Part shown: one piece after another, positions 1 through 64,000 of the stretch | How the letters are laid out: each line of letters opens with the position of its first letter | Numbering within the stretch: position 1 is the first letter of the stretch | IMG/VR virus record: IMGVR_UViG_3300037264_001603 | Coordinates: 1-64,000 of that record | Strand: one strand, 5' to 3' | Length of the DNA stretch: 64,000 nt | Source: a virus | Made by a program: the position numbers and the translations under genes | Notes under the pieces: model-generated | Databases searched by the model: none | The model's input: the letters and a program-made list of their open reading frames with translations, nothing else | What the model was told of the DNA's origin: nothing

Positions 1-166
1 AGGTTTAGGGGAGGACTACGGTATGGTGAGGGTCCCTAGGAAAATGTGGACGCATATGAGAGTGTTAGGGGAGGATTCCTTGACAGCACTGGAAGAGTAT
101 CTTATGATTCTTCCTGTGGAGGCGTGCTGGCACAGGCGCATCTTAAGGAGACCCGATGGAATTTGA
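1..166 (+). CDS. 3' part of a hypothetical protein (runs off the window start)
   Basis: Frame open from nt 2 to TGA at 164-166, overlapping the next ATG. Confidence 0.5.
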   Translation, partial: GLGEDYGMVRVPRKMWTHMRVLGEDSLTALEEYLMILPVEACWHRRILRRPDGI

Positions 167-419
167 AATTACCAAAGAGGGCATCCTCGCCGTGATCAAC
201 GCGTCCAGTAGTCTGAGCAAAGACGACATCCTGGAGTTGGCTAGAGAGAACTTCACTGCGGACGATCTACCTCCTGGGGAACCCTATATGCTCCTCATGC
301 TCGAAGAAGAAGAGCGGATTGACGGAGTAGACCGGGCCCATTGGTTCGTCATCCCCAGAGTCCGGATTGAGGAGATCTGTGTCAATCACTTGGAAGCAAC
401 CGGGCGATCTTGGGACTGA
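156..419 (+). CDS. hypothetical protein
   Basis: 87-aa ORF with AAGGAG SD upstream. Confidence 0.7.
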   Translation: MEFEITKEGILAVINASSSLSKDDILELARENFTADDLPPGEPYMLLMLEEEERIDGVDRAHWFVIPRVRIEEICVNHLEATGRSWD

Positions 420-449
420 AAAAACCCCCTGGAAATGACCTTGAGTTTG

Positions 450-478
450 TTGCAAGTTAGCTCATTCTATCGTATAAT
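450..478 (+). promoter_or_regulatory. sigma70-like promoter
   Basis: TTGCAA-17nt-TATAAT. Confidence 0.75.
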
Positions 479-515
479 TCCTTTCAGGAGCATAGAGATT
501 GCTCTGAGTTCGTGT

Positions 516-579
516 GGATTACGCTCGTAGCGCGCCGAGAAAATTGTGTAAACACCCGGTTTTGCTCGGATTACGCTCG
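516..579 (+). repeat. 12-bp direct repeat GGATTACGCTCG flanking a hairpin in a 5' leader
   Basis: Identical copies at 516-527 and 568-579; CCGAG...CTCGG stem between them. Confidence 0.8.
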
Positions 580-599
580 ATTGCAAAATAGAGGTTTTC

Positions 600-932
600 A
601 TGCTTGAAACTGAGATCATACCCGTAGAGGAAGCCAGCTACGACAAGAAGACTATGCAAGCCAACTTCTCGGCTTTGCTTTATCTTCTCACTGAGCAGCA
701 GGCCATGATTGGCAAATTGCTCCAGGCGTTACTGGATTCGTCAACGATAAACTCACACCAGCTAACTGACATCACAGATACTCACTCGGGCAAGGAAGGA
801 TTGACCCCGACCTATACCCTATTGTACCAGCGCTACGCTCAATACTTCGTACGTACCAAAGCGCTACTAGACAACCCACCCGACGCGGACGGAACTTACC
901 GTGACAAACCCCAGGAGCCTACCAATGAGTAA
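600..932 (+). CDS. helical hypothetical protein, paralogue of 925..1317
   Basis: GAGG SD; ungapped alignment to the next gene (19/84 identities counted by eye). Confidence 0.75.
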   Translation: MLETEIIPVEEASYDKKTMQANFSALLYLLTEQQAMIGKLLQALLDSSTINSHQLTDITDTHSGKEGLTPTYTLLYQRYAQYFVRTKALLDNPPDADGTYRDKPQEPTNE

Positions 933-1317
933 CGGAAACGGTGTAATGGATAAACAGTCCCGCGGCGAATATGAGCAAATCTCCGAGCGCGATAAAGAGA
1001 TCCAGGCATCCTTTTGGGCCATGATCTTCCTGACTTCGGAAATGGCTTTGGCTTTTCGGGCTCTCCGCGACAAGTTACAGGCCCGGGGCTCTTTGCTACC
1101 CGAGGACAACGCTGCCATTGATCAGATTGCCTCCAGTGGGGAGAATCTGCGCCGCGCCTATGAACATATTGAGCATGCCTTCCGCGAGAAGTACGAGCGG
1201 GTCCGGACAGCCATGGACTCCCCCGCAGAAGTTACCGAAGTGGTACACAAGCAACAGGCGCGAGAGACGATTGATTTGAACAAGCCGCAATTCAAGATAG
1301 TTACAGACATGAAGTAG
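925..1317 (+). CDS. helical hypothetical protein, paralogue of 600..932
   Basis: AGGAG SD before ATG 925. Confidence 0.75.
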   Translation: MSNGNGVMDKQSRGEYEQISERDKEIQASFWAMIFLTSEMALAFRALRDKLQARGSLLPEDNAAIDQIASSGENLRRAYEHIEHAFREKYERVRTAMDSPAEVTEVVHKQQARETIDLNKPQFKIVTDMK

Positions 1318-1326
1318 GGGATTATC

Positions 1327-1701
1327 ATGAACAAAGAGATTCACATTGACATGGAAGAGACGACCACCGCTTTGGCCGAAAGGCTAGCCCGCGATACCAT
1401 GTTCCAAGCCATCTGTAAGGGTGAACCTCAAGCCATGCGTCGTCTTGAACAGCAGGGTAGTATCAATATCCCTATCGACCTTCGAAGAGAGGCTCCACTT
1501 GGTCAACGCCAGGTCGAGTCTCTTTTGCGTTTTATGGTCCCGCGCGAAATTGAGCGGGCCCTGGAAGACGCAGAAGGGGACAATAAAGTCTACGACGCAC
1601 TTGGAGAGCATCGAATTTTAGGTAGACCCCGTGGAAAGAACAAGGGGAGGATTCTACAACAATGTGGAAAGCCATCAAAGACGAAATTGCTCGTGACGTG
1701 A
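1327..1701 (+). CDS. hypothetical protein
   Basis: 124-aa ORF in tightly packed operon. Confidence 0.65.
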   Translation: MNKEIHIDMEETTTALAERLARDTMFQAICKGEPQAMRRLEQQGSINIPIDLRREAPLGQRQVESLLRFMVPREIERALEDAEGDNKVYDALGEHRILGRPRGKNKGRILQQCGKPSKTKLLVT

Positions 1702-1820
1702 AAGGACTTTTGGCTTTACTCGGCATCCTGTTCCTGATCTCTATTCCAGGTTGGGGAGTGCTTGGCTTCCTCTACTTCCTGAACCAGTTCTGCAAAGCTC
1801 TGGGCATTGACGTCCAGTAG
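1662..1820 (+). CDS. small membrane protein
   Basis: GGAGG SD; MWKAIKDEIARDVKGLLALLGILFLISIPGWGVLGFLYFL... hydrophobic segment. Confidence 0.55.
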   Translation: MWKAIKDEIARDVKGLLALLGILFLISIPGWGVLGFLYFLNQFCKALGIDVQ

Positions 1821-2013
1821 GAGCGTGGGCATGTTGCTGTTTCTGTTACGATTGGTACTAGGCTGCCTTGTAGCTATTGGCTGCTGGCTCTTTGGAACCG
1901 CTATAGGAGTGCTGTTGTTTCCTAATGGTTCCCCCGCCGAAAATTTGGCAATTGTGCCCTCGGCTGCGGGCCTGTTCGTTGGGATTCAACTCGCTTTCCG
2001 ACGAGTGTGGTAG
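1807..2013 (+). CDS. small two-TM membrane protein
   Basis: Two hydrophobic helices; start uncertain. Confidence 0.55.
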   Translation: MTSSRSVGMLLFLLRLVLGCLVAIGCWLFGTAIGVLLFPNGSPAENLAIVPSAAGLFVGIQLAFRRVW

Positions 2014-2039
2014 AATGAAAGGTTCCAAGGAGGAGCTGA

Positions 2040-2858
2040 GTGCCAATTCTGACGAACGTATCGCTCCAGTTCGATGGGAAAAACGAATACCTGGAGAATG
2101 CGTTTCAGCAGGCGATCGGGATAGCCAACCTATGGACTATTACGATCTGGATCAAACCGAAAGAGACGCCTAGTGTTTTTACGGCTTCCGGCCAGCCCCT
2201 TTTTAAGCCAGACGGAAAAGCTCTCCTCCACATCAAGGGAGTGCTGCACAGAAACGAGGTTCTGATTTGGGGAGACCGGATCAAGGACAGCGTTAGCGAA
2301 GAATTCATTGTAGTAGAGAACTGGAATGCAGACTCGGGTCGCATTCGAGTTACCAGATTCAACATGGCCCAGAAGCGACAGGAGTGGCGACTTTTTGCCT
2401 GTGCTTGGGATGGTAATAACTTGACTGCCTGGGATAATGGCATCAAGTTGACAGATACATACGACACGGTTTCAGGAACCGGGTCTTTCATCATGGAAGA
2501 CCCGACCACGTCCGGGCGGACTCGCGCATTGCGCTTAGGGGTGGCCTATACGGGCTCACCCTACACATTAGAAGACCCGCGGCTAGTGGCGTGGTCGGGA
2601 CTCCTTGGTCCCGTCGGAGTTTGGAACACGGTACTGGGCGATCTTGAACTAGGAGCGATTGCTTCTGGAACGTTCGCATACGACCTGAGTACCAACTCTG
2701 GGACCTATACCTCCAGTGGAACTTTAGTTCACTGGTGGCGGTTAGGTGCCGATAGTGCCGATATAGGCAAAGACTACACCCCAACGGGGGACAAATCAAT
2801 AAACATCGGAGTTGACGCCACCGTCACCGGCACCAACATAGTAGTGGATTCGCCATGA
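2040..2858 (+). CDS. LamG/concanavalin A-like beta-sandwich virion protein
   Basis: SLxFDGxxxY, WTITIWIKP, WDG, W-N-xxL, LVHWWRLG motifs; paralogue of 18879..19685. Confidence 0.75.
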   Translation: MPILTNVSLQFDGKNEYLENAFQQAIGIANLWTITIWIKPKETPSVFTASGQPLFKPDGKALLHIKGVLHRNEVLIWGDRIKDSVSEEFIVVENWNADSGRIRVTRFNMAQKRQEWRLFACAWDGNNLTAWDNGIKLTDTYDTVSGTGSFIMEDPTTSGRTRALRLGVAYTGSPYTLEDPRLVAWSGLLGPVGVWNTVLGDLELGAIASGTFAYDLSTNSGTYTSSGTLVHWWRLGADSADIGKDYTPTGDKSINIGVDATVTGTNIVVDSP

Positions 2859-3580
2859 CCGCGGAGAATGGATTCAATAGAGCGCCGATACAGAGTACGG
2901 CTACTAATGGTCCTCTTTTCACGGACCAGGAATTTTCCTGGGTCCACACGGAAGGCATTACTGGAAGTGGTTCTTTCCTCGTGATCTTCGTAGGCTCGAT
3001 TGAAACTAGTCGAGAAGGAAGAGCACAGGCACTTAGCGCGACTTTTTCAGGAGCCACCAATCAAATGTTAACTCTGGCACACGAGTTAACAGGTAATGGC
3101 CGTGCATTTCCTTCGGCCCACATTTTCACATTGACCGAGCCTGACTTTGAGGGAACCTATCCCGATACAAGCGGGACCATCACGGTGAGAATGAATGAAC
3201 CCGTGTCCAATGCTCACGCCCTCTCTGTAGTTTTTTCGGGCGTGAACACTACGTCTCTAGGTTATTCGCCGAGCAGTTTCCGCAGCCGGGTAGAAAACAA
3301 TATCACATCTACCGGAACCTTAAGCGGCTCTCTCTCAGCAGTTCCTGGAGACCTACTAGTAGATTGTGTCGTAGCCAACGCGGGTATTCCCGACGATCAT
3401 ACGCTGGGATCCGATCAGATTTTGATTGACCATCTTTATCTGAATTCGGGAGAAAGCGCAGCCATGTCAGTAAGTCACAAGTTCGCCAGCACCGCAGCAC
3501 ACACTAAGGGTATGTTCCGTAGCGGAGTTACCGCTCTGGACACCGTTAGTGAAGTCAAATTCGTGGTAAAGATGCACTGA
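2855..3580 (+). CDS. Ser/Thr/Gly-rich beta protein, LamG partner (probable virion protein)
   Basis: Paralogue of 19685..20377 (LLVDCV/VLVDVC, HTLGSDQ/HTLGASQ). Confidence 0.65.
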   Translation: MTAENGFNRAPIQSTATNGPLFTDQEFSWVHTEGITGSGSFLVIFVGSIETSREGRAQALSATFSGATNQMLTLAHELTGNGRAFPSAHIFTLTEPDFEGTYPDTSGTITVRMNEPVSNAHALSVVFSGVNTTSLGYSPSSFRSRVENNITSTGTLSGSLSAVPGDLLVDCVVANAGIPDDHTLGSDQILIDHLYLNSGESAAMSVSHKFASTAAHTKGMFRSGVTALDTVSEVKFVVKMH

Positions 3581-3733
3581 TGTCTACCGAGGATTTCTTC
3601 TTCAACATTCTCAAAGAGTACGTAGAGAAGCTAGGTAAACCAAAACCCTCTTTGACTGAAGAGGAAGTTCGGGAGCTAGAAACTCAAGCCACCGATAGAG
3701 AAGAACAGGAGAGGGAAACCCCTACTCCAGAGG

Positions 3734-3997
3734 ATGACAATGAGTAAGGTATTGCTAGATCATGCAGAGAAGGTCCGCGACCGCTATGAAGTGCTGGTAG
3801 ACAAAATACCAACCGAGGACAAGATCATTATGGCACATGAAGCCGAACAGAATGCAAGTTTGGCCCCCTGGGAGATTTCCGAAATTGTGCAAAGCGCACT
3901 AGCCGAACTTCCAGAGGGCATGGAAGAGCATGTCGATGTCCTATTCGATGTAGTTTATGATGCAGTGTCTGAGGCCCTAGAGCGGGCGCGAGGGTAA
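3734..3997 (+). CDS. hypothetical acidic protein
   Basis: ORF in packed operon. Confidence 0.6.
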   Translation: MTMSKVLLDHAEKVRDRYEVLVDKIPTEDKIIMAHEAEQNASLAPWEISEIVQSALAELPEGMEEHVDVLFDVVYDAVSEALERARG

Positions 3998-4126
3998 CTA
4001 TGCCCAGTGAATTGCTCCTAGAGCAGAAGCAGAAAATCATCAATCGAATCGAGGGTGAGAGGGCTTATATCCAGCCGGAACTCATTTCGGCTTTGGCCCT
4101 CATCGAAATTCTGGAGAGACTGGAGA

Positions 4127-4327
4127 ATGAAAAGGACCAAAATCTACGTTGATGGATTTTTGGCGGCGGAAATTGACACTCCCAGCACTAGGTATTTGCT
4201 GGACCAAGAGATCAAGACCAATCCACTCATTCAGGCTGCCCTCAAGGACAAGAAGATCCTCAACACTGTCCCCATCCCCCACGATTACCCCCAATTCGTA
4301 ATCGTGGCCACGGAGTTATCCGAATGA
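4127..4327 (+). CDS. small protein resembling the LeuRS C-terminal domain
   Basis: KIYVDG-xx-AEIDTP...NPLIQAALKDKKILNTVPIP...FVIV pattern; GGAG SD. Confidence 0.5.
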   Translation: MKRTKIYVDGFLAAEIDTPSTRYLLDQEIKTNPLIQAALKDKKILNTVPIPHDYPQFVIVATELSE

Positions 4328-4560
4328 TTACCTATTTCTCCCTAGATACCCTTTCGCATTTTGGGGGTTGTACCCTCAAGATCTTTGTGGACGGGGAGTT
4401 GGCAGATACTTTTGATGTTCCCAAAGAGCCCGCGCCTGGGGACCAACTTACTACCCCCAAACTCACTGCAGTCTTAGAAGGACGAGACGTCGTCAGTGTG
4501 AACTTTGTGGGGACGATGGTACTTGTAACCACTCGTCCCGAGATTGCGGATGGGGACTGA
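4324..4560 (+). CDS. second LeuRS C-terminal-domain-like protein
   Basis: KIFVDGELADTFDVP...PKLTAVLEGRDVVSVNFVGTMVLV. Confidence 0.5.
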   Translation: MITYFSLDTLSHFGGCTLKIFVDGELADTFDVPKEPAPGDQLTTPKLTAVLEGRDVVSVNFVGTMVLVTTRPEIADGD

Positions 4561-4751
4561 TGCGCAAGGAAGACTTCGTCTGTGACTTCTGTGATCAGCC
4601 GGCGTCCAAGCTTCGACGAGTGGCTCTCGATGGGGACTATGACCGCTTGACAGCTGGACACAAGCCCAAGTACGCCTGTGAGCCTTGCAGCGTCCAGAAA
4701 GAGAAAGAGCGTATGGGTTTGGAGCGCGGCCCGAAAAAAGCCAAATTTTGA
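4560..4751 (+). CDS. small C4 zinc-finger protein
   Basis: CDFC...CEPC; loosely like the ClpX zinc-binding domain. Confidence 0.65.
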   Translation: MRKEDFVCDFCDQPASKLRRVALDGDYDRLTAGHKPKYACEPCSVQKEKERMGLERGPKKAKF

Positions 4752-4841
4752 GCGCGCGCTAAACGAATAGGGTTCCACCCAGTAGGGAGAGAGGAAGGAC
4801 TTTCCAATCCACTCTCCCTCCTATAATCCCGTAGAGGCGAT

Positions 4842-5180
4842 ATGACTACCAAGAATCAGGTAGAGCAGCAACTACGTACCAGTTGGGATTTACCAGAGAC
4901 AACCAAGCATCTCCAGCATGTGGTGCAGGAGATAGAGAAGTGTGTTCCAGGAGAGCGTACCAAAGAGCTGATGTATGAGCTGGTTTGTATGGTCATGGAA
5001 TGTGGCGAAAGACTGCATGAGCTGGAGACCCGTATGGCAACCGGCAATATTGTGGAGGATAATGCCAAAAGGGAAGAGAGATATCGAGTGGAATTGCAAC
5101 AGGCCAAACGGAAGGGTGAGGAAGGTACCAATGCGTACTACCATCACGATCCTGCTGATGTCAAGAACTGGCGTGGCTAA
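4842..5180 (+). CDS. hypothetical coiled-coil protein
   Basis: GAGG SD; TATAAT at 4822. Confidence 0.65.
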   Translation: MTTKNQVEQQLRTSWDLPETTKHLQHVVQEIEKCVPGERTKELMYELVCMVMECGERLHELETRMATGNIVEDNAKREERYRVELQQAKRKGEEGTNAYYHHDPADVKNWRG

Positions 5181-5254
5181 AAGCAGTTACAATAGGGGAA
5201 TTGGCTATACCCAAACGCGCGAAATTTTTTCACAAAGGCCAGACCTAAAGCTTG

Positions 5255-5283
5255 TTGACTTTCCAGGGTTTCTGCGGTATAAT
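5255..5283 (+). promoter_or_regulatory. sigma70-like promoter
   Basis: TTGACT-17nt-TATAAT. Confidence 0.85.
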
Positions 5284-5307
5284 TGAAGAGTCGAGAACTC
5301 ACAGGAA

Positions 5308-5730
5308 ATGGAGACCATGAGCGATCACCACTACGAACGAAACTGGTTGACCAAAAGGGAAATCTATCGAAAACCAGGAGAACTCTACCTTAGCCGCTAC
5401 GTCATTTTCCGATGTCGGTGGTTTGGTGCGTACATCCATAAGTTCTGGATTTCGGATTACGATGTTCCCCATGATCACCCCTGGAATTTCCTATCGATTC
5501 CGCTAACCACCGGGTACCGGGAGCATTTGCCTGACGGGACCAGTATTTGGCGGGGAGCCCTCAATCCCAAGTTCCGCACCGCAAACGAGTTTCATTGGGT
5601 GGAACTGGAGAAGGGCCCCGCTTGGACGTTTTTCCTGCATGGACGCCGACGTCGTGAATGGGGATTTTTGACCAAAGACGGATGGGTGGACAACGAAACG
5701 TACAACAAAAGCTTAGGCCTGTCCCAATAG
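5308..5730 (+). CDS. cupin-fold protein of a common phage family
   Basis: YLxRY, HKF, PHDHPW, GYREH, FHWV, WGF motifs. Confidence 0.75.
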   Translation: METMSDHHYERNWLTKREIYRKPGELYLSRYVIFRCRWFGAYIHKFWISDYDVPHDHPWNFLSIPLTTGYREHLPDGTSIWRGALNPKFRTANEFHWVELEKGPAWTFFLHGRRRREWGFLTKDGWVDNETYNKSLGLSQ

Positions 5731-5738
5731 GAGAGCGT

Positions 5739-6026
5739 ATGAACTTCTGGTCAATTTACCTTCCTGTCTTTGCTGCCTTAGTCAGTGCATTCGCTGTTAC
5801 AGAAGTGTTCCATCTCGGACTAGGGTACTATTTTCACAAGAAGCAGGAAAAGCTACGCAAGGAATTTGAAGAGAAGGTAGCTCGGGGTGAAATTGATCCC
5901 ATGCAAATGATGTTTGGTGGGATGGGGCCGCCGCCTGGAATGAGCTACAACCCGCTACCCACCGTAGAAGGTACCGAGAATGTCATAGTGCCAACTACGA
6001 AAGAAGGACATGGTCAGTACCTTTAA
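5739..6026 (+). CDS. single-pass membrane protein
   Basis: N-terminal hydrophobic helix; GGAG SD. Confidence 0.6.
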   Translation: MNFWSIYLPVFAALVSAFAVTEVFHLGLGYYFHKKQEKLRKEFEEKVARGEIDPMQMMFGGMGPPPGMSYNPLPTVEGTENVIVPTTKEGHGQYL

Positions 6027-6603
6027 CACTCTGGTCCAGATCGCAGCGTTGACTTACGATTGTAATGCGTGCGGGTTGTGTGCCACGAGAAACAACAGCG
6101 TTCCCGGAGAAGGACATTCCCGAGCACGTTTGATGTTCGTTGGAGAAGGTCCGGGAGAAACAGAGGACGCGGAGGGGCGTCCCTTCGTAGGGAAAGCCGG
6201 GGCGTTACTCAATGAAGCCCTGCGGTTGGCAGACATTGAGCGCGAGGCGGTGTTTATCACCAACGTGGTAAAATGTCGTCCTCCAGGCAATCGAAATCCG
6301 TCCCAAGAAGAAATGACAAGTTGCTCACCATACCTGTTCAAACAGATTGAAGTAATCAAACCTGGGATGATCGTTCTTCTAGGTAAAGTAGCATCGGAGT
6401 TTCTTCTACAGCGGCCGGTGAAAATTACCAAAGAGAATGGTAAATTGGATTTCCTCCCCAGCGGTACTTGTGTGATGCCGGTTTTACACCCGGCCTATGT
6501 TTTGCGAAATCATCAGCCGGAAGTACGTGCAAGTTTCTTCCGAGCTATCCAAGATGCGAGGAACATAGCCTATGGAAACTCCGATCCTGGATTACATGCG
6601 TAA
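6010..6603 (+). CDS. udg: uracil-DNA glycosylase, family 4 (Fe-S)
   Basis: CxxCxL, GEGPG, GRPFVG, NVVKCRPPGNR, HPAY. Confidence 0.93.
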   Translation: MVSTFNTLVQIAALTYDCNACGLCATRNNSVPGEGHSRARLMFVGEGPGETEDAEGRPFVGKAGALLNEALRLADIEREAVFITNVVKCRPPGNRNPSQEEMTSCSPYLFKQIEVIKPGMIVLLGKVASEFLLQRPVKITKENGKLDFLPSGTCVMPVLHPAYVLRNHQPEVRASFFRAIQDARNIAYGNSDPGLHA

Positions 6604-6867
6604 GGTTCTAGATGAACACACCTTGCCGCTGGCTGATCGTGGTGCGGGGCTAGTAGATGCTCCTTGGTTGGTCGACATGATCCACAAGGTGGAGGAAGTG
6701 TACAAGAATGACCAGCCACGTTAGCCTACCTCCACTGCAAGACTATGCACACAAATTGATGCTCTTGGAGGCCATTCGCTGCTACACAGAGCAGGATTAT
6801 TACGGGCTGAAGTGGATCGAAGTACAAATGTTCACCTTCGTGAACCGATTGCGGGAGTTGGATAAAC

Positions 6868-7107
6868 TTGACCGATAACAAAGATGATGACAATCTTCAT
6901 GAGGGAAGTGATAATCTGATTTGCTTCAATTTCGTGATTGATCTACACGACAATCGCGACCCAGGGGCTTGGGATAGAATCCTTGATGCGTTCATCGAGG
7001 CCGTTGAAAAAGAAGGTGCGTGCGCAGGCGGGGGCCTCCACGAAACTGGAACCAACAAGTATTGCGACATCTGTCAGGAAGAGGACGATGACGATGGAGA
7101 ACTTTAG
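6868..7107 (+). CDS. YggL (DUF469)-like small protein
   Basis: FNFVIDL...DRILDAFIEAVEKEGxCAGGG resembles the YggL core. Confidence 0.45.
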   Translation: MTDNKDDDNLHEGSDNLICFNFVIDLHDNRDPGAWDRILDAFIEAVEKEGACAGGGLHETGTNKYCDICQEEDDDDGEL

Positions 7108-7387
7108 GGAGATTGGGGAATACATCCGCGCGCACTTTATGGGCTGTCGGTTTGTGGGCATCTCCAGTGATAATGAGGTCTTCATCGAATTCGAGAACGA
7201 TGATCTCGATATCCACCTAGGCACTTCCCAACGACTACGGGAACTCTTTCCCTACATCGCCAAGGTGACGACGGTAGTGAAACCATCTCTTGCTCAGGTC
7301 AAGCAGATGGTAGATGAACTGAATTCTCTTTTGGAAGAGCCAAAGCCTGCTCCGAAACCACCCCTGCTGGGCATTGGAGAGTTCTAG
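7094..7387 (+). CDS. degenerate NifU C-terminal-like domain lacking CxxC
   Basis: IGEYIRAH..CRFVGI...VFIEF...GTSQRLRELFPYIAKVTTV. Confidence 0.45.
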   Translation: MENFREIGEYIRAHFMGCRFVGISSDNEVFIEFENDDLDIHLGTSQRLRELFPYIAKVTTVVKPSLAQVKQMVDELNSLLEEPKPAPKPPLLGIGEF

Positions 7388-7392
7388 GTTGC

Positions 7393-7641
7393 ATGGCGAT
7401 CCCACTCAGATCTCTCATTGACAAGTTAGCAGTAGAGAGGGGCGAACGTCGCGGCAAGGTGTTCCACCTAAAGATCTCTACCAACGAGTTGTTGGTACTA
7501 TTGGCAATGCAACCTAATGCCTCCACCCACCGCACCGTTAAAGCGTTGGTAGAAACACATTACCCCGGCACTAAGGTAGAGGCGCTAAGTTACGATGCAT
7601 CTGGTGGGTTTCGATTATACATCAAGATTTGGAGTAAGTAA
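7393..7641 (+). CDS. hypothetical protein
   Basis: ORF coupled to ndk (TAATG). Confidence 0.6.
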   Translation: MAIPLRSLIDKLAVERGERRGKVFHLKISTNELLVLLAMQPNASTHRTVKALVETHYPGTKVEALSYDASGGFRLYIKIWSK

Positions 7642-8093
7642 TGGCCGGACAATTGACTTTTGCTATTATCAAACCACACGCGGTACTATCCCGCAAGGTG
7701 GGCAAGATTATCGACAGAATTGAAGAAGGTGGTTTCGGTATCGTATTGGCCAAGACCATTCAACTACATCTGGACGGGGCGCGCGAGTTCTACAAGGAAC
7801 ACAAGGACAAGCCCTTCTATGATAACCTATGTCGTACCATGTGCGGCGGGCCCGTATGGGCCCTAGTTCTAGCCAAGCCCAACGCCGTAGGTGAGTGGCG
7901 AGGATTTATCGGTGCCACCAATCCCGCAGAAGCGGAAGAGGGAACTCTCCGTAGGGAATTTGGGGATCAGCAGAACATTACCAATAATGCGGTTCACGGA
8001 TCCGCAACAGATCACGATGCCAAGCGGGAGATCAACTTCTTCTTTGGACGCGAGATCAAATTGGCGGAGAAGTTGCATGAGATTGGTAACTAA
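7641..8093 (+). CDS. ndk: nucleoside diphosphate kinase
   Basis: TFAIIKP, FYKEH.DKPFY, GATNP, GTLR, NAVHGS. Confidence 0.95.
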   Translation: MAGQLTFAIIKPHAVLSRKVGKIIDRIEEGGFGIVLAKTIQLHLDGAREFYKEHKDKPFYDNLCRTMCGGPVWALVLAKPNAVGEWRGFIGATNPAEAEEGTLRREFGDQQNITNNAVHGSATDHDAKREINFFFGREIKLAEKLHEIGN

Positions 8094-8592
8094 CCGCGAT
8101 TTCAAGCGCGATGATTTTGAGAAGAGACTTCGGTACGTTTGTGAACCTGTGTCCCGAGTCACCCCTCAGTTGCGCGACGTGGCCTTGGATTTAGTGTCCA
8201 CGATGTACAAGCATAACGCAATTGGACTTGCTGCCAATCAAGTGGGTCTGCGGATTAGACTTTGTGCCCTGGACCCCGCGTGGATGAATGGTCAAAAGAT
8301 GCCGATAGTAATGTTCAACCCCGAGTTCATTGAATGTGGGGAAGAACTGTATGACTCGCCCGAAGGTTGTTTGAGTTTACCTGATTTGGGTTTACGCGTT
8401 CCGCGCTTTAGAAACGTCGTTGTACGTTTTCTGGGCTTGGACAACAACACGTACACTATCAAAGATGACAGAAGCCTACTCTCAACCGTCATGCAGCATG
8501 AGGTTGACCATCTCAACGGAATTTTGATGACAGACCGTGCCATCGAGCCGGTGGAGGTTATCTACAAAGATAGTATCGTCAAGGGGGACTAA
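8077..8592 (+). CDS. def: peptide deformylase
   Basis: GLAANQVG, EGCLS, QHEVDHLNG. Confidence 0.95.
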   Translation: MRLVTNRDFKRDDFEKRLRYVCEPVSRVTPQLRDVALDLVSTMYKHNAIGLAANQVGLRIRLCALDPAWMNGQKMPIVMFNPEFIECGEELYDSPEGCLSLPDLGLRVPRFRNVVVRFLGLDNNTYTIKDDRSLLSTVMQHEVDHLNGILMTDRAIEPVEVIYKDSIVKGD

Positions 8593-8596
8593 GGGT

Positions 8597-8974
8597 ATGA
8601 TGACAAAGAACTCTGTCGTACTCTGGAAAGACGTACACGAGATTTCCCACAAGGTGTGTAAGTACTATGGACTTCGGTATGCCAAGATCCTACCGGAGAC
8701 CCGTAAGCTGGCAAAGCATTATGGCGAGTGCCAGGCTTGCGAGAAGTGTGTAAGAGCCGAGCATATCAACAATAGAAACTGTAACGAGAAGAGCCTCCAT
8801 ATCCGAGTTCACCAGCTAAACAAGCCGAGGGTGCCTTTAGCAACCTCAACCATCTTGCGCACTCTTGCCCATGAACTCGCACACCTTCGGGAGTGGGACC
8901 ATGGGAGAGCGCACAGATCTTTTGAAAAAGAGATCGTAGAATACATCAAGGAACTAGGATACGACGTGATCTAA
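8597..8974 (+). CDS. small zincin metallopeptidase (WLM/SprT/M48-like)
   Basis: HELAH...H...F motif. Confidence 0.7.
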   Translation: MMTKNSVVLWKDVHEISHKVCKYYGLRYAKILPETRKLAKHYGECQACEKCVRAEHINNRNCNEKSLHIRVHQLNKPRVPLATSTILRTLAHELAHLREWDHGRAHRSFEKEIVEYIKELGYDVI

Positions 8975-9444
8975 TGAAATCTCATGTAATAGCACTAATG
9001 GCAACAGTGCTGATGTTGATTGGCTGCCCTCCCGCGAGTGCAGGTTCTTTAGCAGGAGATACCCGATTTACCCGCAGTGGGTCTAATTTGGGACTTACCG
9101 CAGAAGAAGTAATCGACAAAAATGGCCAACCAGCCGATCGCCAAGCAGACGGCTGTGCAGTTCCGTTATTCATTGAGGGGCGCGACCCGATCCCCGTGCC
9201 AGGCGAGGCCTGGATGTATGGTGCTCAGGGTGAGAATGCTATGGCACAACTTTCCCTTTGCATGGTCCAAGGCTACGTAGTAGCTGAGAAGTCTCAGTGG
9301 ATGGACGGCGACGGCGCGAGAATCACAATGGGCTCCGTCGAAAGTATTGATCAGGGCTTACTAAAAAAGGCATTGAAGGATGCATTACAAAATTCTACTC
9401 AGGAACAAAGACAATTGCCGCAAGGCGACGAGATCGAAATCTAA
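8974..9444 (+). CDS. secreted protein or lipoprotein
   Basis: N-terminal signal sequence with LIGC. Confidence 0.6.
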   Translation: MKSHVIALMATVLMLIGCPPASAGSLAGDTRFTRSGSNLGLTAEEVIDKNGQPADRQADGCAVPLFIEGRDPIPVPGEAWMYGAQGENAMAQLSLCMVQGYVVAEKSQWMDGDGARITMGSVESIDQGLLKKALKDALQNSTQEQRQLPQGDEIEI

Positions 9445-9514
9445 CACTGTTGCCAAACAGATCAATTAAAGCCGAGGTGGAACCCCTGGGCTACTTTTAC
9501 ATAAGGACCAAGCA

Positions 9515-9838
9515 ATGACTACAGAGTACGTTGATAGATTGCCCGATAATCTAACGGCCGGAACCAAGGGTGTAATGGCTGTTGCTGTCAAGACGGAAAA
9601 AGGATACACCCTCACCCGGGAGTTTGGATTCACGGTAGAAGAAGAGAACGGACATGTTCTCGCGTTTGATTTCCTAGAGCACCCAGACCTTGGAATTGCG
9701 GTGCTGTTTGGAAGCCAGGTATTTGCACTCAAGTTTTGGACGGACGCGGATCTCCACAAAGGGACCGAAATCTTCACCAAGGCTGCGACTGCTGAACTAG
9801 AGAGGAGAAAGAGTCTTGAACCTCAAACAACCGCTTAA
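9515..9838 (+). CDS. hypothetical protein
   Basis: AAGGA SD. Confidence 0.65.
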   Translation: MTTEYVDRLPDNLTAGTKGVMAVAVKTEKGYTLTREFGFTVEEENGHVLAFDFLEHPDLGIAVLFGSQVFALKFWTDADLHKGTEIFTKAATAELERRKSLEPQTTA

Positions 9839-10604
9839 TCGTTACATTGATCACACCTTACTAAAGCCAGACGCCACCCTACAAGATTTCCAGAAGCTGG
9901 TGGACGAAGCAGTCAAGTACAACTTTGCATCCGTCTGTGTCTCTCCCTTCATGGCTGGTCCTGCCGTCAATGCATTGAAGGAACACCCGGATATCAAGAT
10001 TTGCACGGTGGTTGGTTTTCCCCACGGCAACATTCCTTTCCCATTGAAGGTTCAGGAAACCGAGTACCTCATTGAGCAGGGTGCCCATGAGATCGACTTT
10101 GTAATCAATGTTGGTCTATTGAAATCTGGAATGTACGATAACGTAGGTAGCGAGATAGAACACATCGGACACATTTGCCATAAGGCGGGGGTGATTTCCA
10201 AGTGTATTATTGAGACTGCCTACCTTACCGAGGACGAAAAGTCTTTCATGTTCCGGGCTCTGGCAGAAAGAACGCTGGTCGACTTCATTAAGACCAGTAC
10301 AGGTTACGGCCCCGACGGGGCAAACCTTCGGGACGTTCTGGACTGGAATGCACGACGAAGTTTGTTCGAGGAGAAGACCGCCAGTCGAGTACTTTTCCTG
10401 ACCTCGGCCACGTTCGCCGGGGCGCAACGTGAAGGAAAGCCCATGCAGATTAAAGCAGCGGGCGGTATTCGAGACCTAGACACCGCACTCAAGTTCATTG
10501 CGTGCGGTGCCGATCGGCTCGGTATGAGTGCTTCTGTGAAAGTAATGGAGGAATGGAATGCTCGGAATTCCCAAACTTTCACCGGAGGAGAAGAGCAAGC
10601 TTGA
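9816..10604 (+). CDS. deoC: deoxyribose-phosphate aldolase
   Basis: IDHTLLKP, VVGFPHG, EIDFV, FIKTSTG, IKAAGGIR, GADRLGMS. Confidence 0.93.
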   Translation: MNLKQPLNRYIDHTLLKPDATLQDFQKLVDEAVKYNFASVCVSPFMAGPAVNALKEHPDIKICTVVGFPHGNIPFPLKVQETEYLIEQGAHEIDFVINVGLLKSGMYDNVGSEIEHIGHICHKAGVISKCIIETAYLTEDEKSFMFRALAERTLVDFIKTSTGYGPDGANLRDVLDWNARRSLFEEKTASRVLFLTSATFAGAQREGKPMQIKAAGGIRDLDTALKFIACGADRLGMSASVKVMEEWNARNSQTFTGGEEQA

Positions 10605-10827
10605 TAGGTTGATTTCAAACATCCAGAGAACATCGGGTTCTAAAAAGCCTACCGATTCTCAGCGCTGGTTCATGAAGCATCAACTCAGGGTTCTCCTGAT
10701 AAGGCTTGGTGAGCCCCGAAGACCAGACTTGGACCTTCGTGAACAGGCACTGAAGATTATCAACGACGGATGGCCTTTCAAGATCTATAGGCTGAGGAAG
10801 CTAATCAAAAATGGACGACGAGGGTAG
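10558..10827 (+). CDS. small basic hypothetical protein
   Basis: GGAGG SD; overlaps the deoC end. Confidence 0.55.
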   Translation: MLGIPKLSPEEKSKLDRLISNIQRTSGSKKPTDSQRWFMKHQLRVLLIRLGEPRRPDLDLREQALKIINDGWPFKIYRLRKLIKNGRRG

Positions 10828-10952
10828 TAAACATCATAGTCTGAGTAGATTGCAAATCAAGTCTACTTCTCTAATCGGTGCAATACGACAAGACAACGCA
10901 CCACAAGCAAGCTACCCGTTCGCCTGCGGGCACGGGTATTAGGAGGACAACA

Positions 10953-11237
10953 ATGGTTGACGAGAAGCTGGAAATTCCAGAAGACAATACGTTGAATGTG
11001 GAGGGTAAGCCGAACGCTGCGCTTTGCCCCATTTGTACTACTGTTCTAGAGGACGCGGAGAAGGACTATTCCTACAGAAGGAACAATCCCGACACCCGCT
11101 GGTTCTTTTGCACGGACTGTGGATGCCACCTGGGCTACCACCGTATGAAGAAGAAGTGGAAGGTTGATCCCTACGATCTTAACGACAATAACAAAGTACG
11201 GGCGTACTTTGGGTTGGACCCTGTAACACCTGAGTAA
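10953..11237 (+). CDS. zinc-ribbon protein
   Basis: AGGAGG SD before ATG 10953; CPIC...CTDC. Confidence 0.7.
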   Translation: MVDEKLEIPEDNTLNVEGKPNAALCPICTTVLEDAEKDYSYRRNNPDTRWFFCTDCGCHLGYHRMKKKWKVDPYDLNDNNKVRAYFGLDPVTPE

Positions 11238-11247
11238 GGAGTTTTCC

Positions 11248-12222
11248 ATGAGTGAGGTTTTAGCTCTTAAGTATCGACCGAAGACCTTTGCAGAAGTAAT
11301 TGGTCAGAATCAGACTGTGAAGCAATTGCAGTCCGCATTAGAGAAGGAAACTTTAGGTCACGCACTGCTGTTCTGTGGCACACGGGGCACTGGGAAAACC
11401 ACCACGGCTCGTATTGTGGCCCGAGAACTAAACAGTCGCTTTCCGGATGTATTCGAGAATTGGGAAAACCGACAGCATTTGGTTCTTACCGAAATCGACG
11501 CAGCCTCCAACACAGGTGTGGATAATGTCCGAGAGCTGATTGAGAGTATTCGTTATGCTACTCAGGGACACCGCGTCGTGATCATCGACGAGGTTCACAT
11601 GCTTTCCAAGAACGCGTTCAACGCGCTCCTGAAGACGCTAGAGGAACCGCCTAAGGGTGTTACGTTCATTCTCTGCACTACAGAGCCCCATAAGCTACTG
11701 GACACTGTGAAGTCCCGCTGCCAGCTCTACGAGTTTCACGAAGTGGAACGCAAGACACTGGAAGCTTACTATGATCACATTATGGGACTTGAGGGTATCA
11801 AGGTTGACGTATCTGCGGCAGCATTGAAGGCCAACGGCAGTGTACGAGACGGACTGTCTATTCTCCAGAAGGCCCTTTCCGGAGAGGTAGAAGCAGACAA
11901 CTCCAAGACTTACTTCGAGTTGGTGGGTGCTATCTACAGCCAAGACATTACTACCGCCCTCTCCTTGGTTTCCGAGCTACGCAAAGCCGAAGAAGCTAGG
12001 GTGATTGTGCAGACGTTGGAGAAGTGGTTCTATTGGTGCTCGATGGAAGCCTTCGGCATGAAGACCCCCGTTCGAGACTTCTTTGGGGACGCACAACTCA
12101 GCTTTGACCTTTCGCACCTGCAGCGGCTGTTCGATTCTTGTCTAGAAGTGGAGCGGAACTTTACCGCTACCCCGAATAGCAAGATCGTGCTTGAGATGGG
12201 AGTAATGAAGCTTTGCCTGTAG
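11248..12222 (+). CDS. dnaX: DNA polymerase III clamp-loader gamma/tau-like subunit
   Basis: KYRP, GTRGTGKTT, EIDAAS, DEVHML, NALLKTLEEPP, SRC, GSVRD. Confidence 0.93.
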   Translation: MSEVLALKYRPKTFAEVIGQNQTVKQLQSALEKETLGHALLFCGTRGTGKTTTARIVARELNSRFPDVFENWENRQHLVLTEIDAASNTGVDNVRELIESIRYATQGHRVVIIDEVHMLSKNAFNALLKTLEEPPKGVTFILCTTEPHKLLDTVKSRCQLYEFHEVERKTLEAYYDHIMGLEGIKVDVSAAALKANGSVRDGLSILQKALSGEVEADNSKTYFELVGAIYSQDITTALSLVSELRKAEEARVIVQTLEKWFYWCSMEAFGMKTPVRDFFGDAQLSFDLSHLQRLFDSCLEVERNFTATPNSKIVLEMGVMKLCL

Positions 12223-12947
12223 AAGGATTCTACTACACCTACGGCGACGACGCCAACATGATTGAGAGGAAGTGGCTTCCTGATATTGAGAAGCGCTATC
12301 CTAGGGCCACGTGGTTGCGTTATGATGCCACGATAGACGACCTAAACGTTGGTGGGCTGGTAACGGAGTACCAAACTCATGATCTGTTCAGTCAAGGCAA
12401 AGTTATCGTCATTCGTAACGCGGATGCGAAACAAGCCCAAGTGGAAGCTCTCGCTGAGGAACTTCTTACTGCTCCTATGGCTGGTTGTGCCCTGGTCCTT
12501 ATTGCTGGTGGTTGGAATAAAACTACTCGGCTGGGGAAAATAGCCAAAGACAAGTTCGTGGTCAAGGAGTTTGCCAAGCCCGAACAAAAGCCCTTCGATT
12601 TGATCGACGCACTTAACACCAAGAACTCTACAATGGTGATGCGCCACAGCGATAGGCTTTTTGAAACGGACTACAACCCCCTGGCTATGTTCTCTTTGAT
12701 CTTTGGACACTTTCTCCTTTTGCGCCAAATCCACGAGCACAGACGTCTCTCTTCAGAAGATATTGCTCGGGAACTGAAGCAGCATTCTTTCCGAATCAAG
12801 AAAGCCATGGTGGCTTTCCGATATTGGGATAAGAACCAACTGGACGAGGCCCTTCGAATCTTGGGAAACCTGGATAGTCTGTTGCGCACTTGGCAATACG
12901 ACGAGCGAATGCTGCTCCAAATGACCTTGATAAAGTTGTGTTTGTAG
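12213..12947 (+). CDS. holA: clamp-loader delta-like subunit
   Basis: YxxYG, DLFSxGKVIVIRNA, PFDLIDAL, HSFRIKK; adjacent to dnaX. Confidence 0.75.
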   Translation: MPVEGFYYTYGDDANMIERKWLPDIEKRYPRATWLRYDATIDDLNVGGLVTEYQTHDLFSQGKVIVIRNADAKQAQVEALAEELLTAPMAGCALVLIAGGWNKTTRLGKIAKDKFVVKEFAKPEQKPFDLIDALNTKNSTMVMRHSDRLFETDYNPLAMFSLIFGHFLLLRQIHEHRRLSSEDIARELKQHSFRIKKAMVAFRYWDKNQLDEALRILGNLDSLLRTWQYDERMLLQMTLIKLCL

Positions 12948-12955
12948 CTTATGAT
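12927..12955 (+). promoter_or_regulatory. sigma70-like promoter
   Basis: TTGATA-17nt-TATGAT. Confidence 0.55.
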
Positions 12956-12971
12956 TTAGACTGAGGATATT

Positions 12972-13181
12972 ATGACAGAGCGCGAAGTAGTGATTTTTGT
13001 GGAAGAGAGGGCGCTGCAGGATACCAAGACCGTCTTTGCTGACGGAACCTGGGATACCGTCGATTTTCGAACCTTAGAAAGCTGTTACCAAAAGGGCTTC
13101 CTCCTGTGGGCGGGAGACAAACTGGTACTAAGTGATCTAGGCAAACGATCTTTTGGAGTACATAATGAACGACATCACTAA
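12972..13181 (+). CDS. small hypothetical protein (possible winged helix)
   Basis: GAGG SD; LSDLGK wing-like ending. Confidence 0.55.
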   Translation: MTEREVVIFVEERALQDTKTVFADGTWDTVDFRTLESCYQKGFLLWAGDKLVLSDLGKRSFGVHNERHH

Positions 13182-13470
13182 GGCCAGGCATTATTTGAAG
13201 AGCCGGGGTTCCAAACTCCAATCTCTTCCCACCTTTCCTTCTATGCTATCTTCAGCGGAACAAGAGTATCGCGATCTGAAGTTGCGCCAAGTTGGTAACA
13301 GGGAAGGAATCTCTTTCGAGGCCCGGGAAGTAGAAGCGGCTTTGGATTACGCTGTGTTGCGCTATCTCAAGCGGCACAATCAACTTCCTCCCAACATAAA
13401 GGACGCCTTTGATCCGGGGAACACCTTGGAGCTAAAGCGTAAACTGGCGATGGCATGGATGAACAGATAG
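13153..13470 (+). CDS. hypothetical protein
   Basis: Packed operon. Confidence 0.6.
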   Translation: MEYIMNDITKARHYLKSRGSKLQSLPTFPSMLSSAEQEYRDLKLRQVGNREGISFEAREVEAALDYAVLRYLKRHNQLPPNIKDAFDPGNTLELKRKLAMAWMNR

Positions 13471-13697
13471 CAGAAATCACCTTCCGGTGGATGGATGAGC
13501 GGAGATTTGGTTTTCTCTGGCAACACGACTTGGTATTGGTACACTATGAGAAAGACTATCAGACTTACCGGATCTTGACTGACCACAGCGACGACCAGCT
13601 ACCAGCCATCAATAACTGGATTACGGACAAACTGAAAGGGATTCGGGATGCGGACGAGGATACACCCTATCAAAAGAATCGGGATCGATCTAGATAG
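13455..13697 (+). CDS. hypothetical protein
   Basis: Packed operon. Confidence 0.55.
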   Translation: MDEQIAEITFRWMDERRFGFLWQHDLVLVHYEKDYQTYRILTDHSDDQLPAINNWITDKLKGIRDADEDTPYQKNRDRSR

Positions 13698-14268
13698 CAC
13701 CGTAGCGGACTATCTAACCGGAGCCATTCCGCTCCTTGAGCAACACTACGGTTTGGTGCCAGACTTGACCAAAGTCGCGTACACAATCGAAGAAGTATTC
13801 GGTTTGACGAAAGAAACTAGGCCCAAGGGAATGCGTGAGTTCCTGTATGAGGAACTGCACTTATTCCGCAAGCTTCCAAAGTTGGAAGAAGATATAGAGC
13901 TGCTGACAGTTCTATTGGCGCAGGATGGAGTAAAGATTTACTTCGTAACTGCCAGAACCGGATCGCGTACGATCCGCGAGGACACATTATTCTGGTTAGA
14001 TAGCAATGGTTTCCAGTATGATGATGTCTTTCATGTGGAAGACAAAGCTGATTTCTGTAAGAAGGCGCACATTCAAGTCATGCACGAGGATGAAATTGGA
14101 CAACTGCTCCGATTGCAAGAAGCGGGTGTAGCTGCCGTAATCAGAAATCAACCCTGGAATGCAAATCTCCCCAGCGACCCTCACCATTTGGAGGGGCAGA
14201 GAGGAAAGCAAGCCCGGGTGAATAATTGGCGAGAGGCTTACAGAGCCATTAAGGAGTTTTTAGAATGA
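13648..14268 (+). CDS. 5'(3')-deoxyribonucleotidase (HAD, NT5C-like)
   Basis: IGIDLDSTVAD, FVTAR, K, ED, QPWN. Confidence 0.85.
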   Translation: MRTRIHPIKRIGIDLDSTVADYLTGAIPLLEQHYGLVPDLTKVAYTIEEVFGLTKETRPKGMREFLYEELHLFRKLPKLEEDIELLTVLLAQDGVKIYFVTARTGSRTIREDTLFWLDSNGFQYDDVFHVEDKADFCKKAHIQVMHEDEIGQLLRLQEAGVAAVIRNQPWNANLPSDPHHLEGQRGKQARVNNWREAYRAIKEFLE

Positions 14269-14810
14269 AGTTTTACTTAAGCGGTGGAATGGAATACAAG
14301 AAGAATTTAGGAACTGTTTGGCGAGATTGGCTTACCGAAGAGCTTCAGAAACTTCACCACGATGCCATCAATCCAGTAAAGTTGGAAATGGCGGAAGAGG
14401 AAGAAGCAGAAGGTGACACGACCCGCCAGCCTATTCAAGCTCGTCTGTCTGAATTGAAGGCAGAAGGGAAGCTGAACGAAGTACGAAAGCTTGTTAGAAA
14501 GACTCTATTTCGTAAGGACATGTTCGCCATCCAGTTGGCAGACGCTATCGTAGTCTTTTACGACGAGTCTGTTCAAAAGGGTGCTGGGACTTTGTCTGAG
14601 GCCTGGGAAGCTTTCCGTGAGGGACGGCCAGTCTATCTGGTCACCGAGTTCCCCATGGAGAAGGTTCCCACATGGCTAATCGGAGAGACTACTGCCATCT
14701 TCAAGGATTTCGAAAGCTTCTTGGAGTATGTAAAGGATCACAGTCACATCATTCGTGATCAGATGCATGCCAAGCAGATTCGAGATGAGGTACTCGGCGG
14801 TCTCTACTAA
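14265..14810 (+). CDS. nucleoside 2-deoxyribosyltransferase/dNMP N-glycosidase family protein
   Basis: YLSGGME, WR, INP, D..AI..AD, GTLSE, GRPVY. Confidence 0.8.
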   Translation: MKFYLSGGMEYKKNLGTVWRDWLTEELQKLHHDAINPVKLEMAEEEEAEGDTTRQPIQARLSELKAEGKLNEVRKLVRKTLFRKDMFAIQLADAIVVFYDESVQKGAGTLSEAWEAFREGRPVYLVTEFPMEKVPTWLIGETTAIFKDFESFLEYVKDHSHIIRDQMHAKQIRDEVLGGLY

Positions 14811-14823
14811 AGGAGGTACCGCC

Positions 14824-15321
14824 GTGGATCCTACGGACGTACAGTCAGTTGAACACACGTTAGAAGTTCTGGGTAACGCGGGCGCGGTACCCGTAGTAAT
14901 CTTTCTTACCCAAATGGTCAAAAGTCGGGTTGGCGATTTCAAGTATGGCTCAGACCTACTTGCGCTAGCCATTGCTTTTGTTTTGTGCTTTGGGTGGACG
15001 TTCTACAACATGTCGCAGGAGGGCTTCTTCCTTTGGCAACAGATGAACAGCCTAGAGACCTTTAGGTGGGGCATTGACCAGTTGATTGTAGGTTTTGCCA
15101 CCTGGCTAGCCGCCAGCAAGATTTACGACCTCGGGCACGGAAACAAGAAGCGCACCCAACAGGTGGTCGCCCTTGAAGACGAGATCGTGAAGCTCCGAAA
15201 CGGCCACTCCAATGAAGAAGAGGAAGCCGACGACGAAGGCTCGGGAGAAGCGGATGGGCAAGCTAAGGAAGATTCTACAGTCTCTGATAAACTGCGTGAC
15301 ATTTTGGAAGGGAAGGACTAA
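14824..15321 (+). CDS. three-TM membrane protein with acidic tail (holin-like)
   Basis: AGGAGG SD; three hydrophobic segments, TQMVK motif. Confidence 0.55.
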   Translation: MDPTDVQSVEHTLEVLGNAGAVPVVIFLTQMVKSRVGDFKYGSDLLALAIAFVLCFGWTFYNMSQEGFFLWQQMNSLETFRWGIDQLIVGFATWLAASKIYDLGHGNKKRTQQVVALEDEIVKLRNGHSNEEEEADDEGSGEADGQAKEDSTVSDKLRDILEGKD

Positions 15322-15325
15322 ACAA

Positions 15326-15790
15326 GTGCCAGGAGTAGCAGACCAAATCGGTAAGACTCAGAAGAAGCAGGAGCAGAAGGCTAGACAAGCGGACATGAAA
15401 GAGCTTTTACGTATGGTCCAGGAAGGTAGACTTCATGAGGCCGACGAAAGGCAACTGGAGTCTCTCAAGTTAGCCTTAGAGATCAATACCCTCATAGGCG
15501 AGAAGTCCGCAGCTCCCGCGCCTACGATTGACCCTACCCAGCTAGTAGAGGCCGTCAAGCAGGCTATCACTGAGGGTATGTCTAACGTAACGATCAACGC
15601 GGTGTCTTCAGGCGACGCGATCAACGACCCCTCCCGCCCCCAGATGAAGCATGTATCACTGGCCGATCTCGTCCAGGATGATACCAAGGTGGACATCTCC
15701 CATAGTGAAGGTGTCAGCAAGGATGTTGCGGGTGGAGAAGCGTCTACCGACAAGCTAGAGCAGTTGAGGAAGCTTAAGGGCGGCAAGTAA
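15326..15790 (+). CDS. largely disordered protein near the actin-like gene
   Basis: AAGGA SD; ends in amphipathic DKLEQLRKLKGGK. Confidence 0.6.
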   Translation: MPGVADQIGKTQKKQEQKARQADMKELLRMVQEGRLHEADERQLESLKLALEINTLIGEKSAAPAPTIDPTQLVEAVKQAITEGMSNVTINAVSSGDAINDPSRPQMKHVSLADLVQDDTKVDISHSEGVSKDVAGGEASTDKLEQLRKLKGGK

Positions 15791-16554
15791 TGCCCAGCAA
15801 TATCAGCTCTATCCGGTTTGATGGCATTTCTGGCCAAATGACCGTAACTGATTACAAGGGCGTTACGGGTCGTATTCCACGCAGTATTGCCTTTTGGATG
15901 AAGACCCCCGCATCTGGAGTGGCCAATGAAGGCACCATCTGTTACTGGGGAAACGAACTAGATACAGGTTCTTTGCGAACAGGAACAACTACAAAGGTCG
16001 GACTTGTTTCTGGAGGTAAAGACGAAACACACGCCGCATTGTTTGGTTTAGGCTCCTTCCGAGAATCTGACGATGATGTGGGGGATGGTAAATGGCATCA
16101 CGTTTGTTTCACATGGCCAGGTGGGAAAAAAACCTACGGATCCTCGCAATGCTACATTGATGGGGCATTGAGTAATGGTCCGTCGGGAAAAGTTTCGGGC
16201 TCAGAGAACATAAACACGCCTGAAACACAAGATGTTACATTGGGATGTGAGCCGTCAGTGCTCTTTGGTAATCAAGAGTTCTTTGCCGGCCAATTAGATG
16301 ATTTCTGTATCTTCAGCACTGACATAGGAAGCGTGGGGGCATCTCAACTAGCCGCCAGTGGACATGGGAATATAGATATTGCGGCAAGTGGTATCTTCTC
16401 ATCAAACCTTGCGGTTTGGTATCGTATGGGCGATGTTCCTGGGGACACTGCGGGGGACAACGGGACCATCCAGGATGCTTCTGGGAATGGCAGAGATGCC
16501 GCAACAACGGCCGGTACTACCTTATTGGCAGATCCCGGACCGGAGGTGTACTAA
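15790..16554 (+). CDS. LamG-like virion protein
   Basis: SIRFDG, SIAFWMKT, DGKWHHVCFT, YIDG, FFAGQLDD, WYRMGD. Confidence 0.8.
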   Translation: MPSNISSIRFDGISGQMTVTDYKGVTGRIPRSIAFWMKTPASGVANEGTICYWGNELDTGSLRTGTTTKVGLVSGGKDETHAALFGLGSFRESDDDVGDGKWHHVCFTWPGGKKTYGSSQCYIDGALSNGPSGKVSGSENINTPETQDVTLGCEPSVLFGNQEFFAGQLDDFCIFSTDIGSVGASQLAASGHGNIDIAASGIFSSNLAVWYRMGDVPGDTAGDNGTIQDASGNGRDAATTAGTTLLADPGPEVY

Positions 16555-17846
16555 TGGTTGACCAGGAAAAACTTCACGAGTTGACCAAAGATGGAATTGT
16601 AACTACCGAAGATGGCATTCGAGTAATCGATGCCTCCAGGCTGGACGGGCCGCAAAGGCTACGTGCAGCACCAGAAAAGCGACAGCCACGAAAAGTTGCC
16701 CCGCCACCGCCTGCTCCGGAACCTGAGCCGGTGGAAGAAGTAGTAGAGGGGCCCAAGGTCTTACTGCCTCCTGATATGCAACAACGGGAGTCATTGAACA
16801 CCCAGTTCAAGAAGGAGTTTACCATGAATGAAGAAAACGTACCGAAGGGAGTAGGCTTGGACGTAGGAACCTCCTTTTTGGTTTCTGGACGATTCAACCA
16901 AGGCGGAACCGTTGACTACCGAAAGGTACGCGACTGCTTTCTCCACATTCCTTTCAAGAGCCCTATCAATCAGAAAATGATTCAGAAGGGGCTGAATGAT
17001 CGACAGGTGCCCTACATTGCCCAAGAGGATGGGTTTTACGTTCTCGGTGAAGATGCATTCATTATGGCCAATGAGCGCCATCAGGAAACTCGACGCCCCA
17101 TGAACCGCGGGGTCCTTTCTCCCAAGGAAAAGGCGGCGTTCCCGATCCTCAAGTCTTTGATCGACCTTGTAGTAGGTCCGCCACGAGTACCGGGGGAGCG
17201 TTTGGTATTCTCCGTACCGGCGAAGCCCATTGATGCCCAGTTCGATCAGGTCTTTCATCAGGACATGCTGCGCTCCTTCATCGCTAGTAAGGGATACGAG
17301 GCCGTGCCTATGAACGAAGCCGAGGCCCTGGCTTATTCCGAGCTTCTCAATGAGGGGCTTACGGGTATTGCCATTTCCTGTGGCGCAGGCATGATGAACG
17401 TAGTAGTCATGTCCTCTGGTGATCCGGTGGTAGCTTTCAGTACCAGCCGCTCCGGCGATTGGATCGATGAACAGGCCGCTATCGCTACGGACATGACGCG
17501 AGCCTTAGTCCAGCAAGAGAAGGAAGGTTCCGAGTTGGACCTAATGTCGCCGGACCCGAGTAATCAGATTCATCAGGCCATTGCTGTTTACTACGGAAAC
17601 CTCTTGGTGTACACGCTAGAGAACATTGCCCACGATCTTGCTCGTTCTCCTGCGCTGCCCAAGTTCAAGGCTCCGATTCCTTTGGTAGTTGGCGGGGGTA
17701 CTTCCCTCCCGCGTGGATTCCTAGACAAATTCAAGCAGGCTCTGGGGGCCGTAGCGATGCCTGTTGAGATTAGTGAGGTACGCCACGCCGCAGACCCGCT
17801 CCATGCGGTAGCACACGGACTTACGTTAGCCGCATCTATGGAGTAG
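16554..17846 (+). CDS. actin-superfamily ATPase (MreB/MamK/Mad28-like) with Pro-rich N-terminal extension
   Basis: GLDVGT (phosphate 1), RRPM, FSVPA, NEAEA, SCGAG (phosphate 2), GDWID, VGGGTS, AVAHG. Confidence 0.85.
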   Translation: MVDQEKLHELTKDGIVTTEDGIRVIDASRLDGPQRLRAAPEKRQPRKVAPPPPAPEPEPVEEVVEGPKVLLPPDMQQRESLNTQFKKEFTMNEENVPKGVGLDVGTSFLVSGRFNQGGTVDYRKVRDCFLHIPFKSPINQKMIQKGLNDRQVPYIAQEDGFYVLGEDAFIMANERHQETRRPMNRGVLSPKEKAAFPILKSLIDLVVGPPRVPGERLVFSVPAKPIDAQFDQVFHQDMLRSFIASKGYEAVPMNEAEALAYSELLNEGLTGIAISCGAGMMNVVVMSSGDPVVAFSTSRSGDWIDEQAAIATDMTRALVQQEKEGSELDLMSPDPSNQIHQAIAVYYGNLLVYTLENIAHDLARSPALPKFKAPIPLVVGGGTSLPRGFLDKFKQALGAVAMPVEISEVRHAADPLHAVAHGLTLAASME

Positions 17847-17847
17847 A

Positions 17848-18879
17848 ATGCCAACTCTAACTCCCAAAATCGCGCTCAAAAAGCCAGTAGTAAACGTAGA
17901 GACCGATTGGGGGCTTAGGCTAAACGAGACGATTGATATTCTGGACGGCGCGGCCCTAACCGCCAACATCACTGGTCTAGGTAACGTTGTTTATACCGAC
18001 AGTGGGGGTGGCACCGTAACCGTCAGTGGAAGGCTTCTGGTCGGTAAGGGCGCGATTACCCTGATTACCGAAGGTAGCGCTATTGTCATCAGCGGCACCG
18101 GTGGAACGCACGGGGCCCTTCCGGGCTTGGGAAACGACGATCATCCGCAGTATGCCCATCTGGCTCAGAACGAGACGATTTCTGGAACGTGGAACTTCGT
18201 AGGACATCCTACCATCTCTGGTACCCCGGTAGTAACAGGAACAGCCCACGGGAACCTATCCGGACTACTCAACGACAACCATCCTCAGTACGTACTGGTA
18301 GATGGTACTAGGACAATTACTGGCAACCTTACTGTAGCCAGTGGTATTACGGCCACTTCGATTGACGTTTCGTTGGTCAGTGCTTCTTCAGGTACGATCA
18401 CTAATACTCTTACCGTGGGGTCAGGTGTAGTAAACATCAATCCTAATGGGGTTACGATTTCGGGTATTCGAGTAGCTACGATCAATGACATTCTGACAAT
18501 CAGTGGTAGCGGACGCCAGGCCTTCAGAACTATCAATGCGGTTGGATCAGGCACGCACAGTATGGTCGCAAGTGATTATCTGGTGGTAGTAACAGGATCA
18601 GCCACCTACGCAGAATTGATCTTACCTCCTATCAGTTCGGTTTTGGGGCAAACATTCCGAATACAGCTACCTTACAATGGTCCTTTGAGTGATAGGTACC
18701 CCAACCTAACCAGTGTTGTAGTCGATGCCCAAGCAGGAGAGTTGCGAGAAGGTACAGATGTCGCTTCCTATGATCTTCTCTACTACCAAATTACCCCGGC
18801 CGGAGATCCCCTCGGAATGGAGTTCATGGCGGTTGGCGGCGATTTAGGATGGACAGCACTGATTGATCGAGACGTCTAA
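17848..18879 (+). CDS. fiber-like virion protein
   Basis: Two HGxLxGLxxDxHPQY motifs; T/S/G-rich beta repeats. Confidence 0.7.
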   Translation: MPTLTPKIALKKPVVNVETDWGLRLNETIDILDGAALTANITGLGNVVYTDSGGGTVTVSGRLLVGKGAITLITEGSAIVISGTGGTHGALPGLGNDDHPQYAHLAQNETISGTWNFVGHPTISGTPVVTGTAHGNLSGLLNDNHPQYVLVDGTRTITGNLTVASGITATSIDVSLVSASSGTITNTLTVGSGVVNINPNGVTISGIRVATINDILTISGSGRQAFRTINAVGSGTHSMVASDYLVVVTGSATYAELILPPISSVLGQTFRIQLPYNGPLSDRYPNLTSVVVDAQAGELREGTDVASYDLLYYQITPAGDPLGMEFMAVGGDLGWTALIDRDV

Positions 18880-19685
18880 TGGTTACCCTGAGTGTTTACA
18901 ACGAAGGCATCTACAACGATGGGATCTACAACCTCGCTGTTTCGGGCACCACCGCCTCCATCGAGTTGGATGGTAAGAACCAGTACCTGGGAACGTACGA
19001 GCCATCGACATTAGGAGTTGCTAACACTTGGACTCTAGGTTTGTGGGCCAAGCCTCTAACCAATCCTGAACATACCGCAGTCTTTTCTACAGCCAGCCAC
19101 CGGCGCACCAATGAGATCGATGTATTCGTTACACCGATCGCCAGAGAATCTCAAGAACTCGGAAAGAGACCGGCATCACTTCGCGTAATGATCAAGGATG
19201 CCTCGGGAACCACTCTCAAACATTTTGGTTGGGGAGATTTCTTCAAGACCGATGTGTGGACGCATGCGTTCATCCAATGGAATGGCACTGCGCTTACCGC
19301 CTACAAAGATGGCGCGCTAACCACTACTGGTGTGGTACTTACCAGCGTTACTGGAACTATGACAGATGAGTCGCGTCAGATCTTCATGGGCTCTGCTGTG
19401 GCCGGAGTTACTGCCACCTTCAGTGGAATCCTTGGGCACTTTGCCATGTGGAACTCCATTCTTTCCCCCGCCGAATTGGTGGTTGTTTACAGCGGTGGTT
19501 TCGACATAGATCTAACCTCCGCGTCCGGTAGTTATGTTTCCACAAGCAGCTTGAAGCATTACTGGAAGCCTGGTTTGGACGACACCAACATTGGCAAGGA
19601 CTTTGCGGTTAGCGGCACTACTCCCATTGATTTGACCAAGCAGCATAATCTGACCACGGCCAACATTTCTGCGGAGGTCCCATAA
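18879..19685 (+). CDS. LamG-like virion protein
   Basis: Paralogue of 2040..2858. Confidence 0.78.
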   Translation: MVTLSVYNEGIYNDGIYNLAVSGTTASIELDGKNQYLGTYEPSTLGVANTWTLGLWAKPLTNPEHTAVFSTASHRRTNEIDVFVTPIARESQELGKRPASLRVMIKDASGTTLKHFGWGDFFKTDVWTHAFIQWNGTALTAYKDGALTTTGVVLTSVTGTMTDESRQIFMGSAVAGVTATFSGILGHFAMWNSILSPAELVVVYSGGFDIDLTSASGSYVSTSSLKHYWKPGLDDTNIGKDFAVSGTTPIDLTKQHNLTTANISAEVP

Positions 19686-20377
19686 TGGTAGGCAGTCTAA
19701 CTACTGTAGCCACAGGGATCCAAGGTGTGAATGGTAAGTCTCTTTCCTGGGAGATGATCACTACTGGTCCGCTTACCGCCAAACAGACATTGGTAGTCGT
19801 CGTAGCTGGTGTTGATTCGCAGAAAGCGATTCCTATCGTTGCCACCATATCGGGCTCAGCCAAGTCTCCATTTGCGGCAGTACCTTTGACTACGGCCACC
19901 AGTTTTACCGGCCCCGGCGGACACAGCTTTCCCTGTGTGTGGATGATGACGCGACATGCGCCAATCCCAATTGCTGGGACAGTTACCGGTACTATCTACG
20001 TGGAATTCAGTGAAATAGTCAATCGCATGTGCGGGATGTCTGCAATCATTAGCGGAACCAGTGGAAACTACGATGGTGCCGCCGGCGGAATTGCACAGCA
20101 TACCGATTTGCCAAACTTCTTTCTTTCCAGCGCGCACACCACAACCGGAACCAATTCAGTTTTGGTTGACGTGTGCATGTCGGAAGCCAGTAATCACCAA
20201 ACGCATACTTTGGGGGCCAGTCAAACAGACGTCGGCAATGTCTTCTTTACGGGGCCCAAGTATTCGGTTTCCCTCAAGCAGGCCCCTACCCCCGGCACTG
20301 GTACTATGAGTCGGGCAGATGTGGGCGGGCCGTTTGCTGGAGTATCCCTCGTTATCCTAGGACTACAGGGGCAGTAA
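19685..20377 (+). CDS. LamG partner virion protein
   Basis: Paralogue of 2855..3580. Confidence 0.65.
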   Translation: MVGSLTTVATGIQGVNGKSLSWEMITTGPLTAKQTLVVVVAGVDSQKAIPIVATISGSAKSPFAAVPLTTATSFTGPGGHSFPCVWMMTRHAPIPIAGTVTGTIYVEFSEIVNRMCGMSAIISGTSGNYDGAAGGIAQHTDLPNFFLSSAHTTTGTNSVLVDVCMSEASNHQTHTLGASQTDVGNVFFTGPKYSVSLKQAPTPGTGTMSRADVGGPFAGVSLVILGLQGQ

Positions 20378-20721
20378 TGTACCATAAAGAAGACACACGA
20401 CCTTGGGGTAAGTTTGAGCAGTTCACCTGGAACGAGAAGACCACCGTTAAGATCATCACGGTCAATCCAGGGCAACAGCTTTCTATTCAAAGACACCAGC
20501 GGCGATCCGAGTTCTGGGTCGCCCTTGATGAAGGACTCATTACCTACTTGGAAGGAGAGTGGCGGGTATTTCACAAGGGTGATACTTTTAACATCGCCGC
20601 TCACAAAATTCATTCTATTCGGAATGAATACCAGAAGCCAGCGCGCTTCTTAGAAATCGCCTTTGGCCACTTTGACGAAGACGATATTGAGCGCCTGGAA
20701 GACAAATACGGGAGAAGCTAA
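20377..20721 (+). CDS. mannose-6-phosphate isomerase type II C-terminal cupin
   Basis: RPWG, LSIQRH.RRSEFW, HSIRN, EDDIERLEDKYGR. Confidence 0.88.
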   Translation: MYHKEDTRPWGKFEQFTWNEKTTVKIITVNPGQQLSIQRHQRRSEFWVALDEGLITYLEGEWRVFHKGDTFNIAAHKIHSIRNEYQKPARFLEIAFGHFDEDDIERLEDKYGRS

Positions 20722-20722
20722 A

Positions 20723-20947
20723 ATGGTAAAAGTATTCAAGCCTACGGGAAAAGATACCGTTTCTAATCGCAAGATTACGCAAACTGCCGATGATCGAAAA
20801 CAACAGCTCAAGGACTTTCGAGCGGACAAAGAGCATAAGCAGAAGCTCAAGGACGAGCGATATGCCAAGATGGCTGAGCGTAAGAAGCGTCCCTCCTCTC
20901 CTAAGGGCGGCGGTGGGATTGACATCCGGGTGACTGGAGAAAACTAA
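20723..20947 (+). CDS. small basic protein
   Basis: GGAG SD; K/R-rich. Confidence 0.6.
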   Translation: MVKVFKPTGKDTVSNRKITQTADDRKQQLKDFRADKEHKQKLKDERYAKMAERKKRPSSPKGGGGIDIRVTGEN

Positions 20948-21007
20948 GCAATTGTCTTATGATTACATCTGACAAGAACACACATCTTGTCAGCGGCGGA
21001 GGTGTCT

Positions 21008-22213
21008 ATGAAAGTGCTCCGAGGAGAGAGCGGCATTACCATTTTGTTCCGCCCAATGAAAACCGGATTGGTGGACATGCGCTATTTGGTAATGTGTGGC
21101 GCGGTAGACGAGTCCCCCGCGGAACGAGGGTTCTGCCACGCCTTAGAGCACATGGTGTTCGCTGGTACTGACAAGCGGTCATGGCTACAGATCAACAGAG
21201 ATTGGGAGAAGCTAGGAACCTCCTATAACGCCATAACCGCACAAGATCGCACCTATTACATCGCCACAACCCTGAGGCGAAATTGGAAAGAATGCTACGA
21301 AGTATTGGCCGACATGTTTTACAATTGCAAATTTCCAACGGAGCGCTGGGAAGACATTGAGAAGCCGGCTATCATTTCGGAGATCCTGGACAGCTTGGAC
21401 GATGAAACCTCCGTATTGGAAGAAGAACTCTACATGCATGGAATTGGTGACCGATACCACCCTATCATGGGAGACATTGAGACTATCAAGAACGCCTCTG
21501 TTTCTGACCTCACCAACTTTTATGACCGATACTATCGTGGTTCCAGTGTGTTGCTTTTTATCTCCGGGGACCTCACAGAAGAGGAAGTTCTGCAAGAAGT
21601 GAATAGATACGACCGACTCCGGCCTTCTTCTCCTATTCGCAGGCAGAGATTTGATTTCGAGTTCAACCACGAAGATCTAGATGTTATCGATCCAGGCATC
21701 AAGCAGTGCTACCTACAGGCCCTGCTGCCTCTAAATGTTCCACGCAAATATACTACTCGTACTGCCATAGGCGTGGGAGTCAATTGCCTTTCCCAATTCC
21801 TCTTTGAAGAACTCCGAGAGAAGCGAGGGTTGGTTTATGGTGCCGATGCCTCTTTGTACTGGGACATTCCTGGACGTATCTTTCTGCACCTCCAGACTGC
21901 GACCGATAAGAGTCTATTGGAGAAGACCGAAGCTGCTTTCTTGGAAGCCATTGCTAAGTTCCCGGAAGAAGGACTATCTGGTGAACGTATTCGTAACATG
22001 AAGCTTTTGGAAGAGCACGTGGTGACCAGTGATTCCGAAGATCTAAGCACTTCCGCCGATTGGATGTGGGATGCTTGGAAAGAAGATGTATTTGAAGATC
22101 CGTATAGCAACCACGCTAAGACGGTAGAGTCCCTGTCTGTCGATTCGATTAGGGAAACGACCCGCACCCACGTCAAGGGTGTTTACAAACTTGGAAGGTT
22201 GGTAGAAGACTAA
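21008..22213 (+). CDS. M16 family zinc peptidase
   Basis: HALEHMVF, NAxT, T.Y, LFEELREKRGLVY. Confidence 0.9.
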   Translation: MKVLRGESGITILFRPMKTGLVDMRYLVMCGAVDESPAERGFCHALEHMVFAGTDKRSWLQINRDWEKLGTSYNAITAQDRTYYIATTLRRNWKECYEVLADMFYNCKFPTERWEDIEKPAIISEILDSLDDETSVLEEELYMHGIGDRYHPIMGDIETIKNASVSDLTNFYDRYYRGSSVLLFISGDLTEEEVLQEVNRYDRLRPSSPIRRQRFDFEFNHEDLDVIDPGIKQCYLQALLPLNVPRKYTTRTAIGVGVNCLSQFLFEELREKRGLVYGADASLYWDIPGRIFLHLQTATDKSLLEKTEAAFLEAIAKFPEEGLSGERIRNMKLLEEHVVTSDSEDLSTSADWMWDAWKEDVFEDPYSNHAKTVESLSVDSIRETTRTHVKGVYKLGRLVED

Positions 22214-23202
22214 TGCGCGAAGCTCTTACTTTTGATGATGTGGCCCTTGTTCCTCGTTACAACAATGTTCAGAGCCGGACAGAGCCCGATCTGAGCACCT
22301 GGCTTACCAGAAACTTGAAGATTGGTATGCCTTTGGTTCCAGCTAACATGGATACGGTAATCGGACCCGAGTTAGCTCAAGTCATTGTGTCTAATGGTGG
22401 TATTCCCATTTTCCATCGCTTCACTAACCTGGAAACCCAGAAGAAGTGGGTCGAGGAGTTCCAAGGAAAGGTGGTCTTGTCCTGTGGGATTGGTAAAACA
22501 GATGAAGTCGCTAGGATTCTTGATCTCGGTGCTGTTGGCATTTGCTTTGATGTCGCCCATGGGCATTCCGAAAAGATGGTCAACTTGGTCGGATGGGTCA
22601 AAACTCATTATCCGAACGTGGAAGTTATCGCCGGAAACGTTTGTACAGCAAGGGCGTATCACGATCTTGTTAATGCAGGTGCAGATGCTGTTAAGGTTGG
22701 CATCGGTCCTGGTGCGGCTTGCACTACCCGAGTTGTCACAGGCTTTGGTGTTCCGCAGTTTACAGCTATCAAGGATTGCGCAGAAGAAGCACAACATTTC
22801 CGTGTTCCTGTCATTGCAGACGGCGGGATACGAACTTCAGCAGACATCGTCAAAGCACTGGCTGCTGGTGCCTCTACAGTAATGATGGGTAAGGTGTTTG
22901 CGCTAACAGACGAGAGCGCTGCAGAGAAGCTCAATGGTCGAGCCAAATACCGCGGACAGGCCAGTGAGGATTTCCAGAACGAGTACTATGGCGGCCTCAA
23001 AGAAAAGACCGTAGCAGAAGGTACTGATTTCTGGGCCCCGGTAACAGACAGTGCCCAAGCTGTCATTGATCAATTCCTGGGTGGTTTACGCAGCGGCATG
23101 ACCTATGCCGGTGCGCGAGACATCAAGGAACTACAGAGGAAGGCCGAATTCGTCAAAGTAACCGGATCCTACTCCGTCGAAAGTAACCCCAGGAGAGACT
23201 AA
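22213..23202 (+). CDS. IMP dehydrogenase/GMP reductase family (no CBS domains)
   Basis: [42 protein letters not shown]. Confidence 0.9.
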
Positions 23203-23960
23203 TGGCAGTAAAAATCACCACGGAACTACTCGAACGCGAAAAAGAAGTTCGAGGGTTCATTGAAACCTACGCAGATCTATTCGATCTGGATCCTAACCTC
23301 ATTCGGGGACTGATCACCCAAGAGTCTCGCTTTGTAGCGGAAGCTACCAGCCCAACTGGCTGTTTCGGTTACGGGCAGTTCTCCCATATTGGGGCTAAAC
23401 AAGTTCAGAACATTGCGGCTATGACCGATAAGGCAGCTGATCTGGTTTCCTTTACCAAGCAGAACGCGTCTGATCCCGACGACGGCATCAAGGCGGTCTG
23501 TGCAACCCTCTGGTGGCTCTTCAACAAGAAGTATCATCAGATTACGGATAAGAAGATACAACTGGAAGCAGTTCTCACCTTCTACAATGCAGGAGGCCGG
23601 CCAGCCGCTTTGGTAGTTCAGCACGGCGGTCACGAGAATGCGGTAGAGTTTATCAAGGCCCTGCCCAGGAATCTTCGCAGCCAAGGTGCCACCTACGCAC
23701 CAGAAGTAGCCCAGTGGTTTATCGCTTGGCATGAGCACATGTCCGCCGCGGCCGTCGCAGCCCGGCCCACTCCTGCAACTCCGGTCACGAGGCCCGTCAA
23801 TCCGTTTGACGAGAGGACCCGTGGACTTGATGTGCGCTACAAGGCACTCATCGAAGCACTTCGTTTGATGGACGAGGGCGACGACACCGTGGACATGCTC
23901 ATCAACGTGCGAGATGGACTTACTGAAGTAACAATTATCTTTCCCGGAGAATTAAACTAG
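23202..23960 (+). CDS. lytic transglycosylase (SLT domain)
   Basis: QESRF, SxxGxxGxGQF, YNAG. Confidence 0.82.
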   Translation: MAVKITTELLEREKEVRGFIETYADLFDLDPNLIRGLITQESRFVAEATSPTGCFGYGQFSHIGAKQVQNIAAMTDKAADLVSFTKQNASDPDDGIKAVCATLWWLFNKKYHQITDKKIQLEAVLTFYNAGGRPAALVVQHGGHENAVEFIKALPRNLRSQGATYAPEVAQWFIAWHEHMSAAAVAARPTPATPVTRPVNPFDERTRGLDVRYKALIEALRLMDEGDDTVDMLINVRDGLTEVTIIFPGELN

Positions 23961-23961
23961 T

Positions 23962-24735
23962 ATGATTGATGGGCAGGATACGGTGGTCAAGACTCCCGAA
24001 CAAATAGAGAAGATGAGAATTTCTGCGGCTTTACTTTCGCGATGCCTAGATATACTGGTGGGACTCGCGAAGCCAGGTAAGTCAGGAAAGGAACTAGACG
24101 CGGTTGCGGAGGAATTTATCCGCGACCACGGCGCAGTTCCAGCTTTCAAGGATTATGGGCCAGCAACCCACCCCTTTCCTTCTTCGATCTGCTTTTCCCG
24201 CAATAGTGTCGTGGTTCACGGCATTCCTACGGAAACGGAAATTATTGAAGAAGGAGATCTCATAACCATTGATTGCGGTTTGAGTTTGGATGGGTGGTTT
24301 GCAGATGCGGCCCGCTTGTTCGGTGTGGGTCAGATCACCGACGAGGACAGAGACATCATTGCGTGGAGTGAGAAGGCTATCGGCGCAGGAATTGACGCGT
24401 GTGTTGTGGGGAACAAACTGGGGGATGTATGTTACGCGATCCAATGCTCTATTGGTCGCAGCCCGTACTACAACATCACGCAATTCTGCGGTCATGCCAT
24501 CGGGCAACGAATGCACGAGGATCCGCAGGTTCCTAACTGCGGATTCAAGGGCAAAGGATTGGAGTTACAGCCAGGAATGGTTTTCTGTTTAGAGCCCATG
24601 CTCAAGAAAACCGACGTTAGTCTGGGGATTCTCCCCGACAAATGGACGATCGTAACTCGGGATGGCACCCGGGCAACACATATAGAACACATGGTCTTAG
24701 TTACCGAAACTAAGCCCGAAATTCTCACTGCATAA
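23962..24735 (+). CDS. map: methionine aminopeptidase type I
   Basis: HGIP, IDCG, DAA, GHAIG..MHEDP, EPM, HIEH. Confidence 0.95.
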   Translation: MIDGQDTVVKTPEQIEKMRISAALLSRCLDILVGLAKPGKSGKELDAVAEEFIRDHGAVPAFKDYGPATHPFPSSICFSRNSVVVHGIPTETEIIEEGDLITIDCGLSLDGWFADAARLFGVGQITDEDRDIIAWSEKAIGAGIDACVVGNKLGDVCYAIQCSIGRSPYYNITQFCGHAIGQRMHEDPQVPNCGFKGKGLELQPGMVFCLEPMLKKTDVSLGILPDKWTIVTRDGTRATHIEHMVLVTETKPEILTA

Positions 24736-24813
24736 ACGCAGTTTCTGTCGTATAATTCTCAAGTGCGGATAAGTGTCCGCGACGACAGCACAGAATTTCC
24801 TAGGAGTTATACA

Positions 24814-25038
24814 ATGGTTAATGGAGTAGTAAAGTGGTTTGATGCTAAGAAGGGATACGGTTTCGTCGTTTCCCCTGAGGTTGATGGTGATGTATTTGTT
24901 CACTACACCAAGATCAAGATGGAAGGCTTCAAGAAGCTGGAGACTGGCGAGAAGGTCTCCTTTGACCTCATTCGCACCCCCGCTGGGAAGCCTCAGGCAG
25001 ATAACGTTGTTCGAAACGGAGTAGAAACACAAGACTAG
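24814..25038 (+). CDS. cold-shock domain protein
   Basis: GVVKWF, KGYGF, DVFVHY; AGGAG SD. Confidence 0.93.
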   Translation: MVNGVVKWFDAKKGYGFVVSPEVDGDVFVHYTKIKMEGFKKLETGEKVSFDLIRTPAGKPQADNVVRNGVETQD

Positions 25039-25042
25039 GGAT

Positions 25043-25071
25043 TTGACAAAAAAGCCCAGATGTCTTATGAT
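25043..25071 (+). promoter_or_regulatory. sigma70-like promoter
   Basis: TTGACA-17nt-TATGAT. Confidence 0.8.
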
Positions 25072-25092
25072 TGCTGTGGGAGGATTAAAACA

Positions 25093-25365
25093 GTGGGCAA
25101 TACAACTTACGTGGATTTAGAGATCCTTGCCGATCTCGGAGACGAGTATTTGGTACGCGTAGGCAAGGACGGGTTGAATGCTCTGGTGGAGTTTGATGCT
25201 ACCCTGGTTGTTCGCCATTGGGATGGGGAAAAGCCGGTGGTGCTTGAGCCGTATGGAGATACCGCGGTTCGTACCAGAGAAGATGCCAGAAGTACCAATA
25301 ACTTGGAGAATTTGCCAAACGTAGACGTGGACGAGCTACTCACGTGGCTCGTGACCCAGGAGTGA
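25093..25365 (+). CDS. hypothetical protein with DUF3892-like C-terminus
   Basis: VRTxxDxxxxNNLxNLP; GAGG SD before GTG. Confidence 0.5.
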   Translation: MGNTTYVDLEILADLGDEYLVRVGKDGLNALVEFDATLVVRHWDGEKPVVLEPYGDTAVRTREDARSTNNLENLPNVDVDELLTWLVTQE

Positions 25366-25370
25366 TTCGA

Positions 25371-25499
25371 GTATTAGGTTCTCCCTCCAGGGTATGTGGG
25401 GAATCTTCCCCCGGGCCTTCAGTGCCCTACCCGACCGCGTCTGCGGATACAATGGCCTAAGAACCTAAAAATACATTGTACGGAGGGAAATACACAATG
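25371..25499 (+). promoter_or_regulatory. structured RNA leader (riboswitch-like, SD-sequestering)
   Basis: Seven complementary segments read directly; anti-SD TCCCTCC pairs with GGAGGGA. Confidence 0.6.
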
Positions 25500-25772
25500 G
25501 GTGTACTAAAGCACGACGGAACTGTAGTCAATCTTGACGCGCTTGATTCCGTGTTCGATACCAATGCCAATGGCTTTGGTCCTGAGACCACGAGCAACCC
25601 TGACATGGTAGCAGGCGTCAAGGCGAATATGGCAGGCATGCCTTGGACTGGTGGATACAGCCTACCTACGGGTAATCGCTCTTCCAGCACTGGGCTTCCG
25701 CATGTTAGCCTCGGTCGAAGTGGCAAGCTCCCAGCGGGCAACGCTACTCTGGCTGGCGTAACGACTCGATAA
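25497..25772 (+). CDS. Gly/Thr-rich small protein
   Basis: GGAGG SD before ATG 25497. Confidence 0.7.
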   Translation: MGVLKHDGTVVNLDALDSVFDTNANGFGPETTSNPDMVAGVKANMAGMPWTGGYSLPTGNRSSSTGLPHVSLGRSGKLPAGNATLAGVTTR

Positions 25773-25829
25773 GCGCAGTCAACTTCATTACGGCTGGCCA
25801 AGGGCAATCCTTGGCCCGCCCCAAGATGC

Positions 25830-25862
25830 GGGTGTCCCCCCAAAGGGGGGCATCCTTTCTTA
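25830..25862 (+). terminator. intrinsic terminator
   Basis: GGTGTCCCCCC-AAA-GGGGGGCATCC followed by TTTCTT. Confidence 0.7.
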
Positions 25863-25901
25863 CATCGTCCGAGGATTTGAATCCTACAGGAGGTGTATTC
25901 T

Positions 25902-26102
25902 ATGGAAGATCTAGTACTAGGCGCGCTTGGACTAGTCTCCGGTGCAATTCACTGGGGCCTTTCTAACGCACTACCCCTAGCAGTCGGTGCAGTACTTGGT
26001 GGCCCTCTCGGTCACGCCGCTCTTGGAATGGTTGGCGACGTCCTTAGCAGAACTAAGGAAGTAGTTGACTCCATCGGCTCTGCCATTTCTGGCAAGAAGT
26101 AG
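25902..26102 (+). CDS. glycine-zipper membrane peptide
   Basis: AGGAGG SD; GxxxG-rich hydrophobic helix. Confidence 0.7.
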   Translation: MEDLVLGALGLVSGAIHWGLSNALPLAVGAVLGGPLGHAALGMVGDVLSRTKEVVDSIGSAISGKK

Positions 26103-26162
26103 TTCACCAGTATTTGGAAAGGGGCCTGGTACTACCAGTCTCCTTTCTCCAGAGGTTTTCTA

Positions 26163-26603
26163 ATGAAAATGAGCTTTGCCAATTTGAACAAAGATGGGCT
26201 CCATGGAGCTACTGTAGACGGAAACACGCTATTTTTTCAGTGTGTGAAGCCTTTGATTATCCAGCCTGCGGAAATCCAAAAAGTTCATGTTGGAATAGAA
26301 CTTAGAATTCCCGAAGGATTTGTTCTCAATGTCAGTACTCACCCCAAGCTTGCAGATAAAGCAGGGGAGGTCTTTCCGGCCCTTACAGCTGTAGATCATA
26401 CCCATGTGGGTGAAGTAGTGATTCCAGTGCGCAACAACGGGCGCAATCCTTTGAGCCTAATGGTTGGAATGGTATTCGCACGTGGACATTTGGTTCGCGT
26501 CGAGGAGCTAGAATTCACGGAGGAAGCCCCGACGGTGGTTCCTACCGACCTACCTCGCACCCAACCGCAACGGAAGAATCCGTTCAACTTTGAGGTAAAG
26601 TAA
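26163..26603 (+). CDS. catalytically degenerate dUTPase-fold protein
   Basis: dUTPase spacing, but motifs 1, 2 and 4 are altered, motif 3 is degenerate and motif 5 is absent. Confidence 0.7.
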
Positions 26604-27034
26604 TGAAGTTCGTTTTGAAGCGTCTTCACGAAGATGCAATTGTTCCGACTTATCAAACCCCCGGATCAGCTGGTGCAGACCTCTGCTCCGTAGAGGATGT
26701 TGAGATTCCTGAGGGACAAACCCGGGTGGTAAGTACTGGACTTGCTATAGAAATTCCTGCTGGATTCGAGATACAGATTCGTCCCCGAAGCGGCTTGGCG
26801 GCCAAGCACTCGGTCACTGTTCTCAATACACCAGGGACCATCGACAGCGACTATCGAGGTGAGGTAAAAGTCATCCTCATCAACCACGGAACCCGGCCTT
26901 TTGCAATTACCAAGGGTGATAGAATCGCACAGATGGTTATTGGCCGCGTATTTCAAGCGGGCTTCGAAGAGGCCCTCGAACTGAATCAGACCCTCCGCGG
27001 CGCGGGGGGTTTCGGTTCCACAGGAAGGAATTAG
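26603..27034 (+). CDS. dut: trimeric dUTPase
   Basis: [34 protein letters not shown]. Confidence 0.97.
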
Positions 27035-27035
27035 C

Positions 27036-27272
27036 ATGGAAGCTCAGTTACCTATTAACGTTGGTTGTGAAGTTCAAGTTGCAGCTCAAGATGGTATCGC
27101 TACCGTAACCGTGCCCCCGGAATTACGTCTCACGGAAAGGCTAGTCACCTTCTTGAATGCTGCTTTACAGGCTCGTGATCTCACCCTTAAGCATTGGACT
27201 ATTACCACCCCCGAACAGGAAAAGGAATTGGAGAGCCTACCCAATGTCAAGATGGAGCAAACCAAAGAATAA
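27036..27272 (+). CDS. hypothetical protein
   Basis: Packed operon. Confidence 0.6.
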   Translation: MEAQLPINVGCEVQVAAQDGIATVTVPPELRLTERLVTFLNAALQARDLTLKHWTITTPEQEKELESLPNVKMEQTKE

Positions 27273-28089
27273 TGAGATCGATTTGGTACTTTCGTCTTCC
27301 GGAGTACGCGTTCCTTGTTTTATTGGAGGGTTAACTGCCCTCGAAGAACGAGGATACAAGATTCACAGAATTGCCGGCAGTTCCGGAGGGGCCATAATCG
27401 CTGCAGCATACGCACTCGGCATGACCACTGCTGAGATGAGGGAACTTTCACTCGAAATTCCCTATCAAAGCTTCCGGGACTTCAAACTTCGAAACCTCCT
27501 GAGCCTGAGCAACCCTAGTGTTTATACAGGGCAGGAACTAGACGCCTACTATCAACAAATTTTCGGCGATGCTCTAATGCGGGACATGAAACTCGACTGC
27601 CGAATTTCAGTCGTTACAATCATCGGCCGCAAACGCATCCTTATCGATCGAGAGTCTCACCCAGACCTTCCCGTTTGGAAGGCAGTGAGAATGTCCTCGA
27701 CTATCCCCTTCATTTTCCCTTGGTGCGATTTGGACGGGCAGCCCGTCACTGATGGTGGCCTCGTCACCGGCATAAACGATATCTTTCCTAATAACCCGCG
27801 ACCAGTAATCTGTTTGCGGCCCAGAGCAGATCACGTCCTGAAAAAGGCTATCCAGGATGTCAAGGCCTCCAAGTTGTTCATTTGGAATTACCTCAAGATC
27901 ATTGCCGAGTACTTCTTGGATGCGGTAGATAATCAACACGTACCAGAGGTTGAATGGAACCGCACCATTGTCATTCCGACCTTCGACATTGGTGGTTTCA
28001 ACTTTGACATTACCCCGGAAGAGGTAAAGCAACTCATCCAGTACGGGTACAATGCCGTCATGACATCAGAGCTGTCCTTGTCTAAATAG
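27244..28089 (+). CDS. patatin-like phospholipase
   Basis: LSSSGVR, GSSGG nucleophile elbow, DGG. Confidence 0.87.
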   Translation: MSRWSKPKNNEIDLVLSSSGVRVPCFIGGLTALEERGYKIHRIAGSSGGAIIAAAYALGMTTAEMRELSLEIPYQSFRDFKLRNLLSLSNPSVYTGQELDAYYQQIFGDALMRDMKLDCRISVVTIIGRKRILIDRESHPDLPVWKAVRMSSTIPFIFPWCDLDGQPVTDGGLVTGINDIFPNNPRPVICLRPRADHVLKKAIQDVKASKLFIWNYLKIIAEYFLDAVDNQHVPEVEWNRTIVIPTFDIGGFNFDITPEEVKQLIQYGYNAVMTSELSLSK

Positions 28090-28124
28090 GGTGACTCCTC
28101 GCTAGGAGTGTACCCTCTTATCAT

Positions 28125-28412
28125 TTGGAGAAAATTATGCCCGTAGTCATTACTGATTTCACCAATCGTGTTTGGGCGGTAGAACAGCCCAACGATGGAT
28201 CTCTACATGTTGGCTTCACTGGTAAACCAGGCCCCCGGCTAACGGACGTCCTGGATTTCATTGAAACCCGCAGCAAGCAGTTTGAGAAGTTCGTTCAGAA
28301 ACGCAAGATAGAGGAGTTCAAGGATGCCCAAAAGAGACGAGGTGCGGTACTTAGCCCAGCAGCTGGGAACGTACAGCATGCGCGTGGAAGGGACACCAGC
28401 ACTCCTTCGTAA
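28125..28412 (+). CDS. hypothetical protein
   Basis: ORF with GGAG SD. Confidence 0.55.
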   Translation: MEKIMPVVITDFTNRVWAVEQPNDGSLHVGFTGKPGPRLTDVLDFIETRSKQFEKFVQKRKIEEFKDAQKRRGAVLSPAAGNVQHARGRDTSTPS

Positions 28413-28590
28413 GGAGTTGGTACTTCCAGAAGAGATAGCCGTCGGGGACAGAGTGAAACTATTCTCTCTCCCTGATGGAAAGCAATTTGTTTCCAAGGTA
28501 GACATCGACAGCTCCGAGGGTTTGGTTATTCGGAGAATCACTGCCGCACATATCTACTTTGATGGAGAAATCTCAATACAGGAGGCCTAA
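28324..28590 (+). CDS. hypothetical protein
   Basis: GAGGAG SD; overlaps the previous ORF. Confidence 0.5.
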   Translation: MPKRDEVRYLAQQLGTYSMRVEGTPALLRKELVLPEEIAVGDRVKLFSLPDGKQFVSKVDIDSSEGLVIRRITAAHIYFDGEISIQEA

Positions 28591-28592
28591 CC

Positions 28593-29027
28593 ATGTTCGG
28601 TAAAATCAAGAATTTCTTCAAGAAGGCCTGGGAGTGGGCAGAGGCCCTTTGGGAAAAGCACGACGAGATGATGGAAGATATGGTTACCGCCGTTCTTCCT
28701 ATGGTTATCGACGTGGCATTCCGAACGGATCTCAACGGAGATCAGAAGAAGAAGGCTATTGTGGATGCCATCATCGACAATGCTCACCTTTCTGCGGCTA
28801 ATGTCTCTCACTCCCTTCTCAATGAGGCGGTCGAGGTTGCCGCGGCCAAGTACAACATTCAGATTGGCAAGTTGACCCTTGACAAGATGGAGGCGTCTCG
28901 TCAAGCTGCCCTTCAAGCTGCTCGGGACTTTGCTAACAAGAAGCTCCAGATTAGCGGAAAAGAAGCAGAGGCCGCGGGCGTAAACGCAGCGGTTGTTCTA
29001 ACCAATGCAGATGTGGATTCGAACTAA
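28593..29027 (+). CDS. amphipathic helical protein (LL-H holin-like pattern)
   Basis: GDQKKKAI...LNEAVEVA; AGGAGG SD. Confidence 0.55.
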   Translation: MFGKIKNFFKKAWEWAEALWEKHDEMMEDMVTAVLPMVIDVAFRTDLNGDQKKKAIVDAIIDNAHLSAANVSHSLLNEAVEVAAAKYNIQIGKLTLDKMEASRQAALQAARDFANKKLQISGKEAEAAGVNAAVVLTNADVDSN

Positions 29028-29739
29028 AGCCTTTTTCAAAGAGCTTTGGAGGAGGTTGCTTTTGATTGATTGGGTTTCGGCCGCTTTAGCTATTCTCAAG
29101 GCTGCCAAAAGGGAAGATCTCCGGGTCGAAGACAAGTACATTGTCATTCGACCGCGGCTTCTCAGCGATGAGAACTACTTGAGAGGTGTCTCCGTCCTGC
29201 GTGGAGTACTAACTCTCATCCCTCCGGCAGCCATTGCCGCCCCAATCCTTGGTTTAGGAGCCGTTGGCTTCAACATCTGGAAGCGTATAGCCCTCAGTGC
29301 CGAGTATGATCGTTTAGAGTATCCGCCAATTGACCCCAACATGCTACGACTATCCATCGAAATGGACACAGAACTAAAGAAGCATTACGGGCATTGGATA
29401 CTTGAACACAACTGGGACACAGGTGCTATCGCAGATCTGGAGAAGGTCTACAATGACTTCCAGTTCATGACGGACGGGAAGATGCTCCAAGCCAAGTATC
29501 CTCATGTATCCGACGACTACATTATGGGCAGAGTGATGCTCAACAAGCACAACCTGCAGAAGAATTTGGAACAGATCGAACAAGGGCTATTGAAGGTTTC
29601 CCAGAAACCAGAAATCAGCCACAACATCAGGGAGGCCTTTGAAACGATCAAAGAGCTGTTCCCGGTGATGAACGACTGGTCCCTATTCAACTCGGAAGGG
29701 TTTGACGATATAGTCGAGGTATTGGATACCATTTTCTAA
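29005..29739 (+). CDS. membrane-associated hypothetical protein
   Basis: Hydrophobic hairpin. Confidence 0.65.
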   Translation: MQMWIRTKAFFKELWRRLLLIDWVSAALAILKAAKREDLRVEDKYIVIRPRLLSDENYLRGVSVLRGVLTLIPPAAIAAPILGLGAVGFNIWKRIALSAEYDRLEYPPIDPNMLRLSIEMDTELKKHYGHWILEHNWDTGAIADLEKVYNDFQFMTDGKMLQAKYPHVSDDYIMGRVMLNKHNLQKNLEQIEQGLLKVSQKPEISHNIREAFETIKELFPVMNDWSLFNSEGFDDIVEVLDTIF

Positions 29740-29750
29740 AAAGGATCATT

Positions 29751-30380
29751 ATGCGCATTTCAAGATGGTTTCTGTCTTTAGGATTACTTCTGGTAGTGGC
29801 TTGTCAGACCGTAGCCCCCACCCCTTTTCTGATTGGGAGAATGACCGACCTCAACGATGAGGTAGTCCAACTCTACGTCAATTGTTCAGAGGGTGCCAAC
29901 TACGTCCCTGCCAAGGAGGGTTGTGATTCCCCACTGTTGAGTACCAAGGTAGATGAGTTGATGACTCTCTCCGTGGATTTCATCAGTGCGGACATCAAGC
30001 AGCCCCAAGGGTACGACATTTATCTGGCCACTGCCATGATCTTCTTCCGCATTGGTGAACGGAACCTAAACGAATACACCAAGGCGGAGCAAATCGCACG
30101 CCAGTTTTTTGAGGTACAGAAGGCCCACTCAAGCCGTTCAATAGACGAAGCACGTTTTTACTGGGCCTGGTATGCAGCAGCAACTGCAGCCAAGCAGTAT
30201 TTTGACGATCCTTTGTCTTTGACCGAGGCACGAAAGGCAGATCTTCTTTTAGCCCTGGGGGAAGGAACCAGCATTTTACCTTCAGTGACGGGCCCAAGAT
30301 TGGTCCGACTACATTCTGCCCTAGATACTCTCCGATTTGTCATTGCCTTCATTGACGCCCTGACGACACAACCACAATAG
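29751..30380 (+). CDS. lipoprotein
   Basis: Signal peptide with lipobox VVAC. Confidence 0.7.
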   Translation: MRISRWFLSLGLLLVVACQTVAPTPFLIGRMTDLNDEVVQLYVNCSEGANYVPAKEGCDSPLLSTKVDELMTLSVDFISADIKQPQGYDIYLATAMIFFRIGERNLNEYTKAEQIARQFFEVQKAHSSRSIDEARFYWAWYAAATAAKQYFDDPLSLTEARKADLLLALGEGTSILPSVTGPRLVRLHSALDTLRFVIAFIDALTTQPQ

Positions 30381-30565
30381 CGCAACGTATTTCTGCGCCG
30401 AGGAGGCGCGATGATACGTATCACCGACCATGTCGTAATGGATTGGGGGGTGGTAATTTGGGAACAAGGTGGGGAAACGTTTGAACAGATCGAGGCCTTT
30501 TTATTCAGTGGCTTAATCATGCGACTAGACCCAGCGGATTTCTTTAGCATAACGGATGACGAAGC

Positions 30566-30787
30566 ATGGTAATAAACCGACCAATCAAAATGATACAGAA
30601 CTTCGCCAAGACCGACTGTGTTCACTACGACGTAAGGGACGTGCCTAGCTGTTGTGGGCGCACCCATAAGGCCGGTGCTTGCTACATCAATTGGAAAGGC
30701 AACACTGGCGCGAAAACTTGTAGCACCCATATGAAGTGGTGCAAATACGAACAGGATCCTGCAAAGGGACCGGCGAAGGAGCAATAA
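30566..30787 (+). CDS. Cys/His-rich small protein
   Basis: Six Cys, three His. Confidence 0.55.
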   Translation: MVINRPIKMIQNFAKTDCVHYDVRDVPSCCGRTHKAGACYINWKGNTGAKTCSTHMKWCKYEQDPAKGPAKEQ

Positions 30788-30872
30788 CCATGTTCATCCT
30801 ACGTAACTATCAGGTTTTGACCGGTGGCACTGCCACGGTACGCAAGGTTGGAACTGCGCCTGGAACTAACTA

Positions 30873-31247
30873 ATGGCGCAACTCTCCATTCGATGCCCGA
30901 GTTCGACCGCGGGAGGTTCAACCTCACTCACTACGGGTGTTGATGTTCAGCGGTTAGTCTTGGTCAGGACTGGGAGTCAGGTCCCGGAAAACACCGTGAT
31001 CGACATTACCAATCCCGGTTCTGGCTGGGTAACTTTTGGAGACTCTATTACTCTTTCAGGATCGGCGGAATTAACGGAGCTTACCCAGGTTTACCGGAAC
31101 GGAGTCATTCAATTGACCGCCGCATCCGCAAGCGATAACAACGATGTATACTTTGTCGCAGCGAGCGGAAGTATTGCATTCGAGTACAAGCTACACACCA
31201 ACGACGTCGTTCAAGTATGGAAATTCAACCCCACCGCAAGTGGGTAG
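30873..31247 (+). CDS. single beta-domain virion protein
   Basis: Homologous to the C-terminus of 31306..32046. Confidence 0.7.
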   Translation: MAQLSIRCPSSTAGGSTSLTTGVDVQRLVLVRTGSQVPENTVIDITNPGSGWVTFGDSITLSGSAELTELTQVYRNGVIQLTAASASDNNDVYFVAASGSIAFEYKLHTNDVVQVWKFNPTASG

Positions 31248-31305
31248 TATTCGGCTTTACCCTTTTTTACCGTAAGCAAATCCCAAAAAAGGAGGTTAAG
31301 CCCTA

Positions 31306-32046
31306 ATGAGTCCACGAACACTAACGCTTCAAAACCAGATTCGTTCGACTACTTCGGGTATTGAATACGATGATACTCTGTCACTTCCATTGGCAGAAAC
31401 TCTCGTAAATCTGGCGTTCATTACCGACACCAGCCAAGTAACCGGAACTCTGGTTATGGACTTGAACTTCCTTCGAACTGCCGTTCGAGATATCAAGGGA
31501 GAGACTGCCTTCTACAACTGGTATGATGAGTCCAGCACGCTAACTACGTCTGGATTGATGTCTCTATCCGAAGCACGTCGCGAGATCAACAACCTACAGG
31601 ATTTCGTTGGTTCCAATGGCGATGGCGACGCTACCCCGGATTACACCAGCACTTGTTTCATTGCGCAGAACGACCCCCTTGAAACTGCAATTAGTACCTT
31701 GGATGCCCAGCTTTGTATTGCAACTGGCACCATTTCACAGTCGAACGAAATTCAGAAGAGAGTTCTTATTCGCACAGGCGGACAGATTCTTGAGAACACT
31801 TCGATCAACATCAGCACCCCCGGTGCTGGCTGGACCGTATACGGTGATGACGTTCAGATCACCACTTCCGGTACCTTTGTGGAGTCCACCTCGGTGTACA
31901 CCAACGGTGTTCTACAGCTTACTGCCCCTGATGGCGCGGCAAACAATGACGTTTACTGGGTCTCTACTCCGTACACGATTGCTTTCGAGTACAAGATTAG
32001 AACCAATGACGTTATTCAGATTTACAAGTTCCCGTCTATTCCGTAA
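31306..32046 (+). CDS. virion fiber/appendage protein
   Basis: AGGAGG SD; coiled segment plus shared beta domain (NGVxQL...NNDVY...IAFEYK). Confidence 0.7.
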   Translation: MSPRTLTLQNQIRSTTSGIEYDDTLSLPLAETLVNLAFITDTSQVTGTLVMDLNFLRTAVRDIKGETAFYNWYDESSTLTTSGLMSLSEARREINNLQDFVGSNGDGDATPDYTSTCFIAQNDPLETAISTLDAQLCIATGTISQSNEIQKRVLIRTGGQILENTSINISTPGAGWTVYGDDVQITTSGTFVESTSVYTNGVLQLTAPDGAANNDVYWVSTPYTIAFEYKIRTNDVIQIYKFPSIP

Positions 32047-32102
32047 ATCTTTGTAAGGCGAAGGGTACATCCCTTCGTCTTACCCAGTAAAGGAGGAAAC
32101 CC

Positions 32103-32531
32103 GTGGCAGAGGAGAATGAGGAGCTACGTGGCCGAGCTAAAGCCGATCTACGCAATGAACAGATACGAGTTCTGATTGGTAAATGGGAGAAGAGGCGAGA
32201 CGAGCTTTTGGACGAAGTGTCTTTCCGTAAAGGACAGTTAGAGCTTCTAGAGGAACTGATCAGGCAATCCTACGAAAAAATCTTGGATGTAAACAAAGAA
32301 GAAAAGGCCAAGGAAGAGAAGCGGATTCAGGAAAGGTTAGACGAACTGAAGAAGCAGGCTGAGGTAGAAGAAGAGTCCAGGAGAAGTGCCGAGGCTTTGG
32401 CCCTACACGAACAGAAGCAGCGTGAGGTGGCGGAAGGAAAGAGACAGGGTAAGCCTCACCCCCTTGAGCGGGCCCGGGATCTTCAACTGAGAAAGGCCGC
32501 GGCCAGAAAGAAAAAAGACCAGGAGGAATAG
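32103..32531 (+). CDS. coiled-coil protein (possible fiber chaperone)
   Basis: E/K/R-rich heptads. Confidence 0.7.
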   Translation: MAEENEELRGRAKADLRNEQIRVLIGKWEKRRDELLDEVSFRKGQLELLEELIRQSYEKILDVNKEEKAKEEKRIQERLDELKKQAEVEEESRRSAEALALHEQKQREVAEGKRQGKPHPLERARDLQLRKAAARKKKDQEE

Positions 32532-32534
32532 CTC

Positions 32535-34073
32535 GTGGTACGAACGAGGATCCGAGAAGATCAAGAACAGGATGTCTCGTTTGTTAGTGAGGGTGAGCTA
32601 AACGAGTTCTTTACTTCGGTAGTTATCACTGGTACTGAGGATTCCACAAGTGTAATTCAGAACTTCAAGACCTTCTTCCCCGGACAGGGGTTGATTGTTG
32701 TCACGGACGGCCTTACAGTTACTACAGGGACTCAGCTCGTCACCATCTCTGGTTTCAAGAACGAGTTTGTTTCTGCTTCCGGTAGTCTCCAATCCCAGAT
32801 CCAGGTAGCAGGCGGTGTTACTTCTATTACCGCCAGCGGAATTACTGTTTCTGGGGCTCTAACTTTCGCAGGGCTATCCGGAATAACCCTCATCCCGGAC
32901 TTCAACACCAACACCATCACCTTTTCAGGTTCTGGCGTTACCAGCATTGTAACTGTATCAGGAATTGAAGGCGACATCACCATCCTCGGGGCTGGCGAAG
33001 TAGATGTTATCACCGAAGGCAATACCATTGTCATTTCTGGTACACCACATACCCCAGTTCCCAATGCCATCATAGGTGCTGGGCAAGTTGTTGTCACCTC
33101 GGGTTCAAACATCACAACCATTTCCGGCCAGCCGTCAGTGGGAAATGCCCTTATCGGTGGCGCAAATGTAACTATCGTCTCCGGAACTAGTACTACAACC
33201 ATCTCGTCCGTAAATGATGTATCAGATGCGCTGGTGGGTATCCGGGGCATCGTCGTCAATTCAGGCACTGATACTACCACCCTAGACTTCGTTCCTACGG
33301 CCCTAGTTGGGGTGCAAGGCGTTACAGTTACTTCGGGAAGCAACACGATCACGATTGGTCATGTTCCCAAAGCTTTGGTTAGCGACAATTTTGCGTCAGT
33401 GATTTCCGGAACCAATGTTGATACCATCGTTCACAAAGCTATCATTAGTGGGCAAGGGTCAATTGTTGTAACGGGAACGAATGCCGTAACCATCAACACC
33501 TTTGATGAAACAGATGTGGACTCTATCACCACCAGCGGTGTTACTTTCACAGGAAGCGTCAATCTCAATAGCGATGGCGGTATCCGATTAGTCCCCGGGG
33601 GTGGTAATACCATTACCGTATCCGGTGGTAGTACTGTAGGTCAGCTCGTAGGGAACTTCTTCCAGGTAGAGTTTACTGCCGGTGGAAATGTGGCCAACAC
33701 GTGGTTAGCGGTTAGCGACGCAGCCTTACCTAGCAATATCACTCCCTGGGTAGTATCGTTTCCTTGTCGGCTGGCAGGAATCTTCTTCTCTAACGCAAAC
33801 GCCAATGTGGATCAGGATGTGGAGATTTACGCAGCCAACGCGGGGGCCGGCAATGCTGAAACCTTGCGATACACGTGGCAAGTACGCAATGCCCGGGTTT
33901 CGTATGATACGAACATCTCTGCCGGGGCGTTGATTCTAAATCCTGGTGATAAGGTAGGAGTATTTGTACGAGACCAGGGCGACAATGCCAAAGACGTGTG
34001 TGTGGGATTGTATGTAGAAATCACACAGAGAACCCTCGCAGCCGCTACCGAAAACTACGCAGGTAACTTCTAA
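32535..34073 (+). CDS. tail-fiber-like protein with ~23-aa beta repeats
   Basis: Repeats of A[LI][IV]G-x3-V-x-V-x-SG-x3-T-I. Confidence 0.75.
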   Translation: MVRTRIREDQEQDVSFVSEGELNEFFTSVVITGTEDSTSVIQNFKTFFPGQGLIVVTDGLTVTTGTQLVTISGFKNEFVSASGSLQSQIQVAGGVTSITASGITVSGALTFAGLSGITLIPDFNTNTITFSGSGVTSIVTVSGIEGDITILGAGEVDVITEGNTIVISGTPHTPVPNAIIGAGQVVVTSGSNITTISGQPSVGNALIGGANVTIVSGTSTTTISSVNDVSDALVGIRGIVVNSGTDTTTLDFVPTALVGVQGVTVTSGSNTITIGHVPKALVSDNFASVISGTNVDTIVHKAIISGQGSIVVTGTNAVTINTFDETDVDSITTSGVTFTGSVNLNSDGGIRLVPGGGNTITVSGGSTVGQLVGNFFQVEFTAGGNVANTWLAVSDAALPSNITPWVVSFPCRLAGIFFSNANANVDQDVEIYAANAGAGNAETLRYTWQVRNARVSYDTNISAGALILNPGDKVGVFVRDQGDNAKDVCVGLYVEITQRTLAAATENYAGNF

Positions 34074-34990
34074 TGTCAGATTATCGACGCATAACAGAGC
34101 TGGTTAATACTGGCCCCGCGAACCTATTCTTTGATCAGGTTATTGGATCAGGTGAAGTCTGGGAAATTGGGGATAGAAAGATAGCCGGTTGGCGGGAAGA
34201 TCTTACTGTTTCCGGAGCATTGACTAGCGGCACTCTGAGAGTTAGAGATGGTACGCAAACCTTTGGTATCGCTAATGGTCTCCTGTACTTTTACGACCAA
34301 CACCCCCAAAGGCATACTACCATCACCATTCCAGGACAAGTATTGGTAACCCTGTCTTCTGGAGTAGATGCGCTCGGCGGCGTAAATTACACAATAGGTT
34401 CCCGCGCCATGCTGGGGGATTCTTTCGTAAGTGTGGTCTCCGGTACCAACAGTATTCAGTGGTCAGCCAAGTCGATCATAGGTTCAGGCGCGGTTACCGT
34501 CACTTCAGGAACTGGAACAGTCTCTGTAGATGTGACTGGATCAACCCAAGCCGCCACGGCGCAGCGAGGTTTTACCAAAGAGAGCGAAGGTGTAAGTACT
34601 ACAACTAGTACTACCTTACAAGAAAAGTTATCCATGTCCGCCAACGTGGCCTTGGTGGCGACCGGCACCGAGCCCGAGGCGTATCGATTACTTTGGTACT
34701 ACGAGTACGGATACTCGTCTTCCAGTAATGAGTTTGAGGGCCGATTGCAGGTGGACAACAAAGACGATCTTCACTATGTGGTAGATAGACCTATCGCTAC
34801 TGCCACGGGCACCTACTCTGCGGCCTCGGGATTTGCGGACATGTTGCTTACTTCTGGAACCCACACCTTTGACATTGACTATCGCTCCTCTGCTGCAGGA
34901 AAGACGGCACGTATTCGGAGCGCACGATTGAGTCTTGTTCAGCTAACCCTGGGGCCGACCTCGTCGACCCCTCCCCTGAAAGGCACATAG
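34073..34990 (+). CDS. fiber-associated virion protein
   Basis: Shares repeat units with 32535..34073. Confidence 0.65.
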   Translation: MSDYRRITELVNTGPANLFFDQVIGSGEVWEIGDRKIAGWREDLTVSGALTSGTLRVRDGTQTFGIANGLLYFYDQHPQRHTTITIPGQVLVTLSSGVDALGGVNYTIGSRAMLGDSFVSVVSGTNSIQWSAKSIIGSGAVTVTSGTGTVSVDVTGSTQAATAQRGFTKESEGVSTTTSTTLQEKLSMSANVALVATGTEPEAYRLLWYYEYGYSSSSNEFEGRLQVDNKDDLHYVVDRPIATATGTYSAASGFADMLLTSGTHTFDIDYRSSAAGKTARIRSARLSLVQLTLGPTSSTPPLKGT

Positions 34991-35000
34991 GAGGTATAGC

Positions 35001-36026
35001 GTGGCCGAGTTTCCGTATCTATTCAACAAAGAATCCGGCATCACTAATACCGCCCAGCTGTTTAGTGAGATTCAGGACAGTAGCATCACTATTGCTTTAG
35101 ACCGAATTGATGGTACTGATCACACCCTTACAGCTATCTTCAAAGCAGCCCTATCCGGCGGGGAGTTCACAACCCTTAGCGGACTAGTAGTTGCACACGT
35201 TGGTAACCCTAATTTTGATCCTCCGGTATTCGTAACCGCAGGCGTAGACCCTGTGTCGGGAAAGACCGTTCTTGATCCGGCCAGCCCTAGAACCCCAGAC
35301 GGAGAACTTCACGTAGTTGCCAGTAACTTTGGCCACATCACGGGAAACAAAGTCGTCAACTGGACTATGCAGTATACCCTCAATGCGGGAGCAACCATTT
35401 CAGAACGACTAGTGGTTCCTTCTGGTCAGACCTTGGCTCTTGAGTTCATGCAAGGACATGCCCCCACAACCCCATTCAACGTAGAGTTGAATTGGTTCGA
35501 TCATTCGCCCAACAATACCAACACGTTCTTTAGGCGCAATCCCGCTATCCGCATCAAAGAATTCAGTACTATGGTGGTCAGCGGTTCGCACACGCAGGGC
35601 GACAACACTATCCAGGTCAATACTGACAATGGGTTCCTTTTGGCCAACAATCCAGTTCCTCGGCAGTATGGGTTCATCAATCTGGTTACTGGTAAGAGGG
35701 CCTTCATCCGAGCCAACAGCTTGAATGCTGGTACTGGTGTCCTCACCCTGAATGTGGGCATTCCTTTCAATCTTCCCAACAACTCCCCCATTGCTTTGGT
35801 GGATCGACAGATTGCTCGTATAGGTGGCGCAGCGGGTACCTCATTGGTAGACTTTGAAATTCCGCCCAGCTTTGACGGGGACGGCTTCCGCTACATGGAA
35901 ATGAAGCTTCAAAACACCCACGCCAGCACAGCTGGTGTAGTTTTCGCCATGCTCAATGGGTGGATGACTTCTACTCTCAGCGGTACTATTCCTGGGGCCG
36001 GCGGAGGTGCCGAAGATGAGAACTAG
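35001..36026 (+). CDS. putative virion protein
   Basis: DPVSG...PxTxDG...V[VL]AS segment shared with the next gene. Confidence 0.6.
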   Translation: MAEFPYLFNKESGITNTAQLFSEIQDSSITIALDRIDGTDHTLTAIFKAALSGGEFTTLSGLVVAHVGNPNFDPPVFVTAGVDPVSGKTVLDPASPRTPDGELHVVASNFGHITGNKVVNWTMQYTLNAGATISERLVVPSGQTLALEFMQGHAPTTPFNVELNWFDHSPNNTNTFFRRNPAIRIKEFSTMVVSGSHTQGDNTIQVNTDNGFLLANNPVPRQYGFINLVTGKRAFIRANSLNAGTGVLTLNVGIPFNLPNNSPIALVDRQIARIGGAAGTSLVDFEIPPSFDGDGFRYMEMKLQNTHASTAGVVFAMLNGWMTSTLSGTIPGAGGGAEDEN

Positions 36027-37047
36027 TGATACCCTTCTCAAGGTCCGCGACTGGGCTTTCCTCAAAGCGTTGGCTACCATCAAGCCTCTCAAAATGGATT
36101 ACGAAGAGAATGAAGATGGATCGATTAGTGTTTTCGTCAAGCAGGGCAATTCGGAATTCTTTGTCAACTTGTTACCTCCTGGAGGCGAGCAAGTTATCGG
36201 AGGAAGCCTTACTAACGATGAAGACTACGCCGACTTCATAAACAACTACAAGCCGGGAATTGATGCTAATCCTCCGGCTAATGTAGCTCACGTACTGGAT
36301 CCTGTTACCGGATTGGCCGTTCCTTCCTGGAAGACCCCAGTTACCGGAGATGGTAAGGCCCGAGTTTTAGCCAGCCACAAGCCCATCATTCCAGGCAAAG
36401 AGTCCTACAACTTCTTTACCAGCCGCGGAGATTTGGGATTGGTACTGGGAAGTGGCACTGCGCTACGTATAGAGTCCGTGTCCGGAACCGAGTACAATTA
36501 CGTAGATGTTCATTTTAGTACCGACGTCAATCCTTCCGAAGCTATCTACATCTTTGGTGGTGGCATCTCTTGGGAAGATGCTGGTTGGGGAGACGAAATT
36601 AGCCTGGAACTACGCGCCACCCCCACTTCGGTGGTACCCGCAGTAGTGGCCTCTGGTCTTGGTCTTCCATGTGATTACAACTTGGTAGGAGATCGTATTC
36701 GCCACGCGGGTGTGGGGCAAGGCAGTCATGCCCTGGGCGGTTATCCAAAGTGGATTCCCAATTTCACCAAAACTGGGTACTGGGATTTAGACAAGGTAGC
36801 TATGAAGGCCATTCCCAGCGTTTCGGGTACAGGAACTTTTGATTGGCACACTACCGAGCAATTCGTGGGGTGCTATGTTCAAAACCTGTCGGTATACAAG
36901 AGCAACGCCCACCCGATCATCATTGATGCGACTGAATCGGCCCCGCTGCCTTATGGTGTCTATCTCCGTTTGATTGCCCATAACGTCAGTGATACCGATT
37001 GGAAGGTTTGGGCCTTCATGAAGATGTATCGAGAAAGGTTGAAATAA
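36016..37047 (+). CDS. putative virion protein
   Basis: GGAGG SD; beta-rich. Confidence 0.6.
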   Translation: MRTSDTLLKVRDWAFLKALATIKPLKMDYEENEDGSISVFVKQGNSEFFVNLLPPGGEQVIGGSLTNDEDYADFINNYKPGIDANPPANVAHVLDPVTGLAVPSWKTPVTGDGKARVLASHKPIIPGKESYNFFTSRGDLGLVLGSGTALRIESVSGTEYNYVDVHFSTDVNPSEAIYIFGGGISWEDAGWGDEISLELRATPTSVVPAVVASGLGLPCDYNLVGDRIRHAGVGQGSHALGGYPKWIPNFTKTGYWDLDKVAMKAIPSVSGTGTFDWHTTEQFVGCYVQNLSVYKSNAHPIIIDATESAPLPYGVYLRLIAHNVSDTDWKVWAFMKMYRERLK

Positions 37048-37415
37048 TGCCAACACAGATCAAACATAACGGCGGATTAGTGGATGCGGTGCTAGAACTA
37101 GGTTTTGACGCCGTCAAGTATTTCGAGATTTCGGCCACAGGGGTTGCGCAAATGTTGACCATCAGCCCCCCGGCCCGTAGATTGACTTTACGAAACGCGA
37201 GCACGTCTGTACCTGCCTACTTCAACATCACTGGGGATGACGCAGTAGCAGCAGCCAGCTCTACTCCGGGCGACAACATAAAGCTCGGGCCAGAATGCAC
37301 TTTTGAAATGGACTTTGACACTTTGAAAAATATCTCCTTCATTACCGGCGGTGGCACAGCGCTGATTGAGGGTTGGTTGGGTTGGAAAGGTTCCGTCTGT
37401 TATCCACAAACCTAG
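37047..37415 (+). CDS. small beta-sandwich protein
   Basis: Coupled start TAATG. Confidence 0.6.
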   Translation: MPTQIKHNGGLVDAVLELGFDAVKYFEISATGVAQMLTISPPARRLTLRNASTSVPAYFNITGDDAVAAASSTPGDNIKLGPECTFEMDFDTLKNISFITGGGTALIEGWLGWKGSVCYPQT

Positions 37416-37444
37416 TTGCTAATTTGTGATTCACCACGTATAAT
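37416..37444 (+). promoter_or_regulatory. sigma70-like promoter
   Basis: TTGCTA-17nt-TATAAT. Confidence 0.7.
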
Positions 37445-37466
37445 TCCTTAGTAAGGAGATCATCTC

Positions 37467-38117
37467 ATGAGTAAGCTCAACGCTGGAACTCTCGTACTCA
37501 ACCGTAGTTGGTTGGCAGTACAGGTCTGTTCTGTTAAGCGTGCTATCGCTTTGGTCTATCAAGGCCACGCCAAGGTTGTAGCTACAGATGGTCAAGCTTA
37601 CGACTTTGAGGATTGGTCTCAAGTATCGCAAATCATGACCGAGGTGGGCGACGAAGAGTTCATTCACTCCCCTACCCTACGGATCAAGATCCCCCGCGTA
37701 ATCGTCCTCATGTTCTACGACAAGCTGCCAAAACGAACGGTAAGTTTCAGCCGCAAGAACATCTTCGAGCGCGACAAGTACACCTGCCAGTATTGTGGTA
37801 CTCGTCCTCCGAGCAAGCGAGCTGCGCTAAAGTGGATGGAGCAAAAAGCCCTCACGTTCGACCACGTGGTTCCTAGATCCCAGGGTGGAAAGACCACTTG
37901 GGACAACATTGTAACTGCATGCTACGATTGTAACCGTAAGAAGGCAAACCGAACTCCGGAAGACATGGGTTGGCGTCTAAAGCGACGGCCAGATCGGCCA
38001 GATTGGCACCCTACTCTGAACATTCCGCTACGGATTATTCCGCACAAGGAATGGATCAACTTCCTGGATTTGGCTTATTACAACGTGGAGTTAGACAATG
38101 ACAACGAAGGCGGTTGA
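37467..38117 (+). CDS. HNH endonuclease (McrA-like)
   Basis: LVLN, RD.YTCQYCG, DHVVPRSQGG..TWDNIVTAC..CN..K. Confidence 0.92.
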   Translation: MSKLNAGTLVLNRSWLAVQVCSVKRAIALVYQGHAKVVATDGQAYDFEDWSQVSQIMTEVGDEEFIHSPTLRIKIPRVIVLMFYDKLPKRTVSFSRKNIFERDKYTCQYCGTRPPSKRAALKWMEQKALTFDHVVPRSQGGKTTWDNIVTACYDCNRKKANRTPEDMGWRLKRRPDRPDWHPTLNIPLRIIPHKEWINFLDLAYYNVELDNDNEGG

Positions 38118-38454
38118 GCTTTTCCAGTACCTTCGCGGGGCTGTTAGATCTGCCTATGGCACAGAAGATTTCCGTGGAAAGGCCGTGCTCTTTGTGGGAA
38201 TGGATCGGGTTGGACAGGAGTTACTTCTCCGGCTATGTCTAGATGAGGTTAGCCTGTTCTTTGCCGACCATCGAGTAACCAATTACTACCAGGCACACGC
38301 TGTTTGTGGGCAGGTGTCCCCGCATCAAGGGGAGCCTGTTGACATCACGCTGGATTTTGAAAACAAGATCTTGGTGGTAAGGGGCAAATCCCTACCACTG
38401 CCCAAGCTGGGACAAGAGGCTTATACCCAGGGGGTCCATGACTTTTACCTATAA
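38098..38454 (+). CDS. fragment resembling the NAD-binding domain of Leu/Phe/Val dehydrogenase
   Basis: AVRSAYGTEDFRGKAVLFVGMDRVG..L...L......FFAD. Confidence 0.5.
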   Translation: MTTKAVELFQYLRGAVRSAYGTEDFRGKAVLFVGMDRVGQELLLRLCLDEVSLFFADHRVTNYYQAHAVCGQVSPHQGEPVDITLDFENKILVVRGKSLPLPKLGQEAYTQGVHDFYL

Positions 38455-38463
38455 GGGGGAAGC

Positions 38464-38745
38464 ATGGTTATCGTACTTCTGGATACCGTTTCAATCCTGG
38501 AACATCGTTTGGGGTTCCTGGAAGGTATTTCCGAAATTGCGACCCAGTGTAATTGGGCCCCTGGCCAAATTCAGGAGCTGCATGATTATCTGCTCGACGA
38601 GGTAATCAAGATCGACAACTTGATGTTCGATACTTACGAAGAAACTGAAGATCCAGAATTGGCCTATCTCATTTGGGAAGCGCACATGGAAGACTTGAGG
38701 CGCTGGTTAGGCCTAATCTTGGGTATCAAGATCAAATACGTTTAG
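38464..38745 (+). CDS. hypothetical protein
   Basis: GGGGA SD. Confidence 0.6.
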   Translation: MVIVLLDTVSILEHRLGFLEGISEIATQCNWAPGQIQELHDYLLDEVIKIDNLMFDTYEETEDPELAYLIWEAHMEDLRRWLGLILGIKIKYV

Positions 38746-38754
38746 GAGAATCAC

Positions 38755-38997
38755 ATGAAGACCTTTTGGGCAGCAAGCCTGTTATCCGTACTTTTGGCCT
38801 CGGCGGCTTTAGCCGGCCAACCCGACCCCAACGAGCAGCGGCAGCAGCAAATGGCCCCGTCGGTAGTGGTAATTCCACAACCTGCCCCGGACAAAGATGA
38901 TGGCGGCAACACTTTGATTACAGTGGCCATTGTTGGTGCGGTGGGCGCAGTAGGTGCGGCCTACGTTTCTTCCCGGAGTCGAAAGAAGGGCGAGTAA
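38755..38997 (+). CDS. secreted, membrane-anchored small protein
   Basis: Signal peptide plus C-terminal TM and basic tail. Confidence 0.65.
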   Translation: MKTFWAASLLSVLLASAALAGQPDPNEQRQQQMAPSVVVIPQPAPDKDDGGNTLITVAIVGAVGAVGAAYVSSRSRKKGE

Positions 38998-40166
38998 TGT
39001 CCGTTTCGTATTGGCAGGACACTGGTGGCCCCAGAAAACGGGCTTACTCCCATGTAGTGATTATTGGGGCCGGTTTAGCTGGTCTATCTACCGCCTACTG
39101 GTTGCACAAGTTAGACCCTACGCTAAGCATAGCCATTGTAGACAAGGGCACCGTTGGGTACGGAGCATCAGGGCGCAATGCAGGTTTCATTACCTGCGGT
39201 TCTACAGAACACTTCTCCCGTATGGCATCTGCGTATGGGGAGAGCAAGGCAGAAGAGATTTGGAAGTTTACCGAATACAACCACCGCTTGATTGTCGAAA
39301 CCTTTGGGCTAGAGAGATTGCAGTCGGAATGCGAATACCGAAATTTGGGAAGTTGGACTCTGGCGGCTACGGAACACGAGATCCAGGTAATCGGTGAGAC
39401 TGTAAAGCATCTTCAAGGCAAGGGTGTGAATGTTCAATGGTACGACAAAAAGATCGTAGATAACTGGCTGCATTGTGAAGGGTTTCACGGCGGTGCCAAA
39501 TACGCAGACGACGGAGAAATTCATCCGGTAAAGTATCTGAACCTACTGCAGCAAGAATCTGGCGCAACGCTTTACACCAACCAGGAAGTCTTTGGTTTCG
39601 AAAGCGACGGGGATGCCGTACTTGTAAAAACCAATCAATTGGATCTCCGTGCCGAGGCTGTGGTCCTTTGTACTAATGCTTGGAGTGGGCAACTTTCCTC
39701 CTGGTTCCAAGACAAGATAGCACCTACACGCGGGCAGATTATCGTAACTGAGCCTGTCGCGCCGTTTCTAGAGCCTGCCTATTGCAGCTTTGTTCTAGAC
39801 TACTTCCGACAACTCGTTGATGGAAGAGTTTTGATTGGCGGCTTTCGCAATGCTGACATTGAACGCGAAGTAGGTTTCTCGGACGAAATCAATCCTACCA
39901 TCGACGAGAAGTTGGAAGGATTTTTGCACGATCATTTTCCTCGACTTCGTAATGCTCGCATCGACTATCGATGGAGCGGAGTCATGGGGTTCTCTGCAGA
40001 TGGTTATCCCATGGTCGGGGCCTTGAACGAAGACCCGCGGATCTTCTACAATGTGGGGTTTACCGCACACGGATTAGGGTTTACTTTTGCAACCGGGGAG
40101 CTGACAGCCAAGCTTATTCTTGAAGGACAAGATCCCGGAATTTTCAGTGGGAGAAGGTTCTCATGA
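38997..40166 (+). CDS. FAD-dependent oxidoreductase (DAO/PuuB-like)
   Basis: IIGAGLAGLSTA, GASGRNAG, RGQ, YFRQ, WSG, GFTAHG. Confidence 0.9.
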   Translation: MSVSYWQDTGGPRKRAYSHVVIIGAGLAGLSTAYWLHKLDPTLSIAIVDKGTVGYGASGRNAGFITCGSTEHFSRMASAYGESKAEEIWKFTEYNHRLIVETFGLERLQSECEYRNLGSWTLAATEHEIQVIGETVKHLQGKGVNVQWYDKKIVDNWLHCEGFHGGAKYADDGEIHPVKYLNLLQQESGATLYTNQEVFGFESDGDAVLVKTNQLDLRAEAVVLCTNAWSGQLSSWFQDKIAPTRGQIIVTEPVAPFLEPAYCSFVLDYFRQLVDGRVLIGGFRNADIEREVGFSDEINPTIDEKLEGFLHDHFPRLRNARIDYRWSGVMGFSADGYPMVGALNEDPRIFYNVGFTAHGLGFTFATGELTAKLILEGQDPGIFSGRRFS

Positions 40167-40480
40167 CTTTTGATGATCTAACGAGGGATTCGAAAGAACT
40201 ATTGGATCTCCGCCCGGACGGGTGGACATGTAGCACCCTTCGCGACATGGTAAAGCTAGCGGAGGAAACAGGTGAGGTGGCCGAATGTATGGTCAAATCA
40301 CACAAGACCAAGGAAGACTTGGGAGAAGAACTTTCTGATGTTTTGGTTGTAGTGGGAGTAATTGCTTTGCGTGCCGGAATTGATTTGAAGGCAGCACATC
40401 CCAAAAAGCAAGTCAAGAGAGTTCAGAAGTTGCTCAAAAGGTTTCACGGCGGAATTTACCCCTCAAAAATTGAGGGGTAG
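40163..40480 (+). CDS. MazG-like NTP pyrophosphohydrolase
   Basis: KLAEETGEVAE...EELSD. Confidence 0.85.
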   Translation: MTFDDLTRDSKELLDLRPDGWTCSTLRDMVKLAEETGEVAECMVKSHKTKEDLGEELSDVLVVVGVIALRAGIDLKAAHPKKQVKRVQKLLKRFHGGIYPSKIEG

Positions 40481-40554
40481 AAAATCACAATCCCCGATAC
40501 TAAAATCTCGCTTCAAAGTGTGGGTTCTGCGAGATCCCATTTGTAGGAGGACGT

Positions 40555-41391
40555 ATGATGGCTTATGATTCGCAATTCGTTCTGTGTGTATTACACAACG
40601 GTAGTCCCGTAAGGGAAATTGATGGCACAGCCCATCTTCCGTTTCACAGCGAGTACAAGATTCGTGTAAAGAACAAGCATTCGTTTTTGAGGGCAAAGGC
40701 CCGTGTGTGGGTAGATGGTCGACAGGTATCTAACCTCGGAGACTTCATTCTACAGCCCAATGAGACTTTGGATCTGGAAAGGTTTCTCGATGAATCCATG
40801 ACCAACGGACGACGTTTCAAGTTTGTCCCGCTTGGGGATGGTAGAGTCAACGATCCGACTGATCCGGAAAATGGCATCATCAAGGTAGAGTTCTATCGTG
40901 AGAAGCGATGGGATCCGCCGCGCATTACACCGAGACCGATTAAACGGTACGGTACCCAACCCGACTGGACTTACAATCAGAGTAATAGTGCAGGCCCTAT
41001 TCTTACTGGCGGAGGACGTTCCTCTTGCTCGGTGAACTACATGTCTAGCACCATTACCAGCTCTATTGTTTCTGAGCAGTCTCCCTTTGTTGAAGAAGGG
41101 GCCGGTGCCACAGTAGAAGGGGGTCATTCTGGACAGAACTTCGTGTATGGAAGTGATTTCCCGACTGAGCCTTATCCGGTAACGCTTCGATTGAACATTC
41201 GTGGTTTGGAACGTGGAAACTGGGACAACGAGTTTGAAATCTCTCCGCAGCCTCGGCCGCAGAAGAAGATGATCAAGTTCTGCCCCAATTGTGGAGCAAA
41301 GCGACATCGCCTGGCTGACAAGTTCTGCCATCGATGTGGTACTGCCTATCACCCACGCTACGACCAAGAGCGTGGACGTATTGTAAGATAG
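40555..41391 (+). CDS. beta-domain protein with C-terminal double zinc ribbon
   Basis: FCPNCG...FCHRCG; AGGAGG SD. Confidence 0.7.
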   Translation: MMAYDSQFVLCVLHNGSPVREIDGTAHLPFHSEYKIRVKNKHSFLRAKARVWVDGRQVSNLGDFILQPNETLDLERFLDESMTNGRRFKFVPLGDGRVNDPTDPENGIIKVEFYREKRWDPPRITPRPIKRYGTQPDWTYNQSNSAGPILTGGGRSSCSVNYMSSTITSSIVSEQSPFVEEGAGATVEGGHSGQNFVYGSDFPTEPYPVTLRLNIRGLERGNWDNEFEISPQPRPQKKMIKFCPNCGAKRHRLADKFCHRCGTAYHPRYDQERGRIVR

Positions 41392-41438
41392 CCTTTCAGT
41401 CCTGGTACGGAGGGGTACCAGGACTTCCAGGAGAGAGA

Positions 41439-41681
41439 ATGCCGGAACCTTGGAAAGTCATTACTTGCGGACAAGAGCAGTGTATGGCTGAAACATTAGA
41501 TGACAAAGGAAAAGTGAAACCGGAATACAAGATCTATCCGGACATTGATACCGCGGAGTTTACGCAGTTCACTTGCAAGAGATGCGGCCATGTTGAGACC
41601 TGGGGCGTTACCAGGCGCAGCGTGGCCAAAGTACTCTACGAAAGGCTAACGAATGCTGGAATGGGTTCAAACCTGGCCTGA
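41439..41681 (+). CDS. zinc-ribbon protein
   Basis: CxxxxC...CKRC. Confidence 0.6.
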   Translation: MPEPWKVITCGQEQCMAETLDDKGKVKPEYKIYPDIDTAEFTQFTCKRCGHVETWGVTRRSVAKVLYERLTNAGMGSNLA

Positions 41682-41901
41682 GTGGTTACAAACCGTATGG
41701 TTCTTTTACGTTACCTTTCACGACATAATCCAATGGGCGGTTATTGTCCTGTTTGGACTTACCGCCTGGGGACAACGTCATAAGAAGAGGCAGCTTGAGT
41801 TACTCATAGAGCACATCCATGAGGAATTGCATCAGCACATTCACGAGGATGCGTCGTTCCATGAGGATCTTGGGCAAAGCGGTATGACCAAAGGAGAGTA
41901 A
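41653..41901 (+). CDS. membrane protein with His-rich tail
   Basis: TM segment followed by HIHEELHQHIH. Confidence 0.6.
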   Translation: MLEWVQTWPEWLQTVWFFYVTFHDIIQWAVIVLFGLTAWGQRHKKRQLELLIEHIHEELHQHIHEDASFHEDLGQSGMTKGE

Positions 41902-42120
41902 ATGTCCTTGGTAAACAAAGAAAACCTCCTAGCTGCACAACACATGTACCTGAATAGAATTAAAACTCTTCAACGGGAAGTAAACCGTGTGGTAGACAAG
42001 GGTCTACAACTTGGAGAGGCCAACGCGCAGACAACAATGTCCGCTCTCGATGAAATCGAAAAGGAGCTAGAGGGCATCGATGAGTGTCTCACAGTCCTGA
42101 AGCATCTCTTTAGGAGTTAG
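41902..42120 (+). CDS. small coiled-coil protein
   Basis: AAGGAG SD. Confidence 0.65.
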   Translation: MSLVNKENLLAAQHMYLNRIKTLQREVNRVVDKGLQLGEANAQTTMSALDEIEKELEGIDECLTVLKHLFRS

Positions 42121-42121
42121 T

Positions 42122-42721
42122 ATGGATTTGCGTTTGTATCCCTTACGGGAAGAGGATTTTGATCGTATAATTGAACTGGGGGACTTGGTCCAAGGTAAGA
42201 ACTACTTGAACCCCGAGTCGATTAGCAAGATACACAGCATGAGTTATAGTCACGGCGCATGTTGTAGCTACGTCATGTATGATGGCCCCAGGATACATGG
42301 TAAGTTGATTGGCTTTCGGCTAACGTACGCGCCCGGGGTGTGGATACCCAATGAGTGGTGCTCCACCGAAGGTTGGCGAGCGCCGCCAGAAAAAGTCTGT
42401 TACTTCAAGTCCAATACCCTTCATCCGGATTACCAAGGAAAGGGGATTGGGCCCGTCCTGCTGAATGTCTCCATTGAATCAGTAAAACGAATGGGGGCGG
42501 TGGCAGGCGTTACGCACATCTGGATAGAAAGTCCTAGCAAGAGTGCGTACAAGTACTTTGCCAAAACCGGAGCAGAAACGCTCTGGATTTGGCCGGGACG
42601 TTGGAAAGACGACCTGGAGAATGAAGGATACCAATGCGCGGTCTGCTGCGCCGACGGACAAGTAAGAGCTTGTAGTTGTAATGCAGCCGAAATGATTCTA
42701 TACTTTGGAGAGGAACAATGA
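42122..42721 (+). CDS. GNAT acetyltransferase with C-terminal Cys cluster
   Basis: HPDYQGKGIG motif A; CxxC...CxC. Confidence 0.85.
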   Translation: MDLRLYPLREEDFDRIIELGDLVQGKNYLNPESISKIHSMSYSHGACCSYVMYDGPRIHGKLIGFRLTYAPGVWIPNEWCSTEGWRAPPEKVCYFKSNTLHPDYQGKGIGPVLLNVSIESVKRMGAVAGVTHIWIESPSKSAYKYFAKTGAETLWIWPGRWKDDLENEGYQCAVCCADGQVRACSCNAAEMILYFGEEQ

Positions 42722-43008
42722 GTACACAAGTGGTTGATGGGGTTTGGGTAATCGTTTGTGATTGGGTAGACGGGGGCGGAAATGCCTGCACTCAAGGACG
42801 CGATGGTGGCCCGCGCATGTTCGTAGATCCTGATGGTGGGAAAAAGCCCGAGAACCACTTTCAATGTGGCGCGCACCACGGGGTTCTGAAGCAAAAGGAT
42901 AAGCCCGAGTTTCAGCTTCCTGCTGATCACACGCTGAATGAGGCAGTTCTTCACCCCGGCCAAGAAACAGACGGAGTTGTGGTAGAAGAGGTAGATGATG
43001 TCGGATAG
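42718..43008 (+). CDS. hypothetical zinc-binding protein
   Basis: C...C...CxxH. Confidence 0.6.
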   Translation: MSTQVVDGVWVIVCDWVDGGGNACTQGRDGGPRMFVDPDGGKKPENHFQCGAHHGVLKQKDKPEFQLPADHTLNEAVLHPGQETDGVVVEEVDDVG

Positions 43009-43270
43009 TACTGCCCCCTCTACTCTGAAGACCGGCAAATACTCTATCCAGTTTTCTGGTAGTGGCACTACCATTTTTGCCGAAGAAGAGTTTGGAGACA
43101 AGAAGTGGATTGCCACGACCACCGACCCTGAAATGGCCATGACTATTGTCGAGGGTTTGATTTTGGTAGAACACAAACGGTTCTATCATCCTGAAACAAA
43201 ACCAGTGATCAAGGATCAAGAGAATAAACCTCTTCCCCCTTTCCTCAGGAGAGGGGTTGAGAAGTCCTAG
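42995..43270 (+). CDS. hypothetical protein
   Basis: GAGG SD. Confidence 0.6.
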   Translation: MMSDSTAPSTLKTGKYSIQFSGSGTTIFAEEEFGDKKWIATTTDPEMAMTIVEGLILVEHKRFYHPETKPVIKDQENKPLPPFLRRGVEKS

Positions 43271-43347
43271 GATCGCGTATACCGCGTTTTTCTAGGAGGG
43301 CCCGACTCTCGGGGTCGGCCCCCACACAAAACAAGGAGGGATGACCA

Positions 43348-43578
43348 ATGGGTGGATTCTTCCTACGACCGAAAGATACGAATCGAGCATCGAATGGCCA
43401 CATCAATGCCGAGCCAATCGGTGTGGTTTCTGATTACGAAGCAGAGTACACTGATGAAGCGGGTGTGGCAGTTCACCGCCGACGACATCCGTCGAATGCC
43501 ACTGAGCCAAAGGGCAATGCTCCGCTACCGGGGGGTAGCTGGAGAGGGGCTGTTTCTAAGTCCGGAAGGATTCGATAG
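43348..43578 (+). CDS. small hypothetical protein
   Basis: AAGGAGG SD with good spacing; stop coupled to the next GTG. Confidence 0.55.
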   Translation: MGGFFLRPKDTNRASNGHINAEPIGVVSDYEAEYTDEAGVAVHRRRHPSNATEPKGNAPLPGGSWRGAVSKSGRIR

Positions 43579-43841
43579 TGAGCGATTATCGACGAGTACA
43601 ATGTTTTGGCACTAAGCGCCGGCCGCGTAAGGCAGACGAGCCTTGTCGAAAGCAGTTTCTCTGGATTGCGCGCGGCGCTTCAGGTAACTTTGGTCGAAAG
43701 GGCGCACAGGCTTGTCCTAATTGTGGCACTTTGCCTAACTTCGATCATCCGTACAATAAGTTCTTGAGTGGCGACATTACTCACGAGCAAGCAGTTGCTC
43801 TGATGCCTGAGTACACAAAAAGTTTGGAAGAGAGCAAATAA
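43578..43841 (+). CDS. zinc-ribbon protein
   Basis: C...C...CPNC. Confidence 0.6.
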   Translation: MSDYRRVQCFGTKRRPRKADEPCRKQFLWIARGASGNFGRKGAQACPNCGTLPNFDHPYNKFLSGDITHEQAVALMPEYTKSLEESK

Positions 43842-43844
43842 CAA

Positions 43845-43873
43845 TTGACTTTCTTGGAAACTTGTCTTATCCT
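43845..43873 (+). promoter_or_regulatory. sigma70-like promoter
   Basis: TTGACT-17nt-TATCCT. Confidence 0.6.
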
Positions 43874-44008
43874 TAGGAAGCCTGTTGGGGTTGCTATTAG
43901 ATCTTATCTTAACCTACACTAAGATATCTTACTGAGTAGGGGCAAGAGCCAATTCCAAGCCTTACAGATTTCAAATTAGAACACGCGCGTACCAATGGGG
44001 AGATAGTT

Positions 44009-44827
44009 GTGAAGCAGTACTTAGACTTGCTTGAGGATTGTTTTTACGGAGAAGAGAAGGACGACAGGACAGGTGTAGGTACCACGGGTGTTTTCGGGAG
44101 ACAGCTCCGCTTCAATCTCCAAGATGGATTCCCTTTGCTCACGACCAAGAAGGTATTCACCAAAGCCATCATTCACGAACTGCTTTGGTTTATCACCGGC
44201 GAAACCAACATCCAATACCTGCAAGAGAATGGCGTTACCATTTGGGACGAGTGGGCAGATGCAGATGGAAACCTCGGACCTGTGTACGGACATCAGTGGC
44301 GGCATTGGCCTACCTACAAGGAAGTTGAGGATGGTTTGCTCATTCCAGGACCAGAGCTTGATCAACTTGATCAGGTAGTCAAGGATCTGAGAAAGAACCC
44401 CAGCTCCCGTAGGCACATCGTTACTGCGTGGAACCCAGCCGACGTACCAAATATGGCACTTCCGCCTTGTCACCTTCTGTACCAGTTCTATGCCGCCAAT
44501 GGTCGATTGTCGTGTCAGATGTACCAAAGAAGTTGTGACGTTTTCCTGGGAGTACCATTTAACATTGCGAGCTACGCCCTGTTGACGATGATGGTAGCGC
44601 AGGTAACTGGATTGGTACCCAACGAGTTCATTCACACCTTTGGCGACGTCCACCTGTACAAGAATCATCGTGAGCAAGCAATCGAGCAGTTGTCCCGCGA
44701 GCCCCGACCGCTTCCCAAGATGATCATCAATCCCGATGTGAAAGACATCGACGATTTCAAGTTCTCGGATTTCCAGTTGGTGGGGTACAATCCTCACCCA
44801 GCCATCAAGGCGGAGGTAGCGGTCTAA
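44009..44827 (+). CDS. thyA: thymidylate synthase
   Basis: [40 protein letters not shown]. Confidence 0.97.
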
Positions 44828-45474
44828 TGCTTTTGTCCCTTATCGTGGCGTATGCTAAGGATAGTGCTGGTGCGCGGGTGATTGGTTTGAAGAACCAAAT
44901 GCCTTGGCACTTTCCTCATGATTTGGAGCGCTTTCGAGAGCATACGTTGGATTGTGCAATCATTATGGGGCGCAAAACATTCGAGTCTATTGGGCGCGTT
45001 CTACCTCGGCGTGAGAACATTATCCTTACGCGGCAGCTTGACTATAAGGTCCCGGGAGCTTATATCTTCCATGATCTAGAAGCCGCTTTGGACTTTGCAG
45101 GCACCCGGAACAGCGAGGCCTTCATTATTGGGGGACAAGAGCTTTATGAGCAAACCCTAGAGCGGGCGGACCGGCTGTATTTGACTTCCTTCAAGATTTC
45201 TGGGATCGAAGGCGACTCCTTCTTCCCGAACTATGAGCTAAACAAATACAAGATGATTCACCACGAGAAGTCAGGCATTAGTGGGGATTGTTTCCGCATC
45301 CTGGAAAGAATTCGCTATACTGCCTCGCAGCAGGCAGGGTCCGAAGCCACTGCGTATTCCTCTATTACAGGAATGTCCACCGCAGCAGCAGCGGCCGGTC
45401 CTGGTCAAGACGAAGTAGAGGACGACGAGGAGGATGCAGTTCTTGTGCCTTGGGAAGTCGGGTATGTTCTCTAA
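44827..45474 (+). CDS. folA: dihydrofolate reductase with C-terminal extension
   Basis: IG..NQMPW, DL..F, IMGRKTFESI, LPRR, IIGG, GDSFFP. Confidence 0.93.
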   Translation: MLLSLIVAYAKDSAGARVIGLKNQMPWHFPHDLERFREHTLDCAIIMGRKTFESIGRVLPRRENIILTRQLDYKVPGAYIFHDLEAALDFAGTRNSEAFIIGGQELYEQTLERADRLYLTSFKISGIEGDSFFPNYELNKYKMIHHEKSGISGDCFRILERIRYTASQQAGSEATAYSSITGMSTAAAAAGPGQDEVEDDEEDAVLVPWEVGYVL

Positions 45475-45755
45475 TGGTGGAATTTAGAGGTGTCGTTAAC
45501 ATCAACGAACAAGGCGAGATTGTTTGCTTTTGTTCTCTAGAAGAGGCATTGCGTGGTCAGTGCTTGTGCCAGAACAAGTATGATTGTCCAGAAGCGATTA
45601 TCAGTGTCGAAACGCTTCCTGGGACTAAGCCATCCGAACGGGGTATAAGGCAAGTCGTGGTGGATACGGAGCGGGTGGCCAAGGAAGTAACCAAGATCAA
45701 GGAAGGCCTGTCTAGGTTGGAACAGGCTGTCAAGAAAACCAAGTTTAGACTTTAG
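45474..45755 (+). CDS. Cys-rich hypothetical protein
   Basis: Coupled start; CxC...CxC...C. Confidence 0.6.
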   Translation: MVEFRGVVNINEQGEIVCFCSLEEALRGQCLCQNKYDCPEAIISVETLPGTKPSERGIRQVVVDTERVAKEVTKIKEGLSRLEQAVKKTKFRL

Positions 45756-45770
45756 GGAAAAGGGGAACCC

Positions 45771-46352
45771 ATGCTTATCGTAGGATTTGGAACAACTGCC
45801 CAGGTGGGCAAGGACACCGCAGCGGAATATCTTGAGAAGAAGTACCCAGGACGAGTCAAGAGAGTAGCGTTTGCGGACAAGTTGAAAAAGATTGCGATGG
45901 ATCTTTTCGGTTTGAGTTGGGAGCAGTGCTATGGTTCCCAGCAAGTCAAGGAAGCAGTAGATCCTCGCTACGGAATGACGCCTCGTGAGATTCTCCAGGG
46001 AATTGGAGAAAAGATGCGACATGTGTTTCCGGATATCTGGGTAGACACAGTATTCAATACTACCATTCCGGAGTATGTTCAGCAGGGGTTTGATTGCTTT
46101 GTCATTTCCGATGTGCGCTACCCCAATGAAGCCAACAAGATTCACGCAATTGGCGGGTCGGTAGTGAAGGTAACTCGCAAGGGAAGTGGTGTAACGGTAG
46201 GTGCTTCTCATTCTAGCGAAACCTCAATGCAGGATTACAAAGAGTTTGACTTCATCCTTGAAAATAATGGCGACTTCCAAGAATATTTCTGGAAGATTGA
46301 CCAGCTGATGAAGGAGCTAAACTACAATGGCAGAGAAGAGAGACAAGACTGA
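45771..46352 (+). CDS. deoxynucleoside monophosphate kinase
   Basis: GKDT, FADKLK, PREILQ..G, SDVRYPNE, HSSE. Confidence 0.9.
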   Translation: MLIVGFGTTAQVGKDTAAEYLEKKYPGRVKRVAFADKLKKIAMDLFGLSWEQCYGSQQVKEAVDPRYGMTPREILQGIGEKMRHVFPDIWVDTVFNTTIPEYVQQGFDCFVISDVRYPNEANKIHAIGGSVVKVTRKGSGVTVGASHSSETSMQDYKEFDFILENNGDFQEYFWKIDQLMKELNYNGREERQD

Positions 46353-47172
46353 TACCAGCGGACGAGGACTAGGGCACTCGTGGGCTGATGATAATGTGGA
46401 ACGCGGTGCGCCCGATGCAGATTTTGAGAAGCGACGCCCCACTTACCCACTTGGGGATGACCCCCGTGGTCGAGAGATTGATTTCGAAGACGACTCTGGT
46501 CGAGAATCGTATGGTAAGAACGACGTTTATCGAGCTTATCGCGGACAAGCCCCAATTGAAGGACAGGAGTACGGCGCGCCTGTTCGAGCAGGTAAGATCT
46601 ACAAGAAGGTTCAGGATCTTCGCCCTGAGCAACCTAATCGTAGTACCAACATTGAATACCACGCCGCTCTTCAGGCAGGACAGGCAGCAGAGCTAACTGC
46701 CACTAACTTCCAAGCTTTGATGCCCAGCCCCACTATTTCGACGCCTGCCCCAGGGGCTAGCTTTAGCCCGGGTGCGACGTTGGAAGTCATTGCCCCTACG
46801 ACAGCTCTTCGAAATCTCCACTCTGCTATTCTGGAGATCAATGGGTTAGCAGTGGAACGAAGAGTAATTGATCGCCGCGACCAAGATTCTACTACTCAGC
46901 ACGATTTCCATTTCTTCTACACGATTCCGTCCAACCAGCCCCTTGGTTCCATGTCCGTTACGGTGCGTGTGTTCAATATGGAATCTGCCTTCCGGGGAGT
47001 GATCGCAGACGATGCATTGTTTACTACCAACGTTCAAACTGGCATAGGTAGTGCGGAACACCCTCGACCGGGTTCGGCCACATCTTCGGATGCCTACCAA
47101 CTACAGCTGGATGATACAGGTATTCTTCGCCAGCACGCAGGTGCGGTTAGCATCACAGTCAACATTGTGTAA
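46327..47172 (+). CDS. protein with C-terminal Ig-like domain
   Basis: PTISTPAPG...INGxxV...VTVRV. Confidence 0.6.
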   Translation: MAEKRDKTDTSGRGLGHSWADDNVERGAPDADFEKRRPTYPLGDDPRGREIDFEDDSGRESYGKNDVYRAYRGQAPIEGQEYGAPVRAGKIYKKVQDLRPEQPNRSTNIEYHAALQAGQAAELTATNFQALMPSPTISTPAPGASFSPGATLEVIAPTTALRNLHSAILEINGLAVERRVIDRRDQDSTTQHDFHFFYTIPSNQPLGSMSVTVRVFNMESAFRGVIADDALFTTNVQTGIGSAEHPRPGSATSSDAYQLQLDDTGILRQHAGAVSITVNIV

Positions 47173-47182
47173 AGGATGGTAA

Positions 47183-47668
47183 ATGTCTAAGCCCAAAAAC
47201 AAGGGTTCGGTAAACGTAGACGCGGTCCGTCGCGAAGTCAAAAAGATGGTGCAGGACCACGATTCTAAGCACGATTCTAAGCCCCAGAACCCCAAGGCTC
47301 GTTCTTCGATTCATCGGGAAAGCCCTCTCGAACAAGAGATGGGGACTACCAAATACAAGCAGATGATTCATGATCACAACGAGAAGAACGCACACATCCT
47401 GGATCGTTTGCCTTTTACTTTTCCAGCCAAAAAGAAGATTCGTTCGCACCTCAGCGTGTTGTTAGAGTGCCCAGAATGCGGGGACGAGAAATGGGGGAGC
47501 GAACACACGGTAGGTTTTGTTTGTAGCAAATGCAACAAGTATGTCTCTGCCAAGAACCCGGAAGCAGAAAGTAGGGGATACGACCCTGACCTGAAAGTCG
47601 GAATTCGCGGTACAGCGTCCGATAAGCTCCGTCTACTTGAGGAACGGGACAAGAAAAAAGGCCAATAG
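47183..47668 (+). CDS. basic zinc-ribbon protein
   Basis: CPEC...CSKC. Confidence 0.65.
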   Translation: MSKPKNKGSVNVDAVRREVKKMVQDHDSKHDSKPQNPKARSSIHRESPLEQEMGTTKYKQMIHDHNEKNAHILDRLPFTFPAKKKIRSHLSVLLECPECGDEKWGSEHTVGFVCSKCNKYVSAKNPEAESRGYDPDLKVGIRGTASDKLRLLEERDKKKGQ

Positions 47669-47670
47669 GC

Positions 47671-47699
47671 TTGCGAAAATCCAAAAAACCATGTATAAT
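47671..47699 (+). promoter_or_regulatory. sigma70-like promoter
   Basis: TTGCGA-17nt-TATAAT. Confidence 0.7.
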
Positions 47700-47725
47700 T
47701 GGAACAGGTTGAGAAGGAGCCTATA

Positions 47726-48268
47726 ATGTCTGATCAGAAGAAGCAATGGCACTCTTGGGTGATCAAGCGGAACCGCTTGGACAACGTAGTTTCCTACATC
47801 AAGGAGAACTGCCCCGAGATCGACAAGTTTTTCTACCCCTTTATCAAGAAGGAGTACCAAACCAAGAAGGGCGTTAACCGTATCAAGGACATGCCCCTTT
47901 ACGAGGGATACCTATTCTTGAGGTACCACAGCCATCCGCAGGTTTTCCACAAGCTTAGCCAATACCCCCAAGTCACTACTTACTGCGGGCCCGTTTCTGA
48001 ACTTGAAATCGATAAGATGCAGGCCGCACAAGGGAAACTGATTTCGGAGTTGAAAGCTAGCCGTTTCAAGCAGGGCGACACGGTCATCCTCAAGGATGGC
48101 CCGTTCAAGGGTTGGGAGGCCAAAGTGGTCTCCCTGAGCGGGACGTCTGTAAAGGTGAAGATTGACGCTGTAATCCTTGGGTCTTCAAATCACGAAGTGG
48201 TTTATTCCGAGGATCTGCTGGAAAAGAAGACTGAACTACAAAACTCCGAAGTGCAGGACATCCTCTAA
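47726..48268 (+). CDS. nusG: NusG-family transcription elongation factor/antiterminator (NGN + KOW)
   Basis: PLYEGYLFL (NGN); FKQGDTV...GPFKG..AKV (KOW); AAGGAG SD. Confidence 0.88.
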   Translation: MSDQKKQWHSWVIKRNRLDNVVSYIKENCPEIDKFFYPFIKKEYQTKKGVNRIKDMPLYEGYLFLRYHSHPQVFHKLSQYPQVTTYCGPVSELEIDKMQAAQGKLISELKASRFKQGDTVILKDGPFKGWEAKVVSLSGTSVKVKIDAVILGSSNHEVVYSEDLLEKKTELQNSEVQDIL

Positions 48269-48279
48269 AGAGAAAATAC

Positions 48280-48696
48280 ATGTCAGGTAAACCTGGAAGT
48301 AGTGGAAGACGTCCTGGATTTAAGCATTCCGACGATACTAAGCGGAAAATTGCCGATACCTTGCGAGGCTCGTTGCTATCTGACACCCGTAAGGAACATA
48401 TCGCGCAAGCCAAGATGATGTATGATTTAGACGAAAAGTGCGTCCGCCGGTTCGAGGAATTGAAGGCTAACTACCCGGATCAAGAGGAGTTTTTTGAGGA
48501 GAATGAGGCTGACCTCCTTTTCGCCATGCGCGACCTGCGCACCGAAAAGGAACTGGGTGACATTCGCAAGCACGTTGAGAATGCTATACTCAGACAAGAC
48601 GAGCCGTACCAATACTCCAGTAGCTCCTGCTACGCAGCCGAAGATGCGATGATCGCACTTCTGGACTTCAAGAGATACATACAGAAACTCCACTAA
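48280..48696 (+). CDS. NUMOD3-motif DNA-binding protein
   Basis: GFKHSDDTKRKIA..LRG...S...KEHI. Confidence 0.65.
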   Translation: MSGKPGSSGRRPGFKHSDDTKRKIADTLRGSLLSDTRKEHIAQAKMMYDLDEKCVRRFEELKANYPDQEEFFEENEADLLFAMRDLRTEKELGDIRKHVENAILRQDEPYQYSSSSCYAAEDAMIALLDFKRYIQKLH

Positions 48697-48788
48697 AGTA
48701 CCAAAGCATTTTAACCAACTGCCCTACTTAATGAGGGGATAGTGTCTATCTTTTCCCCTTTTGCTATTTGGTACTACGAGGATTAGGA

Positions 48789-49454
48789 ATGATCGATACG
48801 CCAAAAGACCCAAAACTGGACGTCGATGACCTCACTCGCAAGGGCGAGGAAGATCCTAAATCTAAAGGGTGGAACAACCCGAACAGTCGTAAGAATTTGA
48901 GGCAGTACCAAGAGCCCCTCGTTCCCGAAGTCGTTTCAGGAGATCTGGAAGACGAAGAGAGCGACATCTCACAGATTGTAATAGGGCGCAAGCTAAGTCC
49001 CGACGTAGTCAGAAAATTGATGCCCCAGCGGGGAGTCCTTACTGCCGCCGAAAAAAAGCGGTTCATTGGGGTGGTTCAACAATTTCTGGGAGATTTCAAG
49101 ACTGAAGAGCCCACAGCTGCTGACGTAGATGATATCTTCGAAATAGCGGAAAGCGACATCATGAAAACCCGGCTGCTCTCAGCCGCCAAAGATAGTCCCG
49201 ATGCCATCGTCAATATCAACCAAGCGTTGGAGCGTATCTACAAGAGAAAGCAAACTGCTAAAGAGAACCTATCCGCCCGCCGATCTGATCGGAAGGATGC
49301 CAGGGCTTCTCAGGACATCAACATCGTTGATCTCGTGGTCCGTTACGACCTAGAACAAAAGAGACGAGACGAAGAACGTGTTGCTGTTCTACTCGCGGAA
49401 GAAGAGACTACAGCCAATAAGCTTAGCGAGGTCCTGGAGAAGGACGGATACTAA
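48789..49454 (+). CDS. putative terminase small subunit
   Basis: Helical protein immediately upstream of TerL; NPNSRKNL motif. Confidence 0.55.
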   Translation: MIDTPKDPKLDVDDLTRKGEEDPKSKGWNNPNSRKNLRQYQEPLVPEVVSGDLEDEESDISQIVIGRKLSPDVVRKLMPQRGVLTAAEKKRFIGVVQQFLGDFKTEEPTAADVDDIFEIAESDIMKTRLLSAAKDSPDAIVNINQALERIYKRKQTAKENLSARRSDRKDARASQDINIVDLVVRYDLEQKRRDEERVAVLLAEEETTANKLSEVLEKDGY

Positions 49455-49456
49455 TC

Positions 49457-51289
49457 TTGCAGAGTCTGCTGGAAGACTTAGACTTTCTTAACCAATCAGA
49501 TGAACTCGTAGAGTTCTATCGACAATATCCTGAAATCGCAGCCGAAGACCTTCTAAGAGTCAAACTTAGTTCGATTCAAAAGGTAGTCTTGAGGTCCATG
49601 TGGTTTCGGGACTATGTTATGGCCATCATGTGTCGAGGCGCTGGTAAGACTTTCTTACTGGCTGTCTTTTCGTGTTTGAAGGCCATGCTCTACCCAGGAC
49701 ATCGCGTCGGACTTCTAGCCCCTACCTTTCGTCAGAGCAAGTACATCTTTGACGAATGTGATAAGCTCTATCATCGCTCCCCCGTCCTGCAAGCGGCCTG
49801 CGAGCGTAAACCCACCTCGGCCTCGGACAACTGCTACCTCCGCTTCAAAGCCGTAGGCACCAAGAACCCCTCCGTCATTCAAGCCATCCCCCTCGGCGAC
49901 GGTACCAAGATCAGAGGTTCGCGTTTCTTCACCATCCTCTGCGACGAGTTTCCTCACATTCCAGACGAGATCTTCAACATGGTTATCCGTCCAATGGCGG
50001 CTACTCTTGCCGACCCGATGGAGAATGTAGAGAAGGTTTCTCGCCAGAAAGAGCTGTTGGAACGAGGTTTGATTACCCAAGCAGACATTGATGCTGACAC
50101 CGCCACCAACCAAATCATCATTACGTCATCTGGTTACTTTACCTTTAACCACATGTACAAGTTGTATTGCGCTTACAAAGAGGAAATGAGGACGGGGAAT
50201 GGTAAGTATGCCGTTTTTCGTGTGCCTTACTGGCTTTTACCAGACGGATTTTTGGATAAGAAGGCAATTGAAGCTGCCAAACGAGAAATGTCTAGCCTTG
50301 AGTTTAGGATGGAGTATGAAGCAGCCTTCATTCCTGACACAGATGCGTTCTATAAGGCTTCCCTATTAGAAGCATGTTCGCGTACAGGGTTCTCTACACG
50401 GGTTGCGGGCGAGCATGGAAAGACTTATTGTTTAGGTATAGACCCAGCCAGAAGTGAAGACTCCTTCGCTATCGCTATCGCAGAACTTGGCGTCCCAGCT
50501 AAAATCGTCCATGCCCTAGAACTTCAGAAGCAGCCCTTCCCTAGAATGGCGGAGCTGATTGAAGATCTATGCGATGCATTCAACGTTCAACACATTTACA
50601 TGGATGCTGGCGGTGGTGGATTAGCCATCAAAGACATTCTTGCAGAAAACAATCGCGGCCATCGAGCAGGCCCAATTTTGGATCCCGAGGATGAGGCCCA
50701 TCAGGTCAAATCCGGAAGACACATCATAAAGATGTGCAACTTCGGAGTAGATTTCATCTCGGAGTCCAACTTTGCGGCACTAAGACTGCTTGAGAACCGC
50801 GATTTGCTTTTTCCGAGTGTGCCTGTTGGAGATACTCCCACCCCCGCTGAAGAAGAGGGTTGGGATAAGATCCAGGAAATGAAGCGCCAGATGCAGATGA
50901 TCTCGCTTTCGGAGACTCCCACTGGTAAGTATCATTTCGATGTACCCAAAGGCGAAGGACACGGGAAGCAGAAGAAGGATTTGTATACATCCTTCATGCT
51001 GGCTGCCCGTTGTGTATATGACCATTTGTGGGCACATGAACTTGCGGAGAGTGTTCTCTTCCACGGGGGCGTACTTAGGCCCCGGGAAGATCGAGCTTCT
51101 CGTCCCGTCATCAACTCTGATGGCGTTCCTGTCGATGATGCTATTCCCCAGGTGATTAGGGATAAACTGGAAATGGCACAAGATCCTGTCGGCTTCAAAC
51201 AGCGTTTGATGCAAAGGGCATTCAATAAGCGTACCTTGTTGACTAGTCCCTACGCCGTCTTGAAACCGGTTCCCAAGAAGAAGAAATAG
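49457..51289 (+). CDS. terminase large subunit
   Basis: RGAGKT, APTFRQS, IRGSR, CDEF, EYEAAF, LGIDPA, DAGGGG, KKDLY. Confidence 0.92.
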   Translation: MQSLLEDLDFLNQSDELVEFYRQYPEIAAEDLLRVKLSSIQKVVLRSMWFRDYVMAIMCRGAGKTFLLAVFSCLKAMLYPGHRVGLLAPTFRQSKYIFDECDKLYHRSPVLQAACERKPTSASDNCYLRFKAVGTKNPSVIQAIPLGDGTKIRGSRFFTILCDEFPHIPDEIFNMVIRPMAATLADPMENVEKVSRQKELLERGLITQADIDADTATNQIIITSSGYFTFNHMYKLYCAYKEEMRTGNGKYAVFRVPYWLLPDGFLDKKAIEAAKREMSSLEFRMEYEAAFIPDTDAFYKASLLEACSRTGFSTRVAGEHGKTYCLGIDPARSEDSFAIAIAELGVPAKIVHALELQKQPFPRMAELIEDLCDAFNVQHIYMDAGGGGLAIKDILAENNRGHRAGPILDPEDEAHQVKSGRHIIKMCNFGVDFISESNFAALRLLENRDLLFPSVPVGDTPTPAEEEGWDKIQEMKRQMQMISLSETPTGKYHFDVPKGEGHGKQKKDLYTSFMLAARCVYDHLWAHELAESVLFHGGVLRPREDRASRPVINSDGVPVDDAIPQVIRDKLEMAQDPVGFKQRLMQRAFNKRTLLTSPYAVLKPVPKKKK

Positions 51290-51299
51290 GAGATCTTAG

Positions 51300-53159
51300 A
51301 TGGCCGACGAAGTAAAGGACAGGTTGAACCAGGACCTCAAGAACTCTAAAGTTCTCTCCCATGAGGAAGTTAGGCCCGGTGTTCATGCGATGGAAATTGA
51401 TGTAGGCCCTAAAGGCAAGCCTGCCGCAGAGCTAGCTTATCTTGATCCTCGTCGCGGCGATACCAACCCAATGAAGTTCCACGAGGGTGGTCGAGTTATT
51501 ACCCGCGATTATGTTCGACGCGTAGACCTGGATCTTTTGAGTGGTAGGCCAGAGGTTACTCGGGCGCAACCACAACAGATTTACCAGCGCGCTATCGATT
51601 TCTACAAGGCCAAGGGCCCCTATGGTACTTGGATTGACACCCTTTCTAACTTTGCATCCAAGGGTTTCAAGAATGACATCGACGACGAAGACATCAAGCT
51701 CTTCTATGACACCTGGACTGAAGAGATCGGTTTCCAGGAGACGGTAGAGAAGATCTTCTTTGATTTCTTTCGCGTGGGAATGGTTCGTACCTTCAAGTTG
51801 GTGGGTAAGTTTGACCCCAAGCTGAAGCCAGAAAATTTTGATTCAGTAGTAGCTCGCCGCAGCCAAGCTAATCTTTCCGAGAGTTCTGAGGACATGAAGA
51901 AGCTGATTGCGTATCGAGATATTGCAGCAGCTAAGAAGATTTGGTCCAAGTCCTTTGTCCCCCTGCAGTACACCATCCTCAATCCGGTGCTGATTGAGAG
52001 TCGTGGGTCCCTATTGTTCGATCAGACTGAAACTTACCTGAAGCCCGAAGCCTTCAAGGAACTATCTGAAGTACTAAAGAATCCTTCCAAAGCCAGCCCG
52101 GAACAACGTAAGTTCATTTCCGCCCTGCCCAAGGAACTCAAGGACGCTATTCGTAAGAACCAACCTGTTCTTCTTCCCGCCGAGTTGGTAGGCAAGTGCG
52201 ACTATCGACGCCAGGACTATGAACGCTATGCGATGCCTAAAGCGGCTAGAATGTTCGATGACATGTTCTACAAGGATAAGCTCAAGGAAGCAGACTATTC
52301 CACTTTGGATGGTATCACCAATTACATCCTCAAGGTTACTGTGGGTAATGACGAGCATCCCGTAACGACCCAAGCCGAACTGGATTCTATCGCTCGACTA
52401 TTTGATACTTCCAGCAAGAGCTTCGATATCGTCTACAACCACACTCTGGAGATCGAGAAGATTACCTTCCCCGAGATTAGCCAGATTCTGGGTGTGTCCA
52501 AGTTCGAGCAGGTAAACGACGATCTGAGCCAGGCGATTGGAGTTACCCGGGCCCTGTTAGATGGGAACACTACCGGTAATGCTGAAGGTATCAAGGCTGC
52601 TCTCAAGGGATTTTCTGAGGAAGTAAACTACGCTAGACGTCAAATTCGGCGTTGGATCAATAACGAGTACGAAGAAGTTGCTCTGGCTATGGGCTTTGAT
52701 CGTTATCCAATTGTACGTTTCGACGAGAACACCCTCAAGGACGAGATCATGATGATGAGCGTCATCCAGGGTATGATCGACCGACGCATCCTCTCCTACG
52801 AGACGGGTATCGAGAAGCTAGGCTTCGACTTCTCCAACGAGTTGGCCAACTTCAAGCAAGAGAAGCCGCTGGTTCAGGACGGTATTCTGGGCATCCTTGG
52901 TTCGCCGTACAACATGAAGGCGATGCCGGCGACCGGCCCGGTTCCGGACAAGGATACTACTGTCGACGGACAGCCTACCACGGTTACCAAGAAGGATCTT
53001 ACCGACTTCCAGAACAACATCCAGAAGATGGTTGAGGAAAACATTCAGAAGGTCCAGCGTACCCCTGTGGGTACTCCGAGCGAGGGCCGCCCCCGAAAGG
53101 GACGCGGCAAGCCCCGCCAGAAGTCCACCACCCCGAACATTAAACCAACAAAACCCTAA
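51300..53159 (+). CDS. portal protein
   Basis: Follows TerL; 619 aa, helical; ILNP, VTVG, P.VRF pattern. Confidence 0.8.
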   Translation: MADEVKDRLNQDLKNSKVLSHEEVRPGVHAMEIDVGPKGKPAAELAYLDPRRGDTNPMKFHEGGRVITRDYVRRVDLDLLSGRPEVTRAQPQQIYQRAIDFYKAKGPYGTWIDTLSNFASKGFKNDIDDEDIKLFYDTWTEEIGFQETVEKIFFDFFRVGMVRTFKLVGKFDPKLKPENFDSVVARRSQANLSESSEDMKKLIAYRDIAAAKKIWSKSFVPLQYTILNPVLIESRGSLLFDQTETYLKPEAFKELSEVLKNPSKASPEQRKFISALPKELKDAIRKNQPVLLPAELVGKCDYRRQDYERYAMPKAARMFDDMFYKDKLKEADYSTLDGITNYILKVTVGNDEHPVTTQAELDSIARLFDTSSKSFDIVYNHTLEIEKITFPEISQILGVSKFEQVNDDLSQAIGVTRALLDGNTTGNAEGIKAALKGFSEEVNYARRQIRRWINNEYEEVALAMGFDRYPIVRFDENTLKDEIMMMSVIQGMIDRRILSYETGIEKLGFDFSNELANFKQEKPLVQDGILGILGSPYNMKAMPATGPVPDKDTTVDGQPTTVTKKDLTDFQNNIQKMVEENIQKVQRTPVGTPSEGRPRKGRGKPRQKSTTPNIKPTKP

Positions 53160-53195
53160 CCGAGGTTAGGTAATTCTACGGAGGGTTAGCAAACC

Positions 53196-55484
53196 ATGAC
53201 TACAAAAGACGTAGGCAAGAACGCCGCAAAGAGCCTACTCGAAGAAGTTCGAGAGCTTGCTCTAGTTGTAGGCGAAGATTGTCCAGAAGGGCATCGCAAA
53301 GATCCTGGCAGCGGAAGATGCTTGCCAATGGGCGGACAAGACCACACACGATTCACGCGAAGCGTCAATAATGATGACGGCCCACAGTGGCGCGGAGAGG
53401 TCGATAAGACCAATACCACCTTTGCTTCCCAGAAAGAAGTGGCCCTTGACGCAGATGATATGGACGAACCACAAAGTTGTGCTGCCGGCACGACTTTTTC
53501 TTTTGTGCAGAGAAAATGCGTTTCCCTAGAGGAAGCCGAAGCGGAAGATAACGGAGACCTTGCGTTCGTAGAGGAAGAGGTAGCGGTGCAGCCTGAAGGC
53601 CGTCGCGATACTCCTAATCACGCATGCCCGGCCAACCAGTTCTTCGATTTCAAGCGCCGCGAGTGCATCCCTCTAAACAAGGATACTGTATTGGCATCTG
53701 AGGATGTGGACGATGAGTTCAAGAAGGTGGTAGCTACTTACTTGTCGGGACGACTAGGAGTAACCTCCCCTGATCCTATTGATGGCCACAAGCATTTGGT
53801 TACAGTAGACACCGAAGGGAGTGGTAAGTCTTCCGTTTCTTCTAGCTATCATGGGGCGGAGTCTTACTATCATTCCCATGATGTAGAAGGTTATCTAGTT
53901 CAGGATTACAAGAAAGGCGACTACCTCTCTCAGCACTTTGGACACGTTATTCCCAAGGAAATGTGGGAGCACGAGGACCACAGTTCAGACGCGGTTCCGG
54001 GCACGGCTGTGCCAGTTGCCGCCGAAGAAGCCAAGGAACTGCGCTCCAAGCAGCGAAACGCTCTTCCGGACAGCTCCTTTGGAGTTCCCGGTAAGAGGAA
54101 GTTCCCGCTAAACGACTGCGGGCATGTGCGCAATGCCATGGCTCGTTTCAATCAGGCCAAGGGCCTGACTTCCGGCGAGAAGGCGACTCTCCGCCGAAAG
54201 ATCCTATCCCGGGCCAACGCCTGTGGAATCAAAGTCACCAGCTTCGGTAAGGCAAATACTGCAGAGGAGTTTGCCGCCGTCGTACAGGAGCTAATAGCAA
54301 TGGAAACTCCAACCGAGACCCCTGTAGAGACTACAGAAACCGCTGAACGAATGAAGACATATGAGGCCGCAGCCCCGTACGCGGGACCTTGTCCTCCCGG
54401 AATGGTGTGGGATAAGATGGCCAAGAAGTGCTCCAAGGTTAGAGGTTTTGTAGAGGAACTGGCCAACCATTCTGAAATCGTTAGCAAGCAGCCAGAAGGC
54501 CGCCGAGACCCCGTTGGTTTCCAGTGCCCCGCTGGCAGCTTCTTTGACTTTACGGATCGCAAGTGTGTTCCTCTTGATCCTTCCAAGAAGCCTGGTACTA
54601 CAACTACTAAGGCCAATGAGGAAGAGGATGCCGCAAAGAACAACCTCTCCCCGGGTCCCGCAGGTCAGCCTGCTCGTCTTCCCCAGGATTGCCCAGCCGG
54701 TACTATTTGGGATGGCGATCTACGAACTTGCAAGCCTTTAGACAGCAGCAAGAAGACCAAGTCCGCTGAGGAAGAGGCTGCATTGCCGGACTTCCTGAAA
54801 AAGATGATGGAGAAGAAAAAGAACAAGAAGGCCAAGTCTGAAGAGGAAGAGTCCCAGAGTACTTCTAACGGCCCCGGTAATAAGGGTGGCCCCGGTTGCC
54901 CTGAAGGCCAGTTCATGAATCCTGTTACTAAGAAGTGCATGCCTCGCAAGGGTGCCTTCAAGGGGAAGAGTGAGACTGAGACCGCAGGACGCGAAGGCCT
55001 AACGACTGAAGTTCCGGGTAAGGTAAAGCTTCCCCAGGATTGCCCAGATGGTACCATTTGGGATGGCAACCGCCGCACCTGCACCCCACTAGATCCTAGC
55101 GACAAGAACCGCCCTAGCGGTAGTTCTGGTCCGATGAATCCCAAGAGTGTGGCTTCTCTATCCACCGCACAGTTGATTCAGGCGCTGGATGAGATTCTCA
55201 AGGAGCAGGGTGCCAAGGAGAAGAGTAGGGTTGTAGCCAAGTCTCTTCCCAACGCCGCGTTTCCTCCCTCCCTCGTCAGCGCTGCTCACCGCGCTTTGAT
55301 GCATCACAATCCAGACGTTACAGATCCCTATGATAACGCATCGGTTGATGTGGCCCGCCTGCGCAATGCTCTTTACCGCTCAGGCAAGGTAGAAGGTTTC
55401 TCGGATAAGGCTGTTGAGGATGGAATTGAACATCTTCTCTTCCACGCCCGCGAGATCGTAGAGGCCCGAACAAAAAAAGACTAA
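53196..55484 (+). CDS. modular head protein with eight C-x12-C repeats, a His-rich module and two DUF6582-like domains; probable -1 frameshift extension to 55933
   Basis: CPxG...C repeats; LPDSSFG..RKFPL...HVRNAMARF; LPNAAF...LRNAL. Confidence 0.75.
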   Translation: MTTKDVGKNAAKSLLEEVRELALVVGEDCPEGHRKDPGSGRCLPMGGQDHTRFTRSVNNDDGPQWRGEVDKTNTTFASQKEVALDADDMDEPQSCAAGTTFSFVQRKCVSLEEAEAEDNGDLAFVEEEVAVQPEGRRDTPNHACPANQFFDFKRRECIPLNKDTVLASEDVDDEFKKVVATYLSGRLGVTSPDPIDGHKHLVTVDTEGSGKSSVSSSYHGAESYYHSHDVEGYLVQDYKKGDYLSQHFGHVIPKEMWEHEDHSSDAVPGTAVPVAAEEAKELRSKQRNALPDSSFGVPGKRKFPLNDCGHVRNAMARFNQAKGLTSGEKATLRRKILSRANACGIKVTSFGKANTAEEFAAVVQELIAMETPTETPVETTETAERMKTYEAAAPYAGPCPPGMVWDKMAKKCSKVRGFVEELANHSEIVSKQPEGRRDPVGFQCPAGSFFDFTDRKCVPLDPSKKPGTTTTKANEEEDAAKNNLSPGPAGQPARLPQDCPAGTIWDGDLRTCKPLDSSKKTKSAEEEAALPDFLKKMMEKKKNKKAKSEEEESQSTSNGPGNKGGPGCPEGQFMNPVTKKCMPRKGAFKGKSETETAGREGLTTEVPGKVKLPQDCPDGTIWDGNRRTCTPLDPSDKNRPSGSSGPMNPKSVASLSTAQLIQALDEILKEQGAKEKSRVVAKSLPNAAFPPSLVSAAHRALMHHNPDVTDPYDNASVDVARLRNALYRSGKVEGFSDKAVEDGIEHLLFHAREIVEARTKKD
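54678..55047 (+). repeat. internal duplication in the Cys-repeat gene
   Basis: CTTCCCCAGGATTGCCCAG identical at 54678 and 55029 (LPQDCPxGTIWDG units). Confidence 0.85.
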
Positions 55485-55536
55485 GCGGATGGATTGATGA
55501 AGGTCAGATTACCAACCCCGCTGAGTTTCATCCGCT
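55472..55536 (+). promoter_or_regulatory. putative -1 ribosomal frameshift signal
   Basis: A AAA AAA, then 5 nt, then stem AGCGGATG/CATCCGCT. Confidence 0.7.
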
Positions 55537-55933
55537 GTGCCAACCCCAGGAAGTGTTTGATCCCAAGTCCGGCTCTTGCATCCCCGTCACTAATGTGAAG
55601 GGAGCTGATCCAGCGGGTACGCTGGAATGTCCGCCGGGCTACGTCCTGGACGAAAGTTTGGGCATGTGTCGTCCGGACGATCCGGTGAACACGGCGTCTA
55701 TGTCTTCAGGAGATAACTTTGTTCGATTGGAAGATATTCCTAAAGAATTGAGACCCGACCCTAAGAAGGTCAATAAGAAGAAAGAGACAGCTGCCCCCTT
55801 CAGACCTGACGCTAAAATGGAACGCTGCATTCGTGATGTAAAAGCCAATTTGGGTAACAAGAATCCCAAATTCAAAGGACAATCTGTTAAGAGTGCAGCG
55901 ATAGCAATTTGTAGATCGCGCCTCAAAGAATAG
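55478..55933 (+). CDS. -1 frame extension of the Cys-repeat head protein (two more repeats and a C-terminal C...AIAIC module)
   Basis: Open from the slippery site: RLSGWIDEGQITNPAEFHPLCQPQEVFDPKSGSC... Confidence 0.7.
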   Translation, partial: RLSGWIDEGQITNPAEFHPLCQPQEVFDPKSGSCIPVTNVKGADPAGTLECPPGYVLDESLGMCRPDDPVNTASMSSGDNFVRLEDIPKELRPDPKKVNKKKETAAPFRPDAKMERCIRDVKANLGNKNPKFKGQSVKSAAIAICRSRLKE

Positions 55934-55943
55934 GAGGTAGCCG

Positions 55944-56213
55944 ATGTGGGATTTTTTTCTCGAACTTCTAAAGACACATGGGCTACTAGCGGTGATCGAG
56001 GTTGCGGAAGCCCTCGTAATAGTTTATCTTTTTAGAGAGTCGCAGAAGAAGGATAAAGAGGTCCGCACTCTCAACGATAAACTTCTGGCCCAGTCGGAGA
56101 AGCGTTTAGAAGATGCATTAGAAGAAAAGGAATCCTACGAGGAGCTTGCTCGTGGGTTGGATAGATCCATAGACTTGCTAATCAAGGTATTCAAGAAGCA
56201 AAACGGAGATTAG
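55944..56213 (+). CDS. single-TM coiled-coil protein (holin-like)
   Basis: AGGAGG SD; TM followed by coiled coil. Confidence 0.55.
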   Translation: MWDFFLELLKTHGLLAVIEVAEALVIVYLFRESQKKDKEVRTLNDKLLAQSEKRLEDALEEKESYEELARGLDRSIDLLIKVFKKQNGD

Positions 56214-56214
56214 T

Positions 56215-56439
56215 ATGGCCCAAACAGCTCTACAGGAGGTAGAAACTTCCATGAAGAAGATTCTAGACCAGCGTAATGCCGACGTCGAGAAGGTTAAGGC
56301 CGCTAAGAAAGTGCGCCGAAAGAATACCATCAAGAATTTGGATTCCTTATGCGAATTGATTCAGAACGGGGACCACAAACATGACTCAGAAGAGGCAAAA
56401 GCCGAGGCCCTCCCCGAGCCTCAACCCCTGGTAAGTTAG
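56215..56439 (+). CDS. hypothetical protein
   Basis: GGAG SD. Confidence 0.6.
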   Translation: MAQTALQEVETSMKKILDQRNADVEKVKAAKKVRRKNTIKNLDSLCELIQNGDHKHDSEEAKAEALPEPQPLVS

Positions 56440-56445
56440 GAGGAC

Positions 56446-57822
56446 ATGATGACAACAGAGAACAAGGTCAGAGTCTATGCTCCGATTCAAGTCCAGCAGG
56501 AAGTGGAGCTGGCAGCAGCGGAGAAAGCGGCAGTTCTAACTTTTCCAGACGAAAAACAGGGCGATCTTCAGTATATTCGCTCCATTCTAGTATCTGCCGG
56601 TACTAACAAGAACGGTGCCCATTTCTTGCCTTCCGAGATGATGCGGGCACACAATACCATCGTGCATAAGGCTATTGATATTGAGCACGAAGAGGATAAG
56701 GTTATTGGGCATATCTACGAATGTGCTTTCCTCTACAAGGATGGTTCCCAGTTTGATCCGACCAAGGTAATGGCGGAGTTCCAGGAAACCTCCAAGAATC
56801 CTGATGATCTTGATATGGACATTGCTGTAGCGGGTGTGATACACAAGATGCGGTTCCCACAGTTGGCCGAAGAGATTTTCAAGGGCGACTGGAAGGTCAG
56901 CATGGAATGCTACTTCAAGGATTTCGATATCAAGATTGGCAATCAGATCATTACTCGGTCCGAAGCGCAGGCTTTGGGCTATAACCCCGACGACCTCATC
57001 GGGGGCTTTGTAAAGGTAGTCGCTGGTACGAAGGCGCTAGGCAAGCACTTCGTTGCCCGAGTACTTCGAAACATTACCTTCAGTGGTATGGGTATCGTCA
57101 AGAACCCAGCCAACCCCCACTCCATCATTATGGAAACTGCTGCTCATCGTGAGCAACTGGAAAAGGGAGAGCAGGTAGTTGATTTGGAGCACATCGATAA
57201 CCTCCGAGGTCATAAAATCGAACTCTCTTCCGCAAAGGAAGATGAGCCAAAGGAGAAGGCTGCTGCCGTAAAGGTGGTCTCCGAAGATGGAACTATGCAA
57301 GCAGAAGAGCAAATCTACATCGAATTAGACAACGAAACCGGCGGCATCAAGCGCGTACTTACCGTTGGCGGTAAGGAAGACGCAGGTCTTCGCTGGTCTG
57401 GCCCTGGTACTGGTGGGCCTGGCAGCATTACCTCTTATCCTGATGAGCTTTGTAAGAGCTTCAAGAAGAGAGTAACCAAGTTCAATGCATTGGATCAGTC
57501 CGAGGCACAGGTAGTTCATGAGCACTGGTGTGCTCTGTTCGAAGAGTCCTGCCCGGTTATTGGTGCTACGGCCAAGGCCCCGGAATGTCTACGCAACGTT
57601 CGTAACCGAACTACGCGGGACGAGGCTGATAACACTCTGACCAAGACGGTACGGGACCATGTTTCCAAGGGACCGGCCAACACTTTCACTACGACCCTGC
57701 ACCAGCAATCTGCTTCTACCGGAGATCGCAAGGAGCAGGTGTCTCGTATCCGTACAGAAGCAGAAGCACTTAGAAATTCTCTTCGATCTTTTGTTGCGGC
57801 CGAAAAAAAAACTTTAGAATAA
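56446..57822 (+). CDS. prohead maturation protease; probable -1 frameshift extension to 58139
   Basis: NKNG..F, IDIEH...IGHI, VSMEC, FSGMGIVKNPA; located between portal and scaffold. Confidence 0.78.
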   Translation: MMTTENKVRVYAPIQVQQEVELAAAEKAAVLTFPDEKQGDLQYIRSILVSAGTNKNGAHFLPSEMMRAHNTIVHKAIDIEHEEDKVIGHIYECAFLYKDGSQFDPTKVMAEFQETSKNPDDLDMDIAVAGVIHKMRFPQLAEEIFKGDWKVSMECYFKDFDIKIGNQIITRSEAQALGYNPDDLIGGFVKVVAGTKALGKHFVARVLRNITFSGMGIVKNPANPHSIIMETAAHREQLEKGEQVVDLEHIDNLRGHKIELSSAKEDEPKEKAAAVKVVSEDGTMQAEEQIYIELDNETGGIKRVLTVGGKEDAGLRWSGPGTGGPGSITSYPDELCKSFKKRVTKFNALDQSEAQVVHEHWCALFEESCPVIGATAKAPECLRNVRNRTTRDEADNTLTKTVRDHVSKGPANTFTTTLHQQSASTGDRKEQVSRIRTEAEALRNSLRSFVAAEKKTLE

Positions 57823-57850
57823 TCAGTGAGCCAATTGAGGCTTCCTCAGT
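57804..57850 (+). promoter_or_regulatory. putative -1 frameshift signal
   Basis: GAA AAA AAA ACT; -1 frame open to 58139; short hairpins downstream. Confidence 0.55.
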
Positions 57851-58139
57851 CATAGCTTCGAACAAGGTAGTAAGATACAAGAGTAAGGCGGATGCATTCA
57901 AGACCGCTCACGCCTTAGAGCCCTCCGCAGAGAGGGAGAAGGTGGAAGGTTTCGTTCTTTTCGTTGGAGCCGGTCCAGACGTACTAGAGGCCGGTACCGA
58001 TCGCGAAGCTGCGATTGAGAGGGCCGTGGAAATTCTCAATGAGAATGACACGGTCGTTTTCCTATCGAAACTTCAATCCAAATTTGGCCAAGTATACGTA
58101 ACTAAAGATCAGCTGATGCTAGTAAGGAAATCAGAATAA
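57810..58139 (+). CDS. -1 frame extension of the protease (or a separate gene from GTG 57942)
   Basis: Open frame NFRIISEPIEASS...EREKVEGFVLFVG...RKSE. Confidence 0.55.
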   Translation, partial: NFRIISEPIEASSVIASNKVVRYKSKADAFKTAHALEPSAEREKVEGFVLFVGAGPDVLEAGTDREAAIERAVEILNENDTVVFLSKLQSKFGQVYVTKDQLMLVRKSE

Positions 58140-58152
58140 GGAGGAACGCAAA

Positions 58153-58365
58153 ATGGCAAAGCCGGATATTCAAGCGTCGTTCATCACTGCTTCTGGTACC
58201 CTATATCGTGATAAAGGTAAGCTTGGGCTCGAAGATAAAGGCCCGATTACCGGGAAAGCTCTCGGGGCTCTCAACTTTGCTAACGATGGCGCTGCCGCCC
58301 TCGGTGGCGTTCGCGTAGGCGAACTTTATCACAACGCAGGTGCAGTGAGAATCCGACTAGTCTAA
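58153..58365 (+). CDS. small virion protein
   Basis: AGGAGG SD; FANDGAAALGG...GELY motif. Confidence 0.65.
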   Translation: MAKPDIQASFITASGTLYRDKGKLGLEDKGPITGKALGALNFANDGAAALGGVRVGELYHNAGAVRIRLV

Positions 58366-58533
58366 CTAGTCTAGGTTTAACCGTATTAGTGTGTTGACTA
58401 CACTTTAGTCAAGGATTGCTTTTACAAGGGACACGGAGTAGATGAGAGGAAGTGTGACACAAAGAGCACACACGTTTGAAGCTCGTCGGGGGACGAGATA
58501 CAAACAGAATCCTGATAAGGAGGAAAAGCCGAT

Positions 58534-59418
58534 ATGACAGACCTAAACAAGGAAGAGTTCAACGCAGCTGTCCAGGCTGAAGTCGAGAGAATTCTTTCCT
58601 CCAAAGAGGAAGCTCAGGCTCGTGCTGAGGCTGAGACTGCCCTAAAAGAGGCTAAGGAAACCTTCGAGACCTTGAAGGCATCGCTAGAGGCAAAAGATGC
58701 CAAGATCAAGGAATACGAAGAGGCCCTTGCTGTTCTCGACAATTCAGAGCCGACTGATGCTGAAGTCGCAACCAATGAGAAGATCGTGGCCCTTGAGGCA
58801 GAGCTTGCTGATTGGAAGCACAAGGCAGAAGTAACACAGGCTGCCCTTGATACACTCGCTCGTGAGGAGACTGCGGCCGGACGTATGTCCGCACTGGAAG
58901 AAGACGGCGTCGCCCTTGATGACGAAGCCGCCGAAGTACAGTACGCCAAGATCCGAGACATGTCGGATGAGGCATTCGCATCTTACAAGAGTGAGCTTGT
59001 TGCTCTAAAGACTAAGTACGCCTCCTCTTCAGAAGAAGAAGGAGAAGAGGAAATCGAGGTTAACAAACTGTCCGCACAGGAAGTTAGCTCAATTGCTCAA
59101 AGCCTAGGGTGTGACCCGGCTGACTCCAAATGCATTTCCCTCGTCAACGAAGTGGCACAAAAGGTCGCTGAAGTTTCTAAGAATCGACGCACCCCTGCCG
59201 CTGTAGAAGAGACCCCGGTTGTTACCGAGGAAGCTTCGCAGGAGACGGTGGAAGAGCCAAAGAAGGAGACCGCTTCTACCAAGAAGATGTCTCTGGGAGA
59301 GGCAATTACTCGATCTATGAATCAAGAGATTCGCGCAAGCGCATCTCTGAAGGAAGAAATGTCCCAAGCATGGGAGGAGTACATCGCTGAAAAGCGAGGT
59401 AAGAAAAAGTCAAACTAA
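58534..59418 (+). CDS. capsid scaffolding protein
   Basis: E/A/K-rich coiled coil between protease and MCP. Confidence 0.8.
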   Translation: MTDLNKEEFNAAVQAEVERILSSKEEAQARAEAETALKEAKETFETLKASLEAKDAKIKEYEEALAVLDNSEPTDAEVATNEKIVALEAELADWKHKAEVTQAALDTLAREETAAGRMSALEEDGVALDDEAAEVQYAKIRDMSDEAFASYKSELVALKTKYASSSEEEGEEEIEVNKLSAQEVSSIAQSLGCDPADSKCISLVNEVAQKVAEVSKNRRTPAAVEETPVVTEEASQETVEEPKKETASTKKMSLGEAITRSMNQEIRASASLKEEMSQAWEEYIAEKRGKKKSN

Positions 59419-59432
59419 GGAGGTACTAACAC

Positions 59433-59903
59433 ATGGTGTTCATCCCACGAGACCCTGTTGTTCAGAACCAATTCCTTGTTCATGATACGAGCAAGGGTGA
59501 CGGTACTGAATCCGCAGGTTGTGTGGTTTATCTTTCGGGAGATCAGCTTGTAGCGTGTGTAAGTGGTTCTGGCAATGCCCCGTACGGGTTTCTTATGCAG
59601 AACGTCAAGGCCGAGTCCTCCGCACATCCGACAGGTTTCCGACTCCCAGGCGATCTGGGCAGCTCTGATGCCTTTAGTGGCGATCCTGTTGCGGTTGCTC
59701 ACCTTGGTGTTTATGACACCACTTTCTATGTTTCCGCGGCTTATACAGCTGGCACGAATTTGACCGTTGGACCTAATGGTAAAGTATGCCCCACGGGCAA
59801 CGGAGCCCAGGTCAATTCGACGGTAGTAGGCGTTGCGCAAAATTCCCTGACTGCTGCTCAAGCAGCTGCAGGCGAAAAACTGCGAGTCAAACTCTCAGTC
59901 TAA
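59433..59903 (+). CDS. head decoration/cement protein
   Basis: Small beta protein directly before MCP. Confidence 0.72.
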   Translation: MVFIPRDPVVQNQFLVHDTSKGDGTESAGCVVYLSGDQLVACVSGSGNAPYGFLMQNVKAESSAHPTGFRLPGDLGSSDAFSGDPVAVAHLGVYDTTFYVSAAYTAGTNLTVGPNGKVCPTGNGAQVNSTVVGVAQNSLTAAQAAAGEKLRVKLSV

Positions 59904-59922
59904 CCCAAAGGAGGAAATTGTC

Positions 59923-60990
59923 ATGGACAAGCAAAAGCTTGCTGAACTTTTTAAGGCAACTGCTGCATTTGACACTCCTGAGGGTGTCGAAGCATACAAG
60001 GCCTTCGCACAGGCACTAACCGTGCCCATTCTCCAGGAAATTCGAGACGCATCCATTATGCGACAGCTCTTCGCTGTTGAGCGACTCGCTCCTGGTGCTC
60101 AGGCCGTCTATCCAGTTGCTGACGACTTCGAGGTACCGGTGTTCGTTCTACCTGGCCTCGGATACATCGCACAGAACTTCGTCGAAGGTGTTGGTGAGGA
60201 AGTATACGTTCCTACCTTCTCCATCTCTGCATCCGCAGACTGGAAGGTAACCTACGCCCGAGATTCCCGCATTGACATTCCGGAGAGAGCAGCCCGCAAT
60301 ACTGCTCGTGCAATTGCAGACTTCGAGGAAGAGTCCGGTTGGCGCGTAATCGTGCCCGGCGGTACTACTAACTTCTCGGGTCAGGGTCTTCTCGGCCCAC
60401 GCAATGCTCCGATTTATCAGGTTCCTGCCGGTGCAACCGGTGAGAAGTTCCTTTCCAAGGAATTGATCAACCTGATGATGGTCGGTATGAAGCGAGTTCG
60501 CCGATCCCTAACTGATCTCTACATCTCCCCTGAGGACGCCGCTGACATTCGTGAGTGGACTGATACCCAGGTCGATCCTATCACCCGCCGAGAGATTTTC
60601 CAGGCTGCTGGTATGGGTACGGTTTGGAACGTCAATCTCCACGAGGTCTTCCAACTCGGTGCCACTGGTCGATTCAACATCAATCAGAACGGTGCTTCGT
60701 TTGGTATCTTCCAGGTTGATGGCGCTGGCGATTTCAACGACTATTCCCCAACCAACATTAACACTGTTGACGCGAATGGTAACGTTACCACCGCTGGTGA
60801 GACTCAGGTTTGGGGTTTCGATCTCTCTGTTAATGACTCTCTCGTCATGCCTATTCGCAAGGAGTACGAGGCCCACGACGATCCGACTCTTCTACGACAG
60901 CAGAAGCAAGGTTTCTTCGGCTGGGAGGAAGTTGGTTTCGCTCTACTCGATTCTCGAATGGTATCTCTTGGTGTCATCGACCGATCGTAA
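59923..60990 (+). CDS. major capsid protein (HK97 fold)
   Basis: 355 aa; position, strong SD, GFFGWEEVGFALLD C-terminal motif; followed by terminator. Confidence 0.87.
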   Translation: MDKQKLAELFKATAAFDTPEGVEAYKAFAQALTVPILQEIRDASIMRQLFAVERLAPGAQAVYPVADDFEVPVFVLPGLGYIAQNFVEGVGEEVYVPTFSISASADWKVTYARDSRIDIPERAARNTARAIADFEEESGWRVIVPGGTTNFSGQGLLGPRNAPIYQVPAGATGEKFLSKELINLMMVGMKRVRRSLTDLYISPEDAADIREWTDTQVDPITRREIFQAAGMGTVWNVNLHEVFQLGATGRFNINQNGASFGIFQVDGAGDFNDYSPTNINTVDANGNVTTAGETQVWGFDLSVNDSLVMPIRKEYEAHDDPTLLRQQKQGFFGWEEVGFALLDSRMVSLGVIDRS

Positions 60991-61064
60991 TCTCATTTCA
61001 TCCTTTAGGGAGGGGGTGGAAACGCCCCCTCCCTCTGGGAGCAAGTATATGGGGTCGCTACTTT

Positions 61065-61101
61065 ACCGATAGGGATTCGGCATGACCCCTATCGGTTTTT
61101 T
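61065..61101 (+). terminator. intrinsic terminator after MCP
   Basis: ACCGATAGGG/CCCTATCGGT stem plus T run; extra GAAA-loop hairpin at 61007-61034. Confidence 0.8.
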
Positions 61102-61194
61102 GTATGGGGAACAATCAGCCAGGCCCTGGTTTGTCCTAGGTAAAACGAGGTCTCCCCGCCCCGTTACCAGGGTCTGGCATAAGGAGAAAAGGTA

Positions 61195-61476
61195 ATGCCT
61201 GATGCAAATCTATACGAGAGTGTGAGTAGGTATGCTCATCTTACCGGCGCAGCCACTGCTATTAGCAGAAGCGGGCCGGCTAAACTTCACAGGATTACCG
61301 TTAATGATGCGGGGGCTACAACCCTCACCGTTTACGATGCCAGCACGGCAGTTGCGCCGGTGATCGCTGTCATTGATTGTAGCGTAGCTGGAACGTATGA
61401 GTTCGGGTTAACTCTTACAGGCGGACTTACCGTAGTTCTTGCTGGTGCTGCTGACGTTACTGTAGTCTATCAGTAA
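61195..61476 (+). CDS. small beta-sandwich virion protein
   Basis: AAGGAG SD; LTVYD...GLTV...DVTVVY. Confidence 0.65.
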   Translation: MPDANLYESVSRYAHLTGAATAISRSGPAKLHRITVNDAGATTLTVYDASTAVAPVIAVIDCSVAGTYEFGLTLTGGLTVVLAGAADVTVVYQ

Positions 61477-61486
61477 AGGAGATTTC

Positions 61487-61834
61487 ATGTTGCTTTTCTT
61501 GCTTATTCAGATCTTTTTCTGTGTGGTGCTGACCGAACTACTTACGGAGTTAGCAATCAAGTCACAGATTTTCAAGCCCGTACGTGAGCAGCTTTTCCGA
61601 TTGGGAAAATGGTTCCATGAACTATTCACCTGCGGGTACTGCTTTTCTGTATGGGCGGCTTTCGGGGTTGTCTTTTTGACCGAAACAAGTTATCCTTTAA
61701 GTGGGAACAAATTTCTGGACCTGGGCCTGATGGCCCTAGTGATCCATCGTCTGTCCAACATCCTACATAATGTGATCGACAAGTGGACAGATAAGTATTA
61801 CGACACTCGGTATGTAAATACCGACAAGGAGTAG
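61487..61834 (+). CDS. DUF1360-like membrane protein
   Basis: IFKPVR...LFTCGYCFSVW. Confidence 0.65.
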   Translation: MLLFLLIQIFFCVVLTELLTELAIKSQIFKPVREQLFRLGKWFHELFTCGYCFSVWAAFGVVFLTETSYPLSGNKFLDLGLMALVIHRLSNILHNVIDKWTDKYYDTRYVNTDKE

Positions 61835-61847
61835 GAGGGGAGACTTT

Positions 61848-62372
61848 ATGAAGGGATATGTACAGAATACAGGCAATGCTGCTTTCTTTGTGCTTCAGCG
61901 ACAAGTTCCGCCCAACGGAAAGGTAAAGCTGGAAGACGCATTCAAAGTGGTAGGTAAGAAGAGTGGATTGAGTGAGGATCAGGAAGCTGAGTTCGTGCAA
62001 TTCTTGCGGGAGAAGGTTCTTCTTCGTGGAACTTGGGGCTATTTTGACGCCAGTGGGTCTTCTTTAGACGCACCTGTCGACAAGGCACCTAAGGCCAAGA
62101 AGGTTGTCAACGAAAAGGTCTCCACCAAGAAGCAGGATGACGCCAAGGGTGCGGGTAGAAATCTTCGCCGCTCCGATGTAGACGATATTGGTAGGGGAGT
62201 AGAAATCACCCCCGCGTCCATTATCGAAGCACCCTACGATGCTGCTCGAACTATGATTGAAAAGACCAAGGATCGCACGGTGCTGAAGAAAGCTTTGACT
62301 CTTACTAAACACTTTTCTGGCAAAGAACAGCATATGCGGCATCTTCTCAAGAAGCTCGAACAAACCGCGTAA
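61848..62372 (+). CDS. hypothetical head-associated protein
   Basis: Follows the MCP block. Confidence 0.65.
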   Translation: MKGYVQNTGNAAFFVLQRQVPPNGKVKLEDAFKVVGKKSGLSEDQEAEFVQFLREKVLLRGTWGYFDASGSSLDAPVDKAPKAKKVVNEKVSTKKQDDAKGAGRNLRRSDVDDIGRGVEITPASIIEAPYDAARTMIEKTKDRTVLKKALTLTKHFSGKEQHMRHLLKKLEQTA

Positions 62373-62387
62373 AGGGGGACAACGTAG

Positions 62388-63353
62388 ATGACATCGGTTC
62401 TCAAACCAGAGATTACCTCGATCATCAACGGCCTCATTACCATCACAGTCAGAAGTTCCAGTGAGGTAGGGGCTGTTTTCAATCAGTTACTGGTTATGCG
62501 GGCCGATGGGGCTAGTGGTCCCTACTCTACAATTACGACCATCGCCCTCACGGGTGCCGGCGCATATACTTATCTAGACACCGGAACCAACCCTGGGAAG
62601 TACTACAAGGCCCAGTTTTTTCACAGCGTAAGTCTAGTCAGCAGCGTCTTTTCCGAGGTAGGTCAGGAAACCGGTATCTTTTCGGAGTATACGGTTCCCA
62701 CCAGTACTGCTACATACCCACCTGAGATTGCCCTTTCTGAGCAAGACCGGGAGATTGTAGAGTCTATTCGAGTAACTATTGGAGACTTTGGAGTAATCGA
62801 GAGAGACTACTATTCCTCCACTGATCCTCAGTCCCAGCATTCTTGTGGTAGCCAGATCTCGGCGGACAAGAAGACTTGGGAGCTATTTGAGTGGAAGGGT
62901 TGGCCTCAACGAGTTCTCCTCAATGGACTTGAGAAGACCAGCATTAGTGATCCTCAGATTTTGGGGTATCGCTTTTTGACCTTCACTGGTATCAGTGCTT
63001 GTATCACTGGTACACTAGACATCTTCTACCAGCATTTCCGCTTCTCGGATCGAGAGATTCTTTTGGCCTACGATCGTGCTAAAAACCTACTGGTTTCTTG
63101 TGGCTTGTCTGCCAGCCAGATTACAACCGAGATGCTGATTATGCAGGCTGCCATTCTTCTTTTGGAAGGAGAACTGCGTCAGTCACAAGAAAAGGCTGTT
63201 TCCATTAGAGACGGAGACACCTCATACGACAATACTCAGAACATTCGTTCACGAAGCGAGGACCTGTCAGATCTTAGACAAAAGCTACGAGACCTGCTGG
63301 AGTGTGCCCGGCATATTGCATCTTACGCTCTGGAAGGGATTAGGTTAGACTAA
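62388..63353 (+). CDS. head-tail adaptor/neck protein
   Basis: IRVTIGD, FSDREI, SIRDGDTSYD pattern. Confidence 0.65.
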   Translation: MTSVLKPEITSIINGLITITVRSSSEVGAVFNQLLVMRADGASGPYSTITTIALTGAGAYTYLDTGTNPGKYYKAQFFHSVSLVSSVFSEVGQETGIFSEYTVPTSTATYPPEIALSEQDREIVESIRVTIGDFGVIERDYYSSTDPQSQHSCGSQISADKKTWELFEWKGWPQRVLLNGLEKTSISDPQILGYRFLTFTGISACITGTLDIFYQHFRFSDREILLAYDRAKNLLVSCGLSASQITTEMLIMQAAILLLEGELRQSQEKAVSIRDGDTSYDNTQNIRSRSEDLSDLRQKLRDLLECARHIASYALEGIRLD

Positions 63354-64000
63354 TGCCCCGTAAACTGGTGCCTAACTCTATCAAGAAAGAATACAAGAGT
63401 CTCATGCATCAACTGGTGTTAGACTTGTCTCAACCTCTTTGTGTGATCCAAGAGAGCCCCATGTTCGTGGATTGCCCGAACTGTATTTGGGATTCTATCA
63501 ACAAGAAGTCCTCCAATGTCTTCGATGCGTCTTTCGTGGCATTCTCCAACATCTTTGTAGGCACAGATCAGGCCCGCACCCTCACCCCTATTCCTTTTAC
63601 CGAAGGACGTTGCCCTGTATGTATCGGGGAAGGGCAGCTATTCACAGCAAAAGAAGTTTGCATCCCTGCCATGGTAAACTTCGTTAGCCGGGACGACAGG
63701 GGTGGTCGGTTTCTGGATCTTCCTGCCGGAAAAGAAGGTATCAATTTCGTGGTCGTAAAGACCCTGGCCTGTAACTACGAGTTGATTGTAAACAATGAGG
63801 TCTTTCTGCTGCACAACGGTATGAAGTGCGAGAAATTCACTCCCCCGTTTGTTCGAGGGCTGGGTGGGGAAGAGGCAGTATGTGAGGTAGTTCTCCAGAC
63901 CGTAGAGGCCGGTCAGCGCTCTACCGCTAAGTTTGGTAGCAATGATAAGCTCCGCCGAGAGGCCGATGCTCGTCGCAAGATAAAGGGTCCTACGGATTCT
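63353..64000 (+). CDS. head-closure/neck protein with zinc finger (partial, runs off the window)
   Basis: Coupled ATG (TAATG); CPNC...CPVCxGxG; no stop before the window end. Confidence 0.65.
   Translation, partial: MPRKLVPNSIKKEYKSLMHQLVLDLSQPLCVIQESPMFVDCPNCIWDSINKKSSNVFDASFVAFSNIFVGTDQARTLTPIPFTEGRCPVCIGEGQLFTAKEVCIPAMVNFVSRDDRGGRFLDLPAGKEGINFVVVKTLACNYELIVNNEVFLLHNGMKCEKFTPPFVRGLGGEEAVCEVVLQTVEAGQRSTAKFGSNDKLRREADARRKIKGPTDS

Follow-up and report, generated by a model that had tools for sequence, protein, structure and literature searches.

The window analysed here is a stretch of 64,000 nucleotides taken from a 77-kb IMG/VR viral record; since the estimated completeness of that record is only 26%, the window represents a fragment of a jumbo phage. 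A gap at positions 25366-25496, between an upstream open reading frame (ORF; 25060/25094-25365) and the ORF of a 91-amino-acid protein (p91; 25497-25772), holds the leader RNA described herein. The features of the locus, given in window coordinates, are as follows.

24814-25038, + strand: gene for a phage cold-shock-domain protein (Csp; Pfam CSD, 6.9e-24; synteny by tblastn)
25043-25071, + strand: sigma-70-like promoter, TTGACA, 17 nt, TATGAT (11 of 12 consensus positions matched)
25094-25365, + strand: upstream ORF ("orf101"), of no known family, with a TGA stop at 25363-65, 7 nt before P1
25372-25382, + strand: 5' strand of helix P1 (family register 25372-78, TATTAGG; window-lineage register 25374-82, TTAGGTTCT)
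25383-25388, + strand: anti-Shine-Dalgarno (anti-SD) CCCUCC in the P1/P2 junction, nearly invariant over 75 leaders
25390-25432, + strand: P2 domain (P2, 25390-94/25428-32; P2a, 25398-402/25407-11)
25413-16/25424-27, + strand: P2b, with loop CUUCAGU at 25417-23
25435-25446, + strand: P3 hairpin, CCGC-GUCU-GCGG, which covaries
25448-25480, + strand: P4 hairpin (stem 25448-54/25474-80), whose loop carries the 3' strand of P1 and an A-rich stretch
25482-25488, + strand: Shine-Dalgarno (SD) sequence GGAGGG(A), 9 nt before the ATG
25497-25772, + strand: downstream gene for p91, a 91-amino-acid protein rich in Gly, Thr and Asn, with 104 "hypothetical" homologues
25497-25511, + strand: start codon and codons 2-5 (GGT GTA CTA ...), with almost frozen synonymous sites
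25830-25861, + strand: hairpin and T tract resembling an intrinsic terminator, after p91

The gene order SLT, MetAP, Csp, (ORF), leader, p91, pseudo-dUTPase and dUTPase is kept in the related loci as far as each contig reaches. In particular, tblastn placed the Csp gene upstream of the leader in all related loci that reach far enough upstream, and the neighbouring cold-shock gene to which the original prediction had drawn attention is to that extent universal. Neither the upstream ORF nor p91 matched a Pfam or PHROG family. The homologues of p91 share 59-98% identity and are all labelled "hypothetical"; because it is conserved to this degree, p91 must matter to these phages. Its charge is near neutral, and its AlphaFold2 model has a mean pLDDT of 55 and is mostly coil, without secondary structure. 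A profile search of the PDB revealed no relative of p91, and a search of the ESM Atlas gave sub-threshold leads only. An exhaustive profile search added four more distant small homologues (P0105-P0108, with 36-50% protein identity), which were not found in the viral collection. The p91 profile also matched weakly, in seven stretches (E 1.2e-4), a protein of 1021 amino acids with 15 PASTA domains (P0109); the match is probably a compositional resemblance of Gly/Pro-rich segments.

The promoter at 25043-25071 probably drives the upstream ORF, the leader and p91. The start listed for the upstream ORF as a frame of 101 amino acids, ATG 25060, falls within the -35/-10 match of this promoter; GTG 25094, with GGGAGGA ahead of it, is more likely the start, and matches to homologues of this ORF begin at residues 8-17. 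At 12 loci that carry no upstream ORF, promoters matching 10-12 of the 12 consensus positions were found 26-100 nt upstream of P1. With promoters standing before either the upstream ORF or P1, the leader is thus the 5' untranslated region (UTR) or the intercistronic leader of a short transcription unit that starts after csp. Contigs from three RNA libraries, 100% identical to the window, span Csp-orf101, 25305-25453 and p91; being contigs, they show no transcript ends and may include DNA carry-over.

A long upstream open frame stops near the anti-SD in 63 of the 75 leaders, nearly always 3-20 nt before it, with a mode at -14. These frames have 34-127 codons, about 90-125 in most cases, and a few are cut by the end of the contig. 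The stop lies on or beside the 5' strand of P1; 13 leaders have it in the stretch from P1 to the anti-SD.

Downstream of p91, a conserved intrinsic terminator was considered and rejected, as such a site was found at only 11 of 76 loci. A second G/C-rich hairpin of 12 bp (GGCTGGCCAAGG / CCTTGGCCCGCC, 25792-25820) stands in the window between the p91 stop and the terminator-like hairpin (25830-55). Positions 25902-26102 encode a Gly/Ala-rich, membrane-like small protein of 66 amino acids, which follows p91 at a minority of the related loci only.

The original prediction described a compact, multi-stem 5' leader capable of forming a pseudoknot, and every pairing that it listed exists in the window. 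TCCCTCC (25382-88) pairs with GGAGGGA (25482-88), and GGGTA (25390-94) with TACCC (25428-32). The smaller stems are GGGGA/TCCCC (25398-402/25407-11), GGGC/GCCC (25413-16/25424-27, with the 7-nt loop CTTCAGT), CCGC/GCGG (25435-38/25443-46) and TACAATG/CATTGTA (25448-54/25474-80). In addition, TTAGGTTCT at 25374-82 is complementary to AGAACCTAA at 25460-68, and ACAATG recurs at 25494-99. The minimum free energy (MFE) structure computed with ViennaRNA for 25366-25505, at -47.3 kcal/mol, is exactly the predicted nested fold. Its z score is only -1.67, and 12 of 200 dinucleotide shuffles fold equally well, so the window sequence alone does not make the case. The folding energy, which had been put forward as a check against shuffled controls, thus fails to set the single sequence apart; it is the comparison of relatives that speaks for the reality of the fold and bears out the compact, pseudoknot-capable leader.

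p91 was found in 7 viral and 80 metagenome contigs, mostly from sediments. The comparison used an alignment of 75 distinct upstream regions (A2) and a covariance model with 141 positions and 25 pairs, in which P1 is the outer helix; the alignment to this model is termed A3. Scoring 56-136 bits, the model matched every one of the 76 loci for which sufficient upstream DNA was available. Each locus has one match, always abutting the ATG; the window holds no second copy, and a single significant copy is found in each of two complete phage genomes (296 and 298 kb). Standard pairs fill 86.6% of the cells of A3, as against 76.6% in column shuffles, and 29 of its 38 pairs have changed on both sides. 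The covariation score is 0.269 versus 0.136 in the shuffles (reached by 0 of 500), and sliding the partners by 1-3 columns lowers it to 0.05-0.08. None of the 500 shuffles attains any of the five observed measures, and the slid-partner controls are 3-5 times lower. The covariation sought among homologues is therefore present, with compensatory changes in P1, P2, P2a, P2b and P3. RNAalifold independently recovers P2, P2a, P2b and P3. The pairs with the highest corrected mutual information are the helix pairs, besides pairs in the SD region that reflect a one-column misalignment there, and a scan for extra tertiary pairs, such as the P2b loop with the P3 loop or with the start of the ORF, detected none beyond the helices. 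The leader is a real, conserved, folded RNA of about 125 nt before a small jumbo-phage gene.

No deposited phage genome matched the region in a BLASTN search. A scan of a genome collection returned a single match, on a 30-kb contig (WJJK01000141.1) binned into a Candidatus Altiarchaeales MAG, in which p91 is 71% identical and the leader scores 62 bits. Since its SD and promoters are of the bacterial type, this is probably a mis-binned phage contig and offers no evidence of a host.

In P1, six of the seven pairs show changes on both sides, for example UCUUAGG/CCUAAGA, UCUUGGG/CCCAAGA, UUUCAGG/CCUGAAA and CUUGAGU/ACUCAGG, or UCUUGGGU/ACCCAAGA compared with UCUUGGGC/GCCCAAGA. An alignment-free test, in which the 14 nt before the anti-SD were matched to the region from P3 to the SD, found a stem of at least 7 bp in 61 of the 75 leaders (mean 8.4); with the 5' strand shuffled, such stems occurred in 24% (mean 5.8 bp). 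One subclade, the L036 type, has a P1 of only 5 bp, CACUU/RAGUG. The 3' strand of P1 lies in the P4 loop, at 25456-62 (CCUAAGA) in the family register and at 25460-68 in the register of the window. The 9-bp pairing of 25374-82 with 25460-68 that had been proposed is present, but its register is confined to the window and its closest relative (L002) and is not that of the family, since it relies on a CCTAA duplication found in these two alone. In the family register, 25372-78 with 25456-62, the window has one A.G mismatch.

The duplication, CCTAAGAACCTAA at 25456-25468, gives the 5' tail two alternative partners, again in the window and its closest relative only. A C-to-A change in the 5' strand of the window (TATTAGG, compared with TCTTAGG) weakens the family register.

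Changes on both sides were also seen in all five pairs of P2, all five of P2a and all four of P2b. In most lineages the top of P2 is a three-way junction whose 7-nt loop resembles CUUCAGU; in the L004 and L051 types it is one long hairpin. Three of the four P3 pairs have changed on both sides, giving the variants CCAC/GUGG, CCGG/CCGG, CUGC/GCAG and CCCU/AGGG. P4, the TACAATG/CATTGTA hairpin, fared less well: it is present in the window, but it belongs to a single subclade, with 68% of cells paired, the others absent, and no real covariation. In the leaders that have it, P4 and the SD helix stack across 1-nt junctions, giving the window a tight four-way junction. The copy of ACAATG at the start codon, suggested earlier as an alternative partner, occurs in only about half of the leaders and is not conserved. 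Judged by the compensatory changes in these sequences, a three-helix core of P1, P2 and P3 is conserved. Apart from the anti-SD and some of the P2b loop, few unpaired nucleotides are conserved; the junctions and the P3 loop vary.

The anti-SD reads CCCTCC in 71 of the 75 leaders, the others being two CCCCCC, one CCCTTC and one CCCTCT. These four exceptions would produce two wobbles and two C.A mismatches, and the flanking nucleotides vary. Every one of the 75 leaders has GGAGG at 7-11 nt upstream of the ATG, read by eye as GGAGGG. A perfect anti-SD for the p91 gene had been predicted, and CCCUCC at 25383-88, in the junction, is indeed complementary to GGAGGG at 25482-87. Because both strands are essentially invariant, this helix cannot covary. 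Instead, its formation is suggested by the complementarity, by the conservation of a nominally single-stranded junction, and by the energetics. All six pairs of the helix appear in the nested MFE structure of 53 of the 75 leaders, and five of the six in one more; in the other 21, P1 replaces it. Folds in which a helix was forbidden put the value of P1 at -5.5 and that of the SD helix at -7.2 kcal/mol on average. The linker from the 3' strand of P1 to the SD has a mean length of 22 nt (range 6-37) and is 60% A, compared with 16% in the rest of the leader.

The constraint appears to extend into the coding sequence. Codons 2-5 of p91 are GGT in 78 of 78 sequences, GTA in 76 of 77, CTA in 73 of 78 and CAA in 45 of 47, whereas the same amino acids later in p91 use all codons at near-maximal entropy (78 distinct sequences). 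As the synonymous sites of these codons are almost frozen, the pattern suggests that a functional RNA element, an operator or an initiation region, reaches to about +15. A hairpin enclosing the AUG was tried as the cause of the frozen codons and rejected: only the L036-type subclade has a strong one (6 bp), and in the other leaders it measures 3-4 bp, near the shuffled expectation (4.2 versus 3.4 on average). In the L036 type (L036-L045, L058, L059, L062, L067, L070, L073 and L078), a 6-bp hairpin, TACAC[CT]/GGTGTA (UACACC/GGUGUA), spans -10 to +9 and holds the start codon in its 3-nt loop. Upstream of ATG 25497 it is RNA structure, rather than coding sequence, that is conserved, which shows this ATG to be the true start of p91.

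Along the RNA, the order of elements is the 5' strand of P1, the anti-SD, P2, P3, the 3' strand of P1, the linker and the SD, so that the two long-range helices cross. P1 crosses the anti-SD:SD helix and shares no nucleotides with it, which is most simply read as a pseudoknot: both would form together, and in the P4 subclade P1 would be a kissing contact of the hairpin loop with the 5' tail. Alternatively, the two helices might be mutually exclusive states of a bistable switch, with the SD free in the P1 state (on) and blocked in the anti-SD state (off). The nested folds do split, with the SD helix (complete or nearly so) in 54 leaders and P1 in 21, and the energies of the two states differ by a mean of just -1.7 kcal/mol (+/- 4.2 over the 75 leaders). 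The spacer between P1 and the anti-SD is also as short as 0-1 nt in some lineages. Nonetheless, with no shared nucleotides any exclusion would have to be purely steric, and the linker can span the stacked P1 and SD helix in most leaders. Moreover, the subclade with the weakest P1 (5 bp) has the extra 6-bp hairpin around its AUG, which looks like compensation for the off state. As far as sequence can tell, the unshared nucleotides, the length of the linker and the AUG hairpin of the L036 type favour a single compact fold with both helices, and we regard the switch as unlikely.

These facts agree with an SD-sequestering leader whose default state is off; repression and its relief are inferred. 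We favour, with moderate confidence, a pseudoknotted leader that sequesters the SD and is opened by a protein or by a ribosome event. A stable, pre-organised fold would lock the ribosome-binding site of p91; with this site locked, p91 would not be translated by default, and its translation would need an active opening event. As few unpaired bases are conserved, a protein opener seems likelier than a metabolite. Ribosomes terminating on the upstream ORF, on or beside the 5' strand of P1, are the first candidate. Coupling of this kind cannot, however, be a universal trigger, because no fewer than 12 loci carry a promoter in place of the upstream ORF, and the position of the upstream stop beside P1 could merely reflect genome compaction. 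The second candidate opener is the RNA chaperone Csp of the phage, whose gene lies a short way upstream. Its adjacency is not specific evidence, since it is part of a fully conserved block (SLT, MetAP, Csp ... dUTPase). Csp paralogues bind defined RNA motifs, and CspC selects AGGGAGGGA (PMC9947658); by analogy, such a sequence preference is a lead toward Csp as the opener, and not evidence for it.

Part of this arrangement has precedents in the MS2 coat-replicase coupling and the T4 e/soc hairpins, in which an upstream sequence about 100 nt away likewise pairs with the ribosome-binding site. As in coupling, a ribosome that reaches the end of the upstream ORF would be positioned on or next to the occluding sequence. 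Unlike in those systems, the occluding strand of the leader lies inside a conserved multi-helix junction, and the element is kept at the 12 or more loci that lack the ORF. It is conceivable, though doubtful, that the leader represents a new class of phage switch, whose pre-organised junction offers its own SD, within a pseudoknot, a decoy resembling the CCUCC of 16 S rRNA and whose lock is released by a dedicated trigger. The trigger might be the co-conserved Csp, acting as a sequence-specific translational activator, or a small molecule. Such a switch would set when p91, as a highly conserved and intrinsically disordered protein, is made in jumbo-phage infection.

That the leader belongs to no known Rfam class, as had been supposed, was confirmed for the window and for ten diverse homologues. 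Rfam 15 gave no match in the 64-kb window at gathering thresholds, nothing overlapping the element at E values up to 10, and no match in the ten leaders at E values up to 1. A metabolite riboswitch would use the P1/P2/P3 junction and the pseudoknot as its aptamer, and its ligand would stabilize or release the SD helix. A multi-stem junction with a pseudoknot, an SD as expression platform, a 5'-UTR position and strong covariation make a profile that is common among orphan riboswitch candidates, and there are H-type pseudoknot riboswitches that also employ the SD strand (PMC11625349). The preQ1-II/III, SAM-II, SAM-V and SAM/SAH riboswitches likewise lie in 5' UTRs, place the SD strand in a pseudoknot helix, have an A-rich strand after the first helix, and control initiation, as the leader would. 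The leader is much larger, however, with a 75-nt P2-P3 domain between the two strands of the pseudoknot, and differs from all of these in having no conserved pocket nucleotides, no covariance-model match and no association with a ligand or a metabolic gene. Its conserved positions are the helices, the anti-SD, the SD and the spacer, which do not include a set of unpaired nucleotides suited to a ligand pocket. The variable top of P2, a three-way junction or a single hairpin by lineage, likewise argues against the riboswitch reading of the original prediction, as do the variable P3 loop and junctions and the association with one gene family without a metabolic link. We therefore consider a metabolite riboswitch quite unlikely.

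The T4 gene 32 leader, E. coli rpsO/S15, the alpha operon/S4 and the L20 long-range pseudoknot are autogenous pseudoknot operators with a protein effector. By the same principle p91, like T4 gp32 and the ribosomal proteins, could bind its own leader or initiation region. As in these operators, a pseudoknotted leader stands at or beside the ribosome-binding site of a single gene or operon, and the constraint on codons 2-5 is what an operator overlapping the start would impose. The unstructured A-rich linker between the pseudoknot and the SD recalls the gene 32 leader (PMC10690425). On the other hand, p91 is neither gp32 nor a ribosomal protein, and, with no Pfam or PHROG family and no PDB relative, it is not recognisable as the ssDNA-binding protein encoded downstream of leaders of the gene 32 type. 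It does not look RNA-binding, being a near-neutral protein of no RNA-binding family that is predicted to be mostly disordered, and the SD is here fully paired to a dedicated anti-SD. Autogenous control thus appears improbable.

The leader might also be a stable non-coding RNA, a ribozyme or an mRNA-stabilizing 5' structure that merely abuts the gene. The compact fold and tight junctions would suit such a role, and the topology, with the strands of P1 and of the SD helix alternating around the hairpins (P1a, PKa, hairpins, P1b, PKb), bears a loose resemblance to nested double pseudoknots. Self-cleavage, raised as a possibility at the outset, finds no support in a leader without a match to a ribozyme family, a conserved catalytic core or invariant junction nucleotides. 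There is no match to a tRNA or sRNA family either: ARAGORN found no tRNA in the window, and the 7-nt P2b loop varies at its middle positions (UCA, UCU, CCA, CCU) and is missing in some lineages, so that it holds no consistent anticodon. The spacing to the SD and ATG is fixed, moreover, and the anti-SD is invariant while its neighbours vary, which makes a role unrelated to the gene very improbable.

An RNA thermosensor, melting or refolding with temperature and possibly assisted by Csp, is brought to mind by the neighbouring Csp gene, by the sediment habitats and by the cspA mRNA, a known thermosensing leader (PMC9947658). The SD helix, however, is perfect over its six pairs, of which five are G-C; it stacks on P2 and P4 and has none of the mismatches or weak pairs of known thermometers; the sole thermometer match, ROSE_2 with 13.9 bits against a gathering threshold of 65, lies at 25093-25161, outside the element. 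The thermometer suggested by the original prediction is hence hard to credit. Equally hard to credit is temporal control by alternative transcripts as in T4 e/soc, with the SD hidden in long transcripts of the early phase and short, translatable ones made later from a promoter in the linker: the linker is A/T-rich with TATAA-like words in several lineages (read by eye) and the upstream promoters look host-type, yet the linker has no conserved promoter motif and is occupied by the 3' arm of P4 in the P4 subclade, and because a simple hairpin would suffice for hiding the SD, the covarying P1, P2 and P3 would be left unexplained.

Sediment jumbo phages are, to our knowledge, almost unexplored at the RNA level. 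The leader is a large structured RNA that is well supported, and its output can be read, the SD being the 3' strand of the putative pseudoknot. If it is opened by Csp or by terminating ribosomes, it would offer a clean model of chaperone-gated or structure-bridged translational coupling; if by a ligand, a virus-borne riboswitch of a new class. Either way, it gives an experimental handle on the timing and purpose of p91 synthesis. The covariance model can also serve as an annotation marker for this phage clade, and it supports ATG 25497 as the start of p91.

The best reading of the comparative data is that of an uncatalogued, cis-acting 5' leader specific to p91 of a clade of sediment jumbo phages. 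Occlusion of the ribosome-binding site within a pseudoknotted leader is a known principle; as far as could be tested, the fold, the phage clade and the gene association are new. A survey from 2023 mined IMG/VR for 8,495 unnamed candidate structured RNAs, the "DNAVirus_X" motifs (PMC10690425). The leader resembles these motifs in its origin from phage intergenic regions of IMG/VR and in the covariation evidence. No functional description of it was found in that catalogue, and it may be listed without description among the 8,495 candidates.

A further feature was noticed at loci without the upstream ORF (L013-L015, L019, L020, L028, L056 and L088). In these, a G/C-rich hairpin followed by the word CTC(A/G)CAAG(G) is kept 60-130 nt upstream of the region of the p91 ATG, and some ORF-less loci retain a remnant of the ribosome-binding site of the upstream ORF (GGAGGATTAAA). 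The hairpin and its word may be another small conserved element or the scar of a deletion.

Follow-up and report, generated by a model that had tools for sequence, protein, structure and literature searches.

The 3′ end of ORF1, a predicted head-module gene of a large uncultured sediment phage, very probably carries a programmed −1 ribosomal frameshift site. The anatomy of the signal, its conservation in relatives, the protein-level conservation of the −1 frame extension and the lack of independent initiation of that extension all point to this reading; that the slip occurs on the ribosome, and how efficiently, we infer from the sequence. Most ribosomes would decode Lys760, Lys761 and Asp762 and end at the TAA, yielding a 762-aa protein. 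In a minority, the P- and A-site tRNAs on AAA AAA would slip back by one base and re-pair on A_AAA_AAA, a step probably promoted by a stem-loop of ~10 bp that starts 5 nt downstream; the slipped ribosomes would continue with AGA CTA AGC... in the −1 frame to 55930 and produce a 912-aa isoform (761 + 151) with the expected junction peptide ...EIVEARTKK-RLSGWIDEGQITNPAEFHPLCQPQEVFDPK. The long form would thereby gain two C-x12-C hairpins and, at its end, a two-Cys helical hairpin. Both isoforms, presumably made at a fixed ratio, would act in head assembly. The mechanism itself is not new, and the ORF1 site is a further example of a known one. The features of the locus, numbered within the window (the whole 64,000-nt stretch of DNA that was analysed), are as follows.

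53196..55484, + strand: ORF1, 0 frame, 762 aa (P0001), an open reading frame with homologues
55472..55478, + strand: slippery heptamer A_AAA_AAA, in phase with ORF1 (covering the third base of the Thr759 codon and all of Lys760 and Lys761)
55479..55483, + strand: spacer GACTA, 5 nt, between heptamer and stem
55484..55493, + strand: 5′ arm of the stem, AGCGGATGGA, pairing with 55527-36
55527..55536, + strand: 3′ arm of the stem, TTCATCCGCT, within the F-H-P-L codons of the extension
55478..55933, + strand: −1 frame extension, 151 codons plus TAG, without a usable start codon of its own
55538..55579, + strand: ninth C-x12-C hairpin, CQPQEVFDPKSGSC (AF2 strands at residues 25-28 and 33-36)
55628..55669, + strand: tenth C-x12-C hairpin, CPPGYVLDESLGMC (AF2 strands at residues 55-58 and 63-66)
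55811..55924, + strand: terminal two-Cys helical hairpin module, KMERCI...AIAICRSRLK (AF2 helices 112-128 and 134-149, pLDDT about 80-87)

ORF1 directly follows the portal gene (51300-53159) in a cluster with the order TerL, portal, ORF1, cement protein and major capsid protein, the last of these at 59923-60990 (phrog_2522 and a sub-threshold Phage_capsid match). The initial annotation had called ORF1 a head gene. Its position between the portal and capsid genes agrees with this, profile searches of ORF1 itself gave no capsid match, and the assignment to the head module is suggested by gene order only. The protein consists of eight C-x12-C hairpin repeats, a DUF6582 domain (residues 290-348; 32.5 bits, exceeding the Pfam gathering score of 27.3) and a conserved helical C-terminal domain; a literature search for DUF6582 found zero papers mentioning it. 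An assignment to CBM_14, the peritrophin-A chitin-binding domain, was rejected: the full six-Cys domain is absent, no single stretch passes although the summed score reaches 61 bits, and the matches are confined to positions 28-49 of the 53 in the profile, which correspond to the CPxG...C hairpin. Family contigs reach about 300 kb, and a blastn search of 53196-55933 against 50,697 GenBank phage records returned zero matches.

ORF1 ends in ACA AAA AAA GAC TAA (bases 55470-55484, read from the window sequence), with the stop codon at 55482-55484 beginning in the spacer and ending on the base that opens the stem. The heptamer is one of just two in-phase X_XXY_YYZ heptamers in ORF1, and the window holds five A or T runs of at least 7 in all. 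Among 65 distinct junction sequences drawn from viral, metagenome and genome collections, an in-phase heptamer is kept in 64, alternating between AAAAAAA (48) and GGGAAAA (16) with its phase unchanged; the exception, L089, has GGTAAAA at this position. The 0-frame stop lies one codon past the heptamer in 59 of the 65. This comparison supports the proposal of the initial annotation that a −1 frameshift would give rise to a 762-aa and a ~912-aa isoform. At the level of codons, both heptamer lysines are AAA in 45/45 sequences compared. Where the residue is shared, codons agree with a mean identity of 1.00 in the heptamer vs 0.45 nearby. Outside the heptamer, lysine in this gene is ~19% AAA and 81% AAG (600 AAA vs 2558 AAG in relatives; 10 AAA vs 56 AAG elsewhere in the window's own gene). 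Position Z is A in every relative, and Z = G is the most efficient choice in E. coli. In E. coli, ribosomes are known to shift readily on G_GGA_AAG and A_AAA_AAG (PMC5009743).

The stem begins 5 nt past the heptamer, where AGCGGATG (55484-91) and CATCCGCT (55529-36) are exact complements, and G55492.U55528 together with A55493-U55527 lengthens it to 10 bp. In a first clade, 90% of stem cells are paired across 31 relatives, and in a second clade a stem of different sequence (GCRCUGWGGG / CCCWCAGYGC) occupies this position with 88.5% pairing, in both cases vs at most 56% in slid controls. The outer helix of the minimum-energy fold begins no more than 5 nt from where the stop codon starts in 38 of 48 sequences vs 8.1% of control windows. 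Within clades, RNAalifold detects slight covariation, with 2, 1 and 0 pairs changed on both sides, and a shuffle control for A3 was not significant; the case for the stem rests on the slid controls, the two helix sequence families and the positional enrichment. Both arms lie in conserved coding sequence, so protein constraint may explain part of the pairing. The stability of the window's stem is ordinary (z = −0.5; 25th percentile of windows from the same gene). Folded alone, 55479-55560 has a minimum-energy structure that pairs AGCGG with CCGCU at 55518-22; this partner is not conserved in relatives, and the structure was dropped. The L001-type clade (14 junctions) has no stem at 5-6 nt past the heptamer and carries 60 nearly invariant nucleotides in which a 6-bp hairpin lies 13 nt downstream. 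A dnaX-like Shine-Dalgarno stimulator, searched for by eye upstream of the heptamer in relatives, is not conserved: some clades have GAGG/GGAG 7 nt upstream, and others lack it.

The final stop of the −1 frame ahead of the heptamer is at 55427-29, at a distance of 14 codons; past it, the frame runs open to the TAG at 55931-33, reading RLSGWIDEGQITNPAEFHPLCQPQEVFDPKSGSC...CPPGYVLDESLGMC, i.e. two C-x12-C units. The heptamer, the 8-10 bp stem, the reading of the −1 frame and the location of its first Cys codon (55538-40) upstream of GTG 55553 had all been described by the initial annotation, and each was borne out when the sequence was re-read. A homologous −1 ORF is present in all 65 junctions; it remains open for at least 54 codons past the stop and for up to 291 in complete loci, and most +1 frames meet a stop only a few codons on. 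Across 41 relatives the extension has 19 invariant columns. The two-Cys helical hairpin module of the extension is also found as two in-frame C-terminal copies in an unrelated portal-type protein, P0126, and in two relatives (L008 and L022) a Dps/ferritin-like domain stands in its place. Database searches with the extension yielded nothing beyond hairpin matches in Pfam, zero matches in the PDB sequence search, zero Foldseek matches at E ≤0.001 and just unnamed viral clusters in the ESM Atlas (scores ≤0.84). The locus combines the elements of a canonical −1 signal: an in-phase heptamer, a 3′ structure 5-9 nt after it and a conserved −1 ORF without initiation of its own.

Four other explanations of the frame break were weighed against a ribosomal frameshift. 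RNA polymerase might add one A within the A7 run, so that A8 transcripts would encode the long form in one frame; the run is indeed a homopolymer, and the RNA-library data, being contigs, are blind to minor A8 variants. However, slippage by the polymerase calls for a homopolymer of about 8-9 or more that is kept in relatives, which the ORF1 site does not have: 16 of the 65 relatives carry an in-phase GGGAAAA whose run of A4-A5 is too short for the polymerase to slip, the motif strictly keeps its phase and has a stem behind it at the spacing of ribosomal sites, and the RNA-library contigs read A7. Transcriptional slippage is accordingly quite improbable at ORF1 and more plausible at a second −1 site, located at 57804-57810 in the next large gene (56446..57822, 458 aa), which is kept in 42/42 relatives as a conserved run of at least 8 A (A9 in the window). 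The same homopolymer raises the question whether the true sequence is A8 and ORF1 one continuous ORF of 912 codons, since some platforms are error-prone at A7 runs. Such an assembly error is effectively refuted, because RNA-library assemblies of a separate study carry A7 without indels. In all, one DNA contig and contigs from three RNA libraries, i.e. four libraries from two studies, agree with the seven A's of the initial annotation and show zero indels. Moreover, the identical frame break recurs in 65 distinct, independently assembled junctions, including those with GGGAAAA that lack a long homopolymer, and among 105 ORF1 homologues every one of the 104 whose C-terminal region is intact stops at one shared position, ending in ...KK[DSEA] or ...GK[NSA]. 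An in-frame fusion in relatives, which had been named as a finding that would speak against a frameshift, is not on record: neither a search of longer proteins nor a full HMMER scan of 1.84 billion representatives found a fused protein, the downstream ORF being called only as short fragments.

The downstream frame could alternatively be a separate gene, translated from GTG 55553, from some non-canonical start or by termination-reinitiation at the TAA. Overlaps are frequent in dense phage genomes, 30 of the 77 ORFs here precede an open −1 frame, and in most members of the L001 clade, L001 itself excepted, an ATG occurs some 40 codons past the beginning of the extension. Yet GTG 55553 is the first ATG/GTG/TTG of the frame, and a start there would cut the first hairpin; the AGGAA before it touches the GTG with zero spacing. 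The conserved HPxC motif is not preceded by any ATG/GTG/TTG in 44 of the 65 sequences, and protein-level conservation begins with the codon that directly follows the junction, before any start codon is reached. Two genes would also leave the absolute conservation of AAA AAA unexplained, and this reading is very unlikely. Among the 30 + strand ORFs whose −1 frame is open for at least 60 codons past the stop, an in-phase heptamer falls in the overlap only for ORF1 and 56446..57822. Finally, the downstream frame might be an unexpressed, decaying remnant of a once-fused gene, as the short extensions without the terminal module in a few relatives could suggest (70 codons in L010 and L042, 80 in L017), but the extension is open, 50-87% identical across the family and invariant at Cys, His and Pro positions, which makes decay extremely improbable.

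The ORF1 site thus stands as a very probable recoding event, well supported by comparison alone, in an unannotated DUF6582 and Cys-hairpin family of uncultured sediment phages. Gene callers miss or truncate the 151-codon extension: only 20 proteins on record are related to it, 19 of them fragments or repeat-only matches, vs more than 100 ORF1 homologues, so that the annotation of all members of the clade could be set right with joined features. The two conserved −1 sites in adjacent genes of the putative head module, together with the variable cargo of the extension, form a natural set for studying how ratios of structural proteins may be tuned; the product of the second gene, the 458-aa protein, gave zero matches in NCBIfam and PDB sequence searches. 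The clade could also reveal how the choice of heptamer, with Z always in AAA despite the preference for AAG lysine codons, relates to the tRNA-Lys repertoire of the host; no tRNA genes were found in the window. By analogy, the frameshift in these ~300 kb phages may set the stoichiometry of an internal, portal-proximal head polyprotein, in which the extension would be a swappable cargo slot (mostly the two-Cys helical hairpin, the Dps/ferritin-like domain in L008 and L022) and, as with Gag-Pol, a set fraction of molecules would bring cargo into the capsid. With the second conserved −1 site in the 458-aa gene, the clade would then control two head-assembly ratios by recoding. This broader scenario is speculative, and we consider it rather unlikely.

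The canonical bacterial −1 signal combines a lysine-codon heptamer and a stem-loop located 5-6 nt further on. The ORF1 site shares this arrangement with E. coli dnaX (A_AAA_AAG and a 3′ stem-loop) and the IS3-family transposases. Unlike in these, its Z position is always A rather than G, and inspection by eye revealed no conserved Shine-Dalgarno-like stimulator upstream; furthermore, the dnaX shift shortens its product, whereas the ORF1 shift would lengthen it. The closest parallels in virion morphogenesis are found in phages. The initial annotation had regarded a frameshift in a head gene as unusual, a view that does not hold, since frameshift-derived capsid extensions are already established in T7 (gene 10A/10B), T3, A2 (Lactobacillus, major head protein), A118 and A500 (Listeria, −1) and PSA (+1) (PMC5009743, PMC10885494 reference 41). 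As in these systems, a shift near the 3′ end of a head gene is predicted to extend some of the molecules by a C-terminal domain. Unlike in the T7 10B type, the shifted ORF1 is not the major capsid protein, and its extension is not Ig-like: it is built of two Cys hairpins plus a two-Cys helical hairpin or, in some relatives, a ferritin-like domain. The lambda G/GT frameshift, conserved across tailed phages, likewise involves a −1 slip on X_XXY_YYZ (G_GGA_AAG) near the end of a virion-morphogenesis gene and provides a short major and an extended minor form (PMC5009743), as would be expected for ORF1, and the GGGAAAA of relatives is close to the lambda heptamer. ORF1 differs from G/GT in lying between the portal and capsid genes and not upstream of the tape measure, in its conserved 3′ stem and in its stop one codon past the heptamer; it has no homology to G/GT and no chaperone family match. 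Further afield, the ORF1 site may share its logic with retroviral and totiviral Gag-Pol, where frameshifting determines how much of a structural protein is made relative to a version that brings extra domains into the particle (PMC5009743).

The reading frame directly behind the portal gene (ORF1, encoding protein P0001) ends at a site that the initial annotation described as an in-phase A7 run followed by a stem, with an open -1 frame that carries further Cys repeats; a renewed reading of the bases confirms this description.

Features of the window, in order along the sequence
49457-51289, large terminase, first in the gene order
51300-53159, portal, between the large terminase and ORF1
53196..55484, + strand, ORF1, 762 aa (P0001), last codons ACA AAA AAA GAC TAA
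55472-55478, + strand, slippery heptamer A_AAA_AAA, an A7 run in phase with ORF1
55484-91 and 55529-36, stem arms AGCGGATG and CATCCGCT, exact complements, beginning 5 nt past the heptamer
55478..55933, + strand, -1 extension, 151 codons and TAG
Two small ORFs, between ORF1 and the gene of the 458-aa protein
56446-57822, 458-aa protein, no family hit, after the two small ORFs, 3' end GAA AAA AAA ACT TTA GAA TAA
57803-11, A9 run at the end of that ORF, with an in-phase A_AAA_AAA at 57804-10
294-aa protein, between the 458-aa protein and the cement-like protein
59433-59903, cement-like protein, after the 294-aa protein
59923-60990, major capsid protein, last in the order listed

With one further G.U and one further A-U pair, the stem measures 10 bp (55484-93 / 55527-36). 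The -1 frame, whose last upstream stop lies at 55427-29, is open up to the TAG at 55931-33 and reads RLSGWIDEGQITNPAEFHPL-CQPQEVFDPKSGSC-...-CPPGYVLDESLGMC from the heptamer, adding two more copies to the eight C-x12-C units of ORF1. Its first ATG/GTG/TTG, the GTG at 55553, lies 3' of the first Cys codon (55538-40), and the predicted trans-frame product comprises 761 + 151 = 912 aa. Within the window, this pattern is specific: ORF1 contains only two in-phase X_XXY_YYZ heptamers, the 64 kb hold just five homopolymer runs of A or T with a length of at least 7, and of thirty + strand ORFs behind which the -1 frame remains open for at least 60 codons, only two (ORF1 and 56446..57822) have an in-phase heptamer inside the overlap. 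Heptamer, 5-nt spacer and stem-loop together make up a textbook -1 site of the bacterial type. The initial annotation proposed a programmed -1 ribosomal frameshift; conservation of the heptamer, its AAA AAA codons and the -1 ORF, together with the stem, supports this reading, which is very probably correct.

A search of 5.8 billion proteins recovered 105 ORF1 homologs with 38-86% identity, and the C-terminal end position is identical (...KK[DSEA] or ...GK[NSA]) in all 104 with an intact C-terminal region, which the truncated entries P0105 and P0106 lack. DNA of relatives, drawn from viral, genome and metagenome collections, provides 81 junctions, 65 of them distinct. In 64 of these 65, an in-phase X_XXY_YYZ is found at most 2 codons from the stop, as AAAAAAA in 48 and as GGGAAAA in 16, including three where a second heptamer overlaps it; the distance is exactly one codon in 59/65. 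Past the stop, the -1 frame is open for at least 54 codons in all 65 and for up to 291 in complete loci, and the +1 frame is closed within a few codons in most. Judged by these counts, the two slippery sequences interchange while phase and position are kept, as would be expected of a ribosomal slip site. The sole junction without a heptamer (L089:481-565) has GGTAAAA and reads TTG GTA AAA AGC TAA, where its close relatives L017, L076 and L096 read CTG/TTG GGA AAA AGC; it may be a real variant slipping at the A-site alone, or a sequencing error. Two further loci, L033 (WJJK01000045.1) and L034 (JAZFSF010000099.1), are on contigs binned in archaeal MAGs (Altiarchaeales, Bathyarchaeia), which could be mis-binned phage contigs or a hint of the host.

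The codons themselves are constrained. In 45 sequences aligned by codon, the heptamer's two Lys codons never deviate from AAA (pairwise identity 1.00), compared with a mean of 0.45 for same-residue codons nearby and scores of 0.41-0.70 at other Lys codons. Lys codons elsewhere in the gene show AAA:AAG ratios of 10:56 in the window and 600:2558 in relatives, and selection thus maintains AAA AAA contrary to the gene's own AAG preference. That A never varies at position Z would be in keeping with a host in which AAG is decoded by a separate tRNA-Lys(CUU).

The downstream stem holds its place in two clades. Among the 31 sequences of the window's own clade, pairing in the 10-bp helix stands at 90%, versus 38-56% with the 3' arm slid by 1-3 columns, and covariation is slight (one pair with A-U, G.U and G-C). 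At the corresponding position, the 15 sequences of a second clade form another helix, GCRCUGWGGG / CCCWCAGYGC, which is 88.5% paired versus at most 51% in slid controls, with two pairs altered on both sides and a covariation score above all 500 shuffles. When both clades are pooled, the minimum-energy fold has an outer helix that starts within 5 nt of the stop's first base and spans at least 38 nt in 38 of 48 sequences, against 8.1% of 3870 same-gene windows. Fold stability is ordinary (median 9th percentile of same-gene windows; 25th for the window's own site, with a single-sequence z-score of -0.5), and both arms fall in conserved codons. No helix at the usual spacing was found in the 14 junctions of the L001-type clade (L001, L002, L003, L055, L056, L065-L074, L091-L095), in which the 60 nt after the stop (AGAATCGGGGATCGAATAGGTCYCGCTGG...) are near-invariant and contain only a hairpin of 6 bp, located 13 nt past the heptamer.

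The extension is recovered from relatives' DNA by tblastn at 46-50% identity (E 2e-34 to 3e-37). In alignments, protein conservation begins at the first post-junction codon, (R/I/K)LSGW.DEGQITNP.EFHP(L/Q)C..., and nineteen columns are invariant among 41 sequences; in 44 of the 65 junctions no ATG/GTG/TTG occurs from the last upstream -1 stop to the HPxC motif. These features mark the extension as a real coding sequence without a start of its own. When 1.84 billion representatives were scanned exhaustively with HMMER, only 20 related proteins emerged: 16 are fragments of 57-223 aa whose start falls within the extension, while another three, longer proteins with Cys repeats, match in the hairpin region only. 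With so few relatives, chiefly fragments, gene callers must mostly miss this ORF.

The initial annotation had suggested looking for A8 in place of A7, which would indicate an assembly error, and for in-frame fusions in relatives. Assembly error is excluded: the frame break, heptamer and -1 ORF are conserved in relatives, and both a DNA contig, probably the source itself, and contigs assembled in a separate study from three metatranscriptomic libraries show A7 free of indels. No extension fused in frame to an ORF1 homolog was found, the HMMER scan included. Minor A8 transcripts would be compatible with the contig-level data, but transcriptional slippage is unlikely as the family's mechanism, given that the run there is no longer than A4-A5 in 16 relatives. 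Independent initiation or reinitiation of the downstream ORF leaves two things unexplained, the conservation 5' of any start codon and the constancy of AAA AAA.

Matters differ at the second -1 site (57803-58139), where the 458-aa ORF is followed by a 109-codon -1 ORF ending at 58139. The run with a length of at least 8 A, the stop close to it and a -1 ORF homologous to this one (50-96% identity, frame always -1) are retained in 42/42 distinct related loci, and RNA-library contigs show A9 without indel. Transcriptional slippage is a live alternative at this site, because A9-A10 is conserved.

The window covers the first 64 kb of an IMG/VR virus record that totals 77 kb, with a CheckV completeness of 26%; contigs of relatives reach about 300 kb, which makes a sediment phage of very large size the probable source. 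ORF1 had been labelled a head protein; gene position supports 'head-module protein', while a head-protein role as such goes beyond position alone. ORF1 matches DUF6582 above threshold, and a true CBM_14 domain was rejected because the hairpins alone match (profile positions 28-49 of 53). Residues 290-348 (DUF6582, ALPDSSFGVPGKRKFPL...VRNAMARFNQ) and 680-750 (LPNAAFPPSL...RLRNALYR) of P0001 share the motif LP(D/N)xAF...R(V/L)RNAxxR, and one helical module may be present twice, as the DUF6582 region and as the C-terminal domain.

The predicted structure of the extension (AlphaFold2 with 41 sequences, mean pLDDT 70) has a beta hairpin at each of the two C-x12-C units and a C-terminal helical hairpin (112-128 and 134-149, pLDDT about 80-87) with invariant Cys117 and Cys145; neither a fold nor a sequence match was found in the PDB. 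The terminal two-Cys module (KMERCI...AIAICRSRLKE) recurs in frame as a tandem pair at the C-terminus (residues 724-822) of P0126, a portal-type protein of 822 aa (phrog_9232, E 9e-43) that also weakly matches a minor head protein family. Given its recurrence in this unrelated protein, the module is mobile and associated with head or portal proteins. In its place, the -1 extensions of L008 (5873-6751, E 1e-21) and L022 (6095-6841, E 1.4e-18) contain a ferritin/Dps-like domain (PF00210), which in the relative P0077 lies in the 0-frame body (residues 504-643); on a head-module protein it recalls encapsulin cargo.

Heptamers with a documented high tendency to shift in E. coli include G_GGA_AAG and A_AAA_AAG, and -1 frameshifting is used by lambda G/GT (PMC5009743). 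Frameshift-derived C-terminal extensions are established for the capsid proteins of phages T3, T7, A2, A118, A500 and PSA (PMC5009743; PMC10885494), which makes the case less novel than the contrast drawn initially with the 'usual tail-chaperone gene' implies. New here are the gene family, its depth of conservation, the differing cargo of the extension and the second site nearby.

Follow-up and report, generated by a model that had tools for sequence, protein, structure and literature searches.

Recoding in tailed phages is textbook knowledge for tail chaperones and for some capsid proteins. In the lambda G/GT tail chaperone, a minority of the product gains a domain that has no start codon of its own, through a -1 shift close to the end of a morphogenesis gene, and the position of this feature is conserved among diverged tailed phages. 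In nested protease/scaffold pairs, one locus supplies two related head-assembly proteins at a set ratio, one of them with an assemblin-fold protease; lambda C/Nu3, herpesvirus UL26/UL26.5 and P2 gpO do so by internal in-frame initiation, and the products share their C-termini.

The phage protease gene described here resembles both. As at G/GT, a -1 shift near the 3' end would equip a minority of molecules with a start-less domain, and the arrangement is conserved by position. Unlike G/GT, where the sites are usually G_GGA_AAG-type heptamers, it is a head gene rather than a tail gene, and the proteins are unrelated. As in the nested pairs, one locus would give two related head-assembly proteins at a set ratio, but the predicted isoforms have the N-terminus in common, and a change of frame makes their C-termini different. 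Our literature search found no report of recoding in a maturation protease, and the accessible part of the main recoding review (PMC5009743) does not contain the words "prohead" or "scaffold." Recoding of this kind is a known mechanism; what is new, within the literature searched, is its target gene and the domain attached to it.

The protease gene and its -1 reading frame

The DNA analyzed (the 64-kb stretch called the window below) is part of a 77-kb IMG/VR virus record with a completeness estimate of 26%. The source is an uncultured sediment phage. Relatives lie on contigs of up to 312 kb, which indicates a giant phage. DNA and protein matches were looked for in the Phage GenBank collection, and none were found. 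The head-module genes in the window are all on the plus strand: the terminase large subunit (49457-51289) lies upstream of the portal (51300-53159; phrog_2739), which is followed by a 762-aa head protein with Cys repeats (53196-55484), small ORFs, and the ORF at 56446..57822. The latter encodes, by translation, a 458-aa protein (P0001) with a C-terminal helical tail. On its 3' side are a 70-aa ORF behind a strong AAGGAGG, a 294-aa protein, a 156-aa protein with a weak cement-protein match, and the likely major capsid gene (59923-60990; weak Phage_capsid match). The 458-aa gene thus lies between the portal and major capsid genes, the position of a capsid maturation protease.

The first-pass annotation had called this gene a prohead protease. 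Neither the window protein nor 77 homologs matched a protease family in Pfam or PHROGs, and a PDB sequence profile search gave no protease match; the support came from the predicted fold. In an AF2 model of a 69% identical homolog (P0077), pLDDT was above 90 over residues 30-240. VIA-align matched the model to the VZV protease (1vzv; Z 10.7, rmsd 2.8, 117 aligned) and T4 gp21 (5jbl_A; Z 9.7, rmsd 2.9, 127 aligned). The top 37 entries in its ranking were all assemblin-family proteases, with the next best at Z 5.5. The best 50 PDB matches listed by Foldseek were all herpesvirus proteases, at weak significance (E 6e-3 or weaker). One His (in IDIEH) and one Ser (in VSMEC) are invariant in the 77 homologs; they are H80 and S151 of P0077, corresponding to H81 and S152 of the window protein, and are candidate catalytic residues. 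The domain with the assemblin/T4 gp21-like fold covers about residues 35-237 (56548..57156, plus strand), and the N-terminal 250 residues are common to about 1,500 cluster representatives of varied length. Predicted fold and gene position together identify the product as a putative capsid maturation protease, an assignment well supported by the fold. The earlier call thus holds at the level of fold and not as membership in a Pfam, PHROG or PDB sequence profile.

The gene ends in GCG GCC GAA AAA AAA ACT TTA GAA TAA. This end contains a run of nine A's (A9; 57803..57811, plus strand) and, within it, the heptamer A_AAA_AAA (57804-57810) in phase with the ORF that begins at 56446. The 0-frame stop is the TAA at 57820..57822. 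The -1 frame is open from 57774, 10 codons 5' of the heptamer, to the TAA at 58137-58139, and its translation starts NFRIISEPIEASSVIASNK... (also given as KKNFRIISEPIEASSVIASNK...). Its extension beyond the slip site (57810..58139, plus strand) comprises 109 codons and a stop, is predicted to form one alpha/beta domain, and takes in the ORF at 57942-58139. The first-pass annotation had described this 3' end, the run, the heptamer and the -1 frame with its absorbed ORF, and all of these statements checked out. It had also proposed isoforms of 458 and about 564 aa; both are supported, at predicted lengths of 458 aa and 455 + 109 = 564 aa. After the shift, the predicted junction reads ...AAEKKNFRIIS..., and the predicted junction/extension peptide is IISEPIEASSVIASNK. 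The 0 and +1 frames each reach a stop after only a few codons, so that any product is either "short" or "long." The A9 is the sole homopolymer of at least 8 in the window, where a first-order model expects 0.08 runs of at least nine A's; the run is thus beyond chance.

Conservation of the run, the frames and the extension

Homolog searches returned 817 homologous proteins, mostly of about 460 aa. After duplicate removal, 48 distinct loci covering the junction were available, with 53-96% amino acid identity. The first-pass annotation had suggested comparing orthologous proteases, and this comparison found the run and the frame layout in 48/48 loci. All carry an in-phase X_XXY_YYZ slippery heptamer, as canonical -1 frameshift sites do; the 0-frame stop follows 4-8 nt 3' of the run (two to three codons past it), and the -1 ORF spans 103-110 codons. 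The run consists of nine A's in 36 loci and ten in the other 12. The A10 forms arose by substitution (AAA for GAA, or AAT for ACT) with the frame offset kept, and the run length is therefore no indel artefact. In many loci, a -1-frame TGA (NNT GAA) directly precedes the run, which, together with the 0-frame stop 4-8 nt after it, confines the shift to 13-16 nt.

The overlapping -1 ORF is conserved as protein and lacks a start of its own, again as in canonical -1 frameshift genes. Just past the 0-frame stop, pairwise variation at -1 codon positions 1/2/3 was 0.35/0.17/0.51. At Phe-2 of the extension, which lies 5' of the 0-frame stop, TT is invariant and the third base is C or T, a difference that is silent in the -1 frame and changes Leu/Ser in the 0 frame. 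This codon pattern shows that selection on the -1 frame starts at the run, before the 0-frame stop.

In two homologs known as proteins alone, P0077 (567 aa) and P0084 (569 aa), the complete extension is in frame and the Lys-Lys motif has been lost. The two group in a single clade (SH-aLRT 100) among recoding-type genes. The tree is unrooted, with three distant outgroups scattered on very long branches, and the "nested" placement of the fused clade is valid only if the root lies elsewhere than on the branch to the fused forms. When viral and metagenome contigs were scanned with P0077, the contig that encodes it was not among the matches. The existence of the in-frame clade shows that the long form can be sufficient by itself. 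Homologs at a greater distance (34-39% identity) lack both the run and the extension.

The run was also read outside the source assembly. In the DNA run that is probably the source, the stretch lies on one contig, at depth 51, that reads A9 without indels. Two metatranscriptome runs from another study gave contigs at 56688-58035 (depth about 10) and 57708-57909 (depth about 5), both of which cross the run as A9 with no indels. These are contigs and not raw reads, so that minority variants are hidden, and the RNA libraries may contain DNA. A further run of the RNA study, X15, had no contig on the stretch, which is no proof of absence. A9 is thus confirmed independently of the source assembly, and the phage is present in RNA libraries; on the read-level check proposed in the first-pass annotation, contigs of one DNA run and two RNA-library runs agree on A9.

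These data bear on the simplest alternative, namely that a homopolymer sequencing or assembly error, or a recent break, splits what is truly a single 564-aa frame. In favor of this, homopolymers are prone to error, and a single frame does occur in two relatives. However, those fused forms lost the Lys-Lys motif rather than gaining a base, and the same frame relation recurs in 48 independent assemblies, including A10 forms that arose by substitution with the offset kept. The contigs of the other study likewise read A9, and the 0-frame tail and stop are conserved. We consider such an error or break extremely unlikely.

A second alternative is that the -1 ORF is a separate small gene, translated from the GTG at 57942..57944 (plus strand), from another internal codon or by reinitiation, with the A run being incidental. 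In the window, a GGGAG lies three bases 5' of this GTG, and database gene callers predict a 91-aa ORF at the locus (P0207). Against this, the GTG is missing in many relatives, and a comparison of related loci revealed no conserved start codon in the -1 ORF, including its first 70 codons: in locus L001 the first ATG, GTG or TTG comes at codon 71, and in L010 the only candidate is a GTG at codon 19. The 43 codons 5' of the GTG are conserved as protein and encode the first two strands and the first helix of the predicted domain, which places the GTG inside the folded domain. In addition, -1-frame selection begins before the 0-frame stop, and in-frame fusions exist (P0077 and P0084). The GTG was rejected as the natural start, given that the codon is not conserved and that the predicted domain begins 43 codons earlier, with strand 1 encoded in the apparent gap before it. 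Initiation only at this codon, the alternative that the first-pass annotation had held against its own proposal, was discarded on the same evidence, and the separate small gene in any of its forms is highly improbable.

Judged by sequence comparison, the site is thus very probably a real, conserved, programmed -1 recoding site that extends the protease gene. That slippage actually takes place, its level and its purpose we infer.

The extension itself behaves as a single domain. An alignment of 42 sequences has no gaps within the domain and contains 23 invariant columns. Modeled alone by AF2, it reached a pLDDT of 94.5 and a pTM of 0.85, with the predicted topology beta-beta-alpha-beta-beta-beta-alpha-beta-beta and strand 1 at residues 2-15. 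Extension and protease were aligned separately (alignments A3 and A4); a joint alignment misplaced extension fragments, and the extension was poorly modeled in the full-length AF2 model for this reason. The extension belongs to no Pfam or PHROG family. Foldseek against the PDB gave no match (E above 0.1), and VIA-align gave a best Z of 4.5 over half of the domain. The best BFVD hits were unnamed proteins (E 1.7e-3, TM 0.35), and scores in the ESM Atlas were 0.76 or lower. No clear match to the domain thus emerged among solved structures or predicted viral ones. Searches for longer proteins carrying it found only P0084, which argues only weakly that others are absent. At the junction, a T4-like L/I-x-E cleavage site (PIE/A) was considered and dropped; its residues lie in a predicted beta-strand, and the specificity of the protease is not established.

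Stimulatory elements and possible routes of slippage

The first-pass annotation had pointed to two pairings downstream of the protease site. Both exist in the window: a hairpin (57834..57850, plus strand; ATTGAGG at 57834-40 with CCTCAGT at 57844-50) that starts 23 nt after the heptamer, and a long-range pairing of GTGAGC (57826-31) with GCTCAC (57906-11). Neither behaves as a conserved stimulator. RNAalifold on 45 sequences found no conserved pair 3' of the run, half of the sequences break two of the seven hairpin pairs, and for the long-range helix only 51% of cells are paired. The 110 nt downstream of the run in the window fold no better than shuffles (z -0.46). In ten relatives, the fold energies match those of shuffled controls (z about 0), and the structures are unrelated. 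Upstream, no Shine-Dalgarno-like element is conserved in alignment A1. In secondary-structure folds and alignment A1, the protease site therefore shows no conserved canonical stimulator; such stimulators are a 3' stem-loop or pseudoknot 5-9 nt downstream and a 5' Shine-Dalgarno-like element.

The same head module contains a second recoding site, at the end of the gene for the 762-aa head protein, which had also been noticed at first pass and proved real. Its heptamer, A_AAA_AAA (55472..55478, plus strand), leads into a -1 frame that runs on to 55933, and the -1 relation holds in 33/33 loci. The heptamer alternates between A_AAA_AAA (as A7 or A8) and G_GGA_AAA, and the flanking codons are free to vary. 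A stem-loop (55484..55536, plus strand) begins 5-6 nt after it. The stem forms in 8/10 folded relatives, with differing arms (GCGGAUGG/CCAUCCGC or GCACUGAGGG/CCUCAGUGC), an MFE of -17 to -21 kcal/mol and z reaching -2.8. These values come from single-sequence folds; RNAalifold gave no pairs, with indels misaligning the 5' arm. A variable heptamer with a stem-loop 5-6 nt downstream marks the upstream site as a classical ribosomal frameshift site. The view that the two sites are of the same design was given up, the upstream one being a classical heptamer with a stem-loop and the protease site an A9 or A10 without structure.

This comparison also weighs on the idea that the protease site is a canonical -1 ribosomal frameshift of the upstream design, in which two tRNA-Lys slip in tandem under stimulation by the hairpin or the long-range pairing. 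The in-phase heptamer in all loci, the heptamer-type site in the same operon, the presence of the hairpin in the window and close relatives, and one clade that can have at most A8 are in line with it. The lack of any conserved pair, folds in ten relatives that equal shuffles, a hairpin 23 nt from the heptamer and a helix paired in 51% of cells speak against it, as does a run kept at nine or more A's although seven would do. Stimulated frameshifting of this kind is quite improbable at the protease site.

The length of the run points in another direction. Transcriptional slippage calls for a conserved run of about nine or more, and nine or ten A's were found in 48/48 DNA loci, two A's beyond the need of the heptamer. 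According to the available part of the recoding review, runs of nine A/T slip efficiently in vivo, and the hybrid of bacterial RNA polymerase is 9-10 bp (PMC5009743). Among the 120 homologs listed, the recoding-type termini are compatible with at least nine A's except in one clade of three, ending in EKKA, where at most A8 is possible; two further termini look truncated and so are uninformative on run length. The flanks compensate for one another, an A lost on one side being gained on the other (termini DGKKNS and SKKKALE), as in GGA AAA AAA AAT of P0106 and in the Lys-Lys-Lys that precedes Ala in P0087.

A run of at least nine without structure makes transcriptional slippage at least as likely as ribosomal frameshifting. 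We give slippage of RNA polymerase at A9 about an even chance. The EKKA clade weakens the argument from at least nine A's. A purely ribosomal slip is a serious candidate, at a little under even chances; the heptamer is always present, the upstream site uses -1 frameshifting, and the EKKA clade has at most A8. RNA contigs that read only A9 fit either route, because contigs drop minority variants.

The specific case of a low-level, unassisted -1 shift of the ribosome on the A run, with no stimulator, deserves separate weighing. It agrees with the in-phase heptamer in all loci and with A9 as the dominant RNA contig, and a small long-form fraction may be all that is needed. It leaves unexplained, however, why two extra A's are kept or compensated in nearly all relatives when they are free to vary at the upstream site, and we regard it as rather unlikely. 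Slippage by polymerase and by ribosome may both contribute, and both would give the same 564-aa protein.

Proposed function and comparison with known systems

We propose that most expression of the protease gene would end at the TAA at 57820 and give the 458-aa protein, while a fraction would shift one base back inside the A9 (57803-57811) and continue in the -1 frame to 58139. The long isoform of 564 aa would consist of residues 1-455 and the 109-residue alpha/beta domain and could be made in no other way. The slip would need the A run alone, with no conserved RNA structure or Shine-Dalgarno-like element. It could take either of two routes: RNA polymerase could add an extra A to give an A10 mRNA, or two tRNA-Lys could slip together on A_AAA_AAA. 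By analogy, a set minority of protease molecules might thereby bring an additional domain into the prohead, where it could serve as a tether, as an oligomerization module or as cargo, the role that the first-pass annotation had suggested. The analogy is drawn with lambda G/GT and the nested protease/scaffold pairs.

A broader reading would join both sites into one recoding program for the head interior, with a ribosomal frameshift acting on the Cys-repeat protein and a polymerase slip tagging a fixed minority of the protease. We regard it as unlikely, if worth stating. If it were true, the polymerase would possibly be phage encoded, the domain would place the protease (for example at the portal vertex) or be cargo itself, and prohead proteases would be general carriers of recoding-attached passengers in uncultured phages.

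The comparative evidence is strong, consisting of 48 loci, naturally occurring fusions in frame, and a domain that lacks a start codon and has a confidently predicted fold. Annotation pipelines miss the extension; they call a 458-aa protein and a spurious small ORF or leave a gap. Two differing recoding sites in one operon offer a natural contrast between ribosomal and polymerase slippage, and the 109-residue domain is a concrete target for control of the copy number or placement of the protease in proheads.

Among cellular and mobile-element systems, E. coli dnaX and IS elements (A_AAA_AAG and A_AAA_AAA) are similar in their in-phase lysine heptamer and in a -1 shift that sets the ratio of products. 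Unlike the protease site, where neither is conserved, these sites come with a 3' stem-loop and in many cases with a 5' Shine-Dalgarno-like element. As described in the accessible part of the review, dnaX of Thermus thermophilus (tau/gamma) undergoes transcriptional slippage and is similar in having a 9-base homopolymer run (A9 in mRNA sense) that needs no RNA stimulator, two products that share their N-terminal part, and stops close by in the short-form frames (PMC5009743). The differences are that the dnaX slip leads to the shorter product, whereas slippage in the phage gene would lead to the longer one, and that the phage gene encodes a putative head protease and is known here from DNA and contigs.

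A further parallel is found in the capsid frameshifts of T7/T3 gene 10A/10B, Lactobacillus phage A2 and the Listeria phages A118, A500 and PSA, in which, as far as the same part of the review covers them, a head gene likewise receives a C-terminal extension made by recoding (PMC5009743). In those phages, the major capsid protein is extended, often with Ig-like surface domains. Here, in contrast, the extended protein would be the maturation protease, an internal and transient component of the prohead, and the domain that it gains is one lacking a clear match.

A conserved recoding site upstream and other A runs

A second recoding site lies at the 3' end of the gene for the 762-aa head protein, where a heptamer and a stem-loop occupy positions 55472-55536 and the -1 frame part extends over 55478-55933. 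Comparison of related loci showed that this site is kept in all 33, with the heptamer switching between A_AAA_AAA and G_GGA_AAA. The stem-loop, located 5-6 nt 3' of the heptamer, is also maintained, and its arm sequences differ among relatives. These comparisons constitute strong evidence that the site would direct classical -1 ribosomal frameshifting. The window contains two other A7 runs, one at 16126-16132, which as a heptamer is out of phase with ORF 15790-16554, and one at 49051-49057.

Homologs that depart from the recoding layout

According to their protein sequences, two homologs of the protease, P0077 (567 aa) and P0084 (569 aa), carry protease and extension naturally fused in one frame. 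In these fused proteins, TQT or EKS stands in place of the Lys-Lys motif. Together they form a single clade on a long branch, sited among the recoding-type genes in an unrooted tree. A different clade, comprising P0045, P0052 and P0058, has a short form with the C-terminus ...SEKKAL/SE, suggesting that the A run here can be at most A8. Read from protein termini, this clade is the sole exception that we met to the rule of at least nine A's. Finally, in the related locus L094 (positions 997-1143 of a 1.2-kb metagenome contig), extension codon 19 is TAG (AAC TAG versus AAC AAG elsewhere). This stop codon may have arisen as an error at low coverage, or it may be a natural mutation that abolishes the long form.

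Other parts of the protease and the phage sequence in sediment libraries

The region of residues about 15-100 of the protease (window 56446-56750) aligns in 40 of 77 homologs with positions 402-486 of phrog_27806, a profile of 798 positions. This family is labelled "DNA methyltransferase", a name that misleads where the protease domain is concerned and that probably originates in a fusion protein. Between the protease domain and the C-terminal helix lies a Cys/His-rich middle module (residues about 320-400; window 57400-57640) with the conserved pattern C..SFKK...HEHWC..F...CP.......P.CLRN. It is partly confident in the structure model and may bind metal. Phage sequence nearly identical to the window within positions 55300-58500 was present in X2 and X3, sediment metatranscriptome libraries from a separate 2025 study, and differed by one T>C at 56706.

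The ORF following the extension

In window 58140-58365, a 70-aa ORF begins 14 nt past the extension stop and is preceded by a strong AAGGAGG Shine-Dalgarno sequence. A search for a family match to this ORF found none. In having a Shine-Dalgarno sequence, the 70-aa ORF differs from the extension, since the latter lacks a ribosome-binding site of its own.
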